Shown piece after piece: positions 1 through 64,000 of a DNA stretch of 64,000 bases. The position numbers and the translations under genes were made by a program. Location of the stretch: the IMG/VR virus record IMGVR_UViG_3300021399_000146. One strand, given 5' to 3'. Source of the DNA: an uncultured virus (IMG/VR IMGVR_UViG_3300021399_000146) (Duplodnaviria; Heunggongvirae; Uroviricota; Caudoviricetes). How positions within the stretch are numbered: the first letter of the stretch is position 1; each line of letters opens with the position of its first letter. The notes beneath the pieces are model-generated. The model was given only the letters and a program-made list of their open reading frames with translations, was not told the origin of the DNA and searched no databases.

Positions 1-11
1 AAAAAAAAAAA

Positions 12-37
12 AAACGACTGAAATGTTTCAGTCGTTT
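12..37 (-). terminator. Intrinsic terminator
   Basis: Perfect inverted repeat AAACGACTGAA/TTCAGTCGTTT followed on the minus strand by a long T run, just after the stop of ORF 45..950. Confidence 0.75.
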
Positions 38-44
38 ATGTAAT

Positions 45-950
45 TTAAAATAAACCAGTGTCATCATCCTGAGCAAAATCCATTGCTTCGGATGCATTTC
101 TATCGACGATAGATTGCCAATCATGCTGTATTAATAAATTTGCATAAGCATTATGATCTGGAATACCAGCACCTGCTCGATACATCAGTAATTCACGCAT
201 CTGATCATCTGAATAGTTACCCGGTGGTAGCTGATCATTCGGAAACAGTAACGTATATAAGAGCATTAAGTCTTCCAAACCCATTCCCAGTAGATGTTCT
301 CTTATATTCGATAACGAGTGGAATTGTTCAGATTGACTGACAGCCTGATTAAATTCAAACACCATCTGATGTTTTCTTATTTTTTCGGCAGTTGATATGT
401 TTTCTTTAACACCATTATATTGTATCATTCCTCTGCATGTTGGTCTGAATGCCGGATCAATGAATATGATATCAACACCAAATACCATTGACAAATATTG
501 ACATATGATATGACCAAATCTCAAAGTATTGTCATCATCTTCCAATATGGCTATCTGAAGACCATTACCTTCAAGCCTGTCAGCAAATAGAAATTTATAA
601 GCACCTCTTATTGTAGAATCTTTGTTTAGATAATGAACAAATCTCTCTTCGCCACAAGTAAACCCATCATTTTCACCCATGACAGCATCGGCACTCAGTG
701 GTTCTGGATCAATTATTGTGTTATAACGAATATGATATATCGATCCCATCGGCATGGTTGTTCCTGTGAGAAAAGAACCATTCACGTTTTCCAACTGACC
801 GAACTCATTCCGTCGTATGTCTTCATTAATCATTGCTGTACTATTACCGGCTTTTCTGTCCAATATGTAATAATTAGCATTCAATATTGTTTCCGGATTA
901 TTCCTTTGAATAAACTTATTCAGAAAACATCTTTTGCTTGTGAAGATCAT
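45..950 (-). CDS. Hypothetical protein (301 aa)
   Basis: Long ORF, AAAGGAG SD and AT-rich promoter-like motif upstream; no recognisable motif. Confidence 0.8.
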   Translation of the reverse strand: MIFTSKRCFLNKFIQRNNPETILNANYYILDRKAGNSTAMINEDIRRNEFGQLENVNGSFLTGTTMPMGSIYHIRYNTIIDPEPLSADAVMGENDGFTCGEERFVHYLNKDSTIRGAYKFLFADRLEGNGLQIAILEDDDNTLRFGHIICQYLSMVFGVDIIFIDPAFRPTCRGMIQYNGVKENISTAEKIRKHQMVFEFNQAVSQSEQFHSLSNIREHLLGMGLEDLMLLYTLLFPNDQLPPGNYSDDQMRELLMYRAGAGIPDHNAYANLLIQHDWQSIVDRNASEAMDFAQDDDTGLF

Positions 951-994
951 ATGATCACTCCTTTCACAAGAATTATATATGTATATAAAATAAA

Positions 995-1018
995 AATCCG
1001 GGGAATATTCCCCGGATT
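995..1018. terminator. GC-rich hairpin terminator (member of a window-wide GGGG/CCCC hairpin family)
   Basis: AATCCGGGGAA-TA-TTCCCCGGATT immediately after the stop of 1023..1937; similar hairpins near 2164, 3223, 5322, 10099, 13714, 17161, 33283, 37249, 44331, 46723, 50678, 52429, 58003. Confidence 0.75.
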
Positions 1019-1022
1019 ATAA

Positions 1023-1937
1023 TTATTTGTCTGATGGTATTTGATGTTGATGGTATAGTGTCCATAAACCACATACACAATTCCAAATACATGAAATGTA
1101 ATGGGGTTCGTCAGTAAGGCCTATGAGATATTGTGTAAGGTGCCTCATTGCAGAGTCCATAAATGATCCACCACGGTCACCGCCTGTAACAGGAATACCT
1201 TTCTTCCAGTTATCGACACCATACTTCTCTGCACCATTCTCATAGTGTATAGCCAGATCCTTTAACATATGAGAGAAACCATTCGTGAATGATGTGAATG
1301 TTACTTCATTTGCAGTAAGACCCATATCGTTTTCTACTATATCACTCGGTGCATAATGATCGATTATAACGTTTATGATTGTACGCACAAATCGGTCTTC
1401 TGGATCACCACGATATGCATCTTCAACAACGTCGGCTTTTGATACAATTCTAACGGCTTTCTCTTCAAACATATCATTTGCATGAGAGATAATGTCTGCG
1501 ATAACATCACCAGGAATGAGATCATATCTACCTTTTCCCGTCTTAGTGTAACGAATAGCACCGCTTTCAAACTGTGCTTTATCACCATCCATCTTAAGAT
1601 AGTTTGTCGAACCATCTGTATCGTTGACTTCATCACATGGTGATTCATACTGTTTCTTTGTGGGTTTAAAAGACACCATGAAGCTCTCTTTATCAAATTC
1701 GATAAAATTCTCACCAAGATGTTCATCGGCTGTGCCACGTTTGAAGAGTTGTTTACATATAACTTTTTCTGAAGCAGGCTTAAAGTATTTTATCACAACT
1801 GCTCCTTTTACACCAGGTATAGCAGGTTCCCATATTTGATTCATAGTAAACCATTTATCTACAGACTCATAGCTGTTCAGATCATTTTGTGTACTCATTT
1901 TGTTTCTTCCTTTCAAATTTAAGATATTCCGTTTCAT
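1023..1937 (-). CDS. dATP/dGTP diphosphohydrolase-domain (DUF5664-like) protein
   Basis: Motifs FESGAIR..GKGRYDLIP, HYENGAEKYGVDNWKKGIP, SFMDSAMRHL..DEPH; true start may be MSTQN at ~1898. Confidence 0.8.
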   Translation of the reverse strand: MKRNILNLKGRNKMSTQNDLNSYESVDKWFTMNQIWEPAIPGVKGAVVIKYFKPASEKVICKQLFKRGTADEHLGENFIEFDKESFMVSFKPTKKQYESPCDEVNDTDGSTNYLKMDGDKAQFESGAIRYTKTGKGRYDLIPGDVIADIISHANDMFEEKAVRIVSKADVVEDAYRGDPEDRFVRTIINVIIDHYAPSDIVENDMGLTANEVTFTSFTNGFSHMLKDLAIHYENGAEKYGVDNWKKGIPVTGGDRGGSFMDSAMRHLTQYLIGLTDEPHYISCIWNCVCGLWTLYHQHQIPSDK

Positions 1938-2142
1938 ACATTGATGATGTTTCCTCTATATCAGGATACATCTTCATTGTATCTCGGATTACACTTATTA
2001 GTTTAGCTGAAAGTGTTCTTATATCAAAAGAGACAGATGGTATTTTGTTATCCATCAATGCGTTAGCACAAGTACACACGAAGTCTTCGCATTCAGCCTT
2101 TTTATAATCTACCGGAATTAATATGTCCATACAATAGCTCAT
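1882..2142 (-). CDS. Hypothetical protein (86 aa)
   Basis: GGAGG SD upstream, in-strand with neighbours. Confidence 0.65.
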   Translation of the reverse strand: MSYCMDILIPVDYKKAECEDFVCTCANALMDNKIPSVSFDIRTLSAKLISVIRDTMKMYPDIEETSSMYETEYLKFERKKQNEYTK

Positions 2143-2191
2143 TATATACCTCCAAAAAATTAAGGGGAGGTATGAAACCTCCCCTACTTGA

Positions 2192-3205
2192 TTAGTCCTT
2201 GTCTTCTTTGTCTACACTTTTATTTTCTTCTGTTAATGAAACAGGATTGTCATTGATCTTAACACCTGTTGAAGGATAATCGAGTATTGCCTTCAATGAT
2301 GCGTTCTTTAACTGACCAGGTTCGGCAGGACCTGGGGTACCAGATATACTTTTATAGACCATATCTGTGAATTCTTCCTGCTTTTTCTCAGTCTGAACAT
2401 CATCCTTTGATGGTATTCCTTCTGCAGAAAGAACAACCCCTGTCTTTTTGAATCCTGGTTCAGGAGCTGCGGATATTCCATAGAAAGATGATAATTCTGC
2501 TTTCATATTGTTTGGTTTATTATTCCATAAAGAACTGCTGAATGAAGGCTTTTTCTCTCCTATCTTTTCTGGAAAGGGAAATCCTGTATTTCTAAAGAGC
2601 GATGGTGTCTTCTCATCACTACTCTGTTCGTCAGGTTCGTTGGGTCCCTTCTGAACTTCATCATTGCTTGATGAGGCAGAATAATCACCCCAGTTCATGG
2701 GACCCATCTGTCTGCGAGATATATCACTAGGTGTCTCTCCCGTCCATTCTTTAGGTATCTCCATAGGAACAGGAGCACCATACAGTGGCTGAACATAGGA
2801 AGAGTAAGGATTGTTCCATACAGGAGGCTGCTGTGGCATTGACTGCCCGAAGAAAGGATCAAAAGCCGCGGTCTTACACTTATCTCTGAATTTCTCCAAC
2901 AGAGATATGAGTCTGTCAAGATCACCTATTGTTATACTATGCAGTCTGCAACGACTGATGAATGACAGTTCTTCATATGTAAATTCTCTCTCGAGAATTG
3001 TTTTACCAATTGAACCAAATGGCTGAGGAACAATGTAGCCTGCATATGTCGTATTATCAAGCAGACCTCCATTGGTGTATATGTCGTTGTTCATTGCTTC
3101 CTGAACAGCACGGCTATGGTTGTACCATACAGCCTCTGCCTCTGTCGAACCTAATGGTCTTATGTCATTATTTGTATTATTATTCACCATTTCAAATACC
3201 TCCAT
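2192..3205 (-). CDS. Hypothetical protein, largely disordered P/S/Q-rich, with SRRQM motif
   Basis: Long ORF; low-complexity central and C-terminal region. Confidence 0.75.
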   Translation of the reverse strand: MEVFEMVNNNTNNDIRPLGSTEAEAVWYNHSRAVQEAMNNDIYTNGGLLDNTTYAGYIVPQPFGSIGKTILEREFTYEELSFISRCRLHSITIGDLDRLISLLEKFRDKCKTAAFDPFFGQSMPQQPPVWNNPYSSYVQPLYGAPVPMEIPKEWTGETPSDISRRQMGPMNWGDYSASSSNDEVQKGPNEPDEQSSDEKTPSLFRNTGFPFPEKIGEKKPSFSSSLWNNKPNNMKAELSSFYGISAAPEPGFKKTGVVLSAEGIPSKDDVQTEKKQEEFTDMVYKSISGTPGPAEPGQLKNASLKAILDYPSTGVKINDNPVSLTEENKSVDKEDKD

Positions 3206-3253
3206 AATTGATATAAATAAATATTACCCGGGGATATCCCCGGGTAATTATAT

Positions 3254-3757
3254 TCATCCTTCAGAAACGATGTCCGCTTCTACATGTGGAATGTTCTCGT
3301 TGATAATAGCAGTATCAACCGTTAACGGTTCGCTGCTTTCCTGTTCTTTCGGCATACGATTCATATCGATTACATCGATCATGCCTTTTGTGCAAAGATC
3401 AAACCATGCACGTATCTTGGCTTTGAGTTCAGGATCACGTATAAGATAGAATGTTTCTTCAACCTTACCATCATACTGATAGTATGCTTTTGCTATGGGT
3501 TTATCAGCGCCAACTACTATTGCAGTTGACCATGCCGCAAAAGCATTCAAATCTCTGTTGGCAATGAGAACAATATCACCGATTTCACTCGGTATTACTG
3601 CTTCAAAGGTATGGTTTCTTGCATTGAAAGCGAACTCTTTACCAAATACCGATTCACCCGATGATACTATTCCATCGAGTATATCATGAACGATATTGGT
3701 ATAGATAACACTTACCCTTTTGAGTTCGTCCAATGCCATCTTCGACATCTGTGACAT
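3254..3757 (-). CDS. Hypothetical protein (167 aa)
   Basis: GGAGG SD, terminator hairpin at 3223..3248 downstream. Confidence 0.75.
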   Translation of the reverse strand: MSQMSKMALDELKRVSVIYTNIVHDILDGIVSSGESVFGKEFAFNARNHTFEAVIPSEIGDIVLIANRDLNAFAAWSTAIVVGADKPIAKAYYQYDGKVEETFYLIRDPELKAKIRAWFDLCTKGMIDVIDMNRMPKEQESSEPLTVDTAIINENIPHVEADIVSEG

Positions 3758-3776
3758 ATTATTTACCTCCGTTTAT

Positions 3777-4349
3777 TTATATCATGTCTTTTACACTCTT
3801 GAGTGTTATACCAAGAGTGTCTATAATATCTTTACGTTCTTTGAGATCATCTACACAAACGTAGATACCGGTTTTATTTTCACCAGTTGCCATAGGATCT
3901 TTGTTTATAATAACATTGTTACCAACATAGTCTTCCTTACCCCTAAATGCTTCATGGAATTTGTTGGCAATCTTGTCATTATTTTCAGATCCAATGATCT
4001 CGATATTGATCACGGGTCCATTATATTCACCGAACATAATACTTTCCTCCCTTCTTAATTTGTCTATGGCGGACTGTACAGAGCCTTCTCCGTTGGACTG
4101 ATCGTATAACCATGGATCTATCTCATCATCAGTTATATCACACTTAATGAGATGACCGTATACATAATTAAAATTCAGTCTGTGATTACCCTGTATGCGT
4201 TGATTGATACAATGTTGTGCTTCAGCTATAGTGAATCCTTTATCACTCAAGCCCAAGGTTCCTATGACGGATAACCCGTGTACTTTTGAATGATCCCAAA
4301 GTGCTTTTAACACTTTGGCTTTATCGAGACCTGTGATATCTACCACCAT
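3777..4349 (-). CDS. Conserved phage hypothetical protein
   Basis: N-terminal pattern DITGLDKAKVLKALW...FNYVYGHLIKCD...DPWLYD.SNGEGS resembles a small uncharacterised phage family; GGAGG SD. Confidence 0.7.
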   Translation of the reverse strand: MVVDITGLDKAKVLKALWDHSKVHGLSVIGTLGLSDKGFTIAEAQHCINQRIQGNHRLNFNYVYGHLIKCDITDDEIDPWLYDQSNGEGSVQSAIDKLRREESIMFGEYNGPVINIEIIGSENNDKIANKFHEAFRGKEDYVGNNVIINKDPMATGENKTGIYVCVDDLKERKDIIDTLGITLKSVKDMI

Positions 4350-4465
4350 GATGTTTTACCTCCAGAATGTATTTATTTATAACATATCCCCATTATCCAA
4401 ATTTATTACTACCACCAAACTACCATAATATTTTTATGTTTATATCACCCCCTTGAACATTGGGC

Positions 4466-5156
4466 GTTGAGTTGACCAGACTCAACCGGTACCTTCCTCT
4501 CTCAGCCGAACAGAACCTCGACTTGATGGAGCCGTTACTTTACCTCACAGCACATAACTCTGCGAAACCAGGACTAGACACCGACAAATGCAACCTAACT
4601 TAACATAGCCTGTACCGTCTTCACTCTACCTTGCTTATCCCCACCGTGGCTTAGCAAGTCCTAACCGCTGTGTAACATGAGCTCACACAATCTGACCGGA
4701 CCGACACGCGACGAAACTGCATGCTGCGAAGCTGTACCAGAGCGGCATATAACCATAACCAATCGCTACGTTATATGGCCAGGCCATACCAATACTAAAC
4801 GTCCCAATCTAAACGTCACAACGCCACTGCTGAACATAACCTCTCTTCACCTCGCCCTGACTCGACACCACACCACTGTACTTTACCCACGCTTGGCCTA
4901 ATGCAACGCAACTGGACTCGACAGTACCATTACCACATAGCACAAATCAGTACGTAACCATACCTCAAATATACATGACATTGCACAACCTGAACAAGAC
5001 GCGGCACTGAGCGACGAGACCTGATCACACCGTCACGATACAAAATCACGCATCGCAAGACCAGAACATAACCGGACCTAACCAACACCACTGAACGCCG
5101 CTATCCTTGCCTAACCTGTACTTTACGTCTCACGTCGGGTTGACAGACCCGGAGAC
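4466..5156 (-). repeat. Degenerate pentanucleotide-periodic array (NNN-RC on +, GY-NNN on -) bounded by two related hairpins; candidate ncRNA/guide array
   Basis: E.g. tttac ctcac agcac ataac tctgc gaaac; tcgac accac accac tgtac tttac; markedly C/A-skewed and more GC-rich than the flanks; no credible ORF; strand inferred from flanking genes. Confidence 0.75.
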
Positions 5157-5347
5157 AACGCGTGGTTTAACGTTCCACGAGAACGTCTATTGTCATTGAC
5201 ATTAATTACCTTTCACAACATTTCTTTTTACCTCCATTTATTATTTATATGCAATATAAAATGTTTTATTCTTTTATATTGCATATAAATAATATACATG
5301 TGAAAATAATAAAAAATAGAGACGGGGCGTAATGCCCCGTCATGTAA

Positions 5348-6103
5348 TCAATCGATTGATTCAACATCCACATCCGGATCAAATGATTCAATTGATGATA
5401 CACCAGATTCAGCTTCAATCGGGGTAGCCTCAATATCATCACTATCATCGGACGTAAGATACTGTTTTATATATTCATTTGCATGTTTATCAATGCAATC
5501 GAGATCCTCATCTGACATAGATGTGTAAGCTCTTAATACAAAGAGTCCTATCATATCATGAGGGACTTCTGTACACATAATATACAGCCAGAATATAGGA
5601 TTCAACTGATCAGGATAACCGTATGTTTCAGCAGCTACTGCAGCATCATATACTTCAAAAGGAATATTCCACATGAAATTCTGATTCAGTGTTTCAGCAA
5701 GAGGAATATCTTTGAAGTATTTGTCCTGATATTTGAGAAGTAATGATAATACAAATGATATTTGATCATCGTTCAACTCATAATCATCAAAGTTCTTTGG
5801 TGCTGAATTATCTTTCTCAGCCATCTCCTTCATTGTTAACAACATTTGCTGAATGGTGTCATTCAGTGTTGCATCAATTGGTGGGTTCTCGGGAATCACG
5901 GGAATGTTTCTTGCGATGGCATCATTCAGTAATTCACCAAGTTCTTTTTTATCTATCATGGGTGGAATGATTGCTGTTGATTCTTTCAGTTTATCACATG
6001 CCTCATTGATAGCTGATCTGATTTCCTGTTTCATTTCGTCAACAGTGGGTGCAGACGTCTTAGCACCCACTACTGATTTAGATAACAAATCACAATATTT
6101 CAT
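5348..6103 (-). CDS. Hypothetical acidic protein (251 aa)
   Basis: Long ORF, SD, downstream terminator hairpin near 5322. Confidence 0.8.
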   Translation of the reverse strand: MKYCDLLSKSVVGAKTSAPTVDEMKQEIRSAINEACDKLKESTAIIPPMIDKKELGELLNDAIARNIPVIPENPPIDATLNDTIQQMLLTMKEMAEKDNSAPKNFDDYELNDDQISFVLSLLLKYQDKYFKDIPLAETLNQNFMWNIPFEVYDAAVAAETYGYPDQLNPIFWLYIMCTEVPHDMIGLFVLRAYTSMSDEDLDCIDKHANEYIKQYLTSDDSDDIEATPIEAESGVSSIESFDPDVDVESID

Positions 6104-6119
6104 TATAATTCACCTTCCT

Positions 6120-6983
6120 TTACAACCATCCAGGAGTTATTCTACCATGCATATGATCAGTCACATTAGATGCAACTGTATATACATCAGGAAGATCCGG
6201 ATTGTTATCAATCTTCATATATTTCGAATCAACAGGGAACATCTGATATTCCTGTGTCATCTTTAAACCGTTTGTACCCTTAAAGAGTCTTATTCTCTCT
6301 TCTCCAGAGATTCTTGCTCTCAATTCTCTATCTTCGTATACCTTTCCGCATACAGTACATTTATAGCTTGAGAAATCTGAACCTGCAAATGCCATTGTTT
6401 TGTTACCACATATACATTCGAACTGATCCATCGAAGATGGGAATATATATGCATAATCAATACATACTGGTCTATTACCTGGAGCTAATCCCCAGTTTGC
6501 ATAGGTTCTTTCTGTCATACCTACATCACCAAGCAAATATCTTTTACTCCATTCTTGAAGAATTTTTCTTATTGATGAATTGTGTTGCCACATTTCATTT
6601 TGTGAAGTAAAAGCGGGACAGTAGTCGGCCACCAATAGGTGGCCACCACTACTTATCTCGTACGCGTAAGCAACATTTGGCATCAAATCTTCACATATTG
6701 AGAATTCCTGCATGTTATCAGCAACGCCTTCTCGATCGAGAGCGATCTTGAGAGCATAGCCGTCATACTTCACAATGAAACGATTTGTACCAGTGCCGAT
6801 TTCTATATAATCTATATCATACTTTTGTAAGAGTTCAATTACTTTTTCTTTTCTGGAAGTAGCTCTCAATCCCTTCTGGAGAGGGATCTCACCTATTTCA
6901 CATTTGAACTCTAACGGAAGAGAATTGAGACGTGACCGGAATTGACGCTTGTATTCGTCAACGAGGTTTACGTCTTCATTCAT
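6120..6983 (-). CDS. Protein-kinase-fold protein with C-terminal zinc ribbon
   Basis: Gly loop IGTGTNRF, beta3 Lys YALKIA, helix-C Glu (NMQEF), catalytic-loop-like GDVGMTERTYANWG, DFG-equivalent IDYA; CxC...CTVC. Confidence 0.7.
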   Translation of the reverse strand: MNEDVNLVDEYKRQFRSRLNSLPLEFKCEIGEIPLQKGLRATSRKEKVIELLQKYDIDYIEIGTGTNRFIVKYDGYALKIALDREGVADNMQEFSICEDLMPNVAYAYEISSGGHLLVADYCPAFTSQNEMWQHNSSIRKILQEWSKRYLLGDVGMTERTYANWGLAPGNRPVCIDYAYIFPSSMDQFECICGNKTMAFAGSDFSSYKCTVCGKVYEDRELRARISGEERIRLFKGTNGLKMTQEYQMFPVDSKYMKIDNNPDLPDVYTVASNVTDHMHGRITPGWL

Positions 6984-7000
6984 GTTTAATCCTCCTTGGA

Positions 7001-7774
7001 TTAATAATTAGCTGATGCCCAGTTTCTTTCAGCAACATCGTTCCAGTTCTGAGGAACGGCATACTGCTGAACGGGATACTGAGGCATCTGAGGCTGAGGT
7101 GCCTGAAGTGTGAAAGGATTCTGCTGCTGATACTGTCCTCTCCAATCGATATTACTGGGAGACATCAGGGGTCTGTACTTTGTATAGCAGTTATCCCATG
7201 AGTTACTCCTATCGAATGAAGGTACTGATGAAGGATTGTAAAGTGCTGCAGTATTCATGTCAACCTTGAAACCACAACCCATTCCATATGGATCATAGGG
7301 GTTCTGTCCAAAGAACGGACTTAACATTGACTGCTGCGGTGCCTGAGGTGCGGGCATCTGAGCAGGCTGATTCTGAGTAGGAGTTGCCCAGGGATTATTC
7401 TGGGATACCTGAACGGGATTGTTCATATTCCTTCTGGAATCAACCAGAGCATTGAGACCCATAGGCTGTCCATTAGGTGTTGCCGGAGGATATGTGCCGA
7501 AAGGCTGTACCATATTCTCAGGGATCGAACCATTGGTGTTGTTTGCGAACGGATTGGTTGCAGTGGGCATCATGTTGGGCTGAACCTGACCATATGCATT
7601 GAAAGGATTCACAGGATTGAAATTCCTGCGGGAGTTGGCGTCATTCATATATGACATACCACCCATCATTCCAAAGCTCTGGCCATTCCAGAACATGGTG
7701 TTCTGCTGAGGCTGCTGATACGTATGCATCAGGAAGCTTCCGCCATTGTCTGTCGGATAATCGGGATTAAACAT
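7001..7774 (-). CDS. Q/N/P/M-rich prion-like low-complexity protein
   Basis: Almost no charged residues; two SRRN motifs; AAGGAGG SD. Confidence 0.8.
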   Translation of the reverse strand: MFNPDYPTDNGGSFLMHTYQQPQQNTMFWNGQSFGMMGGMSYMNDANSRRNFNPVNPFNAYGQVQPNMMPTATNPFANNTNGSIPENMVQPFGTYPPATPNGQPMGLNALVDSRRNMNNPVQVSQNNPWATPTQNQPAQMPAPQAPQQSMLSPFFGQNPYDPYGMGCGFKVDMNTAALYNPSSVPSFDRSNSWDNCYTKYRPLMSPSNIDWRGQYQQQNPFTLQAPQPQMPQYPVQQYAVPQNWNDVAERNWASANY

Positions 7775-7802
7775 ATTGAGTTCCTCCTTGGTTATAATTA
7801 GA

Positions 7803-8450
7803 TTAATGATACAATGAAGATATCAGCTGTGCAAGTACAGAAAGATCTTCAAAGTAAAGACTTGTGTTACCGTTGTCTTTGGACTTGAGATCCCAACGGG
7901 TTCTGAGGCACATGAACATATCATTGATTCTCTGGATCTGTCCAATGCTACAAAGAATGTTGTTTGTTGGTATGAGATATGCCATATAACTCTTCGGGAT
8001 TGTTACACCCTGCAGAGATCTCTCTACTTCAGTTACAGGACATCTACCTGATACACAAACATCGAAGATTCCATCGCATACAATTCCGAAATAATTTTCG
8101 AATGTACGCAGTACATCAAACAGATTGTTCAATGCTGTTGCTACCTGTGATCTCGGTACGGGAAGTGTGATGACCCAAAGTCCATCAGGCTTTGTATTAT
8201 TTGTTTCTCTAACAATGACTCCCTTACTTCTAAGGAAACCAAGCTGAGAATCAATATACGCCATACGATCTCTGGGGTTTACTGACATGGCCATTGTATC
8301 TGTACACAATACTTTGAAACCTACGAAAGGTTCACTCTGAATTGCATACTGTGGATACACAGCCTTGATGATTGATGAATAATCGACAGGTTCTTCAGGT
8401 GCCAGTACATGTGACTGATACTGCTGAACAAGCATGCTGTTCATATTCAT
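7803..8450 (-). CDS. Hypothetical protein (215 aa)
   Basis: AAGGAGG SD; first gene after the promoter-like motif at ~8518-8535. Confidence 0.8.
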   Translation of the reverse strand: MNMNSMLVQQYQSHVLAPEEPVDYSSIIKAVYPQYAIQSEPFVGFKVLCTDTMAMSVNPRDRMAYIDSQLGFLRSKGVIVRETNNTKPDGLWVITLPVPRSQVATALNNLFDVLRTFENYFGIVCDGIFDVCVSGRCPVTEVERSLQGVTIPKSYMAYLIPTNNILCSIGQIQRINDMFMCLRTRWDLKSKDNGNTSLYFEDLSVLAQLISSLYH

Positions 8451-8542
8451 ACTGAATCCTCCTTTTTATTATTTGTATTTTGGAAGAAGTATACTGATGT
8501 GTACTTCTATCCCAAGAATTATATATGTATTTAAATTATAAA

Positions 8543-10033
8543 TTATACGGCTGCAACATAATTGATCCTTTGTATACCAGTATAAACAGGTATCGAAACA
8601 CTCACATTTTCCATTATGTCATCTTTTAGACCGAATGATTGTACAGATATAAATGGATGCCTGATGGCTTGAACACTGTTATCGGAATTATTATCCAAGT
8701 CTCTTTGCTTTACAGCTTTGATCATTAGATACTTTACTTCGCCATTATTTTCAATATTCATTAATGCCATCCAGTCAGCAACCTCCATAACTTCCCATGC
8801 TACAGACACGTTAGCTCTACCCATAGCTTGGTCAGTCTTGTTAAATCCTCCAGCCTTTACGATATCATCAACTTGTCGTGCTGCTTCTCGGTTGAGCTGG
8901 TGACCTGATACGATAGGTATATTGAGTTCTGCAGCAATAGTCTTAAGCTCATTCATTATTGCATGAAGCTCAGACTTTTCAGAAGAGGTAACAGCTATAT
9001 CTGTACGACCAGGTCGAATACGTTTAATGTAGTCAAGATATACCGCAACAACTTCAGAGTCTTCTGTATTATATGATCTGATTATAGCGTCAAGATCCTT
9101 TGTGGACTTTTCTCTATAACCATAATACAGAATAACACTTCTCATTCCCTTAGCTGTCAATTCATTATTGATCATTTCAGTTATTTCATCAATTGTGAAT
9201 GACGCTATATCAGCAGTTGGGAATAGAACACTCCACAATCTACGTATAGTTTGAGCCATGGTATTCTCCATGGATATATACATTGATATCGGGGTCTTTC
9301 CATTTGTTGTATTCTTTATATGCTCATTATATTTCAACGTATCGACGTGAGACTTTAACAATATACCCGACTTGTAGTTACCGGGTAAAGCTGCATATAT
9401 GTACAAACATCCACCAAGATATCCTGGCGAAAGAAGATTGTTTAAACCACGCACTCCTGTGATTATACATTTATCAGGTGACCTAGCTTCTTTTGCTTCT
9501 GCAACAGCAAGCTTCATTGCGTCTATGTAAGCTGTATCAAATGAATGTACAACAGATTGAACATTTATAGACTGATATGCCTTTGCTATCTGCTGTGCCA
9601 GTTCATAAACCTTTTCTATACTATCATGAATATTCTCATCGTCATCATCTATAATATCCAAAGCCTTTATGAATGGTTCTTTCGCCTTCAAAATCAAAGC
9701 ATACTTTATATAGTCTGCCAATTTTCTACAAAGTCGATTACATTCAGCTTGAGTCGATATAGTTGGAGCACTTTTGAGAAACTCTATTGCTTCGATAATG
9801 TCCTTGTCTTCTCCTTCATCTCGCATTGCATCGAGAATCAGATCAACATTCTTGATGTTCTGTTCAATATACGATATCATTCGGTGAGCAGCCAAACAAT
9901 ATATGGATTTCGAAGGATACGTGGATATGGCTTTATCAAACAATACAACAGCCTGCGCATTATTGAGATCTTTCTTACTACTACAAAGAATCGATATTAT
10001 GTCTTTATATATGTAATTTTTTAAAGTCTTCAC
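8543..10033 (-). CDS. dnaB: DnaB-like (SF4) replicative helicase
   Basis: Walker A ALPGNYKS, YISMEN, Walker B VYLDYI, H3 motif IVSGHQLNR. Confidence 0.85.
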   Translation of the reverse strand: MKTLKNYIYKDIISILCSSKKDLNNAQAVVLFDKAISTYPSKSIYCLAAHRMISYIEQNIKNVDLILDAMRDEGEDKDIIEAIEFLKSAPTISTQAECNRLCRKLADYIKYALILKAKEPFIKALDIIDDDDENIHDSIEKVYELAQQIAKAYQSINVQSVVHSFDTAYIDAMKLAVAEAKEARSPDKCIITGVRGLNNLLSPGYLGGCLYIYAALPGNYKSGILLKSHVDTLKYNEHIKNTTNGKTPISMYISMENTMAQTIRRLWSVLFPTADIASFTIDEITEMINNELTAKGMRSVILYYGYREKSTKDLDAIIRSYNTEDSEVVAVYLDYIKRIRPGRTDIAVTSSEKSELHAIMNELKTIAAELNIPIVSGHQLNREAARQVDDIVKAGGFNKTDQAMGRANVSVAWEVMEVADWMALMNIENNGEVKYLMIKAVKQRDLDNNSDNSVQAIRHPFISVQSFGLKDDIMENVSVSIPVYTGIQRINYVAAV

Positions 10034-10130
10034 AATCTATTTCCCCTTTGCGAAATATTAAAGTACTAGACTGTTGAGAGACAAAAATGTATTAAAACAT
10101 CCCCGGGAATTCCCGGGGATGAAAATACTT

Positions 10131-11906
10131 TTATGCATAATGACCTTCATCATTAACAGGTGTGAGTAAGTTTGCATCAAAGATGAAGAATCTGCTCGTT
10201 AGGAGATACTTAACTATTGCAATCGATGCAACAGTAACCTCGAGATCATACTGTGCAGATGTGGAGAATTTCTCAAGATCGGTATGTTCTTCATCTATTA
10301 TGTTGAATGAGGAGTATATCTCTTCACCATAATGGATTGACATATGCTCCTTTACAGAAGTATCATTCTTGCCCTTTGTATCAGTTGATCCATACTTGGA
10401 ACACCAGATCTCTTCGAATAATCCGTAGATGGAATCCTTCATACCCTGACAGATCTCAGACATGAATCTGTCGGATGAATTGTATCTAATACGTTCAATT
10501 CTGTCATGAACATATCTGAATAGATTAGGAACAATACCGGAGTTGATACCTGATTCAACAATGTGAATACAGTCATCAATCTTATCCATGATGATCTTTG
10601 CTTCCAAAGTTGTACCAGCCTTAACAGTAAGCATTGTATCAGCAGACTCCATCTTGAGTGCTTTGATACGACGTTTATATTCTGTCAGTCTGATGTATGA
10701 ATGCGAATCATCATGTGATAATTCATTATCCAAAGATTCCAGATAATGTGATATATCATTTTTACCTTTGAGATCATAGAATGCAAGACAATCTCCCTTA
10801 TATAGAGAAACTGTTACCTCGGGAAGTGACGCAAAGTCAGGTTCCAATGCATTCATATCGCGAACTTCGGTTCCAAGTACCGCAGCAAGATCCTTAAGCT
10901 CATCCTGCTTATGATTACCACCCATCCAGAACATATGAACTCTCACTTCATGATCACCATTGGGATCCGCCTTCTTCTGGAAAGATATCTTATTTACATA
11001 TGATGCAAAGTCCTGAGCAAGGAAAGATCTGTTGAAGTCTCTGGCAAGAATCAGAACTTCTTCTCGCTGATCCCATGTCTTCATGAAGTTTATCCAATCC
11101 GTTGAGTTGAAAGAATGGTCATAGATAACTATCTTCAACTTCTTCTGGTGATTGAATTTAGCAGATGTGTCGATATCAGAGAATGCGGCAACACGATAAT
11201 CACCCGGAAGATAATCCACAGTATAAGCTGCATTCGAGCCAGCATCTATATCAACTTCACTCTTGGGTATAACAGATCTGATTACAACGTTTCCGTTTTC
11301 ATCAACTGTCGGTTTTAATGCATCATAAAGTATGTTTACGAGTTCTTCATCATAGTTGGCTGCAACAGATATGAGAGCCTTGATGTTGTTGATATCAACT
11401 TTCTTGATGACACCGTATTTAACATCAGTTTCGATCTCCTGATTATTCTGGAGATTCTTCTCAATCTCCGATAAGAGCTCAAGAGCAACTCTCTTCTCAT
11501 CAGGAGTATTTATCAGCTTATCAAGATTATTGAAAATCTTTTCTGCCAACAGGATACATGATGTGGTACCATCACCAACAGTACGATTTACACGTGTGAT
11601 TATCTTGTTTATTGCAAGATACACTTTACGTTTATATGCATGCTGGAATCCTATGGATTGGAATACGTTGTATCCATCCTTTGTGGTTGTAGTATCAGCC
11701 TGATCTGATATTATACCGGACGCACCATAAGGACCATATGTCTGTTTGAGAACAAACGTAATGGTTTTAAATGTATCTGATACAAGACGTTTGAAGTCTG
11801 CTTCGGGTATAACATTTACGTGTGCATTGTGTGCAAAGTCAGTATAGTCATACTGCTTTTTCAGACCCGCCATCTGCAGTTCGAGTTCCGCTTCGTTTCT
11901 TTCCAT
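10131..11906 (-). CDS. groEL: Phage GroEL-like chaperonin
   Basis: TYGPYG, TKDGYNV, VGDGTTS nucleotide-binding motifs, GIVP near the C-terminus; 591 aa. Confidence 0.9.
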   Translation of the reverse strand: MERNEAELELQMAGLKKQYDYTDFAHNAHVNVIPEADFKRLVSDTFKTITFVLKQTYGPYGASGIISDQADTTTTKDGYNVFQSIGFQHAYKRKVYLAINKIITRVNRTVGDGTTSCILLAEKIFNNLDKLINTPDEKRVALELLSEIEKNLQNNQEIETDVKYGVIKKVDINNIKALISVAANYDEELVNILYDALKPTVDENGNVVIRSVIPKSEVDIDAGSNAAYTVDYLPGDYRVAAFSDIDTSAKFNHQKKLKIVIYDHSFNSTDWINFMKTWDQREEVLILARDFNRSFLAQDFASYVNKISFQKKADPNGDHEVRVHMFWMGGNHKQDELKDLAAVLGTEVRDMNALEPDFASLPEVTVSLYKGDCLAFYDLKGKNDISHYLESLDNELSHDDSHSYIRLTEYKRRIKALKMESADTMLTVKAGTTLEAKIIMDKIDDCIHIVESGINSGIVPNLFRYVHDRIERIRYNSSDRFMSEICQGMKDSIYGLFEEIWCSKYGSTDTKGKNDTSVKEHMSIHYGEEIYSSFNIIDEEHTDLEKFSTSAQYDLEVTVASIAIVKYLLTSRFFIFDANLLTPVNDEGHYA

Positions 11907-12576
11907 TTTTAACAGTCTCCTTTAACACAAATTCTTTATCCGACCGGGAATGTAATACATATTGAACACTGAATTTTGAATCCATTTGCTCTTTATTGAT
12001 CTTCAGTTTCTTACGGCGTTTATAATCTCTGATTATATCAAGCCCGGAATTAATCCGGTTTTGATCTCCTCTTACATTATTTGATATCAGCAATAACCCA
12101 CTTATTATATTAGCAGCTGCCAAACCCATGGTATTATTTACCTGCTGATATCCCCGTTGTAGTTCTGATGCAATGGCCAGATGTTCACCATACGTTGACT
12201 CATCTTGATCATCATCATTTTTGAATCGTTCATTATACTTATTCTCGACGGATTGTAATTTATTGTATTCATTGATGGCGTCTATAATAACCATCGAATT
12301 TCTTCTTATGGTATGCAACACCTGATACATCGATAATGAGTTGGAAGGTAACGAGAATTTGTTGTTAAAATAAATATCAACATACACACCGAGATCATCA
12401 TTGAATTCGGTTATTTTTCGAATTGTCTCCATATCAAGATCGATTTCAGAAGTCATAAAATCACCAAATTCACTGGTTATGTTTTCGATGGATTTAATTG
12501 ATGTTTTCAGAACTTCGAGATCAACAAGATCATCCTTTTTAACAAGTTTCAATTTATAACCGAACATGATAACCAC
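11848..12576 (-). CDS. Hypothetical helical protein (242 aa)
   Basis: Long ORF in operon-like arrangement. Confidence 0.7.
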   Translation of the reverse strand: MVIMFGYKLKLVKKDDLVDLEVLKTSIKSIENITSEFGDFMTSEIDLDMETIRKITEFNDDLGVYVDIYFNNKFSLPSNSLSMYQVLHTIRRNSMVIIDAINEYNKLQSVENKYNERFKNDDDQDESTYGEHLAIASELQRGYQQVNNTMGLAAANIISGLLLISNNVRGDQNRINSGLDIIRDYKRRKKLKINKEQMDSKFSVQYVLHSRSDKEFVLKETVKNGKKRSGTRTADGGSEKAV

Positions 12577-12581
12577 AACCT

Positions 12582-13739
12582 TTATGTTTTGAATTTATTA
12601 ACAACTGTTACATTATTGCTGTTCTTGAGAACAGAGTATTTTTCATAACGATTCAGAGGATAGCCAAGTACAACGACAGTATGATTATAACGATGATACT
12701 TCACCTCATCAGGGACAATTATGTTTGCGGGTCGCACTCTTATTTGATCTCTTCTCATTAAAGCTCGAATGTTAGACGTTCTGTCGTATGTTATATCACC
12801 GAAGTAATATGTTTTTGAATTATACAGCCTCAATTTCATCAATGGTTTACTATTAGGATTTTCAATAACGAGCATACTATTGTATCCTATTGTAGTTTTC
12901 CTAACACCGTTCTCGGTCATCATATCAACTATGTCAGATGAAACCAGTACACGTTGATTCTTTCTAAATGGAGAATCATATTGTTTATTAAGGATATCTG
13001 TCGTGAAATCATAATCGTTGCCGACATACTGTTTGTCATCGATTTTACCTATTGAACGTTTATTCATTTTGGATGTCTCTACCACAGAACCTTTTACCTT
13101 TCTATCAACAGCACGAGTTTCAATACCCAAAGCATCTCTGGCAAGAGCCAATATTGGCGAAAGCTTTCTCAATGTATCTATCACAACCGGGATATTTTGC
13201 TGGTTTACCAGCGTATGACCATTTGGCTCAGCAGGGTCATAAACCCATATGATTTGACCAGAGAATGTATATGAGATAGCTGACTGTATTCTTCGTGGTA
13301 TCAATTGAGCATCAAACACAACCATCATTTCATAATGACTAAGTTTTTCAACATCAATTCTGTTTGTGTATGTGGGAACAGCATTAGGTTGAGCAACCTT
13401 TGGCTTCCATGGATCAAACGGAACGAGTGGTTCAATGACATCTTCCACAAATAGATCTCCCCAATGTTTCACATTAGGAAGAGGATTCTTCATTAATCCG
13501 ATATAATCTTGACAGCCTTCTATGATAAGGACCTTATTAAACTTATGATGTCTAGTAGCAGCATCGATTGCGAACTTGTTTATTTCAGTTCCAGCTATAC
13601 CACCGACAAGCGTTTCCTTGAGATCTCCATCAGCAAACTCATCAAGATAATTTATCATTTCTGATATTTCCACTATCATTATTATATCACCATCCACAAT
13701 AATCAATATAAAGTGAGGGTGGGAATACCCCACCCTCAT
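12582..13739 (-). CDS. Degenerate SF1 (RecD/Dda-like) helicase-fold protein
   Basis: LVGGIAGTEINK, MMVVFDAQLIP and IIWVYDPAE lie in the order of SF1B motifs I, II and III but lack the catalytic K/E/Q; true start probably MIVEIS. Confidence 0.5.
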   Translation of the reverse strand: MRVGYSHPHFILIIVDGDIIMIVEISEMINYLDEFADGDLKETLVGGIAGTEINKFAIDAATRHHKFNKVLIIEGCQDYIGLMKNPLPNVKHWGDLFVEDVIEPLVPFDPWKPKVAQPNAVPTYTNRIDVEKLSHYEMMVVFDAQLIPRRIQSAISYTFSGQIIWVYDPAEPNGHTLVNQQNIPVVIDTLRKLSPILALARDALGIETRAVDRKVKGSVVETSKMNKRSIGKIDDKQYVGNDYDFTTDILNKQYDSPFRKNQRVLVSSDIVDMMTENGVRKTTIGYNSMLVIENPNSKPLMKLRLYNSKTYYFGDITYDRTSNIRALMRRDQIRVRPANIIVPDEVKYHRYNHTVVVLGYPLNRYEKYSVLKNSNNVTVVNKFKT

Positions 13740-13751
13740 ACAGTTTATAGA

Positions 13752-14396
13752 TTACTGTCTGTAGAAGATCTGATCCATTGAAAGGTCTGTCTTTGCAGCG
13801 AAGTTATTACCCTTTCTCTCAACTGCAACTTCCCAACGAATTGTATCAGATGATGTACCCTGTACAGCAAGGATTGACATTGTACCATCAACCTTATCAG
13901 TTGCAGGATCAGAAAGCATATCATAGATGATTCTTTCAGGTCTGAGGTAGATTCTGAAGAGATTTGCCTGAGAAGAATATGAGAGCTTTGCGAATCTTGA
14001 GATCTCCTCATATCTGTCACCAAAGATACCGATGAGGTACATTCTGTCGATATCTTCCTGAGACTTCTGAACAAGTCCTACATTATCAGGATATGTGTAA
14101 GGCTTGAGTGTGTTGATAACTGTATCCTTGAACTGGATACCAGCACCCTTGGACTCAAGGATACGATCTACATAATCCTTTGAGTTTGAATCAGCCATGA
14201 TGTCCTTGGGGTTGATTACAACTCTCATTCTTACATATGACTGCTCAGGTGTAACACCTACCCATCTTGTGAAGTCGGAACCAACTGAGAAACCAAGCTG
14301 ATCCTGGAGATACTTCAGAACCATAGAAGATGTGATAACATACCTGTCACAAGGTACAGGCTGAACACCTGATTTGTTTACGATTTCATTTGCCAT
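13752..14396 (-). CDS. Hypothetical protein (214 aa)
   Basis: AAGGAGG SD, strong codon bias, downstream hairpin near 13714. Confidence 0.8.
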   Translation of the reverse strand: MANEIVNKSGVQPVPCDRYVITSSMVLKYLQDQLGFSVGSDFTRWVGVTPEQSYVRMRVVINPKDIMADSNSKDYVDRILESKGAGIQFKDTVINTLKPYTYPDNVGLVQKSQEDIDRMYLIGIFGDRYEEISRFAKLSYSSQANLFRIYLRPERIIYDMLSDPATDKVDGTMSILAVQGTSSDTIRWEVAVERKGNNFAAKTDLSMDQIFYRQ

Positions 14397-14414
14397 GAGA
14401 ATTTCCTCCTTGAA

Positions 14415-14789
14415 TTAATTTTGTATACAGATGTAGACTGACAGTACTTTTATTATCGCTCTCTGATTTTCGGTTAAATCATTGACACGATTATCAAATA
14501 TACCATATGCCAGTTCTTCGATTAATGAATTGGGGATTTCACCATCATCAAGCTTCTCATCGAGAATTGATGAATAGTCGCCATTGAATGCATTTTCGAT
14601 ATAAGGAACATTGATTCTATCAAAGATCTCTACTTTGTTTCTCATGTTCTTCATTAATACATTCGCAGGACCACGATACTTTTCGGGTATAGAAACCCTA
14701 TCATGATCCTCTGTGAAAAACGGGTCATCAAGTAATGACCCGTCTGCCTTTGTTAAACAGAAATCAAGGAATGAACTCAAAGTCCCCAC
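14415..14789 (-). CDS. Hypothetical protein (124 aa)
   Basis: ORF overlapping the upstream stop by a few codons, GGAGG SD. Confidence 0.7.
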   Translation of the reverse strand: MGTLSSFLDFCLTKADGSLLDDPFFTEDHDRVSIPEKYRGPANVLMKNMRNKVEIFDRINVPYIENAFNGDYSSILDEKLDDGEIPNSLIEELAYGIFDNRVNDLTENQRAIIKVLSVYICIQN

Positions 14790-15229
14790 GCTCCTCCCTG
14801 AGGACCACTGTTACCCATATAACTGTTGCCGTCAACGGGGGTCATGTTAAGTGTCATTCCACCTGAGGGCTGACCAGCCCCATATGTCGGATCAGTGAAT
14901 CCGAAATATCCAGTATTCACAAAACCGTTTCCATTACCAGGATAACCGAAATTACCGAAATTACCCATTGATGGATACATGGAATACTGGGGGTAGCAGT
15001 TATTCTCCGCATAACCATAGCCATACTGAACAGGCTGAGACATGCAGTAATTATAACCACCATTCATACTTCCATAACAACCAGGCTGGAAGTTTCTTCT
15101 CGATGAATTCATGATACCCTTGATACCATTATAACCATCAACGAAAACGTTCGCTGCGGTTCTTGCGGTGTCAAGTGCAACATTAGCACCATTGAAGATT
15201 GCATCAAGATCTGATGTTTTCATATTCAT
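14777..15229 (-). CDS. G/Y/N-rich prion-like low-complexity protein
   Basis: SSRRNF and YGYGYAEN motifs; AAGGAGG SD. Confidence 0.8.
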   Translation of the reverse strand: MNMKTSDLDAIFNGANVALDTARTAANVFVDGYNGIKGIMNSSRRNFQPGCYGSMNGGYNYCMSQPVQYGYGYAENNCYPQYSMYPSMGNFGNFGYPGNGNGFVNTGYFGFTDPTYGAGQPSGGMTLNMTPVDGNSYMGNSGPQGGAWGL

Positions 15230-15328
15230 TATGAAAACCCTCCTTTTCTTTATTTATATCACATGACTTTCATGATGATATACTTTACGTTATGATCGGA
15301 TACATATCGGTTACGTTTATACGTATCT

Positions 15329-16990
15329 TTATAAACTATATCCGAATCCGTTCATATCAATATTTACATTTGATGGTGGTGCCTCTTCTTGCTTCTGAGG
15401 TTCACTACCAAATGTCATCACATGTGTGGGTGCGGGTATAGATGCCAATGCTTCGGATAATGTTCTTCCGTTAAGATCATCAGGTGGGCATTCTCTTTCA
15501 AATAATGCCCCCACATCTATCCCGTCACTTTTTGTAGAATCTTGTTTCGGTTCTTGTGTAGCAACTGCTTGTTGCTGTTGTTCCATCCTGCTGAACATTG
15601 CTCTTCGATTTAATTCCTCTCTAATCATCTTTTCTCTATCAGTCATTTGATTAGCTGGATTGGGAGCACTTTGCTGTTGTGGTGCAGGCGGTGGAACTTG
15701 TTGGGGTTGCGGTGCTATACCAGGACCAATATTATTCAGATTCTTCTTTAATTCATTCATTGCATCTCTACTTTGCATGAAGGAAGGAATGTTCTGATTG
15801 GATTGCGGCACAAAGTCATCAACATTCATCCAAGCATTGTTTGTATCAAATGGCTTGATCTTATCGTTTGCTTTATAGAATGCTGCTCTTTCACTTAATG
15901 GACTACCCATTACTTGTTGAGGAACCTGTACAGGTCTTTGATTCATCATCTGCTGTTGTGCCATCATTTGTTGTTGTTGCATTTGTTGTTGCATCATCAT
16001 CTGTTGCTGCATCTGTTGTTCATTATAACCATAATTCATATTTGAAGCATACGCAGGGACATGGTACGATGGAGCATTTTCATCATATCCATACGCATAG
16101 GGACTTGAATTTGAATCAGGTACCCAATACTGTTGACGTGCACAGCAACCTATGAATCCAGCACCACCGTTCATCCATCCATCAAAATTTGCTTCAGGGT
16201 TCCATCTGGGTTGTACCTGATTGATGTTATTGAATGAGCTATACTGCTGAGGCTGCTGATACATCATCTGATTGCCAACGGGTTCTGCATAACCATAACC
16301 ATATCCATACCAGTTATTGTTACACTGCTGATACAAAGATTGAACTCCGTCATTATTGACCGGCACATTATAAGGCTGCCACCAAGCACCTGTATTCATC
16401 TGCTGCTGTTGCTGAGGTTGTGGTTCAGCATATCCATATCCATATGTTGTATATGGCTGGGGTTGGGGTTGCTGCTGAGGAATATAAGTCATTGGTTGCT
16501 GCTGGAATTGTGCATTAATGAACTGAGGAGTGAATACATTCATATTTCTCCTCGAATAGTTCATCGGATTCTGCCAATTCATGTTGACTGGAGCATTGCC
16601 GAAGAATCCCTGCGGCTGGCCAATAGCATTGTAACCAGGGGTATTATAACCATACTGGTTCAATGTATACTGAAGCTGCTGGGATGGCTGATAACTTGCC
16701 ACATTGAATGATAGTGGCCTCATGAAATTAGGTTGTCCCATCATAGGACCAGCCATCATAGGCTGCTGTGTAGGTATTCCATACCTACGACTTGTAGAAC
16801 CATATGCGTTGTTGTACATATTAACATCTCCTGTGTTACAATTATAAGGATCGCTGCTGTTGCAGAACGCAGAGATACGGTTGATCAGACCGTCATCTCT
16901 TTGATCTCTAACTTTAAGCATGGAACTTATAAATGACATAGCAGAAAGACCAACAACAGCACAGACTCTAACGATTGCGATTACGTTCAT
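15329..16990 (-). CDS. Q/N/Y-rich prion-like protein with N-terminal hydrophobic segment
   Basis: Poly-Q/M tracts, two SRR motifs, two YGYGYAEP plus YAYGYDEN; hydrophobic residues 3-25; AAGGAGG SD. Confidence 0.85.
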   Translation of the reverse strand: MNVIAIVRVCAVVGLSAMSFISSMLKVRDQRDDGLINRISAFCNSSDPYNCNTGDVNMYNNAYGSTSRRYGIPTQQPMMAGPMMGQPNFMRPLSFNVASYQPSQQLQYTLNQYGYNTPGYNAIGQPQGFFGNAPVNMNWQNPMNYSRRNMNVFTPQFINAQFQQQPMTYIPQQQPQPQPYTTYGYGYAEPQPQQQQQMNTGAWWQPYNVPVNNDGVQSLYQQCNNNWYGYGYGYAEPVGNQMMYQQPQQYSSFNNINQVQPRWNPEANFDGWMNGGAGFIGCCARQQYWVPDSNSSPYAYGYDENAPSYHVPAYASNMNYGYNEQQMQQQMMMQQQMQQQQMMAQQQMMNQRPVQVPQQVMGSPLSERAAFYKANDKIKPFDTNNAWMNVDDFVPQSNQNIPSFMQSRDAMNELKKNLNNIGPGIAPQPQQVPPPAPQQQSAPNPANQMTDREKMIREELNRRAMFSRMEQQQQAVATQEPKQDSTKSDGIDVGALFERECPPDDLNGRTLSEALASIPAPTHVMTFGSEPQKQEEAPPSNVNIDMNGFGYSL

Positions 16991-17185
16991 AATGAGTCCT
17001 CCTTATTTTGATTTAGCTATTGTCTCGATGTGGGCTGCTAGCTTATTTCCACACATCGACTTCATATGAAACATATATGTGTTTAAAATATAAATTTTAA
17101 AAATTATTCACCCATATATGCATAGGAACGATATATGTGTTTAAAAAAGAAAAAATAGAAAATGCCGGGTTTCCCCGGCATTCAA

Positions 17186-18010
17186 TCAAATATATAATTT
17201 AATGTATGACTCACGTATGAGATTCGTTAAATTCTGATATTTCTTTGAATCATAACCGTATCCAATATACAACTCAATGAAATATCCTCTTGTTGGATCT
17301 TTGTATATACTTATTATAGAATCACCTTCCAAAAGATTTAATTCATCTATGATATCATAAACATAATTTGTTATCTGCGACTTGTTGTATACATTTATCA
17401 TGCATTGCAAATCAACACAATCGACATCATGTTTTACCAGTGATTCAATATCTGATCCAAATACTGCTTCTATATCAACCAATGCTGAATTATGACCATT
17501 TATCTGTCTCAACATGTCAATGCGATTAAAATCGTATGAAGTCTTTGTGGGGAATTGATTCATTCCTATACATTCTTTGAATTTCATTATATAATATGGA
17601 ACATTTTTTGCTTGTTCTATTAGCAACTCACGCAAAACATCGACGAACTCATCCAGATCGGCATATCCTTGATTTTTGATCATATTGATTATCAGTGGAG
17701 GAGCGGCCATATTTATGAAGCCAATCATTTCTGATAGAGATACATATAAATGGAACACATTTTCTGATTTATCATAATGGCTGCAGAAATGTTCATTAAG
17801 TGAATTCAGATTATGCTGTCTGAGGTATAATCCCTCATAAAATATTCGATACAATGGTTCTATAGGATGATCAATGTCTTCAATTATCATTCCTATAAAT
17901 ACTTCCTGAAAGAGTCTTTCATTCTCTATATTGTTCTTCAACAAATACGGAAGCATTGTGTCTTTCGAAAGGTATAAATCATCATCTATCCATATATTCT
18001 TAATCCGCAT
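17186..18010 (-). CDS. Hypothetical protein (274 aa)
   Basis: GGAGG SD; downstream terminator hairpin near 17161. Confidence 0.8.
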   Translation of the reverse strand: MRIKNIWIDDDLYLSKDTMLPYLLKNNIENERLFQEVFIGMIIEDIDHPIEPLYRIFYEGLYLRQHNLNSLNEHFCSHYDKSENVFHLYVSLSEMIGFINMAAPPLIINMIKNQGYADLDEFVDVLRELLIEQAKNVPYYIMKFKECIGMNQFPTKTSYDFNRIDMLRQINGHNSALVDIEAVFGSDIESLVKHDVDCVDLQCMINVYNKSQITNYVYDIIDELNLLEGDSIISIYKDPTRGYFIELYIGYGYDSKKYQNLTNLIRESYIKLYI

Positions 18011-18064
18011 AAATCATCGACCTCCATTTAAATTAAGCTATGCTTTAATTGTATCTTTAAGTAT

Positions 18065-19837
18065 ATGAAAGGAGAAATTATAATGGCTAAATATATATTA
18101 CCCGGTTCGGAAAGTGTTATAGACGATATGTCTCCAACACAGACATCTCCGTTGTTACATTATTATTCACCTAGATTGTTTGGAGCACCTCCGCAATTAA
18201 CGAATCAATGTGACATGAGGTTGTTGAGTTCCGATGGATCAAATCCAGGTCCTGTAGGAGATTTCTATTTAACAAAGATTCTTCAGGATGCGAATATTGT
18301 AAATTTCAATGTTGGTCGTGCTAGGTTCATCGGAGGTATGAGCACCATATCAAACGTAATTCGTGAAGTGTATTACTACAGCAGAGCATTATCAAAATAT
18401 GACATATATGGTCAGGATGATGCTCCTATAACAGGTGGTAATACCATTGCAGCAAGTGTTCAAGACATAGCCTCTCAGGAAGCATATGAAGAAGCCTATG
18501 GTTCAAGAGATTCAGAAGATCTGGTGTACACAAGCTGGTCAAATCTTAGAGGAATGATATCAGATGCACGTTCAGATGAGCTTGATGATGATGGAATGGT
18601 ATTAAGTGATGTTTCTAAGTTTGAGGGTGCTGGTCTTAGCCAGATTGCTGAAATAGCAGGTGCTGGTAAAGGTAAACTTCTTGCATCTTTACTGACATCA
18701 TTATCTGTTCAACAACCATTCTATACATTTGAAGCGGATTGGTATTCTTATATAAACAACGTAAAAATGATGATAAATACAGCAGTCATTATGTTAGGAT
18801 TACAAAATGCATGTGTACGTATCGGAGATGATTATATCCCAATAGGAATGATCGACATAGATGATTCCAATCCTTCAAAAGACGCTTGGGCAAATTATCG
18901 TTTTATCACACCAAGATCAGGTCTCGGTACTGTAACAGAAAAAGGCTCTGATAATGGTGATACTTCCCAATATGTATCATTCATGATTGATCCGTCCAGT
19001 ATAGGAGAATCATTGAATAATAACGTCGGTCCATCACAAATATTTTCATCAGTAATTAGCTCAGGTGATAGTGTTGGTGCTGAAATTGCTTTCTTGACAA
19101 ACTCAACAGTTGGCTCATCAAAAGACATGGTTGCTTCACTTGGAAAGGAAGCTCGTGAGGAAGCACAAAAACTGATGAAAGAAATGGCAAAAGGAAATGG
19201 TAGATTTACTGCGGCTATTGCATCATCTTTATCACGTTCTTATACAGGTGATCATACAATCTATCCAGAAATATTCCAATCCCATGAATCGACCTCATCA
19301 ATGTCAGTTAATATACATCTTGTTGCTGATTCAGGTGATGCATATTCTTATCTTGTGAATATTCTTGTGCCATTGTTTTTCTTGTATGGAATGTCATTAC
19401 CACAGTTATCAAAAACAAATGCTTCTGCATATCAATACCCACCGGTTATTCAATGTAATATTCCTGGTATGTGGGGAACTCGTCTTGGTATGATAACAGG
19501 TATGACTATAACAAAAAATCCATCTGGTAAAGATGTGTCAATAAATGGTTGGCCAACAGTCGTTGATGTTGGTATAACCATTAAAGATTTGGAGCATGTT
19601 CTTGTTACATCACCAATGAACAAACCTTCTGTATTTCTTAATAACCACACAATGTTTGATTACATTGCACAGTGTTGTGGTGTTGATAAATACAGGGTTA
19701 ATGGTAGTATGAGATCAGCAGCTAGATTGGCTTTGGCAACTGCTGCTGCAAATAATATGTTTGCATCAATAACTAATGCAGTCATGAATGATTGGCATTC
19801 ACTTGTAAATAGAATTTATGCATGGGACAGACAGTAA
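18065..19837 (+). CDS. Probable virion structural protein (phiKZ-like tail/baseplate family)
   Basis: C-terminal YQYPPVIQCNIPG..LGMITGMTITK..GWPTVVDVGITIKDL pattern recalls jumbo-phage structural proteins; start probably MAKY at 18083. Confidence 0.6.
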   Translation: MKGEIIMAKYILPGSESVIDDMSPTQTSPLLHYYSPRLFGAPPQLTNQCDMRLLSSDGSNPGPVGDFYLTKILQDANIVNFNVGRARFIGGMSTISNVIREVYYYSRALSKYDIYGQDDAPITGGNTIAASVQDIASQEAYEEAYGSRDSEDLVYTSWSNLRGMISDARSDELDDDGMVLSDVSKFEGAGLSQIAEIAGAGKGKLLASLLTSLSVQQPFYTFEADWYSYINNVKMMINTAVIMLGLQNACVRIGDDYIPIGMIDIDDSNPSKDAWANYRFITPRSGLGTVTEKGSDNGDTSQYVSFMIDPSSIGESLNNNVGPSQIFSSVISSGDSVGAEIAFLTNSTVGSSKDMVASLGKEAREEAQKLMKEMAKGNGRFTAAIASSLSRSYTGDHTIYPEIFQSHESTSSMSVNIHLVADSGDAYSYLVNILVPLFFLYGMSLPQLSKTNASAYQYPPVIQCNIPGMWGTRLGMITGMTITKNPSGKDVSINGWPTVVDVGITIKDLEHVLVTSPMNKPSVFLNNHTMFDYIAQCCGVDKYRVNGSMRSAARLALATAAANNMFASITNAVMNDWHSLVNRIYAWDRQ

Positions 19838-19843
19838 AAAATA

Positions 19844-19868
19844 ATATGGGGGCATTATGCCCCCATAT
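19844..19868. terminator. Bidirectional terminator between convergent genes
   Basis: ATATGGGGGCA-TTA-TGCCCCCATAT between the stops at 19837 and 19871. Confidence 0.8.
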
Positions 19869-19870
19869 AT

Positions 19871-20524
19871 TTATATATTCTGATTTGTCATCGGAACAGG
19901 TTTTCTTTCAACATTCTGATGTACATTCTGAATATACTGTTGAGTCGAACCCTTTGGCATTTCACCAAAGAACTCTAACATCGAAACGCTATAACAGATT
20001 GGATCAAAATGTTTCAACATTATTACGATTGGTATTGCATCTTCGAGAGGAATCGTTACAAACCCATTCTTTGATGTTATCTTTATGCCAGGAAAACATT
20101 CACTTGTTGCATTTGTCCATACAGCAGGCACAGCTGTCATACCCGCTGTAGTAAATGCTTTTTCAGTCTGGAATATTTCGAGAGCCCTCGAGTCGACCTC
20201 GAATTCAGTACTGGATATGTTTGGAAACAATGTGAAAAGATTTTCCTGTATCTTTGTTACAGCCTTATCCAACAAAGACACGAATGCATAATATTTTACA
20301 CCAGGTAAGAATATTCTGGGTTTATCAAAACCTTCAGAAACTGATATTGAGAACGAAGGGTTGATCGATACTCCTCCATTTCTCTTTAATCGGATTGATG
20401 GGAAATTATCCGGATTGTTTTCCCATTTGTAGATATACGTGATAAGAAGATCAGGGTTAACCGAACCTTCTTTGGATCCACGATAGATTTGTGTATCATG
20501 AGTGATCATCTGCTGTACCTCCAT
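19871..20524 (-). CDS. Hypothetical protein (217 aa)
   Basis: ORF coupled to the RNAP subunit gene; true start probably MITHD. Confidence 0.75.
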   Translation of the reverse strand: MEVQQMITHDTQIYRGSKEGSVNPDLLITYIYKWENNPDNFPSIRLKRNGGVSINPSFSISVSEGFDKPRIFLPGVKYYAFVSLLDKAVTKIQENLFTLFPNISSTEFEVDSRALEIFQTEKAFTTAGMTAVPAVWTNATSECFPGIKITSKNGFVTIPLEDAIPIVIMLKHFDPICYSVSMLEFFGEMPKGSTQQYIQNVHQNVERKPVPMTNQNI

Positions 20525-22145
20525 CCGGTATCTTGTAATCGAAATTTATGTATGCTGCGGCGACGAGTTTGTCAAGTATCCTATTATAATCTACGATATT
20601 ATTACAATCGAATGTCAATGCAGGATTCGGAAATTCCTGACATATGAAATCGAATAAATCATATTTTACATTTGGATATTTATTTACGTCTGCTTCGAAC
20701 AGCATTGATGTATCAGCCCATGGAGATATCATTCCTGATTGTCCAACATCCTTTGATGATTGCAGTAGGTCAACTAATCCAATCATTGATGGATGAAGCT
20801 GTCTTTGTACAAGATTGATCTTATGCTTATCTATACGGCCGAGCGAATTAGGTCCATGCTTTGTCCAGCGTAACATTTGATAGTAGTCTAAGTCATTGGC
20901 AAAATCAGTTACGTGGACAGTGCCGAGTTTGTAAAGATTTTTGAGTATAAGATCAGGATGGAACTTGAGTATTGGTTCCATTTCTTTCATCTTGATTAAG
21001 ATACCATATCTGAACATTTTCTTCAACTTGTCAGATACTTCCGCAGTTACAATCGTAGATATAACTTCATTGAGTCTGAGACGTTTATTCTCGTAAGAAT
21101 ATATGTTTACGTCTGTGAATTCTGTTTGGAGAATATATCTCAGCAACGAAACCATTGTTCGTTTATCTATCTCAGGAATAGGAAGTACCTGTGCTGATAT
21201 AGTATCCAACATACGAGCAACGTGCATTTCATGACATGCTCCACGATGTTCGATGATATTGTCATAATATGATAACTGATAAACCCACCATTTAGGATCT
21301 CTCAGTTCTTCTATTGAAGGAGGTTCATGTTTACGGATAAGATGTATTGCCATAACAAGTATTGATCTAACATAATCAAACTTGTCCAATCCTTTCTTAT
21401 AACCCTTAATGTAGATATCTCTATCAGGAATGGGTTGGAAGTAATCATACTTATCCTTGTCATCAGATATGTGATCACAGAACTGAAGTATTGGGAAAAC
21501 TCCGAGATAACATAATGGTGCCGGTATATGCATAAAGCATGAGAGTATCGGTTCCATGGTTGTAAATATTTTAACCATACCGATTTTTGAGTAATAAATA
21601 TGACCATCCATTGAAGTTTCTGAAGCCTCTTCATATTTGATTACAATAGGAAGCAGAGACTTTAATGTTATGGAATCTTTTCCTGATGGGTAAAGTAATT
21701 TGTCAACAAGCTGATATTCCGAATAGAGGACATTCTCTATCAGATATCTTCCATGCTTATCTTCAATTGGTACGTATAATTTATTATGAATTACTCGTGT
21801 TTCAAGATTTTTATTCTTGTCACGTGCACCACAATAAATATCAAATTCAAGAATACCCAATCTTGAATTACCAATTGTCTTTGTTGACAATTTGTCTCCT
21901 GTCTCACGACGGCGATGCTGTATTTCTGCAGCAGATGGATATGGGTTCCATTTCCAATTACCGACATGGATGAAAGGGGTAGTTGAGATATTATCAATTG
22001 GATTTAATTCCAATACGTTGATGATTTCGATATCCTGTATGGCTTTTTGTACATATTGCCATAAAGGTTTATCGGTGCCTAAATCAACCTTGATATTACT
22101 CAACGGGTTGTATGCTTCTTTGATGACATAATCAATCATCACCAT
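20496..22145 (-). CDS. rpoB: Multisubunit phage RNA polymerase beta subunit, N-terminal part (split, phiKZ/AR9 type)
   Basis: LYVPIEDKHGRYLIENVLYSEYQLVDK matches the beta N-terminal IP..G.F.ING..QL pattern; LRWTKHGPNSLGR...RQLHPSMIGLVD..S..VGQSGMISP matches the beta fork-loop/rifampicin region; ORF ends shortly after. Confidence 0.8.
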   Translation of the reverse strand: MVMIDYVIKEAYNPLSNIKVDLGTDKPLWQYVQKAIQDIEIINVLELNPIDNISTTPFIHVGNWKWNPYPSAAEIQHRRRETGDKLSTKTIGNSRLGILEFDIYCGARDKNKNLETRVIHNKLYVPIEDKHGRYLIENVLYSEYQLVDKLLYPSGKDSITLKSLLPIVIKYEEASETSMDGHIYYSKIGMVKIFTTMEPILSCFMHIPAPLCYLGVFPILQFCDHISDDKDKYDYFQPIPDRDIYIKGYKKGLDKFDYVRSILVMAIHLIRKHEPPSIEELRDPKWWVYQLSYYDNIIEHRGACHEMHVARMLDTISAQVLPIPEIDKRTMVSLLRYILQTEFTDVNIYSYENKRLRLNEVISTIVTAEVSDKLKKMFRYGILIKMKEMEPILKFHPDLILKNLYKLGTVHVTDFANDLDYYQMLRWTKHGPNSLGRIDKHKINLVQRQLHPSMIGLVDLLQSSKDVGQSGMISPWADTSMLFEADVNKYPNVKYDLFDFICQEFPNPALTFDCNNIVDYNRILDKLVAAAYINFDYKIPDGGTADDHS

Positions 22146-22242
22146 TCCTCCTTTTCTTTAATAGAGTAAAGGATAGTTCTCTTATTACTCGGAAAAATAA
22201 TGTGTATGTTTAAATCAATAAATTTTATAAGGAGATGATTAT

Positions 22243-25200
22243 GTGGCTAATAAAGTTCCTATGGAATTTTCTCCGTTTGTAGGACCTGATTCTCTTCGTG
22301 CAGTTACTCATTTAATGAAAGCATTATTTGAAAATCACACACCAAGGTCATATGGACACGAAGACATAGAGGGTTCATATTACGAAGGTACTGTAGAAAA
22401 CTGGGGTGCTGAACTGTTAACAGAGTCTAGAAAACTCTTATTGGATAAGCCATCATTGAAAAGTATATTAATCGAAAACACGTTTGATTACTATTTCGAT
22501 GTGAAGTATTCCGGGTTCGTAAATACATATGATCAACAGAATCTGTTGTGTGCATTACTGAAAAAAGATGTACTGTTATCAAACAGAACATACAAACTCA
22601 AATTTGAAAATGTCGTTCCTCGTTCGATACCAAGATCAAAAAGTAGCAGTGATCCCACGGTCGAAATAGATCAGTTCATGATGACATTAACACCACCAAC
22701 GTTGGTTGAGATAGAGAACGACACAGTTGTAGCTGAACATACTCTAAAATTGTCAGATAAGAGTGGTTTGGAAACAGTGTATTTTTTCCATATAGATATC
22801 GAGACAGAAGACTTCTATAATGAACCGATTGATGGAACAATTGTTACTGAACCAATCACTGATTCAATGCACGGTTATCCAATGATCTGGATGTGTGTTA
22901 ATGAATTAAAAACTTTACCCGATCTTCGTTTTGAGGGTAATGAATATGGTGAAGACGAGAAACCTTTCTTGACATTAGGAACAAATGGACATGATGAGAT
23001 GCTTGTATATCCATTTTTATCATTGACTTCCGAAGAAATAGACATTTCAAAGTTTTTGATAAAGATACTTCCTACTGACAATTCTTCATTTTATACAGAT
23101 ACTGGATCATTAGATCAGAACTATGTTACTGACATTTCAGAAATACAGTTCTGCTACTATAATGATGGAATCAATGTTCATGAAAGACCTGATCTGACAT
23201 ATACCATAACATTTGATGGTACATACTGTGCAATGAATATCATAAAGAATGATAATCTTTCATGGCGATTCAGATTACCTGTTGAGGGTGATTATGATTA
23301 TGATGGTACAACATACATCAATCGTGTTTATGCATATATAAATGCATCTGAATTCGAAAGTGATATATCAAAAGAGGTATTGATACCATTAACAAAAATA
23401 AAGTTCGATTCGGATTATATGTATGAAAAAGAATTCTTATCATTGAATGCATATGCTGGTGTACATGTTGATGTGACATCAGAGCATTCTGACAATGATG
23501 TCATTAAAAAGAATGGTGTTATACATTCTTTCGGTGACTTCGATGGTCTACCATCTTATTTCAAATATGATCCCGAACGCAATCGTCTTACACATCGAGC
23601 ACATGTCGAAATGTATGCATTGCGTGATCAGAAAAACAATAATGGACAAGATGCTATGGATAAACCATCAGCTGGTGTCATCATAGATTCTGGTATACCA
23701 CAAACTGAATTACCTGAAGTAAACAAAGACCTTCCTGTTACAATAAGATTCGATAACACAGATCCAATCAACAGGCATTTCAAATGGTATGATCCTCCGA
23801 TTTCGAAATACAATGTATTGTCTGAAATAACATACATCGATCCTTATCATTTTGGAAATGCAAGAATCAATTCTCAACGCTTAAAACAAAAATTCGTTTA
23901 CCATGGAAATCGTCATTTTTCTTTACACGGTATTGGATTTGATCCAGAGCTTGAATACGGTAGGGTTTATATAATATCCAATGATAAGGCTACTTATGAA
24001 AACAATGAGACTGCCGACAATCCAAAAGCACCAACAACATTCGCAAGAATATGTGATATACCAACACATTATTCTCAGCTGATAAGTATACCTAATCTAT
24101 CACCAACATTCATTCTTGATACAGACTACATTCGCACAGAATTGAATTATAGTGTCGAGGATATATATCCGATACATAACAGAGACTTCGAAGATCATAT
24201 TATAAATATTAACGGTAATGTGCTCTTCAATAAATACAGTATCAATGTTATACCGGGATATGCGAATACCCATTATAAAAGATGGGATAATTTGATATCA
24301 TGGATAAATCTGAATAATGATACATCTATCTCTTTTGATATAGATGCATCAGAATCAATCAATTATGAAAACGGTGATGAATTCGATTTCCACATTGGTG
24401 GAATAAATATCAAAGGTAAAGTATCAGAAACTGATCAAGGAAAGGTTACTTCTGTATTGTTCTATAATGCAAACACGGAAGAATACGATTCTCCAAGACC
24501 TGTTTTGAAGTATGATGTAGTGAACATCGTAAATCTCACTGGAACAACAACCATATTTGATGTATCACCGAAATCAGGTTCTGGAACAGGATTGAAGGTA
24601 ATACTCAATATAGATCCTGACTACTATGAAACACTACAACCAATCACAAATGGTATCATTACAGATCTCATCTTCTTCTATAAAGATGATCATGGGAATG
24701 TATCAATATACAATAGAACAGAAAACGAATCACTCTTCGTCGAGCAGGTTACTGGCGCAATTGAATATCCAAATGCATATGATAGCTTATATAATCTTAG
24801 CGTTGACACAACCGAATCTTTGTTATACACATATACTGAAAACGATCTAAGATCATTAGATGGTTTAACCGGATTAAACATTAGAGCTTTTGAAAGTGGT
24901 AACATTCCTGGAAGCGAAGATGTTTATAGTGGTGAAGATAGAAGTGATCAACTCAATGCTGATTTTAGATGTTATCAAGATTCATTCTATGTTCTCGACA
25001 ATAGTGATACATCAATAGATAACGCCGTTATTGTAAGATTCACTACCAATGATATTTCCAATGATACTTCACGATTCATTCTTCCTGAATATAGTGATTT
25101 GGATTTGAGTGTGTATAATCCAAAGACGAATATATTTAAAATGAATGATGATATCCAACCATCACTGTTTATATATGATCCGACCGTTGATACAAAATAC

Positions 25201-25938
25201 ACACTCGAAAATACCATTAAGGATTTTGATGTGTTAAAATCATCGTCGCCTATGACATACAGAAACGTTTTCGTATCAACAGACTTTCTTCCGATGGATG
25301 TTGTTAATGAAGACGGATTCCTGAATATGAATGTATATTCATATAATGAATACGACACATCCACCCATGATGAATGGAGAAACGTGTTAAACAATAAAAC
25401 ACGTGATGAACTCGTTGAAATGGTACGTGGATTAAATCCTTCATCCGAGCCGCTTAAATATGAAACCGGCGAGTCATTATATGCATATTCAAAAGAAATG
25501 CTGATTGACTATATTATGGAAAATACATTATATTGGGAAGGAGACGATGTATCGTATACAAACGCTCCTCCATCAATATATAGAAAGCCGGAAATCTCAT
25601 TGTATGCAACAAGAGGAACTCGTGTTGTTGATAATCAGGGTTTACCAATTGCCGATAGAAAACAACCAACAGGTGATTTTGTAAAGGTAACATCCGATGT
25701 GTTCAATCCACATGGAAAATTAGGTGATAATGTAATCGAATTTAATCCATCATTTATATTTAAACTTGATGGTGTTGATCCAAGAACATTGGATGGTTTC
25801 AGAATGAAGGATGAATATGGTAATGATGTATCAACTGAATCTATTATCATAATAAACACCGATATGTATGTTGCATCCATTATAGGAGAAAACATAACTT
25901 GGGTAAAAATATACAAAACACAAAGGAGTGGTGATTAA
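22243..25938 (+). CDS. Large probable virion protein (tail/baseplate-associated), paralog 1
   Basis: 1231 aa, acidic and beta-rich; shares GRVY..SND..TYENN...ARICDIPT and other blocks with the next ORF. Confidence 0.65.
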   Translation: MANKVPMEFSPFVGPDSLRAVTHLMKALFENHTPRSYGHEDIEGSYYEGTVENWGAELLTESRKLLLDKPSLKSILIENTFDYYFDVKYSGFVNTYDQQNLLCALLKKDVLLSNRTYKLKFENVVPRSIPRSKSSSDPTVEIDQFMMTLTPPTLVEIENDTVVAEHTLKLSDKSGLETVYFFHIDIETEDFYNEPIDGTIVTEPITDSMHGYPMIWMCVNELKTLPDLRFEGNEYGEDEKPFLTLGTNGHDEMLVYPFLSLTSEEIDISKFLIKILPTDNSSFYTDTGSLDQNYVTDISEIQFCYYNDGINVHERPDLTYTITFDGTYCAMNIIKNDNLSWRFRLPVEGDYDYDGTTYINRVYAYINASEFESDISKEVLIPLTKIKFDSDYMYEKEFLSLNAYAGVHVDVTSEHSDNDVIKKNGVIHSFGDFDGLPSYFKYDPERNRLTHRAHVEMYALRDQKNNNGQDAMDKPSAGVIIDSGIPQTELPEVNKDLPVTIRFDNTDPINRHFKWYDPPISKYNVLSEITYIDPYHFGNARINSQRLKQKFVYHGNRHFSLHGIGFDPELEYGRVYIISNDKATYENNETADNPKAPTTFARICDIPTHYSQLISIPNLSPTFILDTDYIRTELNYSVEDIYPIHNRDFEDHIININGNVLFNKYSINVIPGYANTHYKRWDNLISWINLNNDTSISFDIDASESINYENGDEFDFHIGGINIKGKVSETDQGKVTSVLFYNANTEEYDSPRPVLKYDVVNIVNLTGTTTIFDVSPKSGSGTGLKVILNIDPDYYETLQPITNGIITDLIFFYKDDHGNVSIYNRTENESLFVEQVTGAIEYPNAYDSLYNLSVDTTESLLYTYTENDLRSLDGLTGLNIRAFESGNIPGSEDVYSGEDRSDQLNADFRCYQDSFYVLDNSDTSIDNAVIVRFTTNDISNDTSRFILPEYSDLDLSVYNPKTNIFKMNDDIQPSLFIYDPTVDTKYTLENTIKDFDVLKSSSPMTYRNVFVSTDFLPMDVVNEDGFLNMNVYSYNEYDTSTHDEWRNVLNNKTRDELVEMVRGLNPSSEPLKYETGESLYAYSKEMLIDYIMENTLYWEGDDVSYTNAPPSIYRKPEISLYATRGTRVVDNQGLPIADRKQPTGDFVKVTSDVFNPHGKLGDNVIEFNPSFIFKLDGVDPRTLDGFRMKDEYGNDVSTESIIIINTDMYVASIIGENITWVKIYKTQRSGD

Positions 25939-28900
25939 TGATCCCCAATAAATTACTCCGTGTTCTTGGTTATAATAACCTATCTATTATACTTATGCAA
26001 GAACGCCGTCATTGGTTGATGAAGACGAGTAAGAACGAACAAATTCAGGATTCTATAACTGGAGACATATTCCAGGGAAGGATTGATAACACTGGAGCGG
26101 ATATCATATTGGAATCAAAAAAGCTTCCATATAAATATGATTTCACTTCAAAAATAAAATTCAACTTAGTACATGCTGATGAGATTCTTGATATAAAATT
26201 ATCATCACTTCCACATTCAGCATGTGTTAATGGCCTCATGTATACAATCATAAAGTCGAGCGTGTATGCATATGATGCTGAAAACAGTGGTAATTATAAA
26301 CTCAGATTCACAAATGCAGAGGAGTGTATAATTCCCTTCGGAGCATCATTAACCTCTTCGGAAGTGTATGCTGGTAAATGGATAAAAACAACGACTCCTC
26401 CAACACTACTTGTGTGTGATACAAGCACAGGTGAGTATTCAATATCAAGAACTCTTGGATTCAACGGAGCAACAAATGTTACATGGTACTATCCATTGGA
26501 AGAATCTCTTCAACCCATTAACATAACAAAGACTGGTACAACATATACACTCGATGCTGTTGATAATGATAATTACATCGGTGACCCTCTCTTTTGGTTC
26601 ACATGTGATGAATCAAATGTAGGATCAAATGTAACAATATCAAACAATGTGGGTTCTAACAATACACAATTGATATATGTTTCAAATGAAGGTAATTCAT
26701 CACCATACAATGCAAAGCTGTATGTGGGAATAGATGGTTCTGATAATGCAACACCTGATGGTTCTTCGATATCAAATTACTCAATAAGAGTATCTCCCGT
26801 ACAAGGAAGATCGTTTGTTAACGATTCTTCCGATATGAACGTTCCATTATCCAACGTAATAAGTTTTGTAAATACTTCATCCAATACAACATACACATTG
26901 ACATTGACATATAATGAAAATGATGTATTGACAATGTGTAATGATTCAGAGATGTGGACATATGTTGATTCTTCAACATATGCAATCAACATGGATTATT
27001 TTGCAATAAACTGTTACAGCAGCCAACTCAATTCACCATTGGTGGCTTTGCTTAATATGACATTTGATTCATCAGTACCATTTGTACAACCTGATCCAGA
27101 TTATGGTTTTGCTGGTATGAGATTTTATGCCGGTAATCCAAGTTCGGATACTGTTGAAAGGTATCCTTATAATCTCAATAAATGGGAGGGTCTACCTGAA
27201 TGGTTAACTGATGAAACATCGGATACCGTTCAAGAACATGGTGTGGTTTATGCAATGCATTCAACCCCGTCAACAGATCCGGAGAATCCTGAAACATACC
27301 AAGGAGCGGGACTCATTTTTGATCCTGGTCTCGTAGAAGATCCACAGGAAGAAAACCCCAATTCTGTTGGAAGGGTTTATGTTCTATCAAATGATTCTCT
27401 GACGTATGAGAACAATAAATCCAAAGACACATTATATCCAAAACCTGATAGAACTGCCGCAAGAATATGCGATATACCCACATCCGCAGTACAGCTTACT
27501 GGTGCAAAGGGTCTATCAACAACACAGGTAGTTGATAAAAAATATGTAAGAACGGAGACATCATATTCTGTATCAGATAAGAGTATGCTGTATAATGATA
27601 TGGCATCAAGATGGGTGAAACCCTCACATCTAACTGAAGATGGTGTTCCTGCATATGAAGCATCTGGATTAACAAACAAATTCGTGTTTGAAACGGTTGA
27701 TGAATTACATAAAATTGATATGTATGATCATAACAATTTTAGATATACCGAGAATTTGAATCCAGTTGTTGATGTATCAGAAGTATCAATAGGAAATATT
27801 GATAATCGTGGATCGGGTTATGCGGAAAATGATACAGGCCTTGTGATTGTGGGAGGTTCTTCTTTCACATATACCGTATTAACTGTTGATGAAGAAGGAG
27901 CAGTTCAAACATTCTCAATCACACCTGATGAACATGTATTGTCTATTCCATTATATAATTTCGATATGACTGACGTATTATCAGGATTTACGTTACCATA
28001 CGGAACATCACCATTGACTGGTAATGGTAAAGGATTTAAATTCTCATTCAGAATAGATTATGATTATCTGCAATCAATATTACCAAAGAAAGGTGAATTT
28101 TTCCCTGATCTATTTGCATTGGTTCGTGAGAATTCTGGTTTGTTCTTATATGATTACAGAATTAACAGTTCTTCAAGCGCCACTCCAAAAGAAGGTTCAT
28201 GGGTTAAATCAATAATGATTGCTGAATTCGAAGTAACGGATATCGATAAGAGTAATCCTGATTATGGTGTGTCTACTCATGAATCATTTGTAAATTCAAT
28301 ACTTCCAAATGTTACAACATTACCTGTTACAAGAAAACTCGATAATGTTGGAATGACCTCGATAGATGTTCTTCAAACAGCGTCATGTATAAACGTAATA
28401 GATTCATCGCATACACCTGTTGTACCTCCAATGGCTTCCGATGATCCAATGCCAAATAACATTGTTGATCTATGCAAGTTCTATTGTGATGGTATATCAC
28501 AAGAGGTTGCAGATGAAACTCATGGTAGAAATGTAAATGGAGTTATATCCGCTTTGAGAAAGAAGAAACGAATTCGTTTTGATTCGTATGTTATATGGAG
28601 ATGGTTATATCCTGATTCTGAGTTGGAACCAAACGATGGAAAACCCAGACTTGTATTCGAATACGGTATAATCCATAGAGGATTCTCAAATCTGTTTTCA
28701 ACGGATTCAACAACGAAACTACCAAAGAACGATTTGTACTGTGACAATTATGTTCATTTCAATGCCGGTACATCAATAATGTGGAACGTTCCGGGTGTTG
28801 GACCAATGGTATGGATGTATGATCCAAAATCTACCAAAAAAGAAGATTACAGGATTGATCCTCAGACAATGGATCTCGAAGTCATAAGAACAAATATAAC

Positions 28901-29363
28901 ATATGCTGATGTAGATGTTAGAATGAATGACAGAAGCGAGGTAGTAAAGATTGTTGAGGACGGAAAGTATCTATGGAATATACTATCTAACAATCCACAG
29001 AACATACCTCCTTCTGGAACAAATCCATTATACAAAGATCCGGAATTATCTGTAATGAGTGATGTAGTTGTAGGTGCCAGTGTTGATGATACAATTGATA
29101 CTCATAAAATGATGGGTAACTGGAAACTTGTATTCCCAAGAATAAATACATTTGTACTTTCAAATGATCTAACCAACACAAAATATGTGCCAAAGAAAAT
29201 GAATACTATCAAATCAAGAAATGTAAACATTTCTCCATCAACAAAAGCATATGATGACATGGGTAACGATGTTTCTGCAAAGACTCTTGTCATTAGTGAA
29301 ACTGTGGATGGTACTGTTATAAATGTATACAATTCAGAAGCAGGTAGATGGGATAAAATATAA
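25938..29363 (+). CDS. Large probable virion protein (tail/baseplate-associated), paralog 2
   Basis: 1141 aa; TAATG stop/start coupling; shared blocks with the previous ORF. Confidence 0.65.
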   Translation: MIPNKLLRVLGYNNLSIILMQERRHWLMKTSKNEQIQDSITGDIFQGRIDNTGADIILESKKLPYKYDFTSKIKFNLVHADEILDIKLSSLPHSACVNGLMYTIIKSSVYAYDAENSGNYKLRFTNAEECIIPFGASLTSSEVYAGKWIKTTTPPTLLVCDTSTGEYSISRTLGFNGATNVTWYYPLEESLQPINITKTGTTYTLDAVDNDNYIGDPLFWFTCDESNVGSNVTISNNVGSNNTQLIYVSNEGNSSPYNAKLYVGIDGSDNATPDGSSISNYSIRVSPVQGRSFVNDSSDMNVPLSNVISFVNTSSNTTYTLTLTYNENDVLTMCNDSEMWTYVDSSTYAINMDYFAINCYSSQLNSPLVALLNMTFDSSVPFVQPDPDYGFAGMRFYAGNPSSDTVERYPYNLNKWEGLPEWLTDETSDTVQEHGVVYAMHSTPSTDPENPETYQGAGLIFDPGLVEDPQEENPNSVGRVYVLSNDSLTYENNKSKDTLYPKPDRTAARICDIPTSAVQLTGAKGLSTTQVVDKKYVRTETSYSVSDKSMLYNDMASRWVKPSHLTEDGVPAYEASGLTNKFVFETVDELHKIDMYDHNNFRYTENLNPVVDVSEVSIGNIDNRGSGYAENDTGLVIVGGSSFTYTVLTVDEEGAVQTFSITPDEHVLSIPLYNFDMTDVLSGFTLPYGTSPLTGNGKGFKFSFRIDYDYLQSILPKKGEFFPDLFALVRENSGLFLYDYRINSSSSATPKEGSWVKSIMIAEFEVTDIDKSNPDYGVSTHESFVNSILPNVTTLPVTRKLDNVGMTSIDVLQTASCINVIDSSHTPVVPPMASDDPMPNNIVDLCKFYCDGISQEVADETHGRNVNGVISALRKKKRIRFDSYVIWRWLYPDSELEPNDGKPRLVFEYGIIHRGFSNLFSTDSTTKLPKNDLYCDNYVHFNAGTSIMWNVPGVGPMVWMYDPKSTKKEDYRIDPQTMDLEVIRTNITYADVDVRMNDRSEVVKIVEDGKYLWNILSNNPQNIPPSGTNPLYKDPELSVMSDVVVGASVDDTIDTHKMMGNWKLVFPRINTFVLSNDLTNTKYVPKKMNTIKSRNVNISPSTKAYDDMGNDVSAKTLVISETVDGTVINVYNSEAGRWDKI

Positions 29364-29369
29364 AAAATA

Positions 29370-29396
29370 AATTGGAGGGGCATTGCCCCTCCAATT
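29370..29396. terminator. Bidirectional terminator between convergent genes
   Basis: AATTGGAGGGGC-ATT-GCCCCTCCAATT. Confidence 0.8.
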
Positions 29397-29871
29397 ATAT
29401 TATTTTAGGTTTATACTCATCAAGTTCTTTCTTGATATGTTTGTATAATATATCAATAAGAGTTGATTGAGTATTGCTTAAATTACAGATACTTGGACTT
29501 CTATCGCTTCTTACAAAGATTGCAATATGACCCTCGTTGAATCTGCATGAAAAAGAGTAAGCTTTGATTTCAATGAGTGAAACATTCTTACCCCATGTAA
29601 TTATGACATCTTCTGAGAATTTACCAAAATAGAATTCAACACTGTATTCACCGGTTTCTTCATTATATGTTTTATTGATAGAATCAACATGTTTACTGCA
29701 AGCAGATATTTCTATGAATAATTCAAGTAATATATTAATGATGTCATGTTGTATGAGAGTAAGTTTTATATTTTCTAATACAGACTTTTCGAGCAGATCT
29801 GTATAATCATCTATCCTTATTGCCAGATCAACATTTCTGAGTCTGTCGTTATATTTACTTTTGTATTTCAT
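29395..29871 (-). CDS. Hypothetical protein (158 aa)
   Basis: ORF directly following the dCMP deaminase stop. Confidence 0.7.
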   Translation of the reverse strand: MKYKSKYNDRLRNVDLAIRIDDYTDLLEKSVLENIKLTLIQHDIINILLELFIEISACSKHVDSINKTYNEETGEYSVEFYFGKFSEDVIITWGKNVSLIEIKAYSFSCRFNEGHIAIFVRSDRSPSICNLSNTQSTLIDILYKHIKKELDEYKPKII

Positions 29872-29872
29872 A

Positions 29873-30520
29873 TTAATAACCTTCGTGATCGATGTTTAAA
29901 GAGTCATCGTTTGTAACCCATTCTTCTACATTTATAGGATTATATCCGTCTTCGGTTTTTATTACAACGATTCGTATACCCGCATTTATTATCATGCGTT
30001 TGCACATAGCACAACAATCGGCGTTCTTTGTAATGTTACCATCATTTTCTTCACCGTACAGATACAATACAGAACCCTCGAGTTCTTCGGGTGATGCTTT
30101 TATGATAGCATTCATTTCAGCATGAACACTTCTGCACTTCTCGTACATTGTACCTGAAGGTATGTTATGTTCCATGCGGAAACATTTACCAATGTCTGAA
30201 CAATTTGCACGTCCAGTTGGAGCACCAACATAACCAGTTGATACAACTTTGTCATTCTTTACAATGACAGCACCAAACTTTCTGCGAAGGCATGTTCCAC
30301 GTGCTGCAACAGCTTTTGCGATTCCCAGATAATAGTTTATCTTGTCGATACGTTTGAATGCCTGTGGTTTAGGTGGTTCAACATAGTTTTCACCACGAAC
30401 CATTGCACTCATCTTTTCCCATTCATTTGAATGAATGTGATCCCTCGTATCTTTTGTATACCCCATTGATGCCACTTCGAATGCTTTTCCTTCTTCTTTG
30501 TTTTCCTGCTGAATACCCAT
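29873..30520 (-). CDS. dCMP deaminase (ComEB-like)
   Basis: TCLRRKFGAVIVK..STGY.GAP, HAEMNAI and CAMC zinc-binding motifs. Confidence 0.92.
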   Translation of the reverse strand: MGIQQENKEEGKAFEVASMGYTKDTRDHIHSNEWEKMSAMVRGENYVEPPKPQAFKRIDKINYYLGIAKAVAARGTCLRRKFGAVIVKNDKVVSTGYVGAPTGRANCSDIGKCFRMEHNIPSGTMYEKCRSVHAEMNAIIKASPEELEGSVLYLYGEENDGNITKNADCCAMCKRMIINAGIRIVVIKTEDGYNPINVEEWVTNDDSLNIDHEGY

Positions 30521-30545
30521 TTGTGTTTACCTCACTTTCCCTTTA

Positions 30546-30821
30546 TCATATAAAATGTTTTATTCCGGGTTTTCTTATTCTTACATAGATTATTGTAGGA
30601 GAGAATAACTCACCATCTATTGTATCTATTCTGTAGTCATATCCTTCATCTTTCAATCTCTGAAAGAAAGGTTCAAATAATGATGTATCACCCTGGAGTT
30701 TAATCATAAACTCATCGGATGTTGCATACTTCTCAGAACTCTTCATGAGATCATATGCTTCAGCACTCTTCTTCTGGATTTTCATATTCTTTCTGTTAGA
30801 AAGAAATTCTTTCATACCCAT
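30546..30821 (-). CDS. Hypothetical protein (91 aa)
   Basis: AAAGGAG SD, operon context. Confidence 0.65.
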   Translation of the reverse strand: MGMKEFLSNRKNMKIQKKSAEAYDLMKSSEKYATSDEFMIKLQGDTSLFEPFFQRLKDEGYDYRIDTIDGELFSPTIIYVRIRKPGIKHFI

Positions 30822-30834
30822 AACACATTCTCCT

Positions 30835-31788
30835 TTACTTTACTATTTTACATACATCATACTTGTCAGCAGTAACACCAAAATCTTTTGCTGCCATATT
30901 CTCATATATGTTGACACTCTTAAACATTTTCCTCAGTAAGTTAGGAACGAATATTTTACTAATGTCAACATCAGAATCTTTGAATATAAGAATATTCACA
31001 CTCTTACCAAAGATCCCTTTATTGAGAATATACTTGATACCTTTGACATAATCCTTACCCATGACAGAGATGTATATATTATTATTGGTACCATGCCAAT
31101 TATAATACAAACCGATGGAATCGTATATTCCTTCAGATATAAGAACATTGATCTCGCCGCTAAGATCAACAGGTAATGCAATCTTATACAAACCAGTGGT
31201 TTTACATCTAGAAGTCTTATATTTCAACCATCGCATATCAGTATTGTCATTATGGAATCTACCAATAATATTACCATTTGTCATTTGAAACCAAAAACGA
31301 TTTCTTATATTATTGATGTCATCAATACCCAAATATTCCATTGCATATTTCTTGGGATTTCCAACATACTGAAATGCTTGTAATTCACCAAGAGTGGGAA
31401 TATGACCAACTCTATCATTTGTATAATTGCATACACCCATGATATTATCAGATTCATTTACATTCACTCTTGGTACTTTGTTACTAACAGAACCATCAGC
31501 AACAATCCTTTTACTACCGGATACATTAGTTGGTATATTAATATCAATATTGAAATAGTCAAGAAATTGTTTACTAACAATACCTTTCCTATTACATTTG
31601 AAACAATTGAAACCAACAACATCATCACTACTCATATTGATACAAACATACATATGCCATTTTCCATCACCACAGAAAGGACATTCTTTGATACGATACC
31701 AATTACTACCAGTGACAGATTTGAATAATCCAGTTGATAATAACTTTTCTTTGAATTCATACAAATCTTTGTTCATGATTACCTCCAA
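30835..31788 (-). CDS. DNA primase (zinc finger plus TOPRIM)
   Basis: CPFCGD..H...CFKC zinc finger; TOPRIM ISEGIYDSI and FKDSD, C-terminal KDFG. Confidence 0.8.
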   Translation of the reverse strand: MEVIMNKDLYEFKEKLLSTGLFKSVTGSNWYRIKECPFCGDGKWHMYVCINMSSDDVVGFNCFKCNRKGIVSKQFLDYFNIDINIPTNVSGSKRIVADGSVSNKVPRVNVNESDNIMGVCNYTNDRVGHIPTLGELQAFQYVGNPKKYAMEYLGIDDINNIRNRFWFQMTNGNIIGRFHNDNTDMRWLKYKTSRCKTTGLYKIALPVDLSGEINVLISEGIYDSIGLYYNWHGTNNNIYISVMGKDYVKGIKYILNKGIFGKSVNILIFKDSDVDISKIFVPNLLRKMFKSVNIYENMAAKDFGVTADKYDVCKIVK

Positions 31789-31927
31789 ACCCTTATAAAA
31801 GCCCCGGCGAACTTTTTATCTATTTTCTTTAATTTTATATTCTTTCTTTCATTCTTCCCCTTCTCTTATATATCTTATCCCCCGTCTTTTTAATTATATA
31901 TATTTTCCAAAATAAGAAAAATAGAAA

Positions 31928-32368
31928 TCAAGATTGTTCTTCCATAATTCTTCTTATTTTCTCTTTTCTATTCCTTTCAAGAATCTTTTCAACATAAGGA
32001 ATCAGTATATCACACCAACCATTAATCTCAGTACCAACATCAATTAAATCACTACCACTACCTTCAACATATCCAGATTCAAAATAGAAGTATTCGGTTG
32101 CCACTTGTTTCTCTTCATCAAAATAATTAAACAATTTGACATTATCAAATAACAATAACAAATTCTTTGGAAATTTCTTCTTAGTGAATACATTAATAGA
32201 TGAACCGAATACTATTTTAATATTAGAACCGATAATATCGAGTTCTTCCAATGTGGGAATGTAGTAGTAATTCTGGTCTATCTTAACACATACGGGGAAT
32301 AACATTGTATCCGTATCCCTCTGGTTTATAATACTCATGATTGTTTTTGTATCTTCTAAATTAAACAT
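31928..32368 (-). CDS. Hypothetical protein (146 aa)
   Basis: AAAGGAG SD. Confidence 0.7.
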   Translation of the reverse strand: MFNLEDTKTIMSIINQRDTDTMLFPVCVKIDQNYYYIPTLEELDIIGSNIKIVFGSSINVFTKKKFPKNLLLLFDNVKLFNYFDEEKQVATEYFYFESGYVEGSGSDLIDVGTEINGWCDILIPYVEKILERNRKEKIRRIMEEQS

Positions 32369-32463
32369 AGAAATTCTCCTTTATAAATATATTTTATTAA
32401 TAGGAATACAACGATGAAAACATCGTTTCAGAATTGTTATTTGTATGAAAGGAGTATATTAAA

Positions 32464-32748
32464 ATGCTGATGTATGAATATTTTATTGATACTGATAAAA
32501 TTAAAAAGATATCATTAAGAGCATTAAAATTCATGTCAAAAGAACTTGAAGCATTTTTGGAATTATACGAGAAGAACATATTGATCGTAAATAAAGAAGA
32601 ACTTGATAATTTCAATAAATTAAAACAAATATCCGCATATTTAAAAGAAGGAAACTATGGCGCATTAATGAATAATCCAGAATTAATGATAGACTTTTCC
32701 GATGATGACGATGAGGATGAATATTTACCATCATATTTCCCTTTATAA
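32464..32748 (+). CDS. Hypothetical protein (94 aa) with acidic tail
   Basis: AAAGGAG SD. Confidence 0.7.
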   Translation: MLMYEYFIDTDKIKKISLRALKFMSKELEAFLELYEKNILIVNKEELDNFNKLKQISAYLKEGNYGALMNNPELMIDFSDDDDEDEYLPSYFPL

Positions 32749-32808
32749 CAAACAATTTGTCTATGCTACCTCGGAAACACATGCTATAATTGCTATTATT
32801 TTAACTTT

Positions 32809-32830
32809 CTACATATATATTATTACTATG
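32809..32830 (+). promoter_or_regulatory. Phage promoter motif CTACATATATATTATTA(C/A)TATG
   Basis: Near-identical 22-mer upstream of four + strand transcription units; core resembles the TATATTA(C/T) early promoters of phiKZ/AR9. Confidence 0.75.
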
Positions 32831-32939
32831 ATAAAAAGAAGAAGATGTGGTGGAGCATCTAATTCAATTTATCATAATAATAATACACAAATAATAAATC
32901 GCTAGAAAAGACAGCCCTAATAGGGCAAGGAGGAAAACT

Positions 32940-33263
32940 ATGAGTAAATTTGTAAAAGAATTCACAAAGGCATACAAGAAGAACACAAAGGCTGCTACCA
33001 AGTGGGTTAGCCGTAATCCCGGAAAGGCTATAGCTATCAATGCTGTTGGAGACTGCGGTCTCGTAGCAATCGGTGCTGCTGTAGCTATTAAGGCAATGAA
33101 GAAGAAGAACCCACTCACCATCGAGAAGAAGGAGAAGAAGGAGTTCTTCCTTAAGAGGATCTTCAAGAAGAAGGAAACTCCCACTACTCCCGAAACTCCT
33201 GCAGCTCCTGCAGCTCCCGAAACTGAGACATCTACAGAAGCTCCCGCTCCGGCGGAGAGCTGA
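32940..33263 (+). CDS. Small basic membrane-anchored protein with P/A/E/T tail
   Basis: One hydrophobic segment flanked by Lys-rich regions; own promoter, AAGGAGG SD and terminator. Confidence 0.75.
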   Translation: MSKFVKEFTKAYKKNTKAATKWVSRNPGKAIAINAVGDCGLVAIGAAVAIKAMKKKNPLTIEKKEKKEFFLKRIFKKKETPTTPETPAAPAAPETETSTEAPAPAES

Positions 33264-33366
33264 AAGCATAGGCTACTCCACCAAAAAAGAACCGGGACTC
33301 GCCCGGTTCTTTTTTTTTATTTTAGGACGTAATATTAAATCCTTTAAGAAAGGAGGACTGAGCCTC

Positions 33367-33687
33367 ATGACAGAGGAAGAAATTTTTTCTAAAGTAAAAC
33401 AGCTCATGGAGAAGCTTGATAAAGATCAGGAACTTCAGGAGTTGTCCGAAAGGAATGGTCTTGATGTTAAAAGTACATTGAGACTCAATCCGACAACTAA
33501 AGACAATGTCGCTGTATCAATAGCAGCTCTCTTGCTGGCGAAAAGCGAAAACGATCCTGAGTACACAAAGCTTGTCAGACTTGGTATGGATCATCGTTCA
33601 ACCAAAGCTGATCTTGTTGACAAATATAAGGATCGTGCAATGCAGTTGATTCAAAGGTATAAAGAAACAACATCAAATCCCGTATAA
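33367..33687 (+). CDS. Hypothetical protein, probable virion-module gene
   Basis: AAGGAGG SD; first gene of the + strand structural block. Confidence 0.75.
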   Translation: MTEEEIFSKVKQLMEKLDKDQELQELSERNGLDVKSTLRLNPTTKDNVAVSIAALLLAKSENDPEYTKLVRLGMDHRSTKADLVDKYKDRAMQLIQRYKETTSNPV

Positions 33688-33795
33688 TTATAATATACGA
33701 CCACAACTTTGTAATTTACATTGTAAATGATATGGTTTGGGGCCCGTTCATTGACAATGTGAAAATCTATAACTCGAAAGGAAGTTAATCAACTC

Positions 33796-34803
33796 ATGAA
33801 GGTATCAGATATCATGTTGGACCTTGAGACTGGTGATGCTTCAGTTCATGATGCATATATCCAGGAATCATGCGGTCAGGTAAAAGTTTCTGCAGCTATT
33901 TATGATGCAGCAAGAAAGATAGCTTCTCTGGATGATTCTGAGAAAACTGATGTTTTCCAGGAAGCTGCTACTGAAGCAGGCCTTCCTACAGATAGAGAAA
34001 GCGCTATAGCTCTCATGTATGAAGCAGCTGAAAAAGAGCTGATTGGTACTTGCCGTCATCTCTATCAGGAAGCTGCTAAGATAGATGAAGCTTATTCAAA
34101 GCCCACATCACCTCTTGCCGGTCTTAATAAGCTCGGTAAAGTATGTGGCGTTAAGTCAACACTCAATGGATCCAAGGAGTATGCTGGTGAGTTCGCTCAG
34201 GCAGTTATGAAGAACAAGGATCTCAATCTCAAGGGCGGTGCAAAGTTCCTCAAGGCTAGTGCTGCAAAGGAAGCTACAAAGGCACTCATCAATGGCGTAG
34301 TTCAGCTCGCTAATGCATTCTGCATCGACTGTTCACCTCTTTGTGATGATGCTACAGTATCAGCAGTTGTTCCTGCTCTCAAGAACTGCAAATGCAAGCA
34401 GAAGGACGGCAAGGATGATTGCTCACTCGGTTTCATCGTTGGCTGTGTTAAGAACGCAGGTAAGGATGTAAAGGGTGTAAGCATAACCGAAAGTGACTAC
34501 ACAACATCTGTTACTAAGAACGATGTTGCAACAGTAGTTACATGTAACTTTGCAGTTGCAAAGACAGCTAAGTTCGTAAAGAGCAAGTTCGGCGAGAACG
34601 GCGCAAAGCTGGAGGCAAAGATCTCCGCTGCTATCAAGAAACTGAATAAGAAGAACGTTTCAGGCGACATCGAGGATCTCAATGGTTCAGAAGATGCTGC
34701 AAAGGATATCAATGCAGATGTAAACAAGCTTGTTACTGAACTTATCGGCGGTTTCAATAACTCTTTCTACTCACTGCTTCAGGCTAAGGGTGAAGAGAAC
34801 TAA
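33796..34803 (+). CDS. Probable internal head protein
   Basis: Highly biased codon usage; repeated IQES/FQEA/YQEA motifs in the N-terminal part. Confidence 0.6.
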   Translation: MKVSDIMLDLETGDASVHDAYIQESCGQVKVSAAIYDAARKIASLDDSEKTDVFQEAATEAGLPTDRESAIALMYEAAEKELIGTCRHLYQEAAKIDEAYSKPTSPLAGLNKLGKVCGVKSTLNGSKEYAGEFAQAVMKNKDLNLKGGAKFLKASAAKEATKALINGVVQLANAFCIDCSPLCDDATVSAVVPALKNCKCKQKDGKDDCSLGFIVGCVKNAGKDVKGVSITESDYTTSVTKNDVATVVTCNFAVAKTAKFVKSKFGENGAKLEAKISAAIKKLNKKNVSGDIEDLNGSEDAAKDINADVNKLVTELIGGFNNSFYSLLQAKGEEN

Positions 34804-34827
34804 TCTACCTTTATAAGGTGATGGAAT

Positions 34828-35106
34828 ATGTTATTATCAATCAATAATGATGAGTTTGTTATTCCACATACTTCCTCTTGTACAATAAGAACACAGGGAG
34901 AAATAAAAGATGGTGATCAGATATTGATAACATCCGCTATTTTCTCATCTACAGAATATTCGTCTCGTGCGGTAAATATCAGTGATACATTCACCGTTAC
35001 CGCACGAGTTCTTTCGGGTGATACTATCTCAAGTGATGGTAATCTGAAAGCTGTTCTGGTATGCGATGATAATGATATATTCAACATGTATGTTCGCATA
35101 CAATGA
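34828..35106 (+). CDS. Hypothetical protein (92 aa)
   Basis: SD and operon context. Confidence 0.65.
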   Translation: MLLSINNDEFVIPHTSSCTIRTQGEIKDGDQILITSAIFSSTEYSSRAVNISDTFTVTARVLSGDTISSDGNLKAVLVCDDNDIFNMYVRIQ

Positions 35107-35118
35107 TTATGAAAGGGG

Positions 35119-35547
35119 ATGATGCGTGTGATGACATCTGATCAAAAAACATTTATACCCTCATTGATAAGATACATTGACTCGGATTTATTCACTATAA
35201 ACAACATCTCTTCTTCAGTTACGTTGGTTGCTAATGAACCTGACATAATCGGTCAGGATCTTTCGAAATGGGATGTAGTAATATCATACCTTCCATTGAA
35301 ATTCTTTAATGTTATAAATGACATCGATGGAATTTATACAGTAGAGAAGTTTGATAAGAAGTATGTATGCAATCCCAAAATGTGCGCTTATGAAAGATAC
35401 GATTCCACAAACATGTGGCGTCCATTAATGATACTGAATAAGTGTCCAAGTATAATGGATTTCAACTTCGACTGGATTAAGTACTACAACATCGAAAAGT
35501 TCACCAACATATTATCTGTATTGATATCGAGGGTTCAAAGTGAGTAA
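35119..35547 (+). CDS. Probable baseplate wedge protein (T4 gp53/LysM-like motif)
   Basis: KYVCNPKMCAYERYDSTNMWRPLMILN resembles the RP..lSY.lYG...lWW.Il..N motif. Confidence 0.55.
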   Translation: MMRVMTSDQKTFIPSLIRYIDSDLFTINNISSSVTLVANEPDIIGQDLSKWDVVISYLPLKFFNVINDIDGIYTVEKFDKKYVCNPKMCAYERYDSTNMWRPLMILNKCPSIMDFNFDWIKYYNIEKFTNILSVLISRVQSE

Positions 35548-36898
35548 TTATTCTGACACTCATCCCAATAGGGAAAATATCAATAACTTTAATGAGGGTA
35601 TCGGAGAGCATGATATCAGAGAAAGAAGATTGTTGTACCAGTACAATGGTCTTGCTCCACGAGATAATGAGCATGGATACTCATTATCATTGGCATGTCG
35701 AAGTGGTACAGATATGATGCATTCCGTAGGCAATGTTGCAGCAATCGCGTTGCAATTCATTGTAGACAGGTTTCCAACGGGAACATTCAAAACAGTCCTT
35801 CCATCCACAAGGATTGCACATCGGCAATTGAAACATACACCTCAACAGGTTCGACAACAACCATATCCATTATGTATTGTGAACCCAAGAGTATCTTTAT
35901 CTGGTCTGGATAATAGGTTGGCCGCTGGTTCCTTTGCAACGACGACATGGTCTTCTACATCAAACCGTTTTCAGAATCGCTCTGAGATGCCAGAACTTCT
36001 GGTTGACCCTCAGAAGAAAATAGTATGGCGTGGTAAGGTCAATCGAGTTGTTGTAATGTTAGACTTTGTCTTGGCTTTCAGAAGTTATGCTGAACAGTTG
36101 AACTGGAGTTCATACCTAATAAATACAATCCCAACCGACGGTGGATTTTTTGATATTGATACTGCTTTGGAATTAGCATTACCTGATGGATTTCTTGAGG
36201 AAACGGCAAAATATGCTGGCATTCCTGTTAAGGACCAAAAAGGTAGTGTTTCAAAGTTTGTCGATTATCTGAATATGAATAGTGAGTTTCCTGTTTCGTA
36301 CAGATTCTCATCTGGACGTCATAAGGACGCTTTCTATATGCACTATTCTTCGCCTATACTCTGTAACATAGGCGATTTGAGCTATTCGAATGGCACAAAA
36401 TCAAATCAGGTAGAATCAGACTACCCCATAACTTTCACAATGCGTTGTGAGTTCAATACAATTGGTCTGTATGATTTATGTGTACCAAATCCCGGACCAT
36501 TTATGCGACTTGATCCGAAACCCAATGCCATTGCAATTCCAATATTCTCGGACGTTTGGAATGAAAAGGATTTTCCACTGTTATACGGTTGGAAAATAAT
36601 TGGTAGACCAATCATAAAACTTGATTGGGAGGAGAAAGAAGTATATTTTGGATCAATATTCGGTGATGAGATCAATGAACTTATAGATCATCATTTGAAA
36701 AACAATATCGATGTTGGAATATTCCTATCGGTAAAGCTGCGTGAAAACAAATGTTTAATAGATGATGGTTACTACGTCGACTGGAAACGTCGTATGTTGG
36801 TATTCACAAACATCAACTATGCACATACATATCGATTAATCATTGCAATGAATAAGTTGTATGTTAATCAATTACTTGCTGATATGTATGGAAAATAA
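35540..36898 (+). CDS. Probable virion structural protein (452 aa)
   Basis: Long ORF within the structural block, beta-rich. Confidence 0.6.
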   Translation: MSNYSDTHPNRENINNFNEGIGEHDIRERRLLYQYNGLAPRDNEHGYSLSLACRSGTDMMHSVGNVAAIALQFIVDRFPTGTFKTVLPSTRIAHRQLKHTPQQVRQQPYPLCIVNPRVSLSGLDNRLAAGSFATTTWSSTSNRFQNRSEMPELLVDPQKKIVWRGKVNRVVVMLDFVLAFRSYAEQLNWSSYLINTIPTDGGFFDIDTALELALPDGFLEETAKYAGIPVKDQKGSVSKFVDYLNMNSEFPVSYRFSSGRHKDAFYMHYSSPILCNIGDLSYSNGTKSNQVESDYPITFTMRCEFNTIGLYDLCVPNPGPFMRLDPKPNAIAIPIFSDVWNEKDFPLLYGWKIIGRPIIKLDWEEKEVYFGSIFGDEINELIDHHLKNNIDVGIFLSVKLRENKCLIDDGYYVDWKRRMLVFTNINYAHTYRLIIAMNKLYVNQLLADMYGK

Positions 36899-36924
36899 AA
36901 TCTAAAGTAAAGGAGTCTTTAACA

Positions 36925-37203
36925 ATGGCTGATAACAGAATAATTGATGATCTCGGCTTCAACTTTGAAGACAACGCTGAGGTTACTCAGGAAAGCTATA
37001 ATGCTAACAACTCAGGTTACTCAGATCTGTTCCAGGAGAAGTTCACTTCATTCAATCCTGAAGCAATCATCTCTGGCGGTAACAACAAGCTCAAGAGCGG
37101 TATGTTCTCAATGGAAGTTGAGGAGACACCTGATATCGCTCTCGGCTACAAGAAGAATGACAAGCCTCTCGAGCCCGCTCGTCCTGGCAGATTCTTCGAC
37201 TAA
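36925..37203 (+). CDS. Small acidic probable head protein
   Basis: AAAGGAG SD; VTQES and LFQEK motifs; biased codons. Confidence 0.65.
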   Translation: MADNRIIDDLGFNFEDNAEVTQESYNANNSGYSDLFQEKFTSFNPEAIISGGNNKLKSGMFSMEVEETPDIALGYKKNDKPLEPARPGRFFD

Positions 37204-37338
37204 TTCAAGAGGGATTATCTCCTAACGTATAACTACTAAAAAGGATGTGTGGGGGCAACAGCCCCCACTGATTCCTTTGATTTCTTATTTGTTTGAAACG
37301 CCTTTGTAACTCATATTACAAACTAAGGAAGTGATTTC

Positions 37339-38865
37339 ATGTTAGATGAAATGATATTGGAATATGTGTCAGATGTTACAGAACAATCCGAAGTAGATGT
37401 ATTACTTGCAATAGGAGAAAGTTATTGTAAGTATTTTTCAATGTTATGTAATACAGACAATATTCATATCGTTCAAGAAACATTTATATTTCTTGAAGAT
37501 GGTGAAACATCTGAAAATATAATAACTAAAATAAAGAATGTATTCTTAAAAGCTTTTGACTATATAAGAACAGCATTCAAAAAGTTATCTGAGTTTTTCA
37601 AAAAGAAGTTCGTTCGTTATTCTGCAACGATAAATAATACAACGAATCTATGTAATATTATTGCTGCACTTTATGAGTCAGATAATTTTGTCAATGAATA
37701 CGATGTTATTGAAGAAGCAAAAATGTCTCCTGAACTCACGGAGGCATTGCGTCGTGAAGAAGCTAAGAAGGCTGCTGTTAAACAACAAATCAAAGATCTC
37801 AATTCTGCCAAGAAAGATATATACAATGGTCTTAAGAAAAATTATGCATCTGAAATGCAACGTCGTTTGTTGTCAAAAGACGAGGTACGAGACATGGTTA
37901 AAACCATAAGATCCAACTGCTCAAATGATGAATTTATTAAATTCAGAAATGAAATAACTTCTATTGTTACCAGTAGAAAAGCTGAGTTCGAAAAGAGTCT
38001 TAATGGTAATATATCCATGATAGAGAACATGTACACTAGTATGGTGGAAGCCAACAAAGCAGAACAAGAGTTCTTACAAAATTGGAACCTATCCGAGAAA
38101 AGTCAAAAGATTGGTGAAAAGGAACTGGAACTCCGTCTTGAATTGCTTCAAAAGTTTTCATCTACACTTGGAAATGTATTGAATGAGATTGGTAATACCA
38201 AAGCCTTCTCTTATGATGCAATGAAAAACAGTTTATATGGAACAGGTGGATCCATACCTGATATTCTCGGTACTATTGGAAAAGAAATTGCCGGTATACT
38301 TCCAAAAATCATTAGTATCTCCAAATTAGGAAATATGGGTGAGCGTTTATACAAAGCACATAAAGATTTTGAAGATGCTGTGTTTGAGGACGATATGAAA
38401 CGAAAAGATCTGGGTTTGAAAACGAATAAAAGTATCAAGGCGATATTATTCGCTCTTAACCAGATAAAGGAAGAAAGTTATGGCTATACCGATGATAAGA
38501 TGTTCAATAAAATAGCATATGATTCTGATAATGTTGCTGCAGCGGTTATCGCAGGATATCTTGGTGGTCCATTCACAATAATGTTTACCACATTGAGGAC
38601 AATTCTTCATGGCCCGGCAGCATTGGCTTTCGGAATAAAAGATATAGCAATGTATGCTGGATTTAGATCAATGTCACATGGTCTGAATCAAAAGCGTGCA
38701 CATATCGTTTCAAACAAAGAAGCTCTCGACAATAATAAACATGGAAAACATATGATGAAAGCCATAGAGAATCTTCCGCATGATGAGAAGATGGATTTTA
38801 TTCGTAAACTGAGAGATGAGGAACAAAAGACATATGATGATAAGTTATTGGCTAAACGAAAATAA
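37339..38865 (+). CDS. Probable internal head/ejection protein (508 aa)
   Basis: Acidic N-terminus with IVQET/FLED followed by an amphipathic helix, coiled coil and hydrophobic C-terminal segment. Confidence 0.55.
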   Translation: MLDEMILEYVSDVTEQSEVDVLLAIGESYCKYFSMLCNTDNIHIVQETFIFLEDGETSENIITKIKNVFLKAFDYIRTAFKKLSEFFKKKFVRYSATINNTTNLCNIIAALYESDNFVNEYDVIEEAKMSPELTEALRREEAKKAAVKQQIKDLNSAKKDIYNGLKKNYASEMQRRLLSKDEVRDMVKTIRSNCSNDEFIKFRNEITSIVTSRKAEFEKSLNGNISMIENMYTSMVEANKAEQEFLQNWNLSEKSQKIGEKELELRLELLQKFSSTLGNVLNEIGNTKAFSYDAMKNSLYGTGGSIPDILGTIGKEIAGILPKIISISKLGNMGERLYKAHKDFEDAVFEDDMKRKDLGLKTNKSIKAILFALNQIKEESYGYTDDKMFNKIAYDSDNVAAAVIAGYLGGPFTIMFTTLRTILHGPAALAFGIKDIAMYAGFRSMSHGLNQKRAHIVSNKEALDNNKHGKHMMKAIENLPHDEKMDFIRKLRDEEQKTYDDKLLAKRK

Positions 38866-38870
38866 AGGAT

Positions 38871-41800
38871 GTGACTAATATGGATATTAAAAGATCGAAT
38901 GTACCGGATAATACATCTGGTACAGCTGATTTTGATGATTTTGAAGATAGGGATCCTGATGATTGCTATTGTGAATCTACATCAGAATCCAGTCATCTTT
39001 TCCAGGAAGCATCACATAAAACAAAACTTAATCGTGAGAAGAACAAGATCAAAGATGATTTGAAATATAACAAATCTACTGGTGTCGGTGAGCTTCATGA
39101 TTCATCATCAGGTATATCAGTTCCCGTCAATTTAACATTTGACAATAAACGCCAAACAAGCACAGGTTATTTGACATATAAGAATGGTAGACGAGCTGTT
39201 GGAATGAATATAAATCCAAATGATCTTAATAGAGGACATGGATTTACAAAGTACCTCCATGAAAAGAATCACATTTTACAAGATCTTAGAAAAAGAAATG
39301 ATGGAAATGATAACAATGATCTCAGCATGATATCGGCATTCATCAGTAAACATTCCAATGAAATAAAAACATCTCATTCATCTGACAAAGATGAATACCT
39401 AGCTGATTTAAACGTTGCAAGAACACGAGGATATGATAAGACAATCCGAATGTTACAAGATATGATGATCAAACCTTTAAAATCATCACCTTCTGCGAAG
39501 CATTCTAAATCATTTATAAACAAATCAGCAAATAATAAAATCGATAATGAGTTATCAGATGAATTCTTAAATGAACTTTATAAAGAATATAATGAGATGC
39601 TTGATGACGAGAAATTATTGTTAACTGCGATGAAAGCCTCTAGAAATGTTGGTGAACATCACTACAAATCTCTTGAAAAGCGCATAAAGAAAATGGAATC
39701 CGATACCAGTTCCAAGGAACACTTTATGAAAGTTGCTCGTCAAGCATCGTTCATTCAAGAGGTGAACAAAGGAATTGACGAACATAACTCTGACTTGAAA
39801 TTAAGGATTTTATTCTTAAGAGATATGAAGAAGATCGATTCTACAAATAACGATATAAAATATAAGAAAGAGAAATCATTCACTGAAAGTGGTGAACCAA
39901 TTCTTTCTTTATTTAACACAATTAACAATAGAGCATATGATAATACATCAAAATTACAAAGTAAAATAGATGAATTCATCATTGAACATTTCGGCACCAT
40001 AGACAACAATGATTTTGTAAATGGAATGATTCTTTCATATGTGATACTTGATTATGTTGAAGAAATAATTAATAACGAAGGAGATGTTATAATGGAATCT
40101 ACATATACACCGTTATCAGAGTTTGATCATTTCTTCTTAGAAGGATATTCCAAGAAACAGGAACGTCGTGTAGAAAAGTTCTTAAAAGAAAACAAGTTTG
40201 AAGAAGATCCTTCAAAGACAACTGATGAAGAGAAACGTAAGGGTTATCGTCGCGGTACCATCGAGACTGATATTCCTGATGAAAACGGTAAGAAGCAACG
40301 TGTTCCTTTTGAGATGTCACCTCATGATGATACACCCGCCGAAGTTAGAATAAAAGGTGACGATAAATATGAAATCCATATGAGTAAGAAAACCGTTTCA
40401 AGAAAACCGGCCATATCCAATTTCATATTTAAACACGAAGAAGGACATGTTGCGATCCGTCTTGATAAGTCTGGTAAATATGTAATGGAAATGGAGGAAA
40501 TTGATAAGATACTCACAAGGTTGCTTCATAAAATGTTCACTAACAAAAATGATACTTTGAATTCACACGACAAAAATATTGAAGAATTCTTAGCAGATAA
40601 ATATGCCAAAGAACATTCAAAATATGATAAGACATCAAAGTATAGTTTGCGAGATGAAGGTGTTGATATAAGTACCAAAAAGGCACTAGTTGGTCTACAA
40701 TCATTATTATCGGATGATGTTTATTCAAAGAAAACCTTTCAGCATCAGTATAATTCATATGTGCTACCTGAAGCAATGAATATGATGAATAAAAAACATC
40801 GGGAAGATGTTAAAAAATATAATGATTATCGAAGTATGTTACAATCATCATTAGATCATGTTAATGATACAAACAAACTTCTTGTTGAATTTAAAAACCT
40901 TATGCGTTCAGCAGAGTTTCGTCTTAAACAAAATGAATCTGCCTTAAAAAGATATAAAGCTGATATTGAAAGAGATCACCGTGCAGCCTATGATCTAATG
41001 AAAATGTATTCCGATGATCTCAATAATGAATTGATAATAGCAAGAGAGAATGGCCATGTATTATCAAAGGCTGAACGACGTAAAAAAGTGGATAAAATGT
41101 TTTATAAAATATACATGTCCGCTTTGGGTTCAAGACCTGAAGTAAATAGATATATTAAATATACTATTGGTAGTTCTGATGAAAAAGACTATCCTGAAAA
41201 ACTCAAGAAAGATCTTGATTCTTACAGAGAAAATGTTATTTTCAATAAATCACATTTACAATCTTTGATGAAAAATGTGAAAGAAATTGAAGAAGAAGTG
41301 ACTGCTGCAATTAAACGTTCCGAGGAGTTGAAAAACGAGATTAAACGAATGTCTGATGAATTAGATGAATACTATGAAAAAACGAAAACTTCTAAATCTA
41401 CATATAAAACTGAAGAGTTCCAAAAATGTCTTGAACGCGTTAAAATGAAAAATTATTCTCTAATGTCTAAAACAAGTCTGTTCAACGATGATATGTCAAC
41501 CGCTGTAAGAATACTGATGTGCTTACCAAAAGAGGAACGTGATAGATTCGCTAAAGAGGTCCATGATGTGACATTGAAATATGCAAAAGCTGAAAGAGGT
41601 GAGTCAACTGTGAATGAATCATATGAACCATTATCAGAGTTTGATCATTTCTTCCAGGAAGCTAAGATGAAAGCTAAGACAAGAAAGGAATTAGATGATT
41701 CTGATTTTGCTTTGGTATATAAAGATGCTTCTGGTGAAAAGATACGTAAGTATCCTATAAATGATGAGGCTCATGTTAAAGCAGCTGCAAGAATGTTTCC

Positions 41801-41921
41801 CCGTGGTGTGCCTAACAAATACCGTAAGGAAGTGGCAGGAAAGATCCTACGCCGTGCACACAAGTTCGGTATAGATACTTCCGGATGGAAATCTTTAAAT
41901 GCTGCTAACGAAAAAGACTAA
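38871..41921 (+). CDS. Modular probable virion protein: two HExxH zincin-like domains, coiled coil, C-terminal DUF6582-like domain
   Basis: LHEKNHI...DEYLAD and KHEEGHV...EEFLAD; C-terminal RKELDDSDFA..RKYPINDEAHVKAA; duplicated PLSEFDHFF(L/Q)E linker. Confidence 0.6.
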   Translation: MTNMDIKRSNVPDNTSGTADFDDFEDRDPDDCYCESTSESSHLFQEASHKTKLNREKNKIKDDLKYNKSTGVGELHDSSSGISVPVNLTFDNKRQTSTGYLTYKNGRRAVGMNINPNDLNRGHGFTKYLHEKNHILQDLRKRNDGNDNNDLSMISAFISKHSNEIKTSHSSDKDEYLADLNVARTRGYDKTIRMLQDMMIKPLKSSPSAKHSKSFINKSANNKIDNELSDEFLNELYKEYNEMLDDEKLLLTAMKASRNVGEHHYKSLEKRIKKMESDTSSKEHFMKVARQASFIQEVNKGIDEHNSDLKLRILFLRDMKKIDSTNNDIKYKKEKSFTESGEPILSLFNTINNRAYDNTSKLQSKIDEFIIEHFGTIDNNDFVNGMILSYVILDYVEEIINNEGDVIMESTYTPLSEFDHFFLEGYSKKQERRVEKFLKENKFEEDPSKTTDEEKRKGYRRGTIETDIPDENGKKQRVPFEMSPHDDTPAEVRIKGDDKYEIHMSKKTVSRKPAISNFIFKHEEGHVAIRLDKSGKYVMEMEEIDKILTRLLHKMFTNKNDTLNSHDKNIEEFLADKYAKEHSKYDKTSKYSLRDEGVDISTKKALVGLQSLLSDDVYSKKTFQHQYNSYVLPEAMNMMNKKHREDVKKYNDYRSMLQSSLDHVNDTNKLLVEFKNLMRSAEFRLKQNESALKRYKADIERDHRAAYDLMKMYSDDLNNELIIARENGHVLSKAERRKKVDKMFYKIYMSALGSRPEVNRYIKYTIGSSDEKDYPEKLKKDLDSYRENVIFNKSHLQSLMKNVKEIEEEVTAAIKRSEELKNEIKRMSDELDEYYEKTKTSKSTYKTEEFQKCLERVKMKNYSLMSKTSLFNDDMSTAVRILMCLPKEERDRFAKEVHDVTLKYAKAERGESTVNESYEPLSEFDHFFQEAKMKAKTRKELDDSDFALVYKDASGEKIRKYPINDEAHVKAAARMFPRGVPNKYRKEVAGKILRRAHKFGIDTSGWKSLNAANEKD

Positions 41922-41933
41922 GGAGTGATATAA

Positions 41934-44021
41934 ATGAAGAATAATTTTTTCGATCTTGATGCATATGATGACTACGACATAGTGCAGGAAGGAACCGAAA
42001 CTGGAAGTTTGGATTTCAATTTCGATGATACAAACGAAGAAGTTACCCAGGAAGGAATGTTTGATTCAGGATTCTCAACTCTTCGTTCAGGTATTGCCAA
42101 TGCTTTGAAGGATACAAAGTATAAGGTTAGTTACATCACAAGAAGTATGCTCGGAAAGGATATGTTTACTGTATCGGATGGCAATACCACAACAACTATC
42201 GAATCAAAAGGTAATGGTTGTAAGGTAGTCACTCGTGATGGTAATGATAAGATGAAGGTAAACTTCAACAATATCTCATTGTCAGTAGCATTGAGAAACC
42301 TCATTGATCTATTTAAGTCCCCTGAACATATTCTTGAAGGAGCTATAATTGATCCAGGATCTGAGGAATTGGTTGTTCAGGAAGCTGATGAACCATCCGA
42401 TGATGATACAGTAGAGGAGGCAATCGAGAAGGAGAATGCTCCTGACGAAGAGCCTCGTACAGAGGAAACTGTTGAAGAAGATACAGAGGTGTCAACTGAT
42501 GGTGAATCTAAAGAAGACGATGATGCCCCTTCAGAAGATGCTCTTGAAGATTCAGAAACACCGGATGGCGATGATCTTAAGGACTTCGGTACAGATACTT
42601 CCGATGTACAGAATGATTATGATCCCAAGGAAATCGAGATACTCAATAAGCTTATAGCTGCCGAAGGCGAAGCTATCAATGATTACTTTGATGCATCCAA
42701 GGATTCACACGATTCAAATGCACGTCGTCTGTATTCTGATATCGGTCATGAGGAAAGATTCCATATGGAACAGCTTCTCTTCCAGAAGGCTCAGTTCACT
42801 GGTGAAAAATATGAACCACGTGATCCTGAAGTTAAAAAGGAATATGAAGAACTTCTTCAGATGGGTATGGATGATGAAACAGCTATCAATACAGCAATTG
42901 ACAAACAGTCAATGATGCCATCTGATGACGGTGATGATTCTGATATAGATGCATTAGAGATGGATTTCGAATCAGCTCTCACATTGCTTCATCAGAATGA
43001 GATACTCATGGAAGCTGCACAATTTGCATATGATAAACGCGGCAACAAAGAAATCTTCAATAACTATTCGATTATAGCAGAAGCTTTCCTTTATCAGGAA
43101 GAAGTTATTAATACTGCTTCAGTTCCATCACAGGTTAAGAAGGTTAACCCAATAACGCTTCTTATCAAGGGACTTAAGACGGCTGTCAACGGTTTACTTG
43201 CTGCTACTAATGCTGCTCGTAATGCATCTGAAGCTAATCGTATCAAGAGAAAGCGTAAGATGGATTGGATAAAGAAACATGGTATTGGTGCAATCTTTGC
43301 CGGTGGCGTATCATTCTACTTCTATGATGATAATACTGGTACATTCGATATGACACGTCCATGCCAATATGTTGATATGTTATATCGTCTATCAATAAAC
43401 ATTGGTAAAAAGTGTGGTATTCAACCAAAGCCTGAAGCTTATCACGGCACCATAAAAAATCCGATCAAGTTCACAACTATCGGTGACGGAATGGCTAAAA
43501 TAAAAACACTTCAGGTCACAAAGACAAAGGTTGTTGTTAATGATAATAACAAAGAAGCATTAGCAAATGAGTTCTTTGGTTATAACGAACAGAAGATCAA
43601 TGTAAAGGTTTGGAACGAGGAAGCAAACAAAGCAATCTACCAATCAAACAATGTTTACACAAAACTCGAGATGTTCTCATTAATAACAAATCAGTATCTT
43701 AATATAACACTCGGTATCATGGAAGTACTGGAGAAGATGCAGGGTGACATGAATAGCATTTACTATAAGAACAGAAATCTGTATAATGATGCAACAAACA
43801 ACATGCAGATTATTGCAACAACATACAGAAAACTTATAAATGCATGTGTATCTGATCTTGCTCAGATGAATAAGTTCGATAAGAGCATTCTTGCATCTAC
43901 GCGTGAACGTGATACAGCTGAACAGACTGGTCAGAAATGGGAAGGTGAAGAGCATCGTACATCCGGAAGTATGGTTAAAACCAACAAGAATGAAAATCAG
44001 TATGCAAAGCAGAAAAGATAA
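41934..44021 (+). CDS. Probable head protein with an internal ferritin-like domain
   Basis: LNKLIAAEGEAINDY...LYSDIGHEERFHMEQL di-iron-type motif; several (V/T)QE(G/A) motifs in the acidic N-terminus. Confidence 0.6.
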   Translation: MKNNFFDLDAYDDYDIVQEGTETGSLDFNFDDTNEEVTQEGMFDSGFSTLRSGIANALKDTKYKVSYITRSMLGKDMFTVSDGNTTTTIESKGNGCKVVTRDGNDKMKVNFNNISLSVALRNLIDLFKSPEHILEGAIIDPGSEELVVQEADEPSDDDTVEEAIEKENAPDEEPRTEETVEEDTEVSTDGESKEDDDAPSEDALEDSETPDGDDLKDFGTDTSDVQNDYDPKEIEILNKLIAAEGEAINDYFDASKDSHDSNARRLYSDIGHEERFHMEQLLFQKAQFTGEKYEPRDPEVKKEYEELLQMGMDDETAINTAIDKQSMMPSDDGDDSDIDALEMDFESALTLLHQNEILMEAAQFAYDKRGNKEIFNNYSIIAEAFLYQEEVINTASVPSQVKKVNPITLLIKGLKTAVNGLLAATNAARNASEANRIKRKRKMDWIKKHGIGAIFAGGVSFYFYDDNTGTFDMTRPCQYVDMLYRLSINIGKKCGIQPKPEAYHGTIKNPIKFTTIGDGMAKIKTLQVTKTKVVVNDNNKEALANEFFGYNEQKINVKVWNEEANKAIYQSNNVYTKLEMFSLITNQYLNITLGIMEVLEKMQGDMNSIYYKNRNLYNDATNNMQIIATTYRKLINACVSDLAQMNKFDKSILASTRERDTAEQTGQKWEGEEHRTSGSMVKTNKNENQYAKQKR

Positions 44022-44074
44022 ATTCTGATTTTCGTATACATATTATTTTAATGAATAAAATAATATGAAAGGAT

Positions 44075-44320
44075 GTGTTATGGATGCAATTCATTTACAC
44101 AGACACTGCTATGGGGGATAATGGTTTACCTTTAAACAATACCCCATTTGCAAAATATTGTGCATTGGATCTTGCTTCAATACTTGATCTAATTGTCAAA
44201 GGAGAACTTCCTTGTGGAACAGGTGAAGATTTTCCTGTTGATTGGCCCAATAGTGATTCGGCAAATACACCGTGGGCTCAGAATGGTCCTGCTTCATCGG
44301 GACCATGGAAAACATATTAA
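44075..44320 (+). CDS. Small hypothetical protein
   Basis: SD and promoter-like motif upstream, hairpin at ~44331 downstream; ATG at 44084. Confidence 0.55.
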   Translation: MLWMQFIYTDTAMGDNGLPLNNTPFAKYCALDLASILDLIVKGELPCGTGEDFPVDWPNSDSANTPWAQNGPASSGPWKTY

Positions 44321-44381
44321 ATATATTATCGGGTCCCTTCGGGGACCCTTTAGTATATTAATTTTTAAGGAGGTTAAAAAG

Positions 44382-46235
44382 ATGATAACCAAAGAAGAGT
44401 TAGATAAATATCTTGAAGCTTATAATAGAGGAGAACCCCTCATCTCAGACGAGGAATATGATAGACTCTTAGAGGAATATCTTGCACAACATGGTGAATC
44501 CAATAGACCATTCTTGAGACAGCAGCAGTCCGACAATGTGAATGATATAGTTGGTACACTTTCAAAAGTGTATCTGACACCTCGTGAAAACCAGAAAGGT
44601 TATCCGGACTGGTTAAGAACTAAGAGTATCCCGGAGAATACGAAGATAATCGCTCAACCGAAATTCGACGGTTGTTCTGTTGCATATGATGTAACAACTG
44701 ATGAATATTTCACAAGAGGAGATTATGATAACGGTGAATCTGTCAATGTCACGAATCTGTTCAAAGGTTATTTCAAACCAGAAAACTTTGAACCATATAA
44801 AACCCAAGCAATTAAATGTGAAGCAATCATGTGTCATGAAGTATATAATGAATTGGGATTACATTTAAAATACAAGAGACCGCGTGATGTTGTATCAGCA
44901 ACTATAACTTCTCAGAATATTGAGATGGCGAAATACATAACTCTTGTTCCATTAAGAGTATATGAAAATAACAAGCTCTTTGTATCCGATGAAGTTGGCG
45001 ATATGTCGTTATTTACAACATCACATGATAATGATGGTATATCCGGATTCATATCAAACATACTTGAAAATGGTGCGACGGTTAAATATAATGATATGAC
45101 ATATTCAATCGATGGTGTTGTTGTATCAACAGTTGATGATGAAGATGCTCACATTGATAAAGAAGTAGCAATCAAGATTCTCAATAATGTTAAAGAAACT
45201 AAGTTGTTGAGAGTTGAATATCAGTATGGTAAGACCGGAAAGATAACTCCTGTTGGAATACTCGAACCTGTTATGTTTGATAATGTAACAGTTGATCATG
45301 TTGGATTATCAACATTATCCAGAGTCAAAGAATTGAATCTACGATATAATGATACAGTTCGTATTGTATATAACATCGTACCATATCTAATTGACTCATA
45401 TAATGATGGTAGTATACCGATTCCGATACCAACAAAATGTCCTATATGTGGATCACCATTGAACTTCAAAACATTGAAGACTGTACGGTGTACCAATCCA
45501 CAATGTTCTGGATTAAAAGTTGGAATGATTCATCGTTACTGTGAGAAGATGAAGATAATGGGTGTAGCTAAAAACACAATCACCAAACTATATGAAGCAG
45601 GCCTGGTTCAATGTATAGGTGATTTGTACAGACTTACTCCAGATAAAATAATAACTCTTGACGGTTTCAAATACAAATCTGCAGAAAATATTTGTAGATC
45701 CATCGATCAGTCAGCTATCAATGTTCCATTGGATAAATGGATGGGTGCTATGCCAATCAAAGACATATCGGCCAAGACATGGAGACTCATTATAAATGCA
45801 AAGTTCCATGGTGATGAATTAATGGCTGTTAATCGATATAAGTATCATATTGAAAACGGTACAGTTGATTCGTTCATGATGGAATGTGTTCCCGATTATG
45901 TATATGGATTTTCTGAAAATACATATGCTGCAGTAAGAGAAGGTTTGACTCTATATTGGGAAGAGATAAAGGATGCTATTGGAGCAATCTCATTCTATAC
46001 ATTGACCAAACCAATCAATATTGCAACCAAAGGAAGAGTTACGCTTACTGGTACACGTGATCCAAAGCTGATAGACTATCTCACAAATATTGGTTATGAA
46101 GTGGATGACTTCTCTTCGAAAACCAAGTATCTTGTTATACCAAACAAAGGATATATGTCAAGTAAGGTTGTTAAAGCCAGAAAGAATAATATCCCAGTAT
46201 ATACTGTAGAGGAGGCCTACAATGAGCTTAAATAG
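44382..46235 (+). CDS. ligA: NAD-dependent DNA ligase
   Basis: ISDEEYDRL, adenylation motif QPKFDG, TRGD, DGVV, GKTGKITPV, CPIC..C.N..C zinc finger, BRCT-like tail; start placed at the ATG after AAGGAGG. Confidence 0.95.
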   Translation: MITKEELDKYLEAYNRGEPLISDEEYDRLLEEYLAQHGESNRPFLRQQQSDNVNDIVGTLSKVYLTPRENQKGYPDWLRTKSIPENTKIIAQPKFDGCSVAYDVTTDEYFTRGDYDNGESVNVTNLFKGYFKPENFEPYKTQAIKCEAIMCHEVYNELGLHLKYKRPRDVVSATITSQNIEMAKYITLVPLRVYENNKLFVSDEVGDMSLFTTSHDNDGISGFISNILENGATVKYNDMTYSIDGVVVSTVDDEDAHIDKEVAIKILNNVKETKLLRVEYQYGKTGKITPVGILEPVMFDNVTVDHVGLSTLSRVKELNLRYNDTVRIVYNIVPYLIDSYNDGSIPIPIPTKCPICGSPLNFKTLKTVRCTNPQCSGLKVGMIHRYCEKMKIMGVAKNTITKLYEAGLVQCIGDLYRLTPDKIITLDGFKYKSAENICRSIDQSAINVPLDKWMGAMPIKDISAKTWRLIINAKFHGDELMAVNRYKYHIENGTVDSFMMECVPDYVYGFSENTYAAVREGLTLYWEEIKDAIGAISFYTLTKPINIATKGRVTLTGTRDPKLIDYLTNIGYEVDDFSSKTKYLVIPNKGYMSSKVVKARKNNIPVYTVEEAYNELK

Positions 46236-46707
46236 TAGGAAACTGTGTTTTCAACCAACGGAACCATCTGATGATAATGATCCATTAAAAGATGTTCAGA
46301 CTTATTATATTCAAACTCTTGGAGATACATGGAAAGATTATTACTATATCTTGCTGAAATACATGGAATCGGTACATCCAGTATCTCATTCGGCGAGAAT
46401 CTTACATGAACTGGATATAAAGGCATTACAGAAGAAAGTCATGTATAAAATCAAAAATGCAACACATGCAACATTTGATAGTATAATAAATACTGTGGAG
46501 ATATATAATGGACCATTGACATTTGATTCATTTGGATGCACTGTAGTCAATTCTGTAAGAATGTGGTACACCAGAGATTTTATGAAGGATGTCAAAGTTG
46601 ATAAACTTGGAGTCTTCCCATGGTGTCTGTCAATTTTCCATAAGCCCGAAATGTATGATAAAGGTAAATCGGATAAATGGTTTATCAAGAATACTGTAAA
46701 CAAATGA
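46222..46707 (+). CDS. Hypothetical protein (161 aa)
   Basis: GAGGAGG SD, overlaps the ligase stop; terminator near 46723. Confidence 0.7.
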   Translation: MSLNSRKLCFQPTEPSDDNDPLKDVQTYYIQTLGDTWKDYYYILLKYMESVHPVSHSARILHELDIKALQKKVMYKIKNATHATFDSIINTVEIYNGPLTFDSFGCTVVNSVRMWYTRDFMKDVKVDKLGVFPWCLSIFHKPEMYDKGKSDKWFIKNTVNK

Positions 46708-46876
46708 TCATGATGATAGGAATTGGAGGGGCTTTCGCCCCTCCATATCCCTACATCACACGCATGAGCTATTGAGAACAAGAAGAAATAGAATAAACAA
46801 CTATGCTGACCGTTGCATCGATGTAATATAAAATACATCATGTTTATTTTTTCTTCTTATCTACTGTTTCAACTTT

Positions 46877-46898
46877 CTACATATATATTATTAATATG
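46877..46898 (+). promoter_or_regulatory. Phage promoter motif (copy 2)
   Basis: CTACATATATATTATTAATATG upstream of the ABC transporter gene. Confidence 0.75.
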
Positions 46899-46967
46899 AA
46901 TAAAAGGATACGCTTTTATTCTTAAAACATTTGTCACCCAATGTAATTGGGGAAAGGAGTTAAAGAA

Positions 46968-48557
46968 ATGAGAAAGATAATTGAATTACTCGGAAAAGTT
47001 CCAATGGCCATAATGATCTCATTAATGGTCACATCACAATTCATACATGGAGTCGTGACTTCATTCCTGAATATTCAGGAAGCGAACATTGTGAACGGCT
47101 TCGCAAAAGAAACTTTCGTCATGATAATATTTGGATATTCCATGGTGATAGTTTTAAACGGAATAGATCGTTTTGTAGTAGGAACGATCAAAGGGAGAAT
47201 TATAAATAAAGAACATTTGAGGATTCTCGACAGAGTGTTGGATTCAAAAATATCAAATATTAACAATATTGCATCCGGAAAAATATTTGATGTAACAAAA
47301 GACTTGGCTAGTTGTAAAGCAGCTGTCGTGATATGTATTACAACATTATTGTGTGCAATACCACCAGCAGCTGTATTAATCTGGAAAGAATTTCAGTTTA
47401 GCATTGCAGCAGCAATCATTTCAACAGTTTCAATTCCAATGGGAGTCGCTGTCGCCCTTGTAGCTGAAAGGTTAATGAAATTCTCCGAGCTGTCTAAGAA
47501 AAAGAAAGAGGACTTACATGGAAAATGCGCAGACAACTTCATCAATATCCGTACATTAAAATATCTCAATCTTAAACGTTTCGCGAGGGAACGTTTGATC
47601 CAAGCTCAAAAAGAGGCCTGGCATACAACTGTCAACCCAGGTCGAATTGGTGTATTCAGAATAGTAGATATTATTTATTGTGCTCCAATGATAATTAATA
47701 TCTATCTCTGTAGATCCTCATTAGAAATGATAGCACTCATTGTTGTATCAGATTTTGCATTAATTAATTTCAGAAACAATATTCTTGATATCCTCGATTT
47801 AAAGTTAGAGATTGATTCATCAAAGAAGATCATTGATGAGTTAAAAGGTGATGATACCGAGGACAAGAAAAATGTTTCAAATGATATTATATTAGATGAT
47901 GTAGTATTCGATTATGGAAAAGATTCAACACGATTTGAAATATCACATCTTAGATTCAAAAAGGGTTCTAAAACATTAATCACTGGAGAAAGTGGTGAGG
48001 GTAAATCCTCATTGGCTAATCTGTTGGTCGGTGGAATAGAACCCAAACATGGTTATGTACCAACAATAAATGTTTTCTATGTATGGCAGGAGACGGAGTC
48101 ATTGGATGATACATTATTAAGAAACATCGTTTTTGATAATCCTTATAATGTATCAGAAGATGAGATCAAAGCATATTTCAAGAAGCTGAATCTGTATGAT
48201 TGGTTTATTGGATTGAAAGATGGCTTTGATACACAAATAGGTGAGAGAGGCTGTAAGCTTTCATCCGGCCAGAAGCAGCGTATCAATATAATTCGTGCTA
48301 TAATAGAGATGAAAAATAATCCTCATAAATTATTCATTCTGGATGAGATCACATCAAACTTGGATGAAACAACAAAGGATGCCGCCATCCAGCTTTTCAA
48401 GGATGTCATCACTGACGATATGACGGTCATATTCATCTCACATAATGAAGGCATTGAAAAGCTCTGTGATAATCACATCACAGTAGTGAATCATGAATTC
48501 ATACAGGATGGTGTTGATATTAAGTATACGAGCAACAAATTGCGGGATGTTAATTAA
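46968..48557 (+). CDS. ABC exporter, fused permease/ATPase
   Basis: N-terminal multi-pass hydrophobic domain; Walker A GESGEGKSS, signature LSSGQKQR, Walker B/D-loop ILDEITSNLD, H-loop ISH. Confidence 0.93.
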   Translation: MRKIIELLGKVPMAIMISLMVTSQFIHGVVTSFLNIQEANIVNGFAKETFVMIIFGYSMVIVLNGIDRFVVGTIKGRIINKEHLRILDRVLDSKISNINNIASGKIFDVTKDLASCKAAVVICITTLLCAIPPAAVLIWKEFQFSIAAAIISTVSIPMGVAVALVAERLMKFSELSKKKKEDLHGKCADNFINIRTLKYLNLKRFARERLIQAQKEAWHTTVNPGRIGVFRIVDIIYCAPMIINIYLCRSSLEMIALIVVSDFALINFRNNILDILDLKLEIDSSKKIIDELKGDDTEDKKNVSNDIILDDVVFDYGKDSTRFEISHLRFKKGSKTLITGESGEGKSSLANLLVGGIEPKHGYVPTINVFYVWQETESLDDTLLRNIVFDNPYNVSEDEIKAYFKKLNLYDWFIGLKDGFDTQIGERGCKLSSGQKQRINIIRAIIEMKNNPHKLFILDEITSNLDETTKDAAIQLFKDVITDDMTVIFISHNEGIEKLCDNHITVVNHEFIQDGVDIKYTSNKLRDVN

Positions 48558-48586
48558 CATCCCGCTGTATCTTAGGAGGGAATTAT

Positions 48587-49873
48587 ATGAATTATAATGT
48601 ATTCAGAGACATCATTGGTTGTTCGCCTAACAATCATGCTATCATTGGAATATATGATATCGAGGTTGTTCTCGACAATGACAAAGACTACTGTCAGTGG
48701 GATAAAGAGTGGTTTGAAGAGACAAACAAATACAGAATATATATGACAGGCTCAGAGAGGACTATAAACGAACTCCTTTTTGACTTCTATCGCGAGGTCG
48801 GAAGAATATCATTGTACCATAAAACAATCAACTATGTGAAAGCCGATAGATATTATGACAAAAACAGAATAGTGTCACCAAATGACAGATATACTCTTGT
48901 TGAAAATATGACACTTGATGAGTTTGCTGCAGTACAGCTCCAGTATTCAATAAAACCTGCAAATGTTCTTCCACTTGCAACGATAACTACAATGAAGATA
49001 TTATATCCATATAAAGATGATGATACTATTAAAGCGCTTCTTGAGATGCATAATGAAAGTATACTCATAAGAAGAAAATATATGAGTTATATTTTCGAAA
49101 CGAATAAAAAATCAATGAACGTTCCTAAAGTATTGACTGAACTTAATATAGGATTGGATAGACCCAAACTTGTCGGTGACAAAGCAAAGGATGCGGTAAA
49201 GTCGTTGAATGCATGGGCTGAGGAACTTGGCTATACAAATCATGTTGAACAAACAAAGAAACCCATACAGGTAATCATGCAGAAGATGAAGCTGCATGAC
49301 AGAGGTACAGATTTTGAATCAAACATTCGTAGAATAATTCGTTCATATAACGGTGATATTGATATTATCTCAACAGAGCATTTTATCCTCAAACTCAAAA
49401 AGGACGAAACCCCAAATGATAAAATCAGAGAATACTATAATAAATATCACGATATTGTTCATGATTATATTGTGCCGTTGTATGACAAGTATAAGAATGA
49501 ATATAATCCTGATGTAAGATATAAGTATCAGTGTGTCATTGAGAAAATACTTATAGATTTCATTGATGGTATCACTCCATCTGATGAAACGGTTCAAGAA
49601 ATAATCAGAGTGTATGATCATAATAATAACAATTCTAATACAACCATAAATCCTAAAACGGCTGGAATGATGACATGGAAAGAAAGACAGAAAATATTAC
49701 ACCAAGCAATCAATGACGTTGCAGAACGATTCAATATCAAAAATTACGTAATTAAAGATGAATACGGTCTGAATAATAAAATGAATCGTATTGTTGATCT
49801 ATATTGTGTTGATACAACATCTCATAAGATCGATGATATAATTCTTCCTTTCCTTGAAAGAAGCGGTGCTTAA
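48587..49873 (+). CDS. Hypothetical protein (428 aa)
   Basis: AGGAGG SD, long ORF. Confidence 0.8.
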   Translation: MNYNVFRDIIGCSPNNHAIIGIYDIEVVLDNDKDYCQWDKEWFEETNKYRIYMTGSERTINELLFDFYREVGRISLYHKTINYVKADRYYDKNRIVSPNDRYTLVENMTLDEFAAVQLQYSIKPANVLPLATITTMKILYPYKDDDTIKALLEMHNESILIRRKYMSYIFETNKKSMNVPKVLTELNIGLDRPKLVGDKAKDAVKSLNAWAEELGYTNHVEQTKKPIQVIMQKMKLHDRGTDFESNIRRIIRSYNGDIDIISTEHFILKLKKDETPNDKIREYYNKYHDIVHDYIVPLYDKYKNEYNPDVRYKYQCVIEKILIDFIDGITPSDETVQEIIRVYDHNNNNSNTTINPKTAGMMTWKERQKILHQAINDVAERFNIKNYVIKDEYGLNNKMNRIVDLYCVDTTSHKIDDIILPFLERSGA

Positions 49874-49936
49874 TACCGCTTCTTTTTTCTAACCACACTC
49901 AATTAAAATATCCCGATTTCAAAGGAGGACTAAGAT

Positions 49937-50668
49937 ATGACCAATAGAGAAAAAGAAGAAAAACTCGTCGATGATTTAAAAGATCCAGCAGAGAAAGATT
50001 CTTCCAAAATATCAAAGATGATAGATTCATGTCTCAAAAGATGGCATAAGGTATATTGTGCAACAGATTGGCATTTGTGGGTTCGTAAAGAAAAGAACAA
50101 ACCCGAATGTCATAAGTGTAAAAACTTTGAAGACATAATAAAGAAAATAAATGAGACCATGACAAAAGATGACATTCTGATTTATATGGGAGATTTGGTT
50201 GATGGAGAATATCAGGATAAAGATGAACTGAAGAGTATTCTTAAAACAATTCCTGGTAAGAAAATCCTTGTACGCGGAAATAATGATTTATTCACAACAG
50301 CATTCTACAAGTCATGTGGATTTTGTGAAGTAGTAGAATCATTCGTTTGGCACAATGTAATATTTTCCCATATGCCTTGTAAGAACGATAATGACATCAA
50401 TGTGCATGGTCATTTACATGGATACAAAACATATTGGATACCATACTCAAATCAAATCGATGTCGCTGCTTTAGGTGGTAGAGAACATCCCGTAGAACTC
50501 GATGATGTAATAAGTGCACAAAAATCATATTCAAAAACAATTAAAGAAGATCCTTCGCATTTTGAGGAAGGATATTATAATAATCGCATTGGACTGATGA
50601 ATATATTTGAAGAAGCTATGTCTTATGACAATCCTTCATTTATATTTGATCCTTTTCCAGCAGAATAA
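49937..50668 (+). CDS. Calcineurin-like metallophosphoesterase
   Basis: TDWH, MGDL, RGNND, FSHMP and NVHGHLH motifs. Confidence 0.85.
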   Translation: MTNREKEEKLVDDLKDPAEKDSSKISKMIDSCLKRWHKVYCATDWHLWVRKEKNKPECHKCKNFEDIIKKINETMTKDDILIYMGDLVDGEYQDKDELKSILKTIPGKKILVRGNNDLFTTAFYKSCGFCEVVESFVWHNVIFSHMPCKNDNDINVHGHLHGYKTYWIPYSNQIDVAALGGREHPVELDDVISAQKSYSKTIKEDPSHFEEGYYNNRIGLMNIFEEAMSYDNPSFIFDPFPAE

Positions 50669-50744
50669 ACATCATAAGATATGGGGGCTTTATGCCCCCA
50701 TATTATTACATTTTGTCTATGCTGCCGATTATTATTCTTCAATC

Positions 50745-50766
50745 CTACATATATATTATTAATATG
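50745..50766 (+). promoter_or_regulatory. Phage promoter motif (copy 3)
   Basis: CTACATATATATTATTAATATG. Confidence 0.75.
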
Positions 50767-50837
50767 GATAAAAGAATAAGCTTTTGTCCTATAAAACGCA
50801 AGCCACCCAATTATATTGGGGAGAAAGGAGTTAAAGA

Positions 50838-51398
50838 ATGGACAGAATCAAAAAATTTCTTAAGACATTGTCCCCTGAGGCTGTCGAACCTATAAAGGAA
50901 AGATGGCCTGAGTTATGGGACACTCACAATGGTATGTCCATAGAGACCATCCACTATGGGCGTAACGAGGTAAAAATAATTCCTCGTTTCAGAGATATGA
51001 ATCCGGATTTATCTTTCTGGATTGACACGAGCAATATGGGAATTGATTGGAATGATCAGACCGAAAATCCTTTAACGGATCTGGGTATTCCATATGACGG
51101 GCGTATGTTTTGGATGCAGGGTAAATTCTGGGTCGATGAATACGACAATAAGGATTTTAAACCCAAAATCCACAAGTCGGCAAACGCTTACCTCGTGAAA
51201 ATCGAATGGGGTGGACCAAACGATTCTACAAGAGGTGCCGAATGGGATCTGTTGGCACCTCTTGCTTGGCATTCAAAACGTGCTACAAGCAAAAACGGAA
51301 AGATGGGATGCAACTATTATGTATTCTCATCCAGGTTCAAATATGAACCTGTTCCAAATATCGAAGAAACAATAAAGAATCTTAGGGAGGGCTATTGA
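50838..51398 (+). CDS. Hypothetical Trp-rich protein (186 aa)
   Basis: AAAGGAG SD downstream of the promoter motif. Confidence 0.8.
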   Translation: MDRIKKFLKTLSPEAVEPIKERWPELWDTHNGMSIETIHYGRNEVKIIPRFRDMNPDLSFWIDTSNMGIDWNDQTENPLTDLGIPYDGRMFWMQGKFWVDEYDNKDFKPKIHKSANAYLVKIEWGGPNDSTRGAEWDLLAPLAWHSKRATSKNGKMGCNYYVFSSRFKYEPVPNIEETIKNLREGY

Positions 51399-51399
51399 T

Positions 51400-52419
51400 A
51401 TGAGAGATAAAAATAGAACAGATGCAGAGGCTGCTGTATACGCCTCATTTTCAGTAACACTGAATGCAGCAATCGATGCATTCACCACCAAACCAATATA
51501 TGATATAATGGCAGAAGACGTCAATAATGGTTCACCATTACGATTCATCTTTATTAAGGAAACCATCGACTCAACGTTGGAAGAGTTCCTTAATAGGGAT
51601 ATTGAAAAATGGAATAAATACGAGGACATCGTGGATCTCGTAGAAAAGAACAAAAACGAAATCCGCGAGACAGAAGTGGCATTTGGGTTAAGCAAAAAAC
51701 CCATAAACGAAGCATTTGCTGACCTCGTATCAGATATGGTAGTCATACTGATAAAAACACGTAGCAACGTGCATTGTTCGAGCCCTGACTATGTGTCGAT
51801 AAGACTGAGACAAAACGAATACAAGGAACGTCTCGTCAAAGTTGTAAAATCGGCACTGGAAAAAGGATTTGATGCAAAAATCATTGAAGGAATGGTAAAG
51901 GAAATAATCCACTCTGTGAATCTCAGATCCGCAGAGTTTTCCGGAACAGAAATATTCGATGAAATCTGGGTGAACCAGGTTTTCGACAGAATGAATTCTG
52001 TTGAGGAGACTTCAATGAAGATCAATGTCCTGACATCAATCAACGATGTTGTGGGACGAGATAAATTGACTCCCTCTGATATACCTAACTTCTTAGCACT
52101 GATTTCGACGTTAAGGAAGCTGGGACCATCAACTGAATCAGCTGATGATTTCCATGCTGCTGCAGCAATGTTATTGACAATTGCTGGAATAGAACTACCA
52201 AGAAATATATTTGACAAAATAACTACCGTTTGTATTGAATATAAGAAAAATTTCAATACAGGAAAGGATAAATTCTTGGCTGATCTGGATGCTATAGCGG
52301 AGGAGTTCACTCCGTCTAAAAAAGAAATAGAAAAATACGAGTTCATTCACAAGCTTGCTACTGGTGCAAAGCTTGTTGAAAAAGACGGTGATCTCGTGTT
52401 TGATTTACCATCGGACTAA
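51400..52419 (+). CDS. Hypothetical helical protein (339 aa)
   Basis: Coupled to the previous ORF; terminator near 52429. Confidence 0.8.
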   Translation: MRDKNRTDAEAAVYASFSVTLNAAIDAFTTKPIYDIMAEDVNNGSPLRFIFIKETIDSTLEEFLNRDIEKWNKYEDIVDLVEKNKNEIRETEVAFGLSKKPINEAFADLVSDMVVILIKTRSNVHCSSPDYVSIRLRQNEYKERLVKVVKSALEKGFDAKIIEGMVKEIIHSVNLRSAEFSGTEIFDEIWVNQVFDRMNSVEETSMKINVLTSINDVVGRDKLTPSDIPNFLALISTLRKLGPSTESADDFHAAAAMLLTIAGIELPRNIFDKITTVCIEYKKNFNTGKDKFLADLDAIAEEFTPSKKEIEKYEFIHKLATGAKLVEKDGDLVFDLPSD

Positions 52420-52513
52420 TATAAGTAATAAGCCCCCATTTTCGGGGGCTTATTTTTTTTCTTATTTACTATGCTACCAAGATTATTATGCTACTTCCTA
52501 TTATTTTGATTTT

Positions 52514-52535
52514 CTACATATATATTATTACTATG
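52514..52535 (+). promoter_or_regulatory. Phage promoter motif (copy 4)
   Basis: CTACATATATATTATTACTATG. Confidence 0.75.
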
Positions 52536-52560
52536 AAGAAAAAAGAACATAAACCCATTT

Positions 52561-52845
52561 TTGACACCATCATCTTATGATGGAGAAAGCGAGGTAGTTA
52601 TGACTATCAACAGATTATCTATGCCTGAAAACAAAAAAGAGATCCGCGAGGCTAACCGCAAGGCTCTGGCCGAGTACAGCAGAAACATTGATCGATACAA
52701 GGCAGAGGCCGAATACCTTGAATACGTAGTCGAAAGACGCGTATTTGAGGACACAGGCCTAACAGGCGAATACGATCATATTAGAGAAAATGGCACCTGG
52801 GGTGCTGAGGCTGTGGTATATCCCGGCCATAATGAAAGGTGGTAG
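52561..52845 (+). CDS. Small hypothetical protein
   Basis: GAGG SD before the ATG at 52600 (probable start); bidirectional terminator at ~52854-52887. Confidence 0.65.
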   Translation: MTPSSYDGESEVVMTINRLSMPENKKEIREANRKALAEYSRNIDRYKAEAEYLEYVVERRVFEDTGLTGEYDHIRENGTWGAEAVVYPGHNERW

Positions 52846-52895
52846 ATATTATTAAAAATATTGCCGGGGATTCCCCGGCAATATTTTTTTTTTGA

Positions 52896-54311
52896 TTATA
52901 CGGCATATTCATCATCGTCATACATGTCCATTGTGATATGCAGACGTGATTCAAAGACGATATCATATGCACCATCATTAGATCCAAGATCATTGAGAAT
53001 ATTATTAACATTGAATGGATCAATCTGTCCAGCAACATCAGGTGCTTTAGCCAGTAACTTAGTGAGCTCTTCCTTTGCAGCCAACATGAATATTCTATAT
53101 GTATCCTTATTATCAGCGAAGTCCTCATAGATATTCTTCCAAGAGAATTTCTCGGATATTTCTTCGCCAGTTGGTGATAATACTTTATATCCACGACGGT
53201 CACCTTTGATACGACCTTTGTCTTCAAGGAACTTAACAAGAGTCCTCAAATTATCGGCACCATTCTTTCTCTTATCAATAATGATACGAGCGGATAGACC
53301 TGTCTTGGCATTTCCAGATTCATTTGTAGAAACCTTGGTGGGTTCAAAGAGTACCGTATTACCTTCAAAACCATCTGTGGCTTCATGATATCTGGAGTCT
53401 TCTTTGATCTCACCGGTAAGCGTTATTAATGCAGAGGCATTATACTCGACACTTCTACCACCACTGATCTTGACATCCTTATTACCATACTGGAACTGTT
53501 TCTTTGGTCCGGCAAATGCAGCCATAGCAACATTTGCATTCTCATGTGCGATTGTTATGAGAATGATATTTGCTTCTTTGAGCATCGGTAAGATATCATT
53601 AAGAACACCTTTAAGTGTTTTAGCGTTCTGCATACCGTCTGTGTTAGAACGCATTTCCTTCTGCTTATCCCATTCCTTCTTATCACGCATATCATATTCC
53701 TTGGCGATTACATCTGATAATGAATCCAGGAACACGAGTGTTGGTGGCATAAGCATGATGGGACGGTTGTGATCATCTACTTCTAACGTATCCTTTGTTA
53801 ACACATCTTTATATTTCATCTTGTTTTCATATATCTCTGTAATGTATTCCTGAAGAGTATCGTAACCGATAGCACCATTCTTGATAGTGTATCGAGGATA
53901 GTCTTCATCGAACCATGACTCAGGCAGCTTAGTAAGAGTTTTAACTCTCTGAAGAGATAGTCTGTTTTCTGCATCAATGTGTACAACGTTACCACCGAAC
54001 TGATATGCGATGTTTGCAACCATTTGGATACCGAGCGTTGTTTTGAACGACTGGGTTGCTCCTGTCAGTACATTGAATGATCCAGCCTGAAGACCTATAC
54101 ATTCTCTTTGTTTTATGATCTTACCTGATTCATCTCGAACATTCACGATATATCCAAGATAATAGTCTATAACAGATATTCCTGTAGGATAACAATAATC
54201 AACAAGAGTATTCTTTTTGAATACTTTTGATGTTCCTCCTCCTGACAGGACTGTCATGATGTTAAGGTCCTTCAAATCAGCTTCCAGGGCTGATGCTTTC
54301 TTAGTGGCCAA
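52896..54311 (-). CDS. uvsX: RecA/UvsX-like recombinase
   Basis: PTGISVID, Walker A GATQSFKTT, HIDAEN, Walker B VFLDSL, SGGRSVEY. Confidence 0.85.
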   Translation of the reverse strand: MATKKASALEADLKDLNIMTVLSGGGTSKVFKKNTLVDYCYPTGISVIDYYLGYIVNVRDESGKIIKQRECIGLQAGSFNVLTGATQSFKTTLGIQMVANIAYQFGGNVVHIDAENRLSLQRVKTLTKLPESWFDEDYPRYTIKNGAIGYDTLQEYITEIYENKMKYKDVLTKDTLEVDDHNRPIMLMPPTLVFLDSLSDVIAKEYDMRDKKEWDKQKEMRSNTDGMQNAKTLKGVLNDILPMLKEANIILITIAHENANVAMAAFAGPKKQFQYGNKDVKISGGRSVEYNASALITLTGEIKEDSRYHEATDGFEGNTVLFEPTKVSTNESGNAKTGLSARIIIDKRKNGADNLRTLVKFLEDKGRIKGDRRGYKVLSPTGEEISEKFSWKNIYEDFADNKDTYRIFMLAAKEELTKLLAKAPDVAGQIDPFNVNNILNDLGSNDGAYDIVFESRLHITMDMYDDDEYAV

Positions 54312-54346
54312 TTTGCATCTTCCTTTCTTATATGAATTTTGGTAAA

Positions 54347-54961
54347 CTACTGTTCATTGTCAACCAATGGTTTAATTTTGAATTTCTTATGGAGATAATC
54401 GTCAATGCTGACAGATAGAAGCGTGCGTCCGGTTTTATCATAATAAATGAATTCCAACTTGTTTTCAGTTGCACTTCTCAATACAGCATGTTTACATTCA
54501 CCAGCTTGATCATATACAGCATATGCCTTATAAAGTTCGAAATAATCGAGATCGAACTTTGTTCTAACTACCACACCTTTGATTGGAGTATAACACTTAA
54601 GTTTTGCAGATTTAGATAATGCATGATCCTTAAGTTTTGTATACAGCCAATATATTGGCCCATGCTCGAATCCTTGGTCAAAGTCCGAATGGTCATTAAA
54701 GATTATACCATCGGAGATTATGATGTTATGATTGGAAATTGTACCAGTCCATATAGTAATAACTGTACCTTCATCGGATAAACTTGCACCTACGCGTAAC
54801 CCTTCTGATGCTGTTACTGGATATTTATACCATTCAAAATCACTAGTATTGGATTCATAATTCCATCGTCGACCCTCGTTGTTCCAGTCCTCGGTATATT
54901 GTGTCATCCAGCTTGTCATTATTTCACGGACTGTGTCAAATGATATTAATGGTGCGCACAT
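54347..54961 (-). CDS. Hypothetical protein (204 aa)
   Basis: GAGGAGG SD. Confidence 0.75.
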   Translation of the reverse strand: MCAPLISFDTVREIMTSWMTQYTEDWNNEGRRWNYESNTSDFEWYKYPVTASEGLRVGASLSDEGTVITIWTGTISNHNIIISDGIIFNDHSDFDQGFEHGPIYWLYTKLKDHALSKSAKLKCYTPIKGVVVRTKFDLDYFELYKAYAVYDQAGECKHAVLRSATENKLEFIYYDKTGRTLLSVSIDDYLHKKFKIKPLVDNEQ

Positions 54962-54977
54962 ATTAATTTCCTCCTCT

Positions 54978-55322
54978 TTATCTTGATATGTTATAATTAA
55001 CAGCCATTGTTACAATGGCAGAAATAATGAATAACCATAACACACATAATGTCCAGAATAGTAAACGATATTTGATCAACTTCTTTTCTTTAGTAGAAAG
55101 AGTATTAGCATTTTCATTTTCATTTTCGGGATCACGCCATGCTTCAACAGTGGTTCTTACAATGTGTCTTAAATCATAGACTTCCTGTTTGAGATCATCT
55201 ATTGTATTCCCAATATCAAATGTTACTGCAAACAATGCTGCTAAACCAACAACACTACCAAGTGTTATAATGATATATAGAAGCACTTTCCAGAATCCTT
55301 CTAACATAATATCACTCCTCAT
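54978..55322 (-). CDS. Small two-TM membrane protein
   Basis: Two hydrophobic segments flanking a short coiled coil. Confidence 0.7.
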   Translation of the reverse strand: MRSDIMLEGFWKVLLYIIITLGSVVGLAALFAVTFDIGNTIDDLKQEVYDLRHIVRTTVEAWRDPENENENANTLSTKEKKLIKYRLLFWTLCVLWLFIISAIVTMAVNYNISR

Positions 55323-55851
55323 CGAATGTGATCATTTTAGAATGATCAGATAGATCACATATTTTTACATTACCCCTTAGAATGTCCACGAATTTTATAT
55401 CAACATTTTTACTTTGATATGTCATGAAGTTGAGTCTCGGCCACTTCCATGAATCCTCAGCGTCATACCCAGTATATATACCATAAAAGTCATTGATAAT
55501 CCAGTTATCAGGTGTTTTGATGAAATACGCATCACCGATATTGAAATTGTTGTCTATAATATCCGTATCGGCTTTTAATCCACCCATTGTGATATGGTAT
55601 TTATTACCAAGGGTATCAATTCTATCTTTTGGACTCCAGATATGCTGATCATTAAGCTGTATGTCAGCCCAATATAAAATTAAACCTTTAGCAGCAGTCA
55701 TGAATGTCAGTTTATTAGGTTTATATTCTGACAATATACCACATATCTTTTCTTCTTTTGTATGTCCATCATCATCGGTAACGAATTTGTGTAAGATATA
55801 TGCATCTCCTACAACATACATCTTTTCATCAAACTTATATGTCATTATCAT
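55312..55851 (-). CDS. Hypothetical protein with internal duplication (GDAY...L.FMT twice)
   Basis: AAGGAGG SD; two similar half-domains. Confidence 0.7.
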   Translation of the reverse strand: MIMTYKFDEKMYVVGDAYILHKFVTDDDGHTKEEKICGILSEYKPNKLTFMTAAKGLILYWADIQLNDQHIWSPKDRIDTLGNKYHITMGGLKADTDIIDNNFNIGDAYFIKTPDNWIINDFYGIYTGYDAEDSWKWPRLNFMTYQSKNVDIKFVDILRGNVKICDLSDHSKMITFDEE

Positions 55852-56023
55852 TTCCTCCTTTTAAAACATTTCTGTTATGTTCATTATCCAGAATATCAAA
55901 TCCCAATATTTTTCCGTCACCAGTGATCCTCATACCTTCGATGAGATATTCGTGATATTTAAACAATCCTTCTTTCTCCAAAACATCATTCGGGTTTGGA
56001 GTCTCTGTTGATTTTTGATTCAT
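55835..56023 (-). CDS. Small hypothetical protein (62 aa)
   Basis: GGAGGAG SD, overlapping operon arrangement. Confidence 0.5.
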   Translation of the reverse strand: MNQKSTETPNPNDVLEKEGLFKYHEYLIEGMRITGDGKILGFDILDNEHNRNVLKGGNDNDI

Positions 56024-57050
56024 AGTCTTTAATCTCCTCCGTTACATCCATGCCATACTTGTCTTTTACATATTCTATTAATGCAGGTACAGGTTCAACA
56101 ACAATGTTATTTGTAATAGCATCATTGATTTTACCATTTACCTCATCATGTTCAATATGTTCTGACATGATCTGATATTTCACAAACTGATTATTTTTAT
56201 AAGCATTCATGATACCATGATACTCACTGAGTTCACCATTCTTACAATGAATGATAAATCTATGTGGGGATGCTATATCCTTTGATAACCACGATCTCAA
56301 TTCTTCACATGAATTGATATGAACGGTAATGAATTCCATGGCGAATTCATTCGGTACTGTTTCGACTTCAAAGTTATCATTTGCAAAGAAGAATACTCTC
56401 TTTTCATCTTCACCATACTTCCAACGTAACCATGGTCCTGTGTAGTATACTCCATTACCAAAATCAGTATATCCATGATAATGACCGAATACACATAACT
56501 TGGAAATACTTCCCAATTGTTCTGCAGAATGAAGTATCTCATACTGTGTTGATTTACATGGTGATTTTACTTCAGATGATACAGGACCATGGCCAACTAT
56601 CAAGTCATAGTTTTCTTTGAAAGCCTGCGAATAATCTATGCTGCCGCGGTATTCTTGCGGTAAATACAATACAGATGCCCCGTTATGGAGTTTACCTTTA
56701 CATGCAGTCTTTGTATAAAAGATTTCCGTATCAGGGAGTTTCTCAAGTAACGGCATGAACATTTCATACTGTTCATTATCATGAGTATATGTACCATGAA
56801 TGAAATGAACGGGTACATGTTGGATACCATTTCTACCACAGTTGTTCATGACAAGATTAACAAGTATCAGTGATGCAAACTTTATTTCTTCAACATTTAA
56901 TTTGTGATCAAATAGATCACCGACAACAAATATACAATGACATTCTTCTTTATGTTCTTTGATCAAACCCAGGAACTTATCCAAAGATTTCAAAAAGTCT
57001 GAATATGGTAATTTGACTCCCAGATGGAGATCTCCTATAAAAGCATACAT
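55986..57050 (-). CDS. sbcD: SbcD/Mre11-like recombination nuclease subunit
   Basis: IGDLHLG, VGDLFD, GTYTHD, VGHG, FGHYH phosphoesterase motifs and YYTG..R.KYGEDEK tail. Confidence 0.85.
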   Translation of the reverse strand: MYAFIGDLHLGVKLPYSDFLKSLDKFLGLIKEHKEECHCIFVVGDLFDHKLNVEEIKFASLILVNLVMNNCGRNGIQHVPVHFIHGTYTHDNEQYEMFMPLLEKLPDTEIFYTKTACKGKLHNGASVLYLPQEYRGSIDYSQAFKENYDLIVGHGPVSSEVKSPCKSTQYEILHSAEQLGSISKLCVFGHYHGYTDFGNGVYYTGPWLRWKYGEDEKRVFFFANDNFEVETVPNEFAMEFITVHINSCEELRSWLSKDIASPHRFIIHCKNGELSEYHGIMNAYKNNQFVKYQIMSEHIEHDEVNGKINDAITNNIVVEPVPALIEYVKDKYGMDVTEEIKDYESKINRDSKPE

Positions 57051-57055
57051 TCATA

Positions 57056-57781
57056 TCATTCCTTCTTATTTATTTCGGCCATGTCATATAATTCTGACAA
57101 TAAACAGATTGCATAACAATCTTTCATTCCATCAAACATCTCATCTTCTGTTATGTCATGACGAGTGAATATAACAGGATAGTCATGTGGATCTACTCGG
57201 TTTCTCTTAAAGAGGAACCCACATCGAACATCCGATGATACCGGTTCAACCACACTTTCTAATGTATATAATTTTTTGTCTAATATGATATATAATGGAG
57301 TATGTGATTCAGTATAACCTGATATCAATTCACTCAAAAGAGTTAGATCAGCCTCACTCTTATGTTTCGGATACATTTTAGATTTAAGCTCATTCATGTC
57401 ACTTAGAGAATATTCATATATTTTTGATGGTAAGCAATACCTTGTTAAAAATGCTGGTGATATGAATAACTTTCTACCAGACTTTATCCGACCGACATGA
57501 TTTTGAACTGGAACACCTTCACCATCATCACCATATGGATATTCAATTCGTATTGGACCTTCGGGAACTATTTCCAATTCGTTTGTAAACAATTCACAAT
57601 GATAAAATGTAACAGACCCCATCACTACGAATGGTGTTGTTGACGGTTCTAATTTATAACGATATGACTCTGTCAATGTAATAACCGGCGGTTTGAATAT
57701 ACCGTCAACGTATTGCATATCCTCATGAGGACAATAATCCCACATAGGTGGAATCTCATATTGTCTATAATTTTTATCCAT
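57056..57781 (-). CDS. Hypothetical protein (241 aa)
   Basis: AGGAGG SD. Confidence 0.75.
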   Translation of the reverse strand: MDKNYRQYEIPPMWDYCPHEDMQYVDGIFKPPVITLTESYRYKLEPSTTPFVVMGSVTFYHCELFTNELEIVPEGPIRIEYPYGDDGEGVPVQNHVGRIKSGRKLFISPAFLTRYCLPSKIYEYSLSDMNELKSKMYPKHKSEADLTLLSELISGYTESHTPLYIILDKKLYTLESVVEPVSSDVRCGFLFKRNRVDPHDYPVIFTRHDITEDEMFDGMKDCYAICLLSELYDMAEINKKE

Positions 57782-58031
57782 TTATATGTACCTCCTATAT
57801 AACTTGTAACACAACAGAAGATGCTTAGGGTTTGTAGCGTGTGAGATTAATTAAAAATTGTGGTTGGTGGGATTAACCACAATAAACTTCAGAACCTGAA
57901 GTGTTTGGGATATAGATTTCTCCCATAATATCAACTCCTTTCAAGAATATATTTCTTCTGTTGTGTTCAAGTCAATAATATGTGTAAACAAAAGAAAAAA
58001 AAAATACGGGGCATTACGCCCCGTATAAATT

Positions 58032-58583
58032 CTACTTTATCTTTATTTTGTCGCATACTCGACAGAATGTACTTATCATTCTATCAAGTGATAAATAGTC
58101 TGCAACATTCGCAGTTGCATCCGTTGAGAATTTGTCAATGTACTTTATTTTTCTTCTATCGACAATACCCCATTTGAATGTACAGGATGTATCATCGAAT
58201 TCTCTACAGCCTGCCTTCTCAAGCTCTATACACAGAGCTTTCGAATTGTTGATTATAATCCAGAAACTATATGAGTCTCTAATCTCATAATCGATATCAT
58301 AATAAAATTTGTCAAAATGTTTTTCAACAAATTCGATTATGAACTTTACGGCTTTTGGCCATTGTTCATAGTTGTTCTTCATCTTACGCAATGAATCTTC
58401 ATTCACCATGAGTTGACGTAACTTGAAGCAACTATCAACACTACCGGAGTCTTCTGATAAGAGACTAGATAATGTTTTCTCAATCTCTTCGTTACGACTC
58501 TTCTCGTTCGTATCTAAGATCTTTTTAAGTTCCTCCGAGATCTTCGATACCATTGTTTCTGCTTTCATTTCTTTTTCCTCCAT
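58032..58583 (-). CDS. Hypothetical protein (183 aa)
   Basis: ORF with downstream terminator near 58003. Confidence 0.7.
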   Translation of the reverse strand: MEEKEMKAETMVSKISEELKKILDTNEKSRNEEIEKTLSSLLSEDSGSVDSCFKLRQLMVNEDSLRKMKNNYEQWPKAVKFIIEFVEKHFDKFYYDIDYEIRDSYSFWIIINNSKALCIELEKAGCREFDDTSCTFKWGIVDRRKIKYIDKFSTDATANVADYLSLDRMISTFCRVCDKIKIK

Positions 58584-58902
58584 TTTCTTTATTTTTTATT
58601 CTCGATACAGCACTCTGACTGAATCGAAGAATATTTGCAGCATCTCGTTGTGAAAAGTGTTGATTGTCAACGAGATCATTTATAATATCCTTTGTATTTT
58701 TATTTATGTCATACATCAGGATAGTTTCCACATTATTTATATCAGGGACTATCACCGTGTGAAAATAAGATTTCATTACGAAACCTTTTATGTATTCATC
58801 ACGGTGAATTATTTTTCGTTTAAAAAAGTATATTTCGATAATAGAATTCTGATCTTCATCTATCATCGAACATACTCTTTTTGCACATTCCATCAGAGTC
58901 AT
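58525..58902 (-). CDS. Helix-turn-helix DNA-binding protein
   Basis: C-terminal FSQRDAANILRFSQSAVSRIK HTH pattern. Confidence 0.7.
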   Translation of the reverse strand: MTLMECAKRVCSMIDEDQNSIIEIYFFKRKIIHRDEYIKGFVMKSYFHTVIVPDINNVETILMYDINKNTKDIINDLVDNQHFSQRDAANILRFSQSAVSRIKNKENGGKRNESRNNGIEDLGGT

Positions 58903-59106
58903 TGTATCACTCTCCTCTTGATTTTTAGTATCTATATCAATTGATTATTTTTAAAATGAGTGGGGTGTACTATACACCCCGGAAATAAAGCGGGTGATCG
59001 GATTTACCCTATAAATAAAATTATACAGCGCGGGCTTAAAGCCCGCATGTGGAAGTTAAAGAAATGCCCCACACGTATTTTCGGAGAAAGAACATACGTG
59101 TGGGTT

Positions 59107-59180
59107 TGGTTAGGGCAGTGGGGTTCGAACCCACGATGACAGAGTCAAAGTCTGTTGCCTTGCCACTTGGCTATACCCTA
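59107..59180 (-). tRNA. tRNA-Gln (TTG)
   Basis: Cloverleaf, ACAGA-CT-TTG-AC-TCTGT anticodon arm, encoded CCA. Confidence 0.92.
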
Positions 59181-59333
59181 ATATATAATACTGTATTCAT
59201 TCTCATGTTAATAATATATATTTGAAAAAAGAAAAAGAATTGTGGGGGGCATAAAGCCCCCAAGGTAAATGATGAAACTATTTGTAGAACGTCGGAGGTC
59301 CACCAATGGATCCTAACCAAGGTGGGCCATATA

Positions 59334-59516
59334 TAAAACCGCTCATGAGAATAATGGTGGCAGTGTATAGTTTGCCCAGCGCCTCCGTGTTAAACGCAGT
59401 ATCCTGTTCCCGATACCATCGGCTTTAATGTTTAACTACAACCGGGGAGTGTCTTTTAAAATAATTATCAATTATTCAATGAAGTAACACTACCGTCTGC
59501 TTCATGAGCGGTTTTA
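59334..59516 (-). ncRNA. Y-RNA-like element Y1 (no tRNA domain seen)
   Basis: 15-bp terminal stem, GAAGCAG-ACGGTAGTGT-TACTTC ... ACACTGCCACCATTATTCTC; starts 8 nt after the Ro60 stop. Confidence 0.75.
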
Positions 59517-59523
59517 AACTTAT

Positions 59524-61248
59524 TTAATTTTTGGGAGACTCATGAGGAGAAGTGCTCTTCCACTCTATGTTATCCCACTGCTTGATGTATTCGTGTGCAA
59601 AGAGTATCTCTTTGCCAGTCCATCCTGTAAGCATTGCACATCTGTATGTCATCTGAGGAACTACGACGTTGTCATATCCCGCAGTCTGAACAGAGAATAC
59701 ATTGAGCTTTGGGTTAACCTTCTTACGGTAATCAAGTATAAGCTTGTATACATTGATCATACCGCGAAGGTCTACTTGTCTATCCCTTCCCCATACTTTG
59801 TATGTCCAACGTGAACGCTGTCCATACTTATAACTGAACTCATCTATGTATTCCCTCTGATCCTTGCCGGTTCCATACAGACCACCACAGCCTGCTTGCA
59901 TGTCAGAGAATATGAACAAGTTGTCAACCCATACATGATTCTCGATAGCATTCTTGAACCATTTCCAGATTCCTCCTTCGGTCTGACCACCGATATCAGA
60001 ATAATGGTCGGCATCGATTTCTGATGCCTGTTTGAGAACACCATTTCTGTGTGAAACAGGAAACTCTTTGTAGTTGTCACCGAACTTGACAACGTAGCCC
60101 TCATCTGAACACTGCGCTGCAATGACAGATGACAGATTGTCGATATGCGCTACTGTGGTAGAACCGTATTCACTTGTCAGTGCACCCCAAGCGGAGCCGG
60201 AGTTATCAGACAGAGATACGGTAACACCTTTGAGTTTAGGGAGGTTCTCGACTGCGGCATCGATACACTCCTCAAGACCGTCAAGTATAACAGGAAGATG
60301 ATGTACTTTACTCTCATTCTTGAGTCTGTTGTAAGCAGCCTCATATCTGAATGGGAACTGTTTTCCTTCCTTTACGCCATCCTTAAGATCAGCCATATAT
60401 GCCTTGCAGAATTCAATATCATCGATTTCTGTGAAGACATTCTTGATGTTCCTCAGGAGAGCCATGTGTCCCATCTTGGTAGTAGCAAGAATATCCTTCC
60501 AGCTCATACCACGAGACTTCTTCTGCTCCCATGTCTCATCCTCTTCTTTAACCTGAACCGTACCAGTCTTCATAAGTTCATCAAGAACCTCTGAATTAGC
60601 ATGAGTCAAGCGTACTGCATTGATCATACCAAGATCAGCATTCTTATACTTATTAACCTGATAACGGCCAAGATGAGAAAGCTTATCAGCTATACTCCTC
60701 TTGAGGATAGAAGGCATGTTGTTCTTCTTACCTTCGTTGATGAAGAGGTAATAAGAACACTGTGATGCAGGCTCATCAGCCCTCATCATAACCTGTGCAT
60801 TATATTCGTTGAACTTGCCAGGATTCTGGTCAGACCATTCTTTCCTTTTGGGATGAACGGCTGCACGAACCATGATTACCTGAGGATTCAACCTCATGTA
60901 GTAATCCTTTCTAAGCTCAACCGCAAGTTTCAGAGTTCCCTCAAAGTCATAGTCAAGAGCCTTGTCTATAACCTCCTGGAAGATCTCCGTTGTTGACTTC
61001 TTATCATAGTCTTTCGTGATGAGTTCATCATCTTCGAAAGTAGCATCTTCCTTCTCAAATGTTCCATCTGAGATGTTGTTTCTGTAATAGGAAGGCTCAC
61101 CAAAGATAGAAGAAGCAGCAACCATTTTGAGAGTATCGAGTGGATTAATCTTATAAGATTGACCTCCCATAAAGTTTGTCACTACTTCATCAGGCTTGAG
61201 TTTCTGATTATCAGTCATCTTCTTAGCCATGTCTGAAATTCTGCTCAT
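59524..61248 (-). CDS. rsr: TROVE-domain Ro60/Rsr-like RNA-binding protein
   Basis: N-terminal NFMGGQSY..SSIFGEPSYY, MRLNP, MALLRNI, KQFPFRY, vWA MIDAS DNSGS, GGQT, FSDMQ, LTGWT; 574 aa. Confidence 0.93.
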   Translation of the reverse strand: MSRISDMAKKMTDNQKLKPDEVVTNFMGGQSYKINPLDTLKMVAASSIFGEPSYYRNNISDGTFEKEDATFEDDELITKDYDKKSTTEIFQEVIDKALDYDFEGTLKLAVELRKDYYMRLNPQVIMVRAAVHPKRKEWSDQNPGKFNEYNAQVMMRADEPASQCSYYLFINEGKKNNMPSILKRSIADKLSHLGRYQVNKYKNADLGMINAVRLTHANSEVLDELMKTGTVQVKEEDETWEQKKSRGMSWKDILATTKMGHMALLRNIKNVFTEIDDIEFCKAYMADLKDGVKEGKQFPFRYEAAYNRLKNESKVHHLPVILDGLEECIDAAVENLPKLKGVTVSLSDNSGSAWGALTSEYGSTTVAHIDNLSSVIAAQCSDEGYVVKFGDNYKEFPVSHRNGVLKQASEIDADHYSDIGGQTEGGIWKWFKNAIENHVWVDNLFIFSDMQAGCGGLYGTGKDQREYIDEFSYKYGQRSRWTYKVWGRDRQVDLRGMINVYKLILDYRKKVNPKLNVFSVQTAGYDNVVVPQMTYRCAMLTGWTGKEILFAHEYIKQWDNIEWKSTSPHESPKN

Positions 61249-61294
61249 AACGTTTCCTCCTTTGAAAAAATATGTTATGGAATAATATATTAAA

Positions 61295-61418
61295 ATAGAC
61301 CCATAAGAATATTTATACTGTGTAAATTTTATATCCCGCGGAGACAGTTGCGGTCGCTAAACATTGTCAGCATTTTGGCGTCTCGAAGTAACAGCATAGG
61401 TCTGCATTATGGGTCTAT
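61295..61418 (-). ncRNA. Y-RNA-like element Y2 (no tRNA domain seen)
   Basis: Terminal stem ATAGACCCATAA/TTATGGGTCTAT, TGCAG..TTACTTC module, internal GAGAC/GTCTC stem. Confidence 0.75.
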
Positions 61419-61429
61419 AATAATAAGCG

Positions 61430-61579
61430 AACATGCATGAGAATATTGGTACGGCGTACATAACCCATCTTTTGGAAAGATGGGTCGTCAGGAATTGAAC
61501 CTGAAATGTAAGATTTGCAGTCTTATGTGTTTACCATATTTCACCACGAAGTATCCGTACCGACTGCATCATGCATGTT
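61430..61579 (-). ncRNA. Y-RNA-like element Y3 carrying D, anticodon (GCA, Cys) and T arms but no acceptor stem
   Basis: GATGCAG-TCGGTACGG-ATACTTC, D arm, TAAGA-CT-GCA-AA-TCTTA, CAGG-TTCAATT-CCTG, extra hairpin, CCGTACCAATATTCTC. Confidence 0.8.
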
Positions 61580-61606
61580 TTTAAAGGGATTGGGTAATAC
61601 AACCCT

Positions 61607-61684
61607 TGGTCTCACATACTTGATTTGAACAAGTGATCTTCCGGGTATGAACCGGACGCTCTGGGCCAACTAAGCTAATGTGAG
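61607..61684 (-). tRNA. tRNA-Met (CAT), elongator-like
   Basis: TCCGG-TT-CAT-AC-CCGGA arm, paired acceptor, CCA. Confidence 0.85.
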
Positions 61685-61688
61685 AATA

Positions 61689-61830
61689 GATATTATAACG
61701 AGAATAATGATAGGGTTTAATAAGCCAAACGCTCTAACCTATTGAGCTAATTTCCTAAGACAGGGAATAAAAGAATCGAACTTTCAACATTTTGGGAAGT
61801 AACCCATATCGACTGCTTCGTTATAATATC
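61689..61830 (-). ncRNA. Y-RNA-like element Y4, circularly permuted tRNA mimic
   Basis: 13-bp terminal stem, AGCAG..TTACTTC, then T arm (TTCGATT), loop-closed acceptor, D arm TAGCTCAATAGGTTAGAGC. Confidence 0.8.
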
Positions 61831-61832
61831 AT

Positions 61833-61908
61833 TGGTGGACCCGGATAGAATCGAACTATCGACACGTGGTTCTTCAGACCACTGCTCTACCAACTGAGCT
61901 ACAGATCC
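61833..61908 (-). tRNA. tRNA-Phe (GAA)
   Basis: GTGGT-CT-GAA-GA-ACCAC arm, CCA. Confidence 0.92.
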
Positions 61909-61913
61909 ATTTA

Positions 61914-62061
61914 AAACATAAACGAGAAAAATGCATTCGGGTTATGGTCTTACCAGTGACCGGCATAGCCCATAGGACTATGAAGAGATTCGAACTCTTG
62001 GATCGGTTTTAACGTGACATGTTAATCGAAGTAACCGAACGCTACTGCATCGTTTATGTTT
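61914..62061 (-). ncRNA. Y-RNA-like element Y5, circularly permuted, with Asp-like (GTC) anticodon hairpin
   Basis: GATGCAG..TTACTTC, TTAAC-AT-GTC-AC-GTTAA, AAGAG-TTCGAAT-CTCTT, CATAGTCC-TAT-GGGCTATG, GGTC-ACTGGTAA-GACC. Confidence 0.8.
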
Positions 62062-62064
62062 AAT

Positions 62065-62141
62065 TGGCGCCTAGTGTAGGACTTGAACCTACGACACACG
62101 GATTAACAGTCCGTCGCTACTGCCAACTGAGCTAACCAGGC
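62065..62141 (-). tRNA. tRNA-Asn (GTT)
   Basis: ACGGA-CT-GTT-AA-TCCGT arm, GCCA end. Confidence 0.92.
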
Positions 62142-62145
62142 GTAT

Positions 62146-62299
62146 TGGTGGGGGAGGACAGGATTCGAACCTGCGAAGCATAATGCACCGGATTTACAGT
62201 CCACGAATGAAGTATCCGTTACCGCTGCATCATCATTAGACGAGAATTATGTAACGGCGTCCTTGGTTCAGGCGCCTTTGGCCACTTGGCTACTCCCCC
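62146..62299 (-). ncRNA. Y6: tRNA-Tyr(GTA) scaffold with the Y module inserted between D and anticodon arms (YrlA-like)
   Basis: GGGGGAG acceptor, D arm, insert TTCTCGTC-TAAT-GATGATGCAG..ATACTTC, TGGA-CT-GTA-AA-TCCG, long variable arm, T arm, ACCA. Confidence 0.85.
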
Positions 62300-62312
62300 A
62301 TATTAATATAGA

Positions 62313-62429
62313 TATCAATTGCTCCTTTCACCCAGGAGGGACTCGAACCCTCGTCTTCTTTCATATGTTATATAACATACTACTCAACGCATTAACCTCT
62401 GTGCTACCAGACTGCGGGAGCAATTGATA
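62313..62429 (-). ncRNA. Atypical tRNA-like RNA, possible divergent Y RNA
   Basis: 13-bp terminal stem TATCAATTGCTCC/GGAGCAATTGATA, adjacent GCAG, D-arm-like TAGCACAGAGGTTAATGC, T arm GAGGG-TTCGAGT-CCCTC; no CCA, no TACTTC. Confidence 0.6.
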
Positions 62430-62431
62430 AT

Positions 62432-62570
62432 TGGGCCGGAATACAAGAATCGAACTTGTGACAAGGGGATTAACATTCCATGAAGTATCCGTTACCGCTG
62501 CATCATCATTAAATGAGAATATTGTAACAGTATATTTTCACCTACTCTAACCAACTGAGTTAATTCCGGC
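62432..62570 (-). ncRNA. Y7: tRNA-Asn-like scaffold with inserted Y module (YrlA-like)
   Basis: GCCGGAA/TTCCGGC acceptor and CCA, D arm, insert, residual GGA-AT-GTT-AA-TCC, T arm ACAAG-TTCGATT-CTTGT. Confidence 0.82.
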
Positions 62571-62574
62571 ATGT

Positions 62575-62714
62575 TGGGGCTGGATACATGACTCGAACAT
62601 GTGACACGGGCGGCCCTATCGCAACGAAGTAACTCATACTCCTGCATCATCGTTAGATGAGAAATAACGTACAAGTACATTTCTACCTGCTCTACCGACT
62701 GAGCTAATCCAGCC
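62575..62714 (-). ncRNA. Y8: tRNA scaffold with inserted Y module (YrlA-like), anticodon arm degenerate
   Basis: GGCTGGA/TCCAGCC acceptor and CCA, TAGCTCAGTCGGTAGAGC, TTCTCATC-TAAC-GATGATGCAG..TTACTTC, ACATG-TTCGAGT-CATGT. Confidence 0.82.
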
Positions 62715-62875
62715 ATAAATAAAGTAATATTTCTATTACTTTCTTCACGATAATAATATGTATTTCATTTTTATAAATAATAGAAATGAAATAATGATAA
62801 GATAGGAAGGGAATGGTACCACAAACGTGGTACCATTCAGGTGTTGTATAGATACAGTCCTGGGTGAGACTGTAT

Positions 62876-62950
62876 TGGTGACGCTACCGAGAATCGAACT
62901 CGGGACTCCTCCGTGAAAGGGAGATGTCTTAACCTCTTGACCATAGCGCC
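62876..62950 (-). tRNA. tRNA-Glu (TTC)
   Basis: TCTCC-CT-TTC-AC-GGAGG arm, CCA. Confidence 0.92.
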
Positions 62951-62959
62951 ATATAATAA

Positions 62960-63111
62960 AGCTTCATGAGAAAATCATAAATGGTTAAATGTGATAATGG
63001 GTGCTTATTTCAGCGTCTGCCAATTTCGCCATGTATGGAATTCCATACAGCAAGATTCGAACTCGCATGCGTCCTGTTATGAAGTAACCATCTACTCTGC
63101 ATCACAAAGCT
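62960..63111 (-). ncRNA. Y-RNA-like element Y9, circularly permuted with Leu-type D arm
   Basis: GATGCAG-AGTAGATGG-TTACTTC, GCGAG-TTCGAAT-CTTGC, TGTATGG-AATT-CCATACA, TGGCGAAATTGGCAGACGC, ..TTTTCTCATG. Confidence 0.8.
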
Positions 63112-63198
63112 AGATTATCAAAAGGGTGAGGCGGGTTTATGACCTCACCCTAGAAAGGATGGATGTTTCATGAAATGCTCCATATTCCATGAAACACT

Positions 63199-63284
63199 TG
63201 GTGGGAAGAGATGGAGTCGAACCACCCGAGTCTAAGACAGCAGATTTACAGTCTGCCCCGCTACCACTTACGGTATATCTTCCC
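63199..63284 (-). tRNA. tRNA-Tyr (GTA)
   Basis: GCAGA-CT-GTA-AA-TCTGC arm, long variable arm, ACCA. Confidence 0.92.
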
Positions 63285-63295
63285 ACATAAAACAT

Positions 63296-63390
63296 TACAA
63301 AGTATTCTATCAGACTCGAACTGATGACCTCTTGCACCATTCGGTGATCAAGCGCTCTAACCATCTGAGCTAAGCGTCCAATGCAATGTA
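63296..63390 (-). ncRNA. tRNA-like RNA or pseudo-tRNA with remodelled anticodon arm
   Basis: Canonical D arm TAGCTCAGATGGTTAGAGC and T arm ATCAG-TTCGAGT-CTGAT, but anticodon arm is CTTG-AT-CACC-GAAT-GGTG-CAAG, acceptor unpaired, no CCA. Confidence 0.6.
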
Positions 63391-63545
63391 TATGCCCATG
63401 ATGATGAAGAGGAGTACCACACCATGGCTGGCCCATATTATTTTTTAAGCACCGAGTATTCATATGACCTAGTCTAAAATGCATGTTTAGACATGTATGA
63501 TATATTCCAATCAAACGGTCGCTCCTCATGGCCATCCGTGCTGTC

Positions 63546-63621
63546 TGGTGAGCGTAATGGGACTTGAACCCATGGCCCTACGCTTAAAAGGCGTATGCTC
63601 TACCAGCTGAGCTATACGCTC
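63546..63621 (-). tRNA. tRNA-Lys (TTT)
   Basis: TACGC-CT-TTT-AA-GCGTA arm, ACCA. Confidence 0.93.
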
Positions 63622-63644
63622 ACGAATTAAGATATGAATGATAT

Positions 63645-63720
63645 TGGTGGAACATACGGGACTCGAACCTGTGATCCTCGAGTTATGAGCTCGATGCCTT
63701 ACCAACTTGGCCAATGTTCC
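63645..63720 (-). tRNA. tRNA with CAT anticodon (Met or Ile2)
   Basis: TCGAG-CT-CAT-AA-CTCGA arm, ACCA. Confidence 0.88.
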
Positions 63721-63722
63721 AA

Positions 63723-63799
63723 TGGTCCGGATGACAGGACTCGAACCTGCGGCATCTTGGTCCCAAACCAAGCACTCTGCCAAACTGAGTTACATCCGG
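63723..63799 (-). tRNA. tRNA-Pro (TGG)
   Basis: CTTGG-TT-TGG-GA-CCAAG arm, ACCA. Confidence 0.93.
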
Positions 63800-63807
63800 A
63801 TATAAAA

Positions 63808-63892
63808 TGGTGCTGCTTGTCGGATTTGAACCGACACGTCGTTAGACACAAGAACCTAAATCTTGCGCGTATGCCAATTTCGCCAAAGCAGC
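63808..63892 (-). tRNA. tRNA-Leu (TAG)
   Basis: CAAGA-TT-TAG-GT-TCTTG arm, long variable arm, ACCA. Confidence 0.93.
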
Positions 63893-64000
63893 ACATATCT
63901 ATCGATGATGTTCTTACATGACATCTATACAGGGATCATTGTCTATAGACTAATCCATTGTACGATTCTTACTTGAACTACCGTACCTAACTTGATTATC

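Follow-up and report, generated by a model that had tools for sequence, protein, structure and literature searches.

A punctuated GYNNN pentamer array of an uncultured ruminant-gut phage as a probable guide array of a VIPR system

VIPR is a CRISPR-related, RNA-guided DNA silencer that was first described in 2026 (bioRxiv 10.64898/2026.04.26.720920) and whose structures are presented in a further preprint (bioRxiv 10.64898/2026.04.26.720927). The system consists of Vipr, a stand-alone RAMP protein, and of vrRNAs composed of GGY/NN pentamers (bioRxiv 10.64898/2026.04.26.720920). The same preprint states that vrRNA architectures vary between VIPR types, names NNNGG, YNNNG and NNNNG in its methods as alternative vrRNA repeats, and mentions 'staggered arrays with overlapping vrRNAs', which were unconfirmed by RNA sequencing. 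Solo vrRNA arrays are described from VIPR-null SUSP1-like phages (bioRxiv 10.64898/2026.10.15.759431), and work with a genomic language model has reported non-canonical 5-mer arrays of about 10 repeats located beside Vipr-like folds (bioRxiv 10.64898/2026.10.21.760802). VIPR has been known for months only, and what has been characterised of it are short GGYNN guides from phages of E. coli and Pseudomonas.

Here, we analysed a stretch of 64,000 nucleotides from the IMG/VR virus record IMGVR_UViG_3300021399_000146, referred to below as the window. An initial annotation, made from the letters alone, had pointed to a non-coding array of 5-nt units at positions 4466 to 5156 and had likened it to the alternating GGY/NN RNAs of VIPR systems; the published system is of that form, and the likeness fits. 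In our assessment the minus strand of 4467-5179 is likely to be a vrRNA guide array of a VIPR system, carried by an uncultured jumbo-type phage of the ruminant gut. The GY/NNN register of the units, which had been put forward as a possible new variant, is not new, because YNNNG is already in print among the alternative vrRNAs (bioRxiv 10.64898/2026.04.26.720920, in the accessible part of its text). This kind of array is already in the preprints; the present case adds the shared leader, evidence that distance from vipr is normal for arrays of this phage group, and the turnover of blocks at the strain level.

Pentamer architecture of the array

The claim of more than a hundred 5-nt units is borne out both by the periodogram and by parsing of the minus strand. 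The maximum of the periodogram is at 5.15 nt and has a power of 7.43, compared with 0.92 ± 0.27 (maximum 1.88) for 300 dinucleotide-preserving shuffles. When 600-nt windows were slid along all 64 kb, the array region reached values of up to 9.2 and the best unrelated place 1.98, and the period-5 signal is unique within the 64 kb. For C, the autocorrelation at lags 5 and 10 amounted to +0.33 and +0.25; further out the peaks lie at 5n+1, with values of +0.15 to +0.18 at lags 16, 21, 26, 31, 36 and 41, a shift that means a phase slip of +1. The plus strand of 4466-5156 is rich in C and A (C 229, A 208, T 136 and G 118 of 691 bases) and its G+C content is 50% versus 37% for the whole window, so the described difference in composition from the rest of the genome holds as well.

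The array body (4486..5126, minus strand) comprises approximately 125 GYNNN pentamers with GYNNNG six-mers between them, which amounts to some 20 to 25 blocks. It lies on the strand used by all neighbouring genes, as had been stated. Parsing of the minus strand over 4490-5130 yielded 125 units, namely 98 five-mers, 21 six-mers, 5 four-mers and 1 three-mer. The window array and its syntenic counterpart in the closest relative (locus L003 on contig G002) both have G at the first position in 88-89% of cases and a pyrimidine at the second in about 90%; in the five-mers of the window the second position is T in 71% and C in 19%, and the composition of positions 3-5 is near even. The locus therefore consists of tandem 5-nt repeats with fixed and hypervariable positions, and its consensus GYNNN, when read cyclically, is YNNNG, a reported alternative.

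The initial annotation had also singled out 6-nt units starting with C on the plus strand. On the minus strand these units read GYNNNG, the last letter being G in 20 of 23, and each of these six-mers shifts the register by +1. Their proposed regular recurrence is seen in the relatives, where the spacing peaks at 7 units, that is 36 nt, but in the window it is irregular, the six-mers being 1 to 8 units apart. Pentamers make up the core of the interval 4466-5156 but not its ends, which are hairpins at 4467-4487 (the 3' end) and at 5127-5156 (part of the leader).

About 19% of the parsed units have no G-Y, as could be expected of a functionless compositional artefact or of a degenerate microsatellite. 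Such an origin is, however, refuted by three observations: the 5.15-nt power is about 24 standard deviations above the shuffles, block lengths are not geometric, and the same architecture is shared by 12 arrays of 5 phages whose unit contents are unrelated, in agreement with the annotation's remark that this is not a microsatellite. Regarding the block lengths, 186 of the 341 runs between six-mers have 6-8 units, while about 58 would be expected if the slips were random.

Folding of the array RNA revealed no more structure than in shuffled sequences (z +1.5), which agrees with a protein-coated single strand. Between the blocks of the window array we found no structured tail, and one 3' hairpin serves the entire array. 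A search of Rfam (evalue mode, positions 3500-6500) returned 6 weak matches, none of them in the array and none near the gathering score.

Arrays and a RAMP-fold protein in related phages

Relatives of the window were collected as 8 IMG/VR loci found via the helicase, and the 8 whole contigs were scanned for period-5 power. Three arrays are present in G002 (at 17.2, 68.4 and 155.4 kb), two in G003, three in G006 and three in G008, and none were detected in G001, G004, G005 and G007. With the array of the window included, the 12 arrays of 5 phages have 51-401 units and lengths of 262-2056 nt, 78-92% of their units carry G-Y, and 12-18% are six-mers. The window's block lengths are less regular than those of the relatives. 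At the extra G the junctions have a weak consensus of 0.1-0.3 bit, and the first unit that follows shows a weak preference for GTATG or GTAnn.

The closest relative carries an array of 226 units at the same site as the window, and its statistics, leader and 3' elements are those of the window array. The flanking proteins of the two loci are 46-82% identical, and between the array bodies there is no significant similarity: the G-Y frame is kept and the NNN positions cannot be aligned. This is what the annotation had envisaged as a fixed scaffold with variable information positions. At the corresponding site of six other relatives there is neither an array nor the genes for the 167-aa and 337-aa proteins discussed below.

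The array-bearing relatives encode a protein of the RAMP type next to arrays. A 298-aa protein beside array 2 of G002 and a 213-aa protein beside the array of G003 are homologs with 32% identity, and array 2 of G002 begins 6 nt past a 157-aa gene, which itself directly follows the gene for the 298-aa protein. The gene is also present in G006 and G008, flanked by arrays, so that homologs of 213-298 aa occur across these four contigs; it was not found in G001, G004, G005 and G007, whose completeness is 61%, 25%, 100% and 92%, respectively. Period-5 arrays are thus present in 4 of the 4 contigs with the RAMP gene (11 arrays) and in 0 of the 4 without it, a split that amounts to fewer than 8 independent observations since the 8 contigs are related. 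As regards an accessory vap gene, an all-against-all BLASTP comparison of the four vipr loci showed no protein besides the RAMP that was common to all of them.

The RAMP family has 5,026 matches and no Pfam domain, and it is the predicted structure that is decisive for its fold. The model (pLDDT 82.6, pTM 0.77) retrieved 100 chains at E ≤ 0.001 in Foldseek, led by Csm3 (6ifl_F, 6.7e-6), and the best 40 of these 100 comprise nothing but CRISPR effector subunits, for the most part Csm3, Cmr4, Cas7, type VII Cas7 and Cas7-11. In VIA-align, a search independent of Foldseek, the model reached Z 11.2 for a Cmr subunit (6s6b_I; rmsd 3.8, 159 aligned), followed by type VII Cas7 at Z 10.9 and Csm3 at Z 10.7, with 29 chains at Z ≥ 8. 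Both the 298-aa and the 213-aa proteins possess the C-terminal G-loop GTGQWRNSGKG, which resembles the G-loop of SUSP1 Vipr. The sequence similarity of the family to SUSP1 Vipr is weak and limited to the G-loop region (BLASTP E 0.037; hhalign E 0.045, probability 1.2%), and the best sequence match in the PDB is the G-loop of Csm4 with E 0.34. The annotation's idea of an RNA coated by a repeating protein subunit fits this evidence, as the stand-alone Cas7-like RAMP of the relatives adjoins arrays of the same type.

For the window itself it had been noted that no RAMP or Cas7-like gene is adjacent to the array. The hallmarks of a Vipr protein are an RRM core, a G-loop and a thumb in a stand-alone RAMP. 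An HMM of the RAMP family found no member in the 64 kb, its best match among six-frame ORFs of at least 60 aa having E 1.3. The window is part of a large phage, with genes for a DnaB-like helicase, a GroEL-like chaperonin, a dCMP deaminase and a primase-like protein, and it is collinear with positions 96.8-160.8 kb of G002: 52 of its 58 called genes match in order, and six have no match. Since the vipr locus of G002 is situated at 66.9-69.5 kb, this collinearity would place a syntenic vipr locus approximately 27 kb beyond the right end of the window (base 64000), and that is where a vipr gene of this phage probably lies, if the gene order holds.

The array could also be a solo (orphan) vrRNA array of a VIPR-null phage, as the annotation had considered. 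There is no vipr in the 64 kb seen, solo arrays have a precedent in SUSP1-like VIPR-null phages (bioRxiv 10.64898/2026.10.15.759431, in its accessible part), and ruminant-gut data contain related phages both with and without vipr. We nevertheless regard a solo array as unlikely. The visible window is only about a quarter of the expected genome, the closest relative has a vipr gene in addition to the syntenic array, with synteny placing the locus outside the window, and among the 8 relatives the contigs that lack vipr carry no arrays (0 of 4). Arrays remote from vipr are usual in this phage group, the distances being 50 and 88 kb for the remote arrays of G002 and 10-12 kb in G006 and G008. The lesson for annotation is that the lack of a RAMP gene next to a period-5 array does not by itself make the array an orphan.

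Leader, neighbouring genes and strain variation

Upstream of the array, on the minus strand, the 251-aa gene ends in an intrinsic terminator (5321..5341), an 8-pair stem followed by a T run, which is conserved in L003. It is followed by a conserved AT-rich box, TATATTATTTATATGC (5281..5296, minus strand), identical in the window and L003, which may act as a phage promoter for the array transcript. At this site the loci L002 and L004, which lack an array, have similar boxes in front of genes, and a sigma-70 scan of the minus strand gave nothing at this position.

The leader has two hairpins. The first of them (5161..5179, minus strand; CGTGG...CCACG) is invariant in the window and in the three leaders of G002, and RNAfold predicts it in 2 of these 4 leaders and an alternative pairing in the other 2. 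The second (5127..5156, minus strand), predicted in all 4 leaders, combines a constant outer stem, GTCTC/GAGAC, with a variable inner stem, which reads CGGGT/ACCCG, CGGGGGAT/ATCCCCCG, CAACTT/AGTTG and CGGTGA/TCACCG in the four copies. All the inner stems differ and their pairing is preserved, that is, the changes are compensatory. One copy of the leader is present in the window and one precedes each of the three G002 arrays, including the array beside vipr; in G003, G006 and G008 it was found neither by a strict pattern nor by eye upstream of the arrays.

At the 3' end of the array there is the hairpin GTTGAGT-CTGGTCA-ACTCAAC (4467..4487, minus strand), which has no T run after it and was not called as a terminator. 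Array 1 of G002 also has a 3' hairpin, with a different stem and a similar TGGTCA loop; RNAfold predicts the hairpin in G002 and an overlapping alternative stem (CCGGU/ACUGG) in the window. The order downstream of the array is thus the hairpin without a T run, then a conserved box, AAGGGGGTG (4446..4455, minus strand; identical in the window and L003), and then the ribosome-binding site of a 190-aa gene.

This 190-aa gene (3777..4349, minus strand) is directly downstream of the array and is probably co-transcribed with it. Genes for proteins of 167 aa (3254..3757) and 337 aa (2192..3205), both on the minus strand, were found together with the array only in the window and G002. A search of Pfam and PHROGs with 26 window proteins gave no family for the 190-, 167-, 337- and 251-aa neighbours, comparison of the 190- and 251-aa sequences with the PDB returned nothing relevant, and atlas look-ups with the 167- and 190-aa proteins produced no usable match. 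Homologs of the 190-aa protein are found only beside the syntenic array of G002 and as 9 metagenomic proteins, a search of IMG/VR for related loci with this protein yielded none, and L004 retains only its C-terminal third within a longer ORF. Megablast of 3700-6200 against 50,697 phage records likewise gave no match.

The 190-aa protein was considered as a candidate Vipr. Its model (pLDDT 76.5) has a generic ferredoxin-like C-terminal domain, with a best match of Z 6.9 that is not RAMP-specific, and a poorly modelled N-terminal half which is mostly helical with three short strands. There is no RAMP among the strong matches (one row for Cas6 has E 0.44), and an array-less relative shares the C-terminal domain, which further argues against this role; the candidate is rejected for now.

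The array is preceded by a promoter-like box and followed by the 190-aa gene, and no terminator separates the box from the gene; this position would also suit an element unrelated to VIPR, such as a long structured or protein-sequestering 5' UTR that regulates the 190/167/337-aa operon. It is in line with this that the three downstream genes occur only where the syntenic array does. A DNA element (origin, packaging or bending) belongs here too, given that 5.15 bp is about half a helical turn of 10.3 bp. Against such elements, the arrays of G003, G006 and G008 adjoin the RAMP gene and lack the three genes, other arrays end in terminators with no gene after them on the same transcript, and the array RNA has no excess structure. 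The signal is also strand-asymmetric, with G on one strand, always the transcribed strand of the neighbours. We consider both variants highly improbable.

The locus or parts of it occur in 20 sequencing runs, which come from 12 studies that sampled the gut of ruminants or other animals. In comparison with the window array, contig X10 (DNA) has 36 nt in place of 89 nt and 279 nt in place of 151 nt, together with indels of 5, 6 and +5 nt; in the adjacent 724 nt (3790-4513) only 6 letters and one gap differ. In contig X3, 14 nt are deleted and 9 substitutions lie close together within 24 nt. Array bodies differ between strains by block replacements. Among 24 strain substitutions in the array, 6 fall on position 2 and all keep the pyrimidine, and 4 fall on position 1, so in this small sample no extra constraint on the G is visible. 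Additional leader copies with other flanks were present in three runs, as is expected if these phages carry several arrays. In two RNA libraries from the probable source sample, contigs lie on both flanking genes and none on 4372-5127, although contigs cannot show absence and the libraries may contain DNA.

Reading of the guides and comparison with known systems

In a search for targets, we compared the variable positions with phage DNA. Exact gapped words built by 14 rules were searched in the window and the 8 contigs (1.64 Mb, arrays masked), and the real blocks performed like the shuffled ones; the same was true of best-match fractions for 9 rules and 227 blocks in these 1.64 Mb. IMG/VR was scanned with one clean 7-unit block from the window after decoding. 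Joining all NNN gave 0 matches, as did NNN with one skipped base; NN with one skipped base, which leaves 14 fixed bases, gave at least 104, which is the chance level. Two lineages among the latter match at 20 of 21 positions when the third N's are counted, namely 2 loci of an 8-locus group (contigs of 106-147 kb) and one contig of 6.7 kb. The stretch that matches would translate into a common peptide written in common codons, and none of 250 other blocks converged on the matched phage above shuffles. The match is therefore treated as chance.

Two other readings of the triplets were rejected. As in-frame codons, the NNN positions show no frame that beats independent positions, and TAA and TAG are depleted like other TA-containing triplets. 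As ribosome-binding or start regions, the decoded blocks contain SD-like words in 61 cases compared with 56.8 ± 5.4, and a decoded ATG with an upstream SD-like word occurs once, with 3.8 expected. The excess of ATG triplets was traced to the first unit after the extra G, which is often GTATG (30 of 72).

By analogy with the characterised systems, the preferred reading as a guide array would operate as follows. A transcript would start from the upstream phage promoter, begin with the two-hairpin leader, and continue through the approximately 125 GYNNN pentamers into the 190-aa gene. A Cas7-like Vipr would polymerise on this RNA, one protomer per pentamer, clamp the fixed G and pyrimidine, and present the variable bases for gapped pairing with the DNA of a rival element, which would then be silenced. 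Single extra G's, spaced about every 7 pentamers in the relatives, would mark off blocks of about 36 nt, the size of a guide. Vipr itself would be encoded outside the window, probably about 27 kb past its right end as in G002, and would act in trans.

A more far-reaching proposal, which we hold possible but doubtful, is that the G-punctuated GYNNN arrays of these phages form a distinct guide architecture, which would make them more than another spelling. In such an architecture, blocks of about 36 nt might be independent guides with a code other than the 1-nt skip (e.g., with all three N's read), the leader might signal loading or processing and so allow a single Vipr gene to supply several kb-long arrays spread over more than 100 kb, and the arrays might diversify by cassette replacement. 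If the latter were true, it would imply a mechanism of guide turnover, which is not known for VIPR.

The locus belongs to a group of jumbo phages of the ruminant gut that bear up to three arrays each. With 51-401 pentamers, these arrays use the YNNNG spelling, which has been studied less, and some of them are far from the effector gene. Their roughly 340 guide blocks constitute a large natural set for solving the YNNNG pairing code, the conserved leader is a testable candidate for a loading signal, and the strain-level block replacements bear on the renewal of guides.

One point of comparison is the type II VIPR locus of Escherichia phage SUSP1 (KT454805.2), with vipr, vap1 and four vrRNAs. 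Common to both are an RNA of 5-nt repeats, arrays in intergenic gaps beside vipr, and a small RAMP, about 195-215 aa long, whose C-terminal part contains a G-loop of the form G-x-G-[DQ]-W-R. The SUSP1 vrRNAs are GGYNN guides of 9-16 units, each with a conserved pseudoknot tail, and follow a 1-nt skip rule, whereas the arrays described here are GYNNN with hundreds of units, the protein similarity is marginal, and a 3' tail for each guide, as in published type II vrRNAs, is absent from the window array too. With the solo vrRNAs, the window has in common that no vipr lies within 20 kb, which is the definition used in the accessible text of that preprint (bioRxiv 10.64898/2026.10.15.759431); those arrays, however, are GGYNN with tails in SUSP1-like phages, and here the relatives suggest a vipr elsewhere on the genome.

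The backbones of class 1 CRISPR complexes (Csm3, Cmr4 or Cas7 on crRNA) resemble the present case in the fold of the relatives' protein and in the placing of one protomer per fixed step of RNA. The step is 5 nt here and 6 nt there, no CRISPR repeats were seen here, and in an unsystematic look no other cas-like gene was noticed near the arrays. The arrays obtained with the language model (bioRxiv 10.64898/2026.10.21.760802) share the period of 5, motifs other than GGY and a position beside Vipr-like folds; as far as the accessible part of that preprint goes, their motifs GAC/NN, CAC/NN, WGT/NN and TGH/NN have three fixed positions and about 10 repeats, compared with two fixed positions and 51-401 repeats here.

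A further counterpart is the YNNNG form of VIPR (bioRxiv 10.64898/2026.04.26.720920). It is likewise a phage-borne pentanucleotide with a fixed G and Y and three variable bases, and in our relatives the stand-alone RAMP gene is flanked by long non-coding arrays as well. The guides here abut without tails, which may equal the 'staggered' layout of that preprint, a comparison made by text only. Beyond what the accessible part of its text describes, the phages analysed here contribute arrays of 262-2056 nt (51-401 units), punctuation by an extra G, a shared two-hairpin leader, and arrays located 50-88 kb from vipr.

Gene start ahead of the array

On the minus strand of the window, the stretch between the promoter-like AT-rich box (5281-5296) and the two hairpins of the array leader (5161-5179 and 5127-5156) contains a ribosome-binding site followed by a two-codon ORF (5213-5236, minus strand), which reads GGAGG, 8 bases and then ATG TTG TGA. 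L002 and L004, two relatives that lack the array, have this box and ribosome-binding site as well, and there the two directly drive a protein gene. Judging from this arrangement of sequences, the array may have been inserted behind a pre-existing gene start. We also found an ORF at the corresponding site of G003, a relative which carries its arrays elsewhere. Here, the region syntenic to the array site (~40776-41800, locus L011) holds a 338-aa ORF and no array, and over its final ~80 residues this ORF is similar to the C-terminal, ferredoxin-like domain of the 190-aa protein encoded directly downstream of the window's array (3777-4349, minus strand).

Similar blocks and a further leader copy

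A few blocks of GYNNN units are near-identical across different arrays. Two arrays of G002, the contig of the closest relative (17237-17975 and 68419-69432), share a block in which 13 of the 15 variable bases agree, and a block of the window (~4713-4737) agrees with array 1 of G002 at 12 of 15. Block pairs with at least 13 identities were observed five times, versus once in the unit-shuffled control.

After removal of the GY pairs, a block of seven units at 4534-4568 of the window matched a 147-kb phage contig, G009 (~84761, locus L206), at 20 of 21 positions; this match was judged to be due to chance.

The RNA library of run X15, one of the animal gut sequencing runs, contained a 1,363-nt contig with another copy of the leader (corresponding to 5148-5185 of the window), both flanks of which were different. 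This hints at a second array of the same or a related phage in that library, present as RNA or as carried-over DNA.

Accompanying genes in the window and its relatives

The gene for the DnaB-like helicase is uninterrupted in the window (8543-10033), and its homologs in four relatives (L003, L004, L007 and L008) match in two pieces. The pieces are ~0.95-1.15 kb apart in L003 (11236-12186) and L004 (11242-12396), and ~0.4 kb apart in L007 and L008. An intein, an intron or an inserted homing gene could account for the interruption. A 257-aa protein of low complexity with a very high content of Q, N, P and M (7001-7774, minus strand) is conserved in most relatives.

Between array 2 of G002 and vipr, the stand-alone Cas7-like RAMP gene of this contig, lies a 157-aa gene (67893-68366; locus L015, 7893-8366). 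The C-terminal stretch of its product reads ..DGNPTNL..NLGW.., which resembles an HNH homing-endonuclease motif. HNH-type accessory proteins are mentioned for VIPR in a preprint (bioRxiv 10.64898/2026.04.26.720920).

Follow-up and report, generated by a model that had tools for sequence, protein, structure and literature searches.

The closest described relatives of the RNA genes considered here are the YrlA RNAs, which are known from S. Typhimurium and from over 250 bacteria and phages and are collected in the Rfam family RF02553 (Chen et al. 2014, PMC4201824). Bacterial Y RNAs are recognised as such by being encoded near Ro60 on the same strand (PMC4201824). YrlA, as its structure is described in 10.1101/312249, is permuted relative to a tRNA: the T arm precedes the D arm, a loop caps the acceptor stem and the molecule ends in the Ro stem, with neither a free CCA nor an anticodon loop. 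In M. smegmatis, Rsr-bound YrlA is cleaved by RNase P and acquires CCA in vivo (PMC4201824). Among phages, Y RNAs have been listed for mycobacteriophages, CcrColossus and Bacillus phage G (PMC4201824, Table S2), and Yrl1 and Yrl2 of Thermus phage phiLo are bound by the phage Ro60 (PMC12135203). A further relative, b7a-tRNA (Burroughs and Aravind 2016, via 10.1101/312249), is a plain tRNA look-alike tied to Band-7/RtcB; the description in 10.1101/312249 mentions no Ro-type stem for it, and by that description it is set apart.

The window analysed here, a stretch of 64,000 nucleotides from an uncultured gut phage (IMG/VR IMGVR_UViG_3300021399_000146, Caudoviricetes), encodes a Ro60 orthologue with an array of tRNA and Ro-module genes around it (Table 1). 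The Y-RNA character that the initial annotation gave to this array is supported by the Ro60 gene just downstream on the same strand. The predicted structure of this protein (pLDDT 81) finds its best fold matches in Thermus phage phiLo Ro60 (E 1e-15), D. radiodurans Rsr and Xenopus Ro, and the Pfam TROVE model matches the ORF with an E value of 1e-4, just under the cut-off. It has more than 3000 homologues, many of them with TROVE (PF05731), and the DxSxS of its vWA domain, which we take to be the MIDAS metal-binding motif, is invariant. Y6, Y7 and Y8 lie 0.9-1.5 kb upstream of the Ro60 (TROVE) ORF on the same strand, inside the distance of about 4 kb used to recognise bacterial Y RNAs; tRNA-Met and tRNA-Phe are interspersed among Y1-Y4, and the element between Y7 and Y6 has a fold z-score of -1.96. 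Promoter-like sites (8 against 6.8 expected) and terminator-like sites (1 against 1.4) are not above chance in number.

Table 1. Features of the Ro60 locus and its RNA array: feature, position in the window, strand, description.
UvsX-like recombinase	52896-54311		
Tenth Ro-module unit	59330..59520	-	just downstream of the Ro60 gene
Ro60/Rsr orthologue	59524..61248	-	TROVE ring and DxSxS-bearing vWA domain; RNA array lies upstream
Y1	61300-61422	-	Ro-module unit, ends in Ro stem
Y2	61430-61586	-	Ro-module unit, ends in Ro stem
Y3	61690-61832	-	Ro-module unit, ends in Ro stem
Y4	61918-62060	-	Ro-module unit, ends in Ro stem
tRNA-Asn (GUU), intact	62065..62141	-	ARAGORN call
Y6	62146..62299	-	tRNA-Tyr-type class II cloverleaf with 68-nt Ro-type stem-loop (insert 62203-62270); CCA 62146-62148
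32-nt copy 1	62207..62238	-	Y6 hairpin loop, helix 1, 5' strand of the Ro-type stem
tRNA-like element	62328..62420	-	between Y7 and Y6; no Ro module, long terminal stem; Rfam tRNA 27.8 bits (below threshold)
Y7	62432..62570	-	G-1:C73 and CCA cloverleaf (CCA 62432-62434) with 61-nt Ro-type stem-loop (insert 62480-62540); model R1 127.4 bits
32-nt copy 2	62480..62511	-	in Y7
Y8	62575..62714	-	G-1:C73 and CCA cloverleaf (CCA 62575-62577) with 63-nt Ro-type stem-loop (insert 62623-62685); anticodon arm decayed to 3 bp
Y9	62985..63118	-	permuted YrlA-like unit with closed 7-bp acceptor stem
tRNA-Tyr (GUA), intact	63199..63284	-	ARAGORN call

An open 7-bp acceptor stem, a D arm, a T arm and an encoded CCA are common to Y6, Y7 and Y8, so that whole cloverleaves are seen together with a Y-RNA-type stem, as had first been noticed. 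The acceptor stem of Y6 (GGGGGAG/CUCCCCC) is followed by A73, its body has a D arm, a long variable arm and a T arm, and its anticodon loop CUGUAAA (GUA, 62193-62199) is the same as that of the intact tRNA-Tyr; Y6 keeps tyrosine identity elements. Y7 (G-1, acceptor CCGGAAU/AUUCCGG) and Y8 (G-1, acceptor GCUGGAU/AUCCAGC) both carry the histidine-type pair G-1:C73 and the elbow and Levitt-pair nucleotides (U8, G18G19, G15 with C48, G53-C61 and a UUCRANY T loop). In the chimera alignment, which holds genes of this kind with a Ro-type module inside a body in tRNA order, the D and T stems pair to 100%. Of the features of the tRNA family (RF00005), Y6-Y8 have the acceptor stem of 7 bp, both the D and the T arm, a discriminator base and CCA; a continuous 5-bp anticodon stem with a 7-nt loop is absent, and neither ARAGORN nor Rfam calls them as tRNAs in the window. 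Once the insert is removed by script, ARAGORN calls tRNA-Tyr(GTA) for three of three Y6 orthologues and tRNA-Asn(GTT) for Y7.

The inserts are stem-loops of 61-68 nt that leave the anticodon stem between nucleotides 28 and 29. They had been placed right after the D arm; the actual site is two base pairs into the anticodon stem, with pairs 27-28/42-43 retained below the insert and the stem divided 2+3 in all three genes. Y6 retains an anticodon arm, as the initial annotation saw, and short arms of 3 bp with a 7-nt loop are also present in Y7 (AUGUUAA) and Y8. The bodies of Y6 and Y7 do belong to different tRNA types, although the likeness of Y7 to tRNA-Asn is confined to the loop while its acceptor end is histidine-like, and uninterrupted tRNA-Tyr and tRNA-Asn genes do coexist with them. 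A body kinship of Y7 with Y3 finds no support in the 19 of 24 positions that they have in common, since tRNA-Pro and Y6 share 20 of 24.

Like YrlA, Y6-Y8 lie beside Ro60 on the same strand, have tRNA-like D and T arms with tertiary-contact nucleotides and carry a Ro-type stem in place of the anticodon stem, with an outer helix ending in GA/UC and then an internal loop. They differ in their open acceptor stem, in a Ro stem capped by a 4-nt loop and in having the D arm 5' of the T arm, and also in their encoded CCA and anticodon arm. Topologically, Y6-Y8 are the unpermuted counterparts of YrlA. None of the units in the window, and none in the 11 of 35 related loci run through Rfam, comes up to the gathering score of the YrlA model (RF02553, 69 bits); the highest values are the 26.3 bits of Y3 and the 22.9 bits of a match spanning the Y8/Y7 junction. 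Another RNA that joins a tRNA-like part and CCA to a large extra domain is tmRNA, which occurs in standard and in permuted two-piece gene orders; it has another partner (SmpB), another function and another insert position, and here both topologies stand in one array. The processed M. smegmatis YrlA (PMC4201824) resembles Y6-Y8 in its tRNA-like 5' end, CCA 3' end and 7-bp acceptor stem, but consists of two pieces from a permuted precursor, whereas Y6-Y8 are encoded as single pieces in tRNA order with a closed Ro stem. The phages listed above have, like this one, their own Ro60 with adjoining Y RNAs, and their listed Y RNAs are of the permuted or plain-stem type, unlike Y6-Y8.

The insert is the two-helix module with an internal loop that the neighbouring Y units also carry, whose 5' strand reads ..GAWGCAG..UACUUC and whose 3' strand reads ..UUCUC... 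A Ro60 single-sequence query found no match in viral contigs, while an alignment query led to 35 loci. On the Ro60-sense strand of 36 related phage sources, a module finder detected 76 modules (60 of them distinct), which are spread over 23 of the sources, and the antisense strand of these 439,588 nt had none; most of these units are circularly permuted and YrlA-like, and every module lies within about 4.1 kb of the Ro60 gene. The two nucleotides preceding the GA covary with the two following the UC, and helix 2 remains complementary although hardly any two units have it in the same sequence. The 5'-strand motif, RYGAWGCAG here as against the published GNCGAAN0-1G, occurs as CGAAG in Y3 and UGAUG in Y6-Y8, and its position at the outer helix end and internal loop agrees with the Rfam consensus cggCgaAUGC. 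In the Y8 orthologue of locus L011, the junction-proximal segment of the stem is not conserved and the minimum-energy fold differs.

Insert-bearing orthologues of Y6 and Y8 with the same insert site are found in L011, L001 and L009, whose Ro60 proteins are 81%, 73% and 53% identical to that of the window (Y6: L011:5202-5347, L001:3806-3949; Y8: L011:4741-4880, L001:4505-4655, L009:10074-10213), and a further insert-bearing orthologue is present in L022. No insert-free orthologue was found among the related phage loci, and a search for close DNA relatives among deposited phages gave matches to tRNA-Tyr only. The conversion of tRNA genes by a transplanted cassette, proposed as recent in the initial annotation, is not supported in view of these orthologues. 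Six chimeras from five phage lineages pair in 99.2% of 119 cells, with compensatory changes in 16 of 21 pairs, a level that 0 of 500 shuffles reach and that compares with 33-49% in slid controls; the pairs 27-28/42-43 themselves covary (GG/CC, UG/CA, CG/CG). In the separately assembled contig L211, which is 98.9% identical over 3879 nt, there are no differences within the 433 nt of Y6, Y7 and Y8 and 23 in the Ro60 ORF, while the tRNA-Asn gene beside Y6 holds 14 of the 43 differences. The Y6 orthologues in L011 and L001 have no D stem, and that of L001 has A33 in the anticodon loop. The chimera class is rare, being present in four of 35 IMG/VR loci and in the window.

Insert-containing Y6, Y7 and Y8 are present in contigs from RNA libraries, which may include DNA and in which RNA ends are not visible, and no contig joins across any insert as a spliced form would, an absence that contigs cannot prove. 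The spacer at 62720-62863 has no cover in RNA libraries X5 and X11 and is covered in DNA run X3; here too contigs cannot prove absence. Searches for further chimeras returned few: a loose hairpin pattern gave one true chimera among at least 120 loci in viral contigs, and a pattern anchored on the D arm gave two loci in viral contigs and 116 in metagenome contigs, five of the latter being true chimeras and all of these copies or near copies of known ones. The covariance model R1 was run on 34 sources (L004, L005, L027, L029 and L032 omitted as duplicates), and above 110 bits it returned solely its six training sequences and four near-identical copies; Y6 scores 54 bits, within the range of ordinary tRNAs. 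Chimera-like R1 matches arising from tandem permuted units, such as L003 7956-8108, were discarded as false. The insert-bearing orthologues in distant phages, with neither an insert-free orthologue nor a spliced form among the sequences searched, argue that Y6-Y8 are, as judged by sequence comparison, an old and conserved non-permuted class of Y-RNA-like RNAs.

Y6 and Y7 share an exact 32-nt identity, as had been reported, and the 32-mer occurs exactly twice in the window, with no further match at up to three mismatches there or in 100 shuffles. It stands out from the remaining 35 pairs among the nine modules of the window, which have 11-24 of 32 positions in common, and it ends abruptly on both sides, the flanks being identical at 37 of 63 and 36 of 61 positions in a gapped alignment. 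An assembly artefact is ruled out as its source, since L211 has both copies; the contigs of three other studies end at the repeat edges, as those of word-based assemblers would. A Y7 variant co-occurs on one contig of RNA library X5, with three differences within the 32 nt (62488, 62490, 62497), one of which turns G.U into A-U while another disrupts a predicted pair. Because the identity is restricted to the 5' strand of the stem and the other half of the insert differs at five of 19 aligned positions (a by-eye count), it looks like a short tract of recent gene conversion from one pre-existing module to another rather than a cassette that moved. Of the recent copying proposed at the outset, an exchange of sequence between two modules is thereby retained.

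Taken together, Y6-Y8 are probably conserved phage genes for Y-RNA-like RNAs with native tRNA topology and a Ro60-docking arm, processed by tRNA enzymes with the insert retained. Their source would be the tRNA/Y-RNA array that precedes the phage Ro60 gene; RNase P would cut the 5' end, with Y7 and Y8 holding on to G-1, and the 3' end would be trimmed back as far as the encoded CCA, which would leave products of about 140-154 nt with the insert still in. The insert would form an arm of the Ro60-binding type, consisting of helix 1, a conserved internal loop (WGCAG opposite UUC) and helix 2. As this arm leaves the anticodon stem between nucleotides 28 and 29, the L-shaped tRNA body would stay intact, and with the arm docking on the phage Ro60 the body may act as a handle for tRNA-binding proteins. 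Against this reading weigh the YrlA scores below the gathering level, the departure of the 5'-strand motif from the published one, the altered stem of the Y8 orthologue in L011, the missing D stems and A33 among the Y6 orthologues, and the rarity of the class.

That Y6-Y8 are instead working tRNAs for tyrosine, asparagine and a third amino acid, with the arm tolerated on the ribosome or spliced out by some unknown step, would agree with the ARAGORN calls after excision, with the CCA, A73, long variable arm and GUA loop of Y6, and with the compensated changes in its anticodon stem (UGGA/UCCG in the window, UUAGA/UCUAA in L011 and L001). The array, however, already has intact tRNA-Tyr and tRNA-Asn genes, the anticodon of the Y8 class is inconsistent (agg, agtg, att/agg, atg), the D stem is missing and A33 present in the orthologues named above, and the insert is conserved in sequence and structure and common to Y units that are not tRNAs, which together make this quite unlikely. 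A tRNA intron is likewise an unlikely reading of the insert: its 61-68 nt sit at 28/29 and outside the anticodon loop, the Rfam scan has no group I intron (Intron_gpI) match in the window, and no spliced product was found among the contigs. It is the anticodon loops that lend some weight to a role as decoy or sensor for host enzymes, either nucleases or modifying ones, by which such loops are read, with Ro60 secondary or irrelevant. GUA is kept in three of three Y6 orthologues, GUC in Y4 of the window and L011, and the GCA loop of Y2 in the window, L011 and L001, and the loops GUA, GUU and GUC of Y6, Y7 and Y4 form a GUN group; GUN anticodons mark the queuosine family, the target of colicin E5-type nucleases. 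This reading is nevertheless unlikely, as Y8-class loops are not conserved, the conserved Ro module and the strict linkage to Ro60 are left unexplained, and no nuclease or repair ligase gene was found within the 64-kb window.

Recombination in a repeat-rich array could also have left Y6-Y8 as non-functional by-products of tRNA and Y-RNA genes. Similar segments abound in the array, a UvsX-like recombinase is encoded in the window, the 32-nt tract shows that exchange happens, and the differences concentrated in the tRNA-Asn gene next to Y6 look as if that gene had been replaced. Pseudogenes would nonetheless hardly show compensatory changes in every helix across lineages whose Ro60 proteins are 49-81% identical, the lack of any difference from a strain that differs at 23 sites in its Ro60 ORF, or CCA and G-1:C73 maintained in several lineages, and we consider them very unlikely. 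Most improbable is that the functional RNAs are permuted YrlA-type units that run across genes, from the T half of Y8 to the D half of Y7, with the cloverleaf incidental. The two genes are only 4 nt apart and the Rfam YrlA model aligns full-length over their junction (62518-62625, the 22.9-bit match), yet the acceptor strands pair 7/7 within each unit while the 3' strand of Y8 and the 5' strand of Y7 match less well, a count by eye gives helix 2 of Y8 8/8 pairs with its own partner strand and 6/8 with that of Y7, and dimeric tRNAs give false YrlA matches, as Chen et al. warn (PMC4201824).

The unpermuted form of Y RNA in a gut phage links tRNAs and Y RNAs. To our knowledge, a descent of YrlA from tRNAs by way of dimeric tRNA transcripts has been proposed and no natural intermediate had been described until now; the origin of Y RNAs from tRNAs that the initial annotation saw here fits the data and is itself this published hypothesis. 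One array by Ro60 holds tRNAs of the ordinary kind, chimeras in tRNA order that have CCA and an anticodon arm, and permuted units both of the canonical form and with a hairpin resembling an anticodon arm, and with all four forms side by side the route from tRNA to Y RNA becomes testable. It is conceivable, although doubtful, that Y6-Y8 are chargeable Y RNAs through which the phage links Ro60 with aminoacyl-tRNA synthetases, EF-Tu or further proteins that handle tRNAs, or offers host anticodon nucleases decoys of tRNAs with GUN anticodons under the guard of Ro60, and that they are also living examples of the unpermuted ancestor of YrlA. TyrRS would then recognise Y6 by its A73, long variable arm and GUA loop, HisRS would recognise Y7 and Y8 by G-1:C73, and the permuted YrlA would have arisen from an unpermuted ancestor through tandem duplication; the natural Y8-Y7 tandem does align to the YrlA model over its junction. 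The array also raises the question of synthetase recognition or charging of a Ro60-bound RNA.

Bacillus phage G, whose Ro60 is 50% identical to that of the window, has seven copies of the motif; none of these lies in a chimera of cloverleaf order, one being a permuted YrlA unit (L274 4776-4940) and four or more being plain stems. The module of its units is the same, in the form GAAGCGG..UACUUC, and since phage G grows in laboratory culture, binding of Ro60 to modules of this type is open to bench tests.

Y6, Y7 and Y8 are a real, conserved and unpermuted variant of the YrlA kind of bacterial Y RNA. The three units lie on the minus strand between 62146 and 62714, within the RNA array that precedes the Ro60 gene, with a spacer of 4 nt between Y8 and Y7, and each folds as a tRNA cloverleaf with one additional arm. 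All three retain the top two anticodon-stem pairs (27-28 with 42-43), after which a stem-loop branches from the 5' strand, followed by a 3-bp stem with a 7-nt loop. This last element implies that Y7 (loop AUGUUAA) and Y8 also keep a short anticodon arm, besides the one that the initial annotation named for Y6, where the loop CUGUAAA is the same as in the intact tRNA-Tyr. The acceptor stem of Y6 (GGGGGAG/CUCCCCC) is followed by A73 and CCA, its 3-bp D stem carries a tRNA-Tyr-like loop, and both a long variable arm and a T arm are present. Y7 and Y8 have a G at -1 facing C73, a 7-bp acceptor stem, CCA, U8, standard D and T arms and a variable loop of 5 nt with C48 as its last base. Y6 retains the bacterial TyrRS identity set, and Y7 and Y8 retain G-1:C73, the HisRS identity element. 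One additional C (62157) separates the T stem of Y6 from its acceptor 3' strand and is kept in all three Y6 orthologues (window, L011 and L001, the latter two being related IMG/VR loci).

Features of the Ro60 and RNA neighbourhood in the window
Feature	Position	Strand	Description
Ro-module unit	59330-59520	minus	downstream of Ro60 gene; no recognisable tRNA-like domain
Ro60/Rsr orthologue	59524-61248	minus	ORF, 574 aa; directly downstream of RNA array
Ro-module unit	61300-61422	minus	directly upstream of Ro60 gene; no recognisable tRNA-like domain
Y2	61430-61586	minus	Ro stem around nearly complete tRNA-Cys-like cloverleaf and additional hairpin
Y4	61918-62060	minus	permuted; 5-bp/7-nt anticodon-like hairpin (AUGUCAC, GUC) between Ro 5' strand and T arm
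tRNA-Asn	62065-62141	minus	
Y6	62146-62299	minus	cloverleaf with 68-nt stem-loop
tRNA-like element	62328-62420	minus	no Ro module
Y7	62432-62570	minus	cloverleaf with 61-nt stem-loop
Y8	62575-62714	minus	cloverleaf with 63-nt stem-loop
tRNA-like element	63301-63379	minus	no Ro module

The insert is a Ro-type module, marked by the motif pair ..NNGA WGCAG N8-18 UACUUC on the 5' strand and ..UUC UCNN.. on the 3' strand, which a regular expression finds in nine window units and a count by eye in a tenth. Most of these units have their ends within the Ro stem and the T arm, a closed acceptor-like hairpin and the D arm inside, which is the YrlA design; one of them, Y3, aligns over its full length with the Rfam YrlA model at 26.3 bits, below the threshold of 69 bits. 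A module finder, set to accept only modules with five or all of the 6 helix-1 pairs and a helix-2 duplex no weaker than -6 kcal/mol, was run on 36 sources (35 related loci and the window), and returned 76 modules from 23 of them, or 60 once identical copies are removed. Every one of the 76 lies on the Ro60-sense strand, no further than about 4.1 kb from the Ro60 gene; the opposite strand of these 439,588 nt gave none. In helix 1 the two bases 5' of GA covary with the two bases 3' of UC (AU/AU, AC/GU, CU/AG), with GA/UC itself replaced by GG/CC in one module, while helix 2 differs in sequence between nearly all units and always keeps its complementarity. The more distant Ro60 loci L022-L035 (44-49% identity) carry a variant module, GAAGCGG..UUACAUCG, which the finder misses, so that module counts there are underestimates.

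Open modules, as in permuted units, make up 48 of the 60 distinct ones, and 12 were scored as hairpins. Three hairpin calls (L011 7728, L012 7849, L018 8600) were dropped, as there two open units adjoin each other, the 3' strand of the first lying against the 5' strand of the second. This leaves nine true tRNA-order chimeras, three in the window and two each in L001, L011 and L009, and the class thus occurs in 4 of 35 IMG/VR loci in addition to the window, L022 contributing a further chimera with a divergent module (7835-7969) found by a motif-independent scan for long cloverleaves. An alignment of six chimeras has 99.2% of its cells paired and compensatory change in 16 of 21 pairs; none of 500 shuffles was as good, and slid controls reached 33-49%. 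The covariance model built from these six exceeds 110 bits only for the chimeras themselves and near-identical copies. G-1:C73 is present in five of the six Y8-class members (WIN_Y8 and WIN_Y7 of the window, L011, L001, L249, L009).

Other architectures occur nearby. Y2 represents a third one, with a GCA loop that its L011 and L001 counterparts share and an Rfam tRNA score of 46.5 bits at 61485-61549, and the L011 counterpart of Y4 is called tRNA-Asp by ARAGORN. The tRNA-like elements without Ro module, to which L001 3647-3751 can be added, deviate in the anticodon region and end in long stems, with Rfam tRNA scores of 34 and 27.8 bits. Long cloverleaf-like units with a 7/7 acceptor stem, D and T arms and large anticodon-region inserts devoid of the Ro motif are found at L020 1902-2046, L017 1901-2045 and L023 4008-4131.

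The initial annotation regarded the chimeras as freshly converted tRNA genes, to be compared with insert-free orthologues in related phages. This view is not supported, as insert-bearing orthologues of Y6 and Y8 extend to Ro60 identities of 73% and 53%, respectively, and no insert-free orthologue of the Y6, Y7 or Y8 body was found among the related loci compared. Y8 orthologues follow tRNA-Glu directly in L011 (Ro60 81% identical) and L001 (73%), with a relative in L009 (53%). The Y6 orthologues (L011 5202-5347, L001 3806-3949) share its acceptor stem, in which one pair of L001 is changed with compensation, and also have A73, CCA, and a GUA loop on a compensated 5-bp anticodon stem; they have no D stem, and L001 has A33. 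When the inserts are excised by script, ARAGORN reports tRNA-Tyr for all three Y6 orthologues and tRNA-Asn for Y7, and inconsistent anticodons for the Y8 class. Outside the window, Y7 was seen in no strain but the near-identical L211.

The 32-nt stretch that Y6 (62207-62238) and Y7 (62480-62511) were said to share is indeed exact, with two occurrences and no near matches; it stops abruptly at both edges, the flanks being about 59% identical, and the remaining 35 module pairs of the window have 11-24 of 32 positions in common. Both copies recur in L211, a separately assembled metagenome contig that is 98.9% identical over 3879 nt. The repeat edges do coincide with the start or end of contigs from four runs in three studies, and a contig from the RNA library X5 (62281-62527) crosses copy 2 with three changes (62488, 62490, 62497), representing a co-occurring Y7 variant that is not identical to Y6. 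In the other half of the insert, Y6 and Y7 differ at 5 of 19 aligned positions (counted by eye). Taken together, these sequence comparisons indicate a short and recent exchange between two pre-existing modules; of the recent copying of a cassette between tRNA genes proposed earlier, the exchange is upheld and the moved cassette is not, given the differing other half. A UvsX-like recombinase gene lies within the window. The 43 differences between window and L211 include none in Y6, Y7 or Y8 and 23 in the Ro60 ORF; the tRNA-Asn gene has 14, as if its allele had been replaced by recombination.

In one account, YrlA has neither a free CCA end nor an anticodon loop, resembles a circularly permuted tRNA and is proposed to originate from dimeric tRNA transcripts (10.1101/312249). 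The proposed link between tRNAs and Y RNAs is supported by Y6-Y8, which are whole cloverleaves bearing the module of the neighbouring permuted YrlA-like units. Phage-borne Ro60 and Y RNAs are known from mycobacteriophages, CcrColossus and Bacillus phage G (PMC4201824, Table S2) and from Thermus phage phiLo (PMC12135203), and jumbo phages have been noted to encode TROVE proteins (PMC7824862). The literature searched yielded no account of a tRNA-order Y RNA that has CCA and an anticodon arm. The Ro60 of phage G (L274) is the nearest among deposited phages, at 50% identity. Phage G carries seven copies of the module 5'-strand motif, here GAWGCGG..UACUUC, including one permuted YrlA unit and at least four plain stems, with no chimera among these five; one YrlA is listed in the 2014 table (PMC4201824, Table S2). 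The six further copies lie on the Ro60 strand at 6231-6830 and 12363 (6258, 6458, 6565, 6689, 6794, 12363), and the first four read as plain stems without tRNA domain.

Beyond the observed anatomy, covariation, conservation and Ro60 linkage of Y6-Y8, a way of working can be proposed. RNase P and 3' trimming would release the three RNAs as they do the neighbouring tRNAs, and the products would retain the inserted arm, which may bind phage Ro60 like the equivalent stem of known Y RNAs, while the L-shaped body may engage tRNA-binding proteins. A precedent is the YrlA of M. smegmatis, which RNase P cuts and which gains CCA in vivo in its Rsr-bound state (PMC4201824). Insert-bearing Y6, Y7 and Y8 are present in contigs of three metatranscriptome libraries; as such contigs may contain DNA and RNA ends are not visible in them, expression and processing are presumed.

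The window is a portion of a large uncultured phage, with genes (PHROG and Pfam) for a DnaB-like helicase, a GroEL-like chaperonin, a virion protein, a primase, an NAD-dependent ligase and SbcCD besides the recombinase, and the stretch is contained in sequencing runs of gut metagenomes from sheep, cattle and other animals. The ten tRNA genes found by ARAGORN share the minus strand, and nine of them fall within 61607-63892. The Ro60 ORF matches Pfam TROVE slightly short of the cut-off (E 1e-4) and the solved TROVE protein 9l5y/9kop at E 9e-6; it has more than 3000 homologues, many annotated with PF05731, on contigs of 160-390 kb. The DxSxS motif is invariant across a 19-sequence Ro60 alignment, and the AlphaFold model (pLDDT 81) has as its top matches the Ro60 of Thermus phage phiLo, the Rsr of D. 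radiodurans, and the Xenopus and human Ro60 proteins. Other RNAs in the tRNA/Y-RNA neighbourhoods of related phages are a ROOL RNA scoring 293 bits, a group I intron scoring 79 bits and a tmRNA scoring 77.6 bits, at L017 642-1225 and L022 11593-11795 and 12261-12592.
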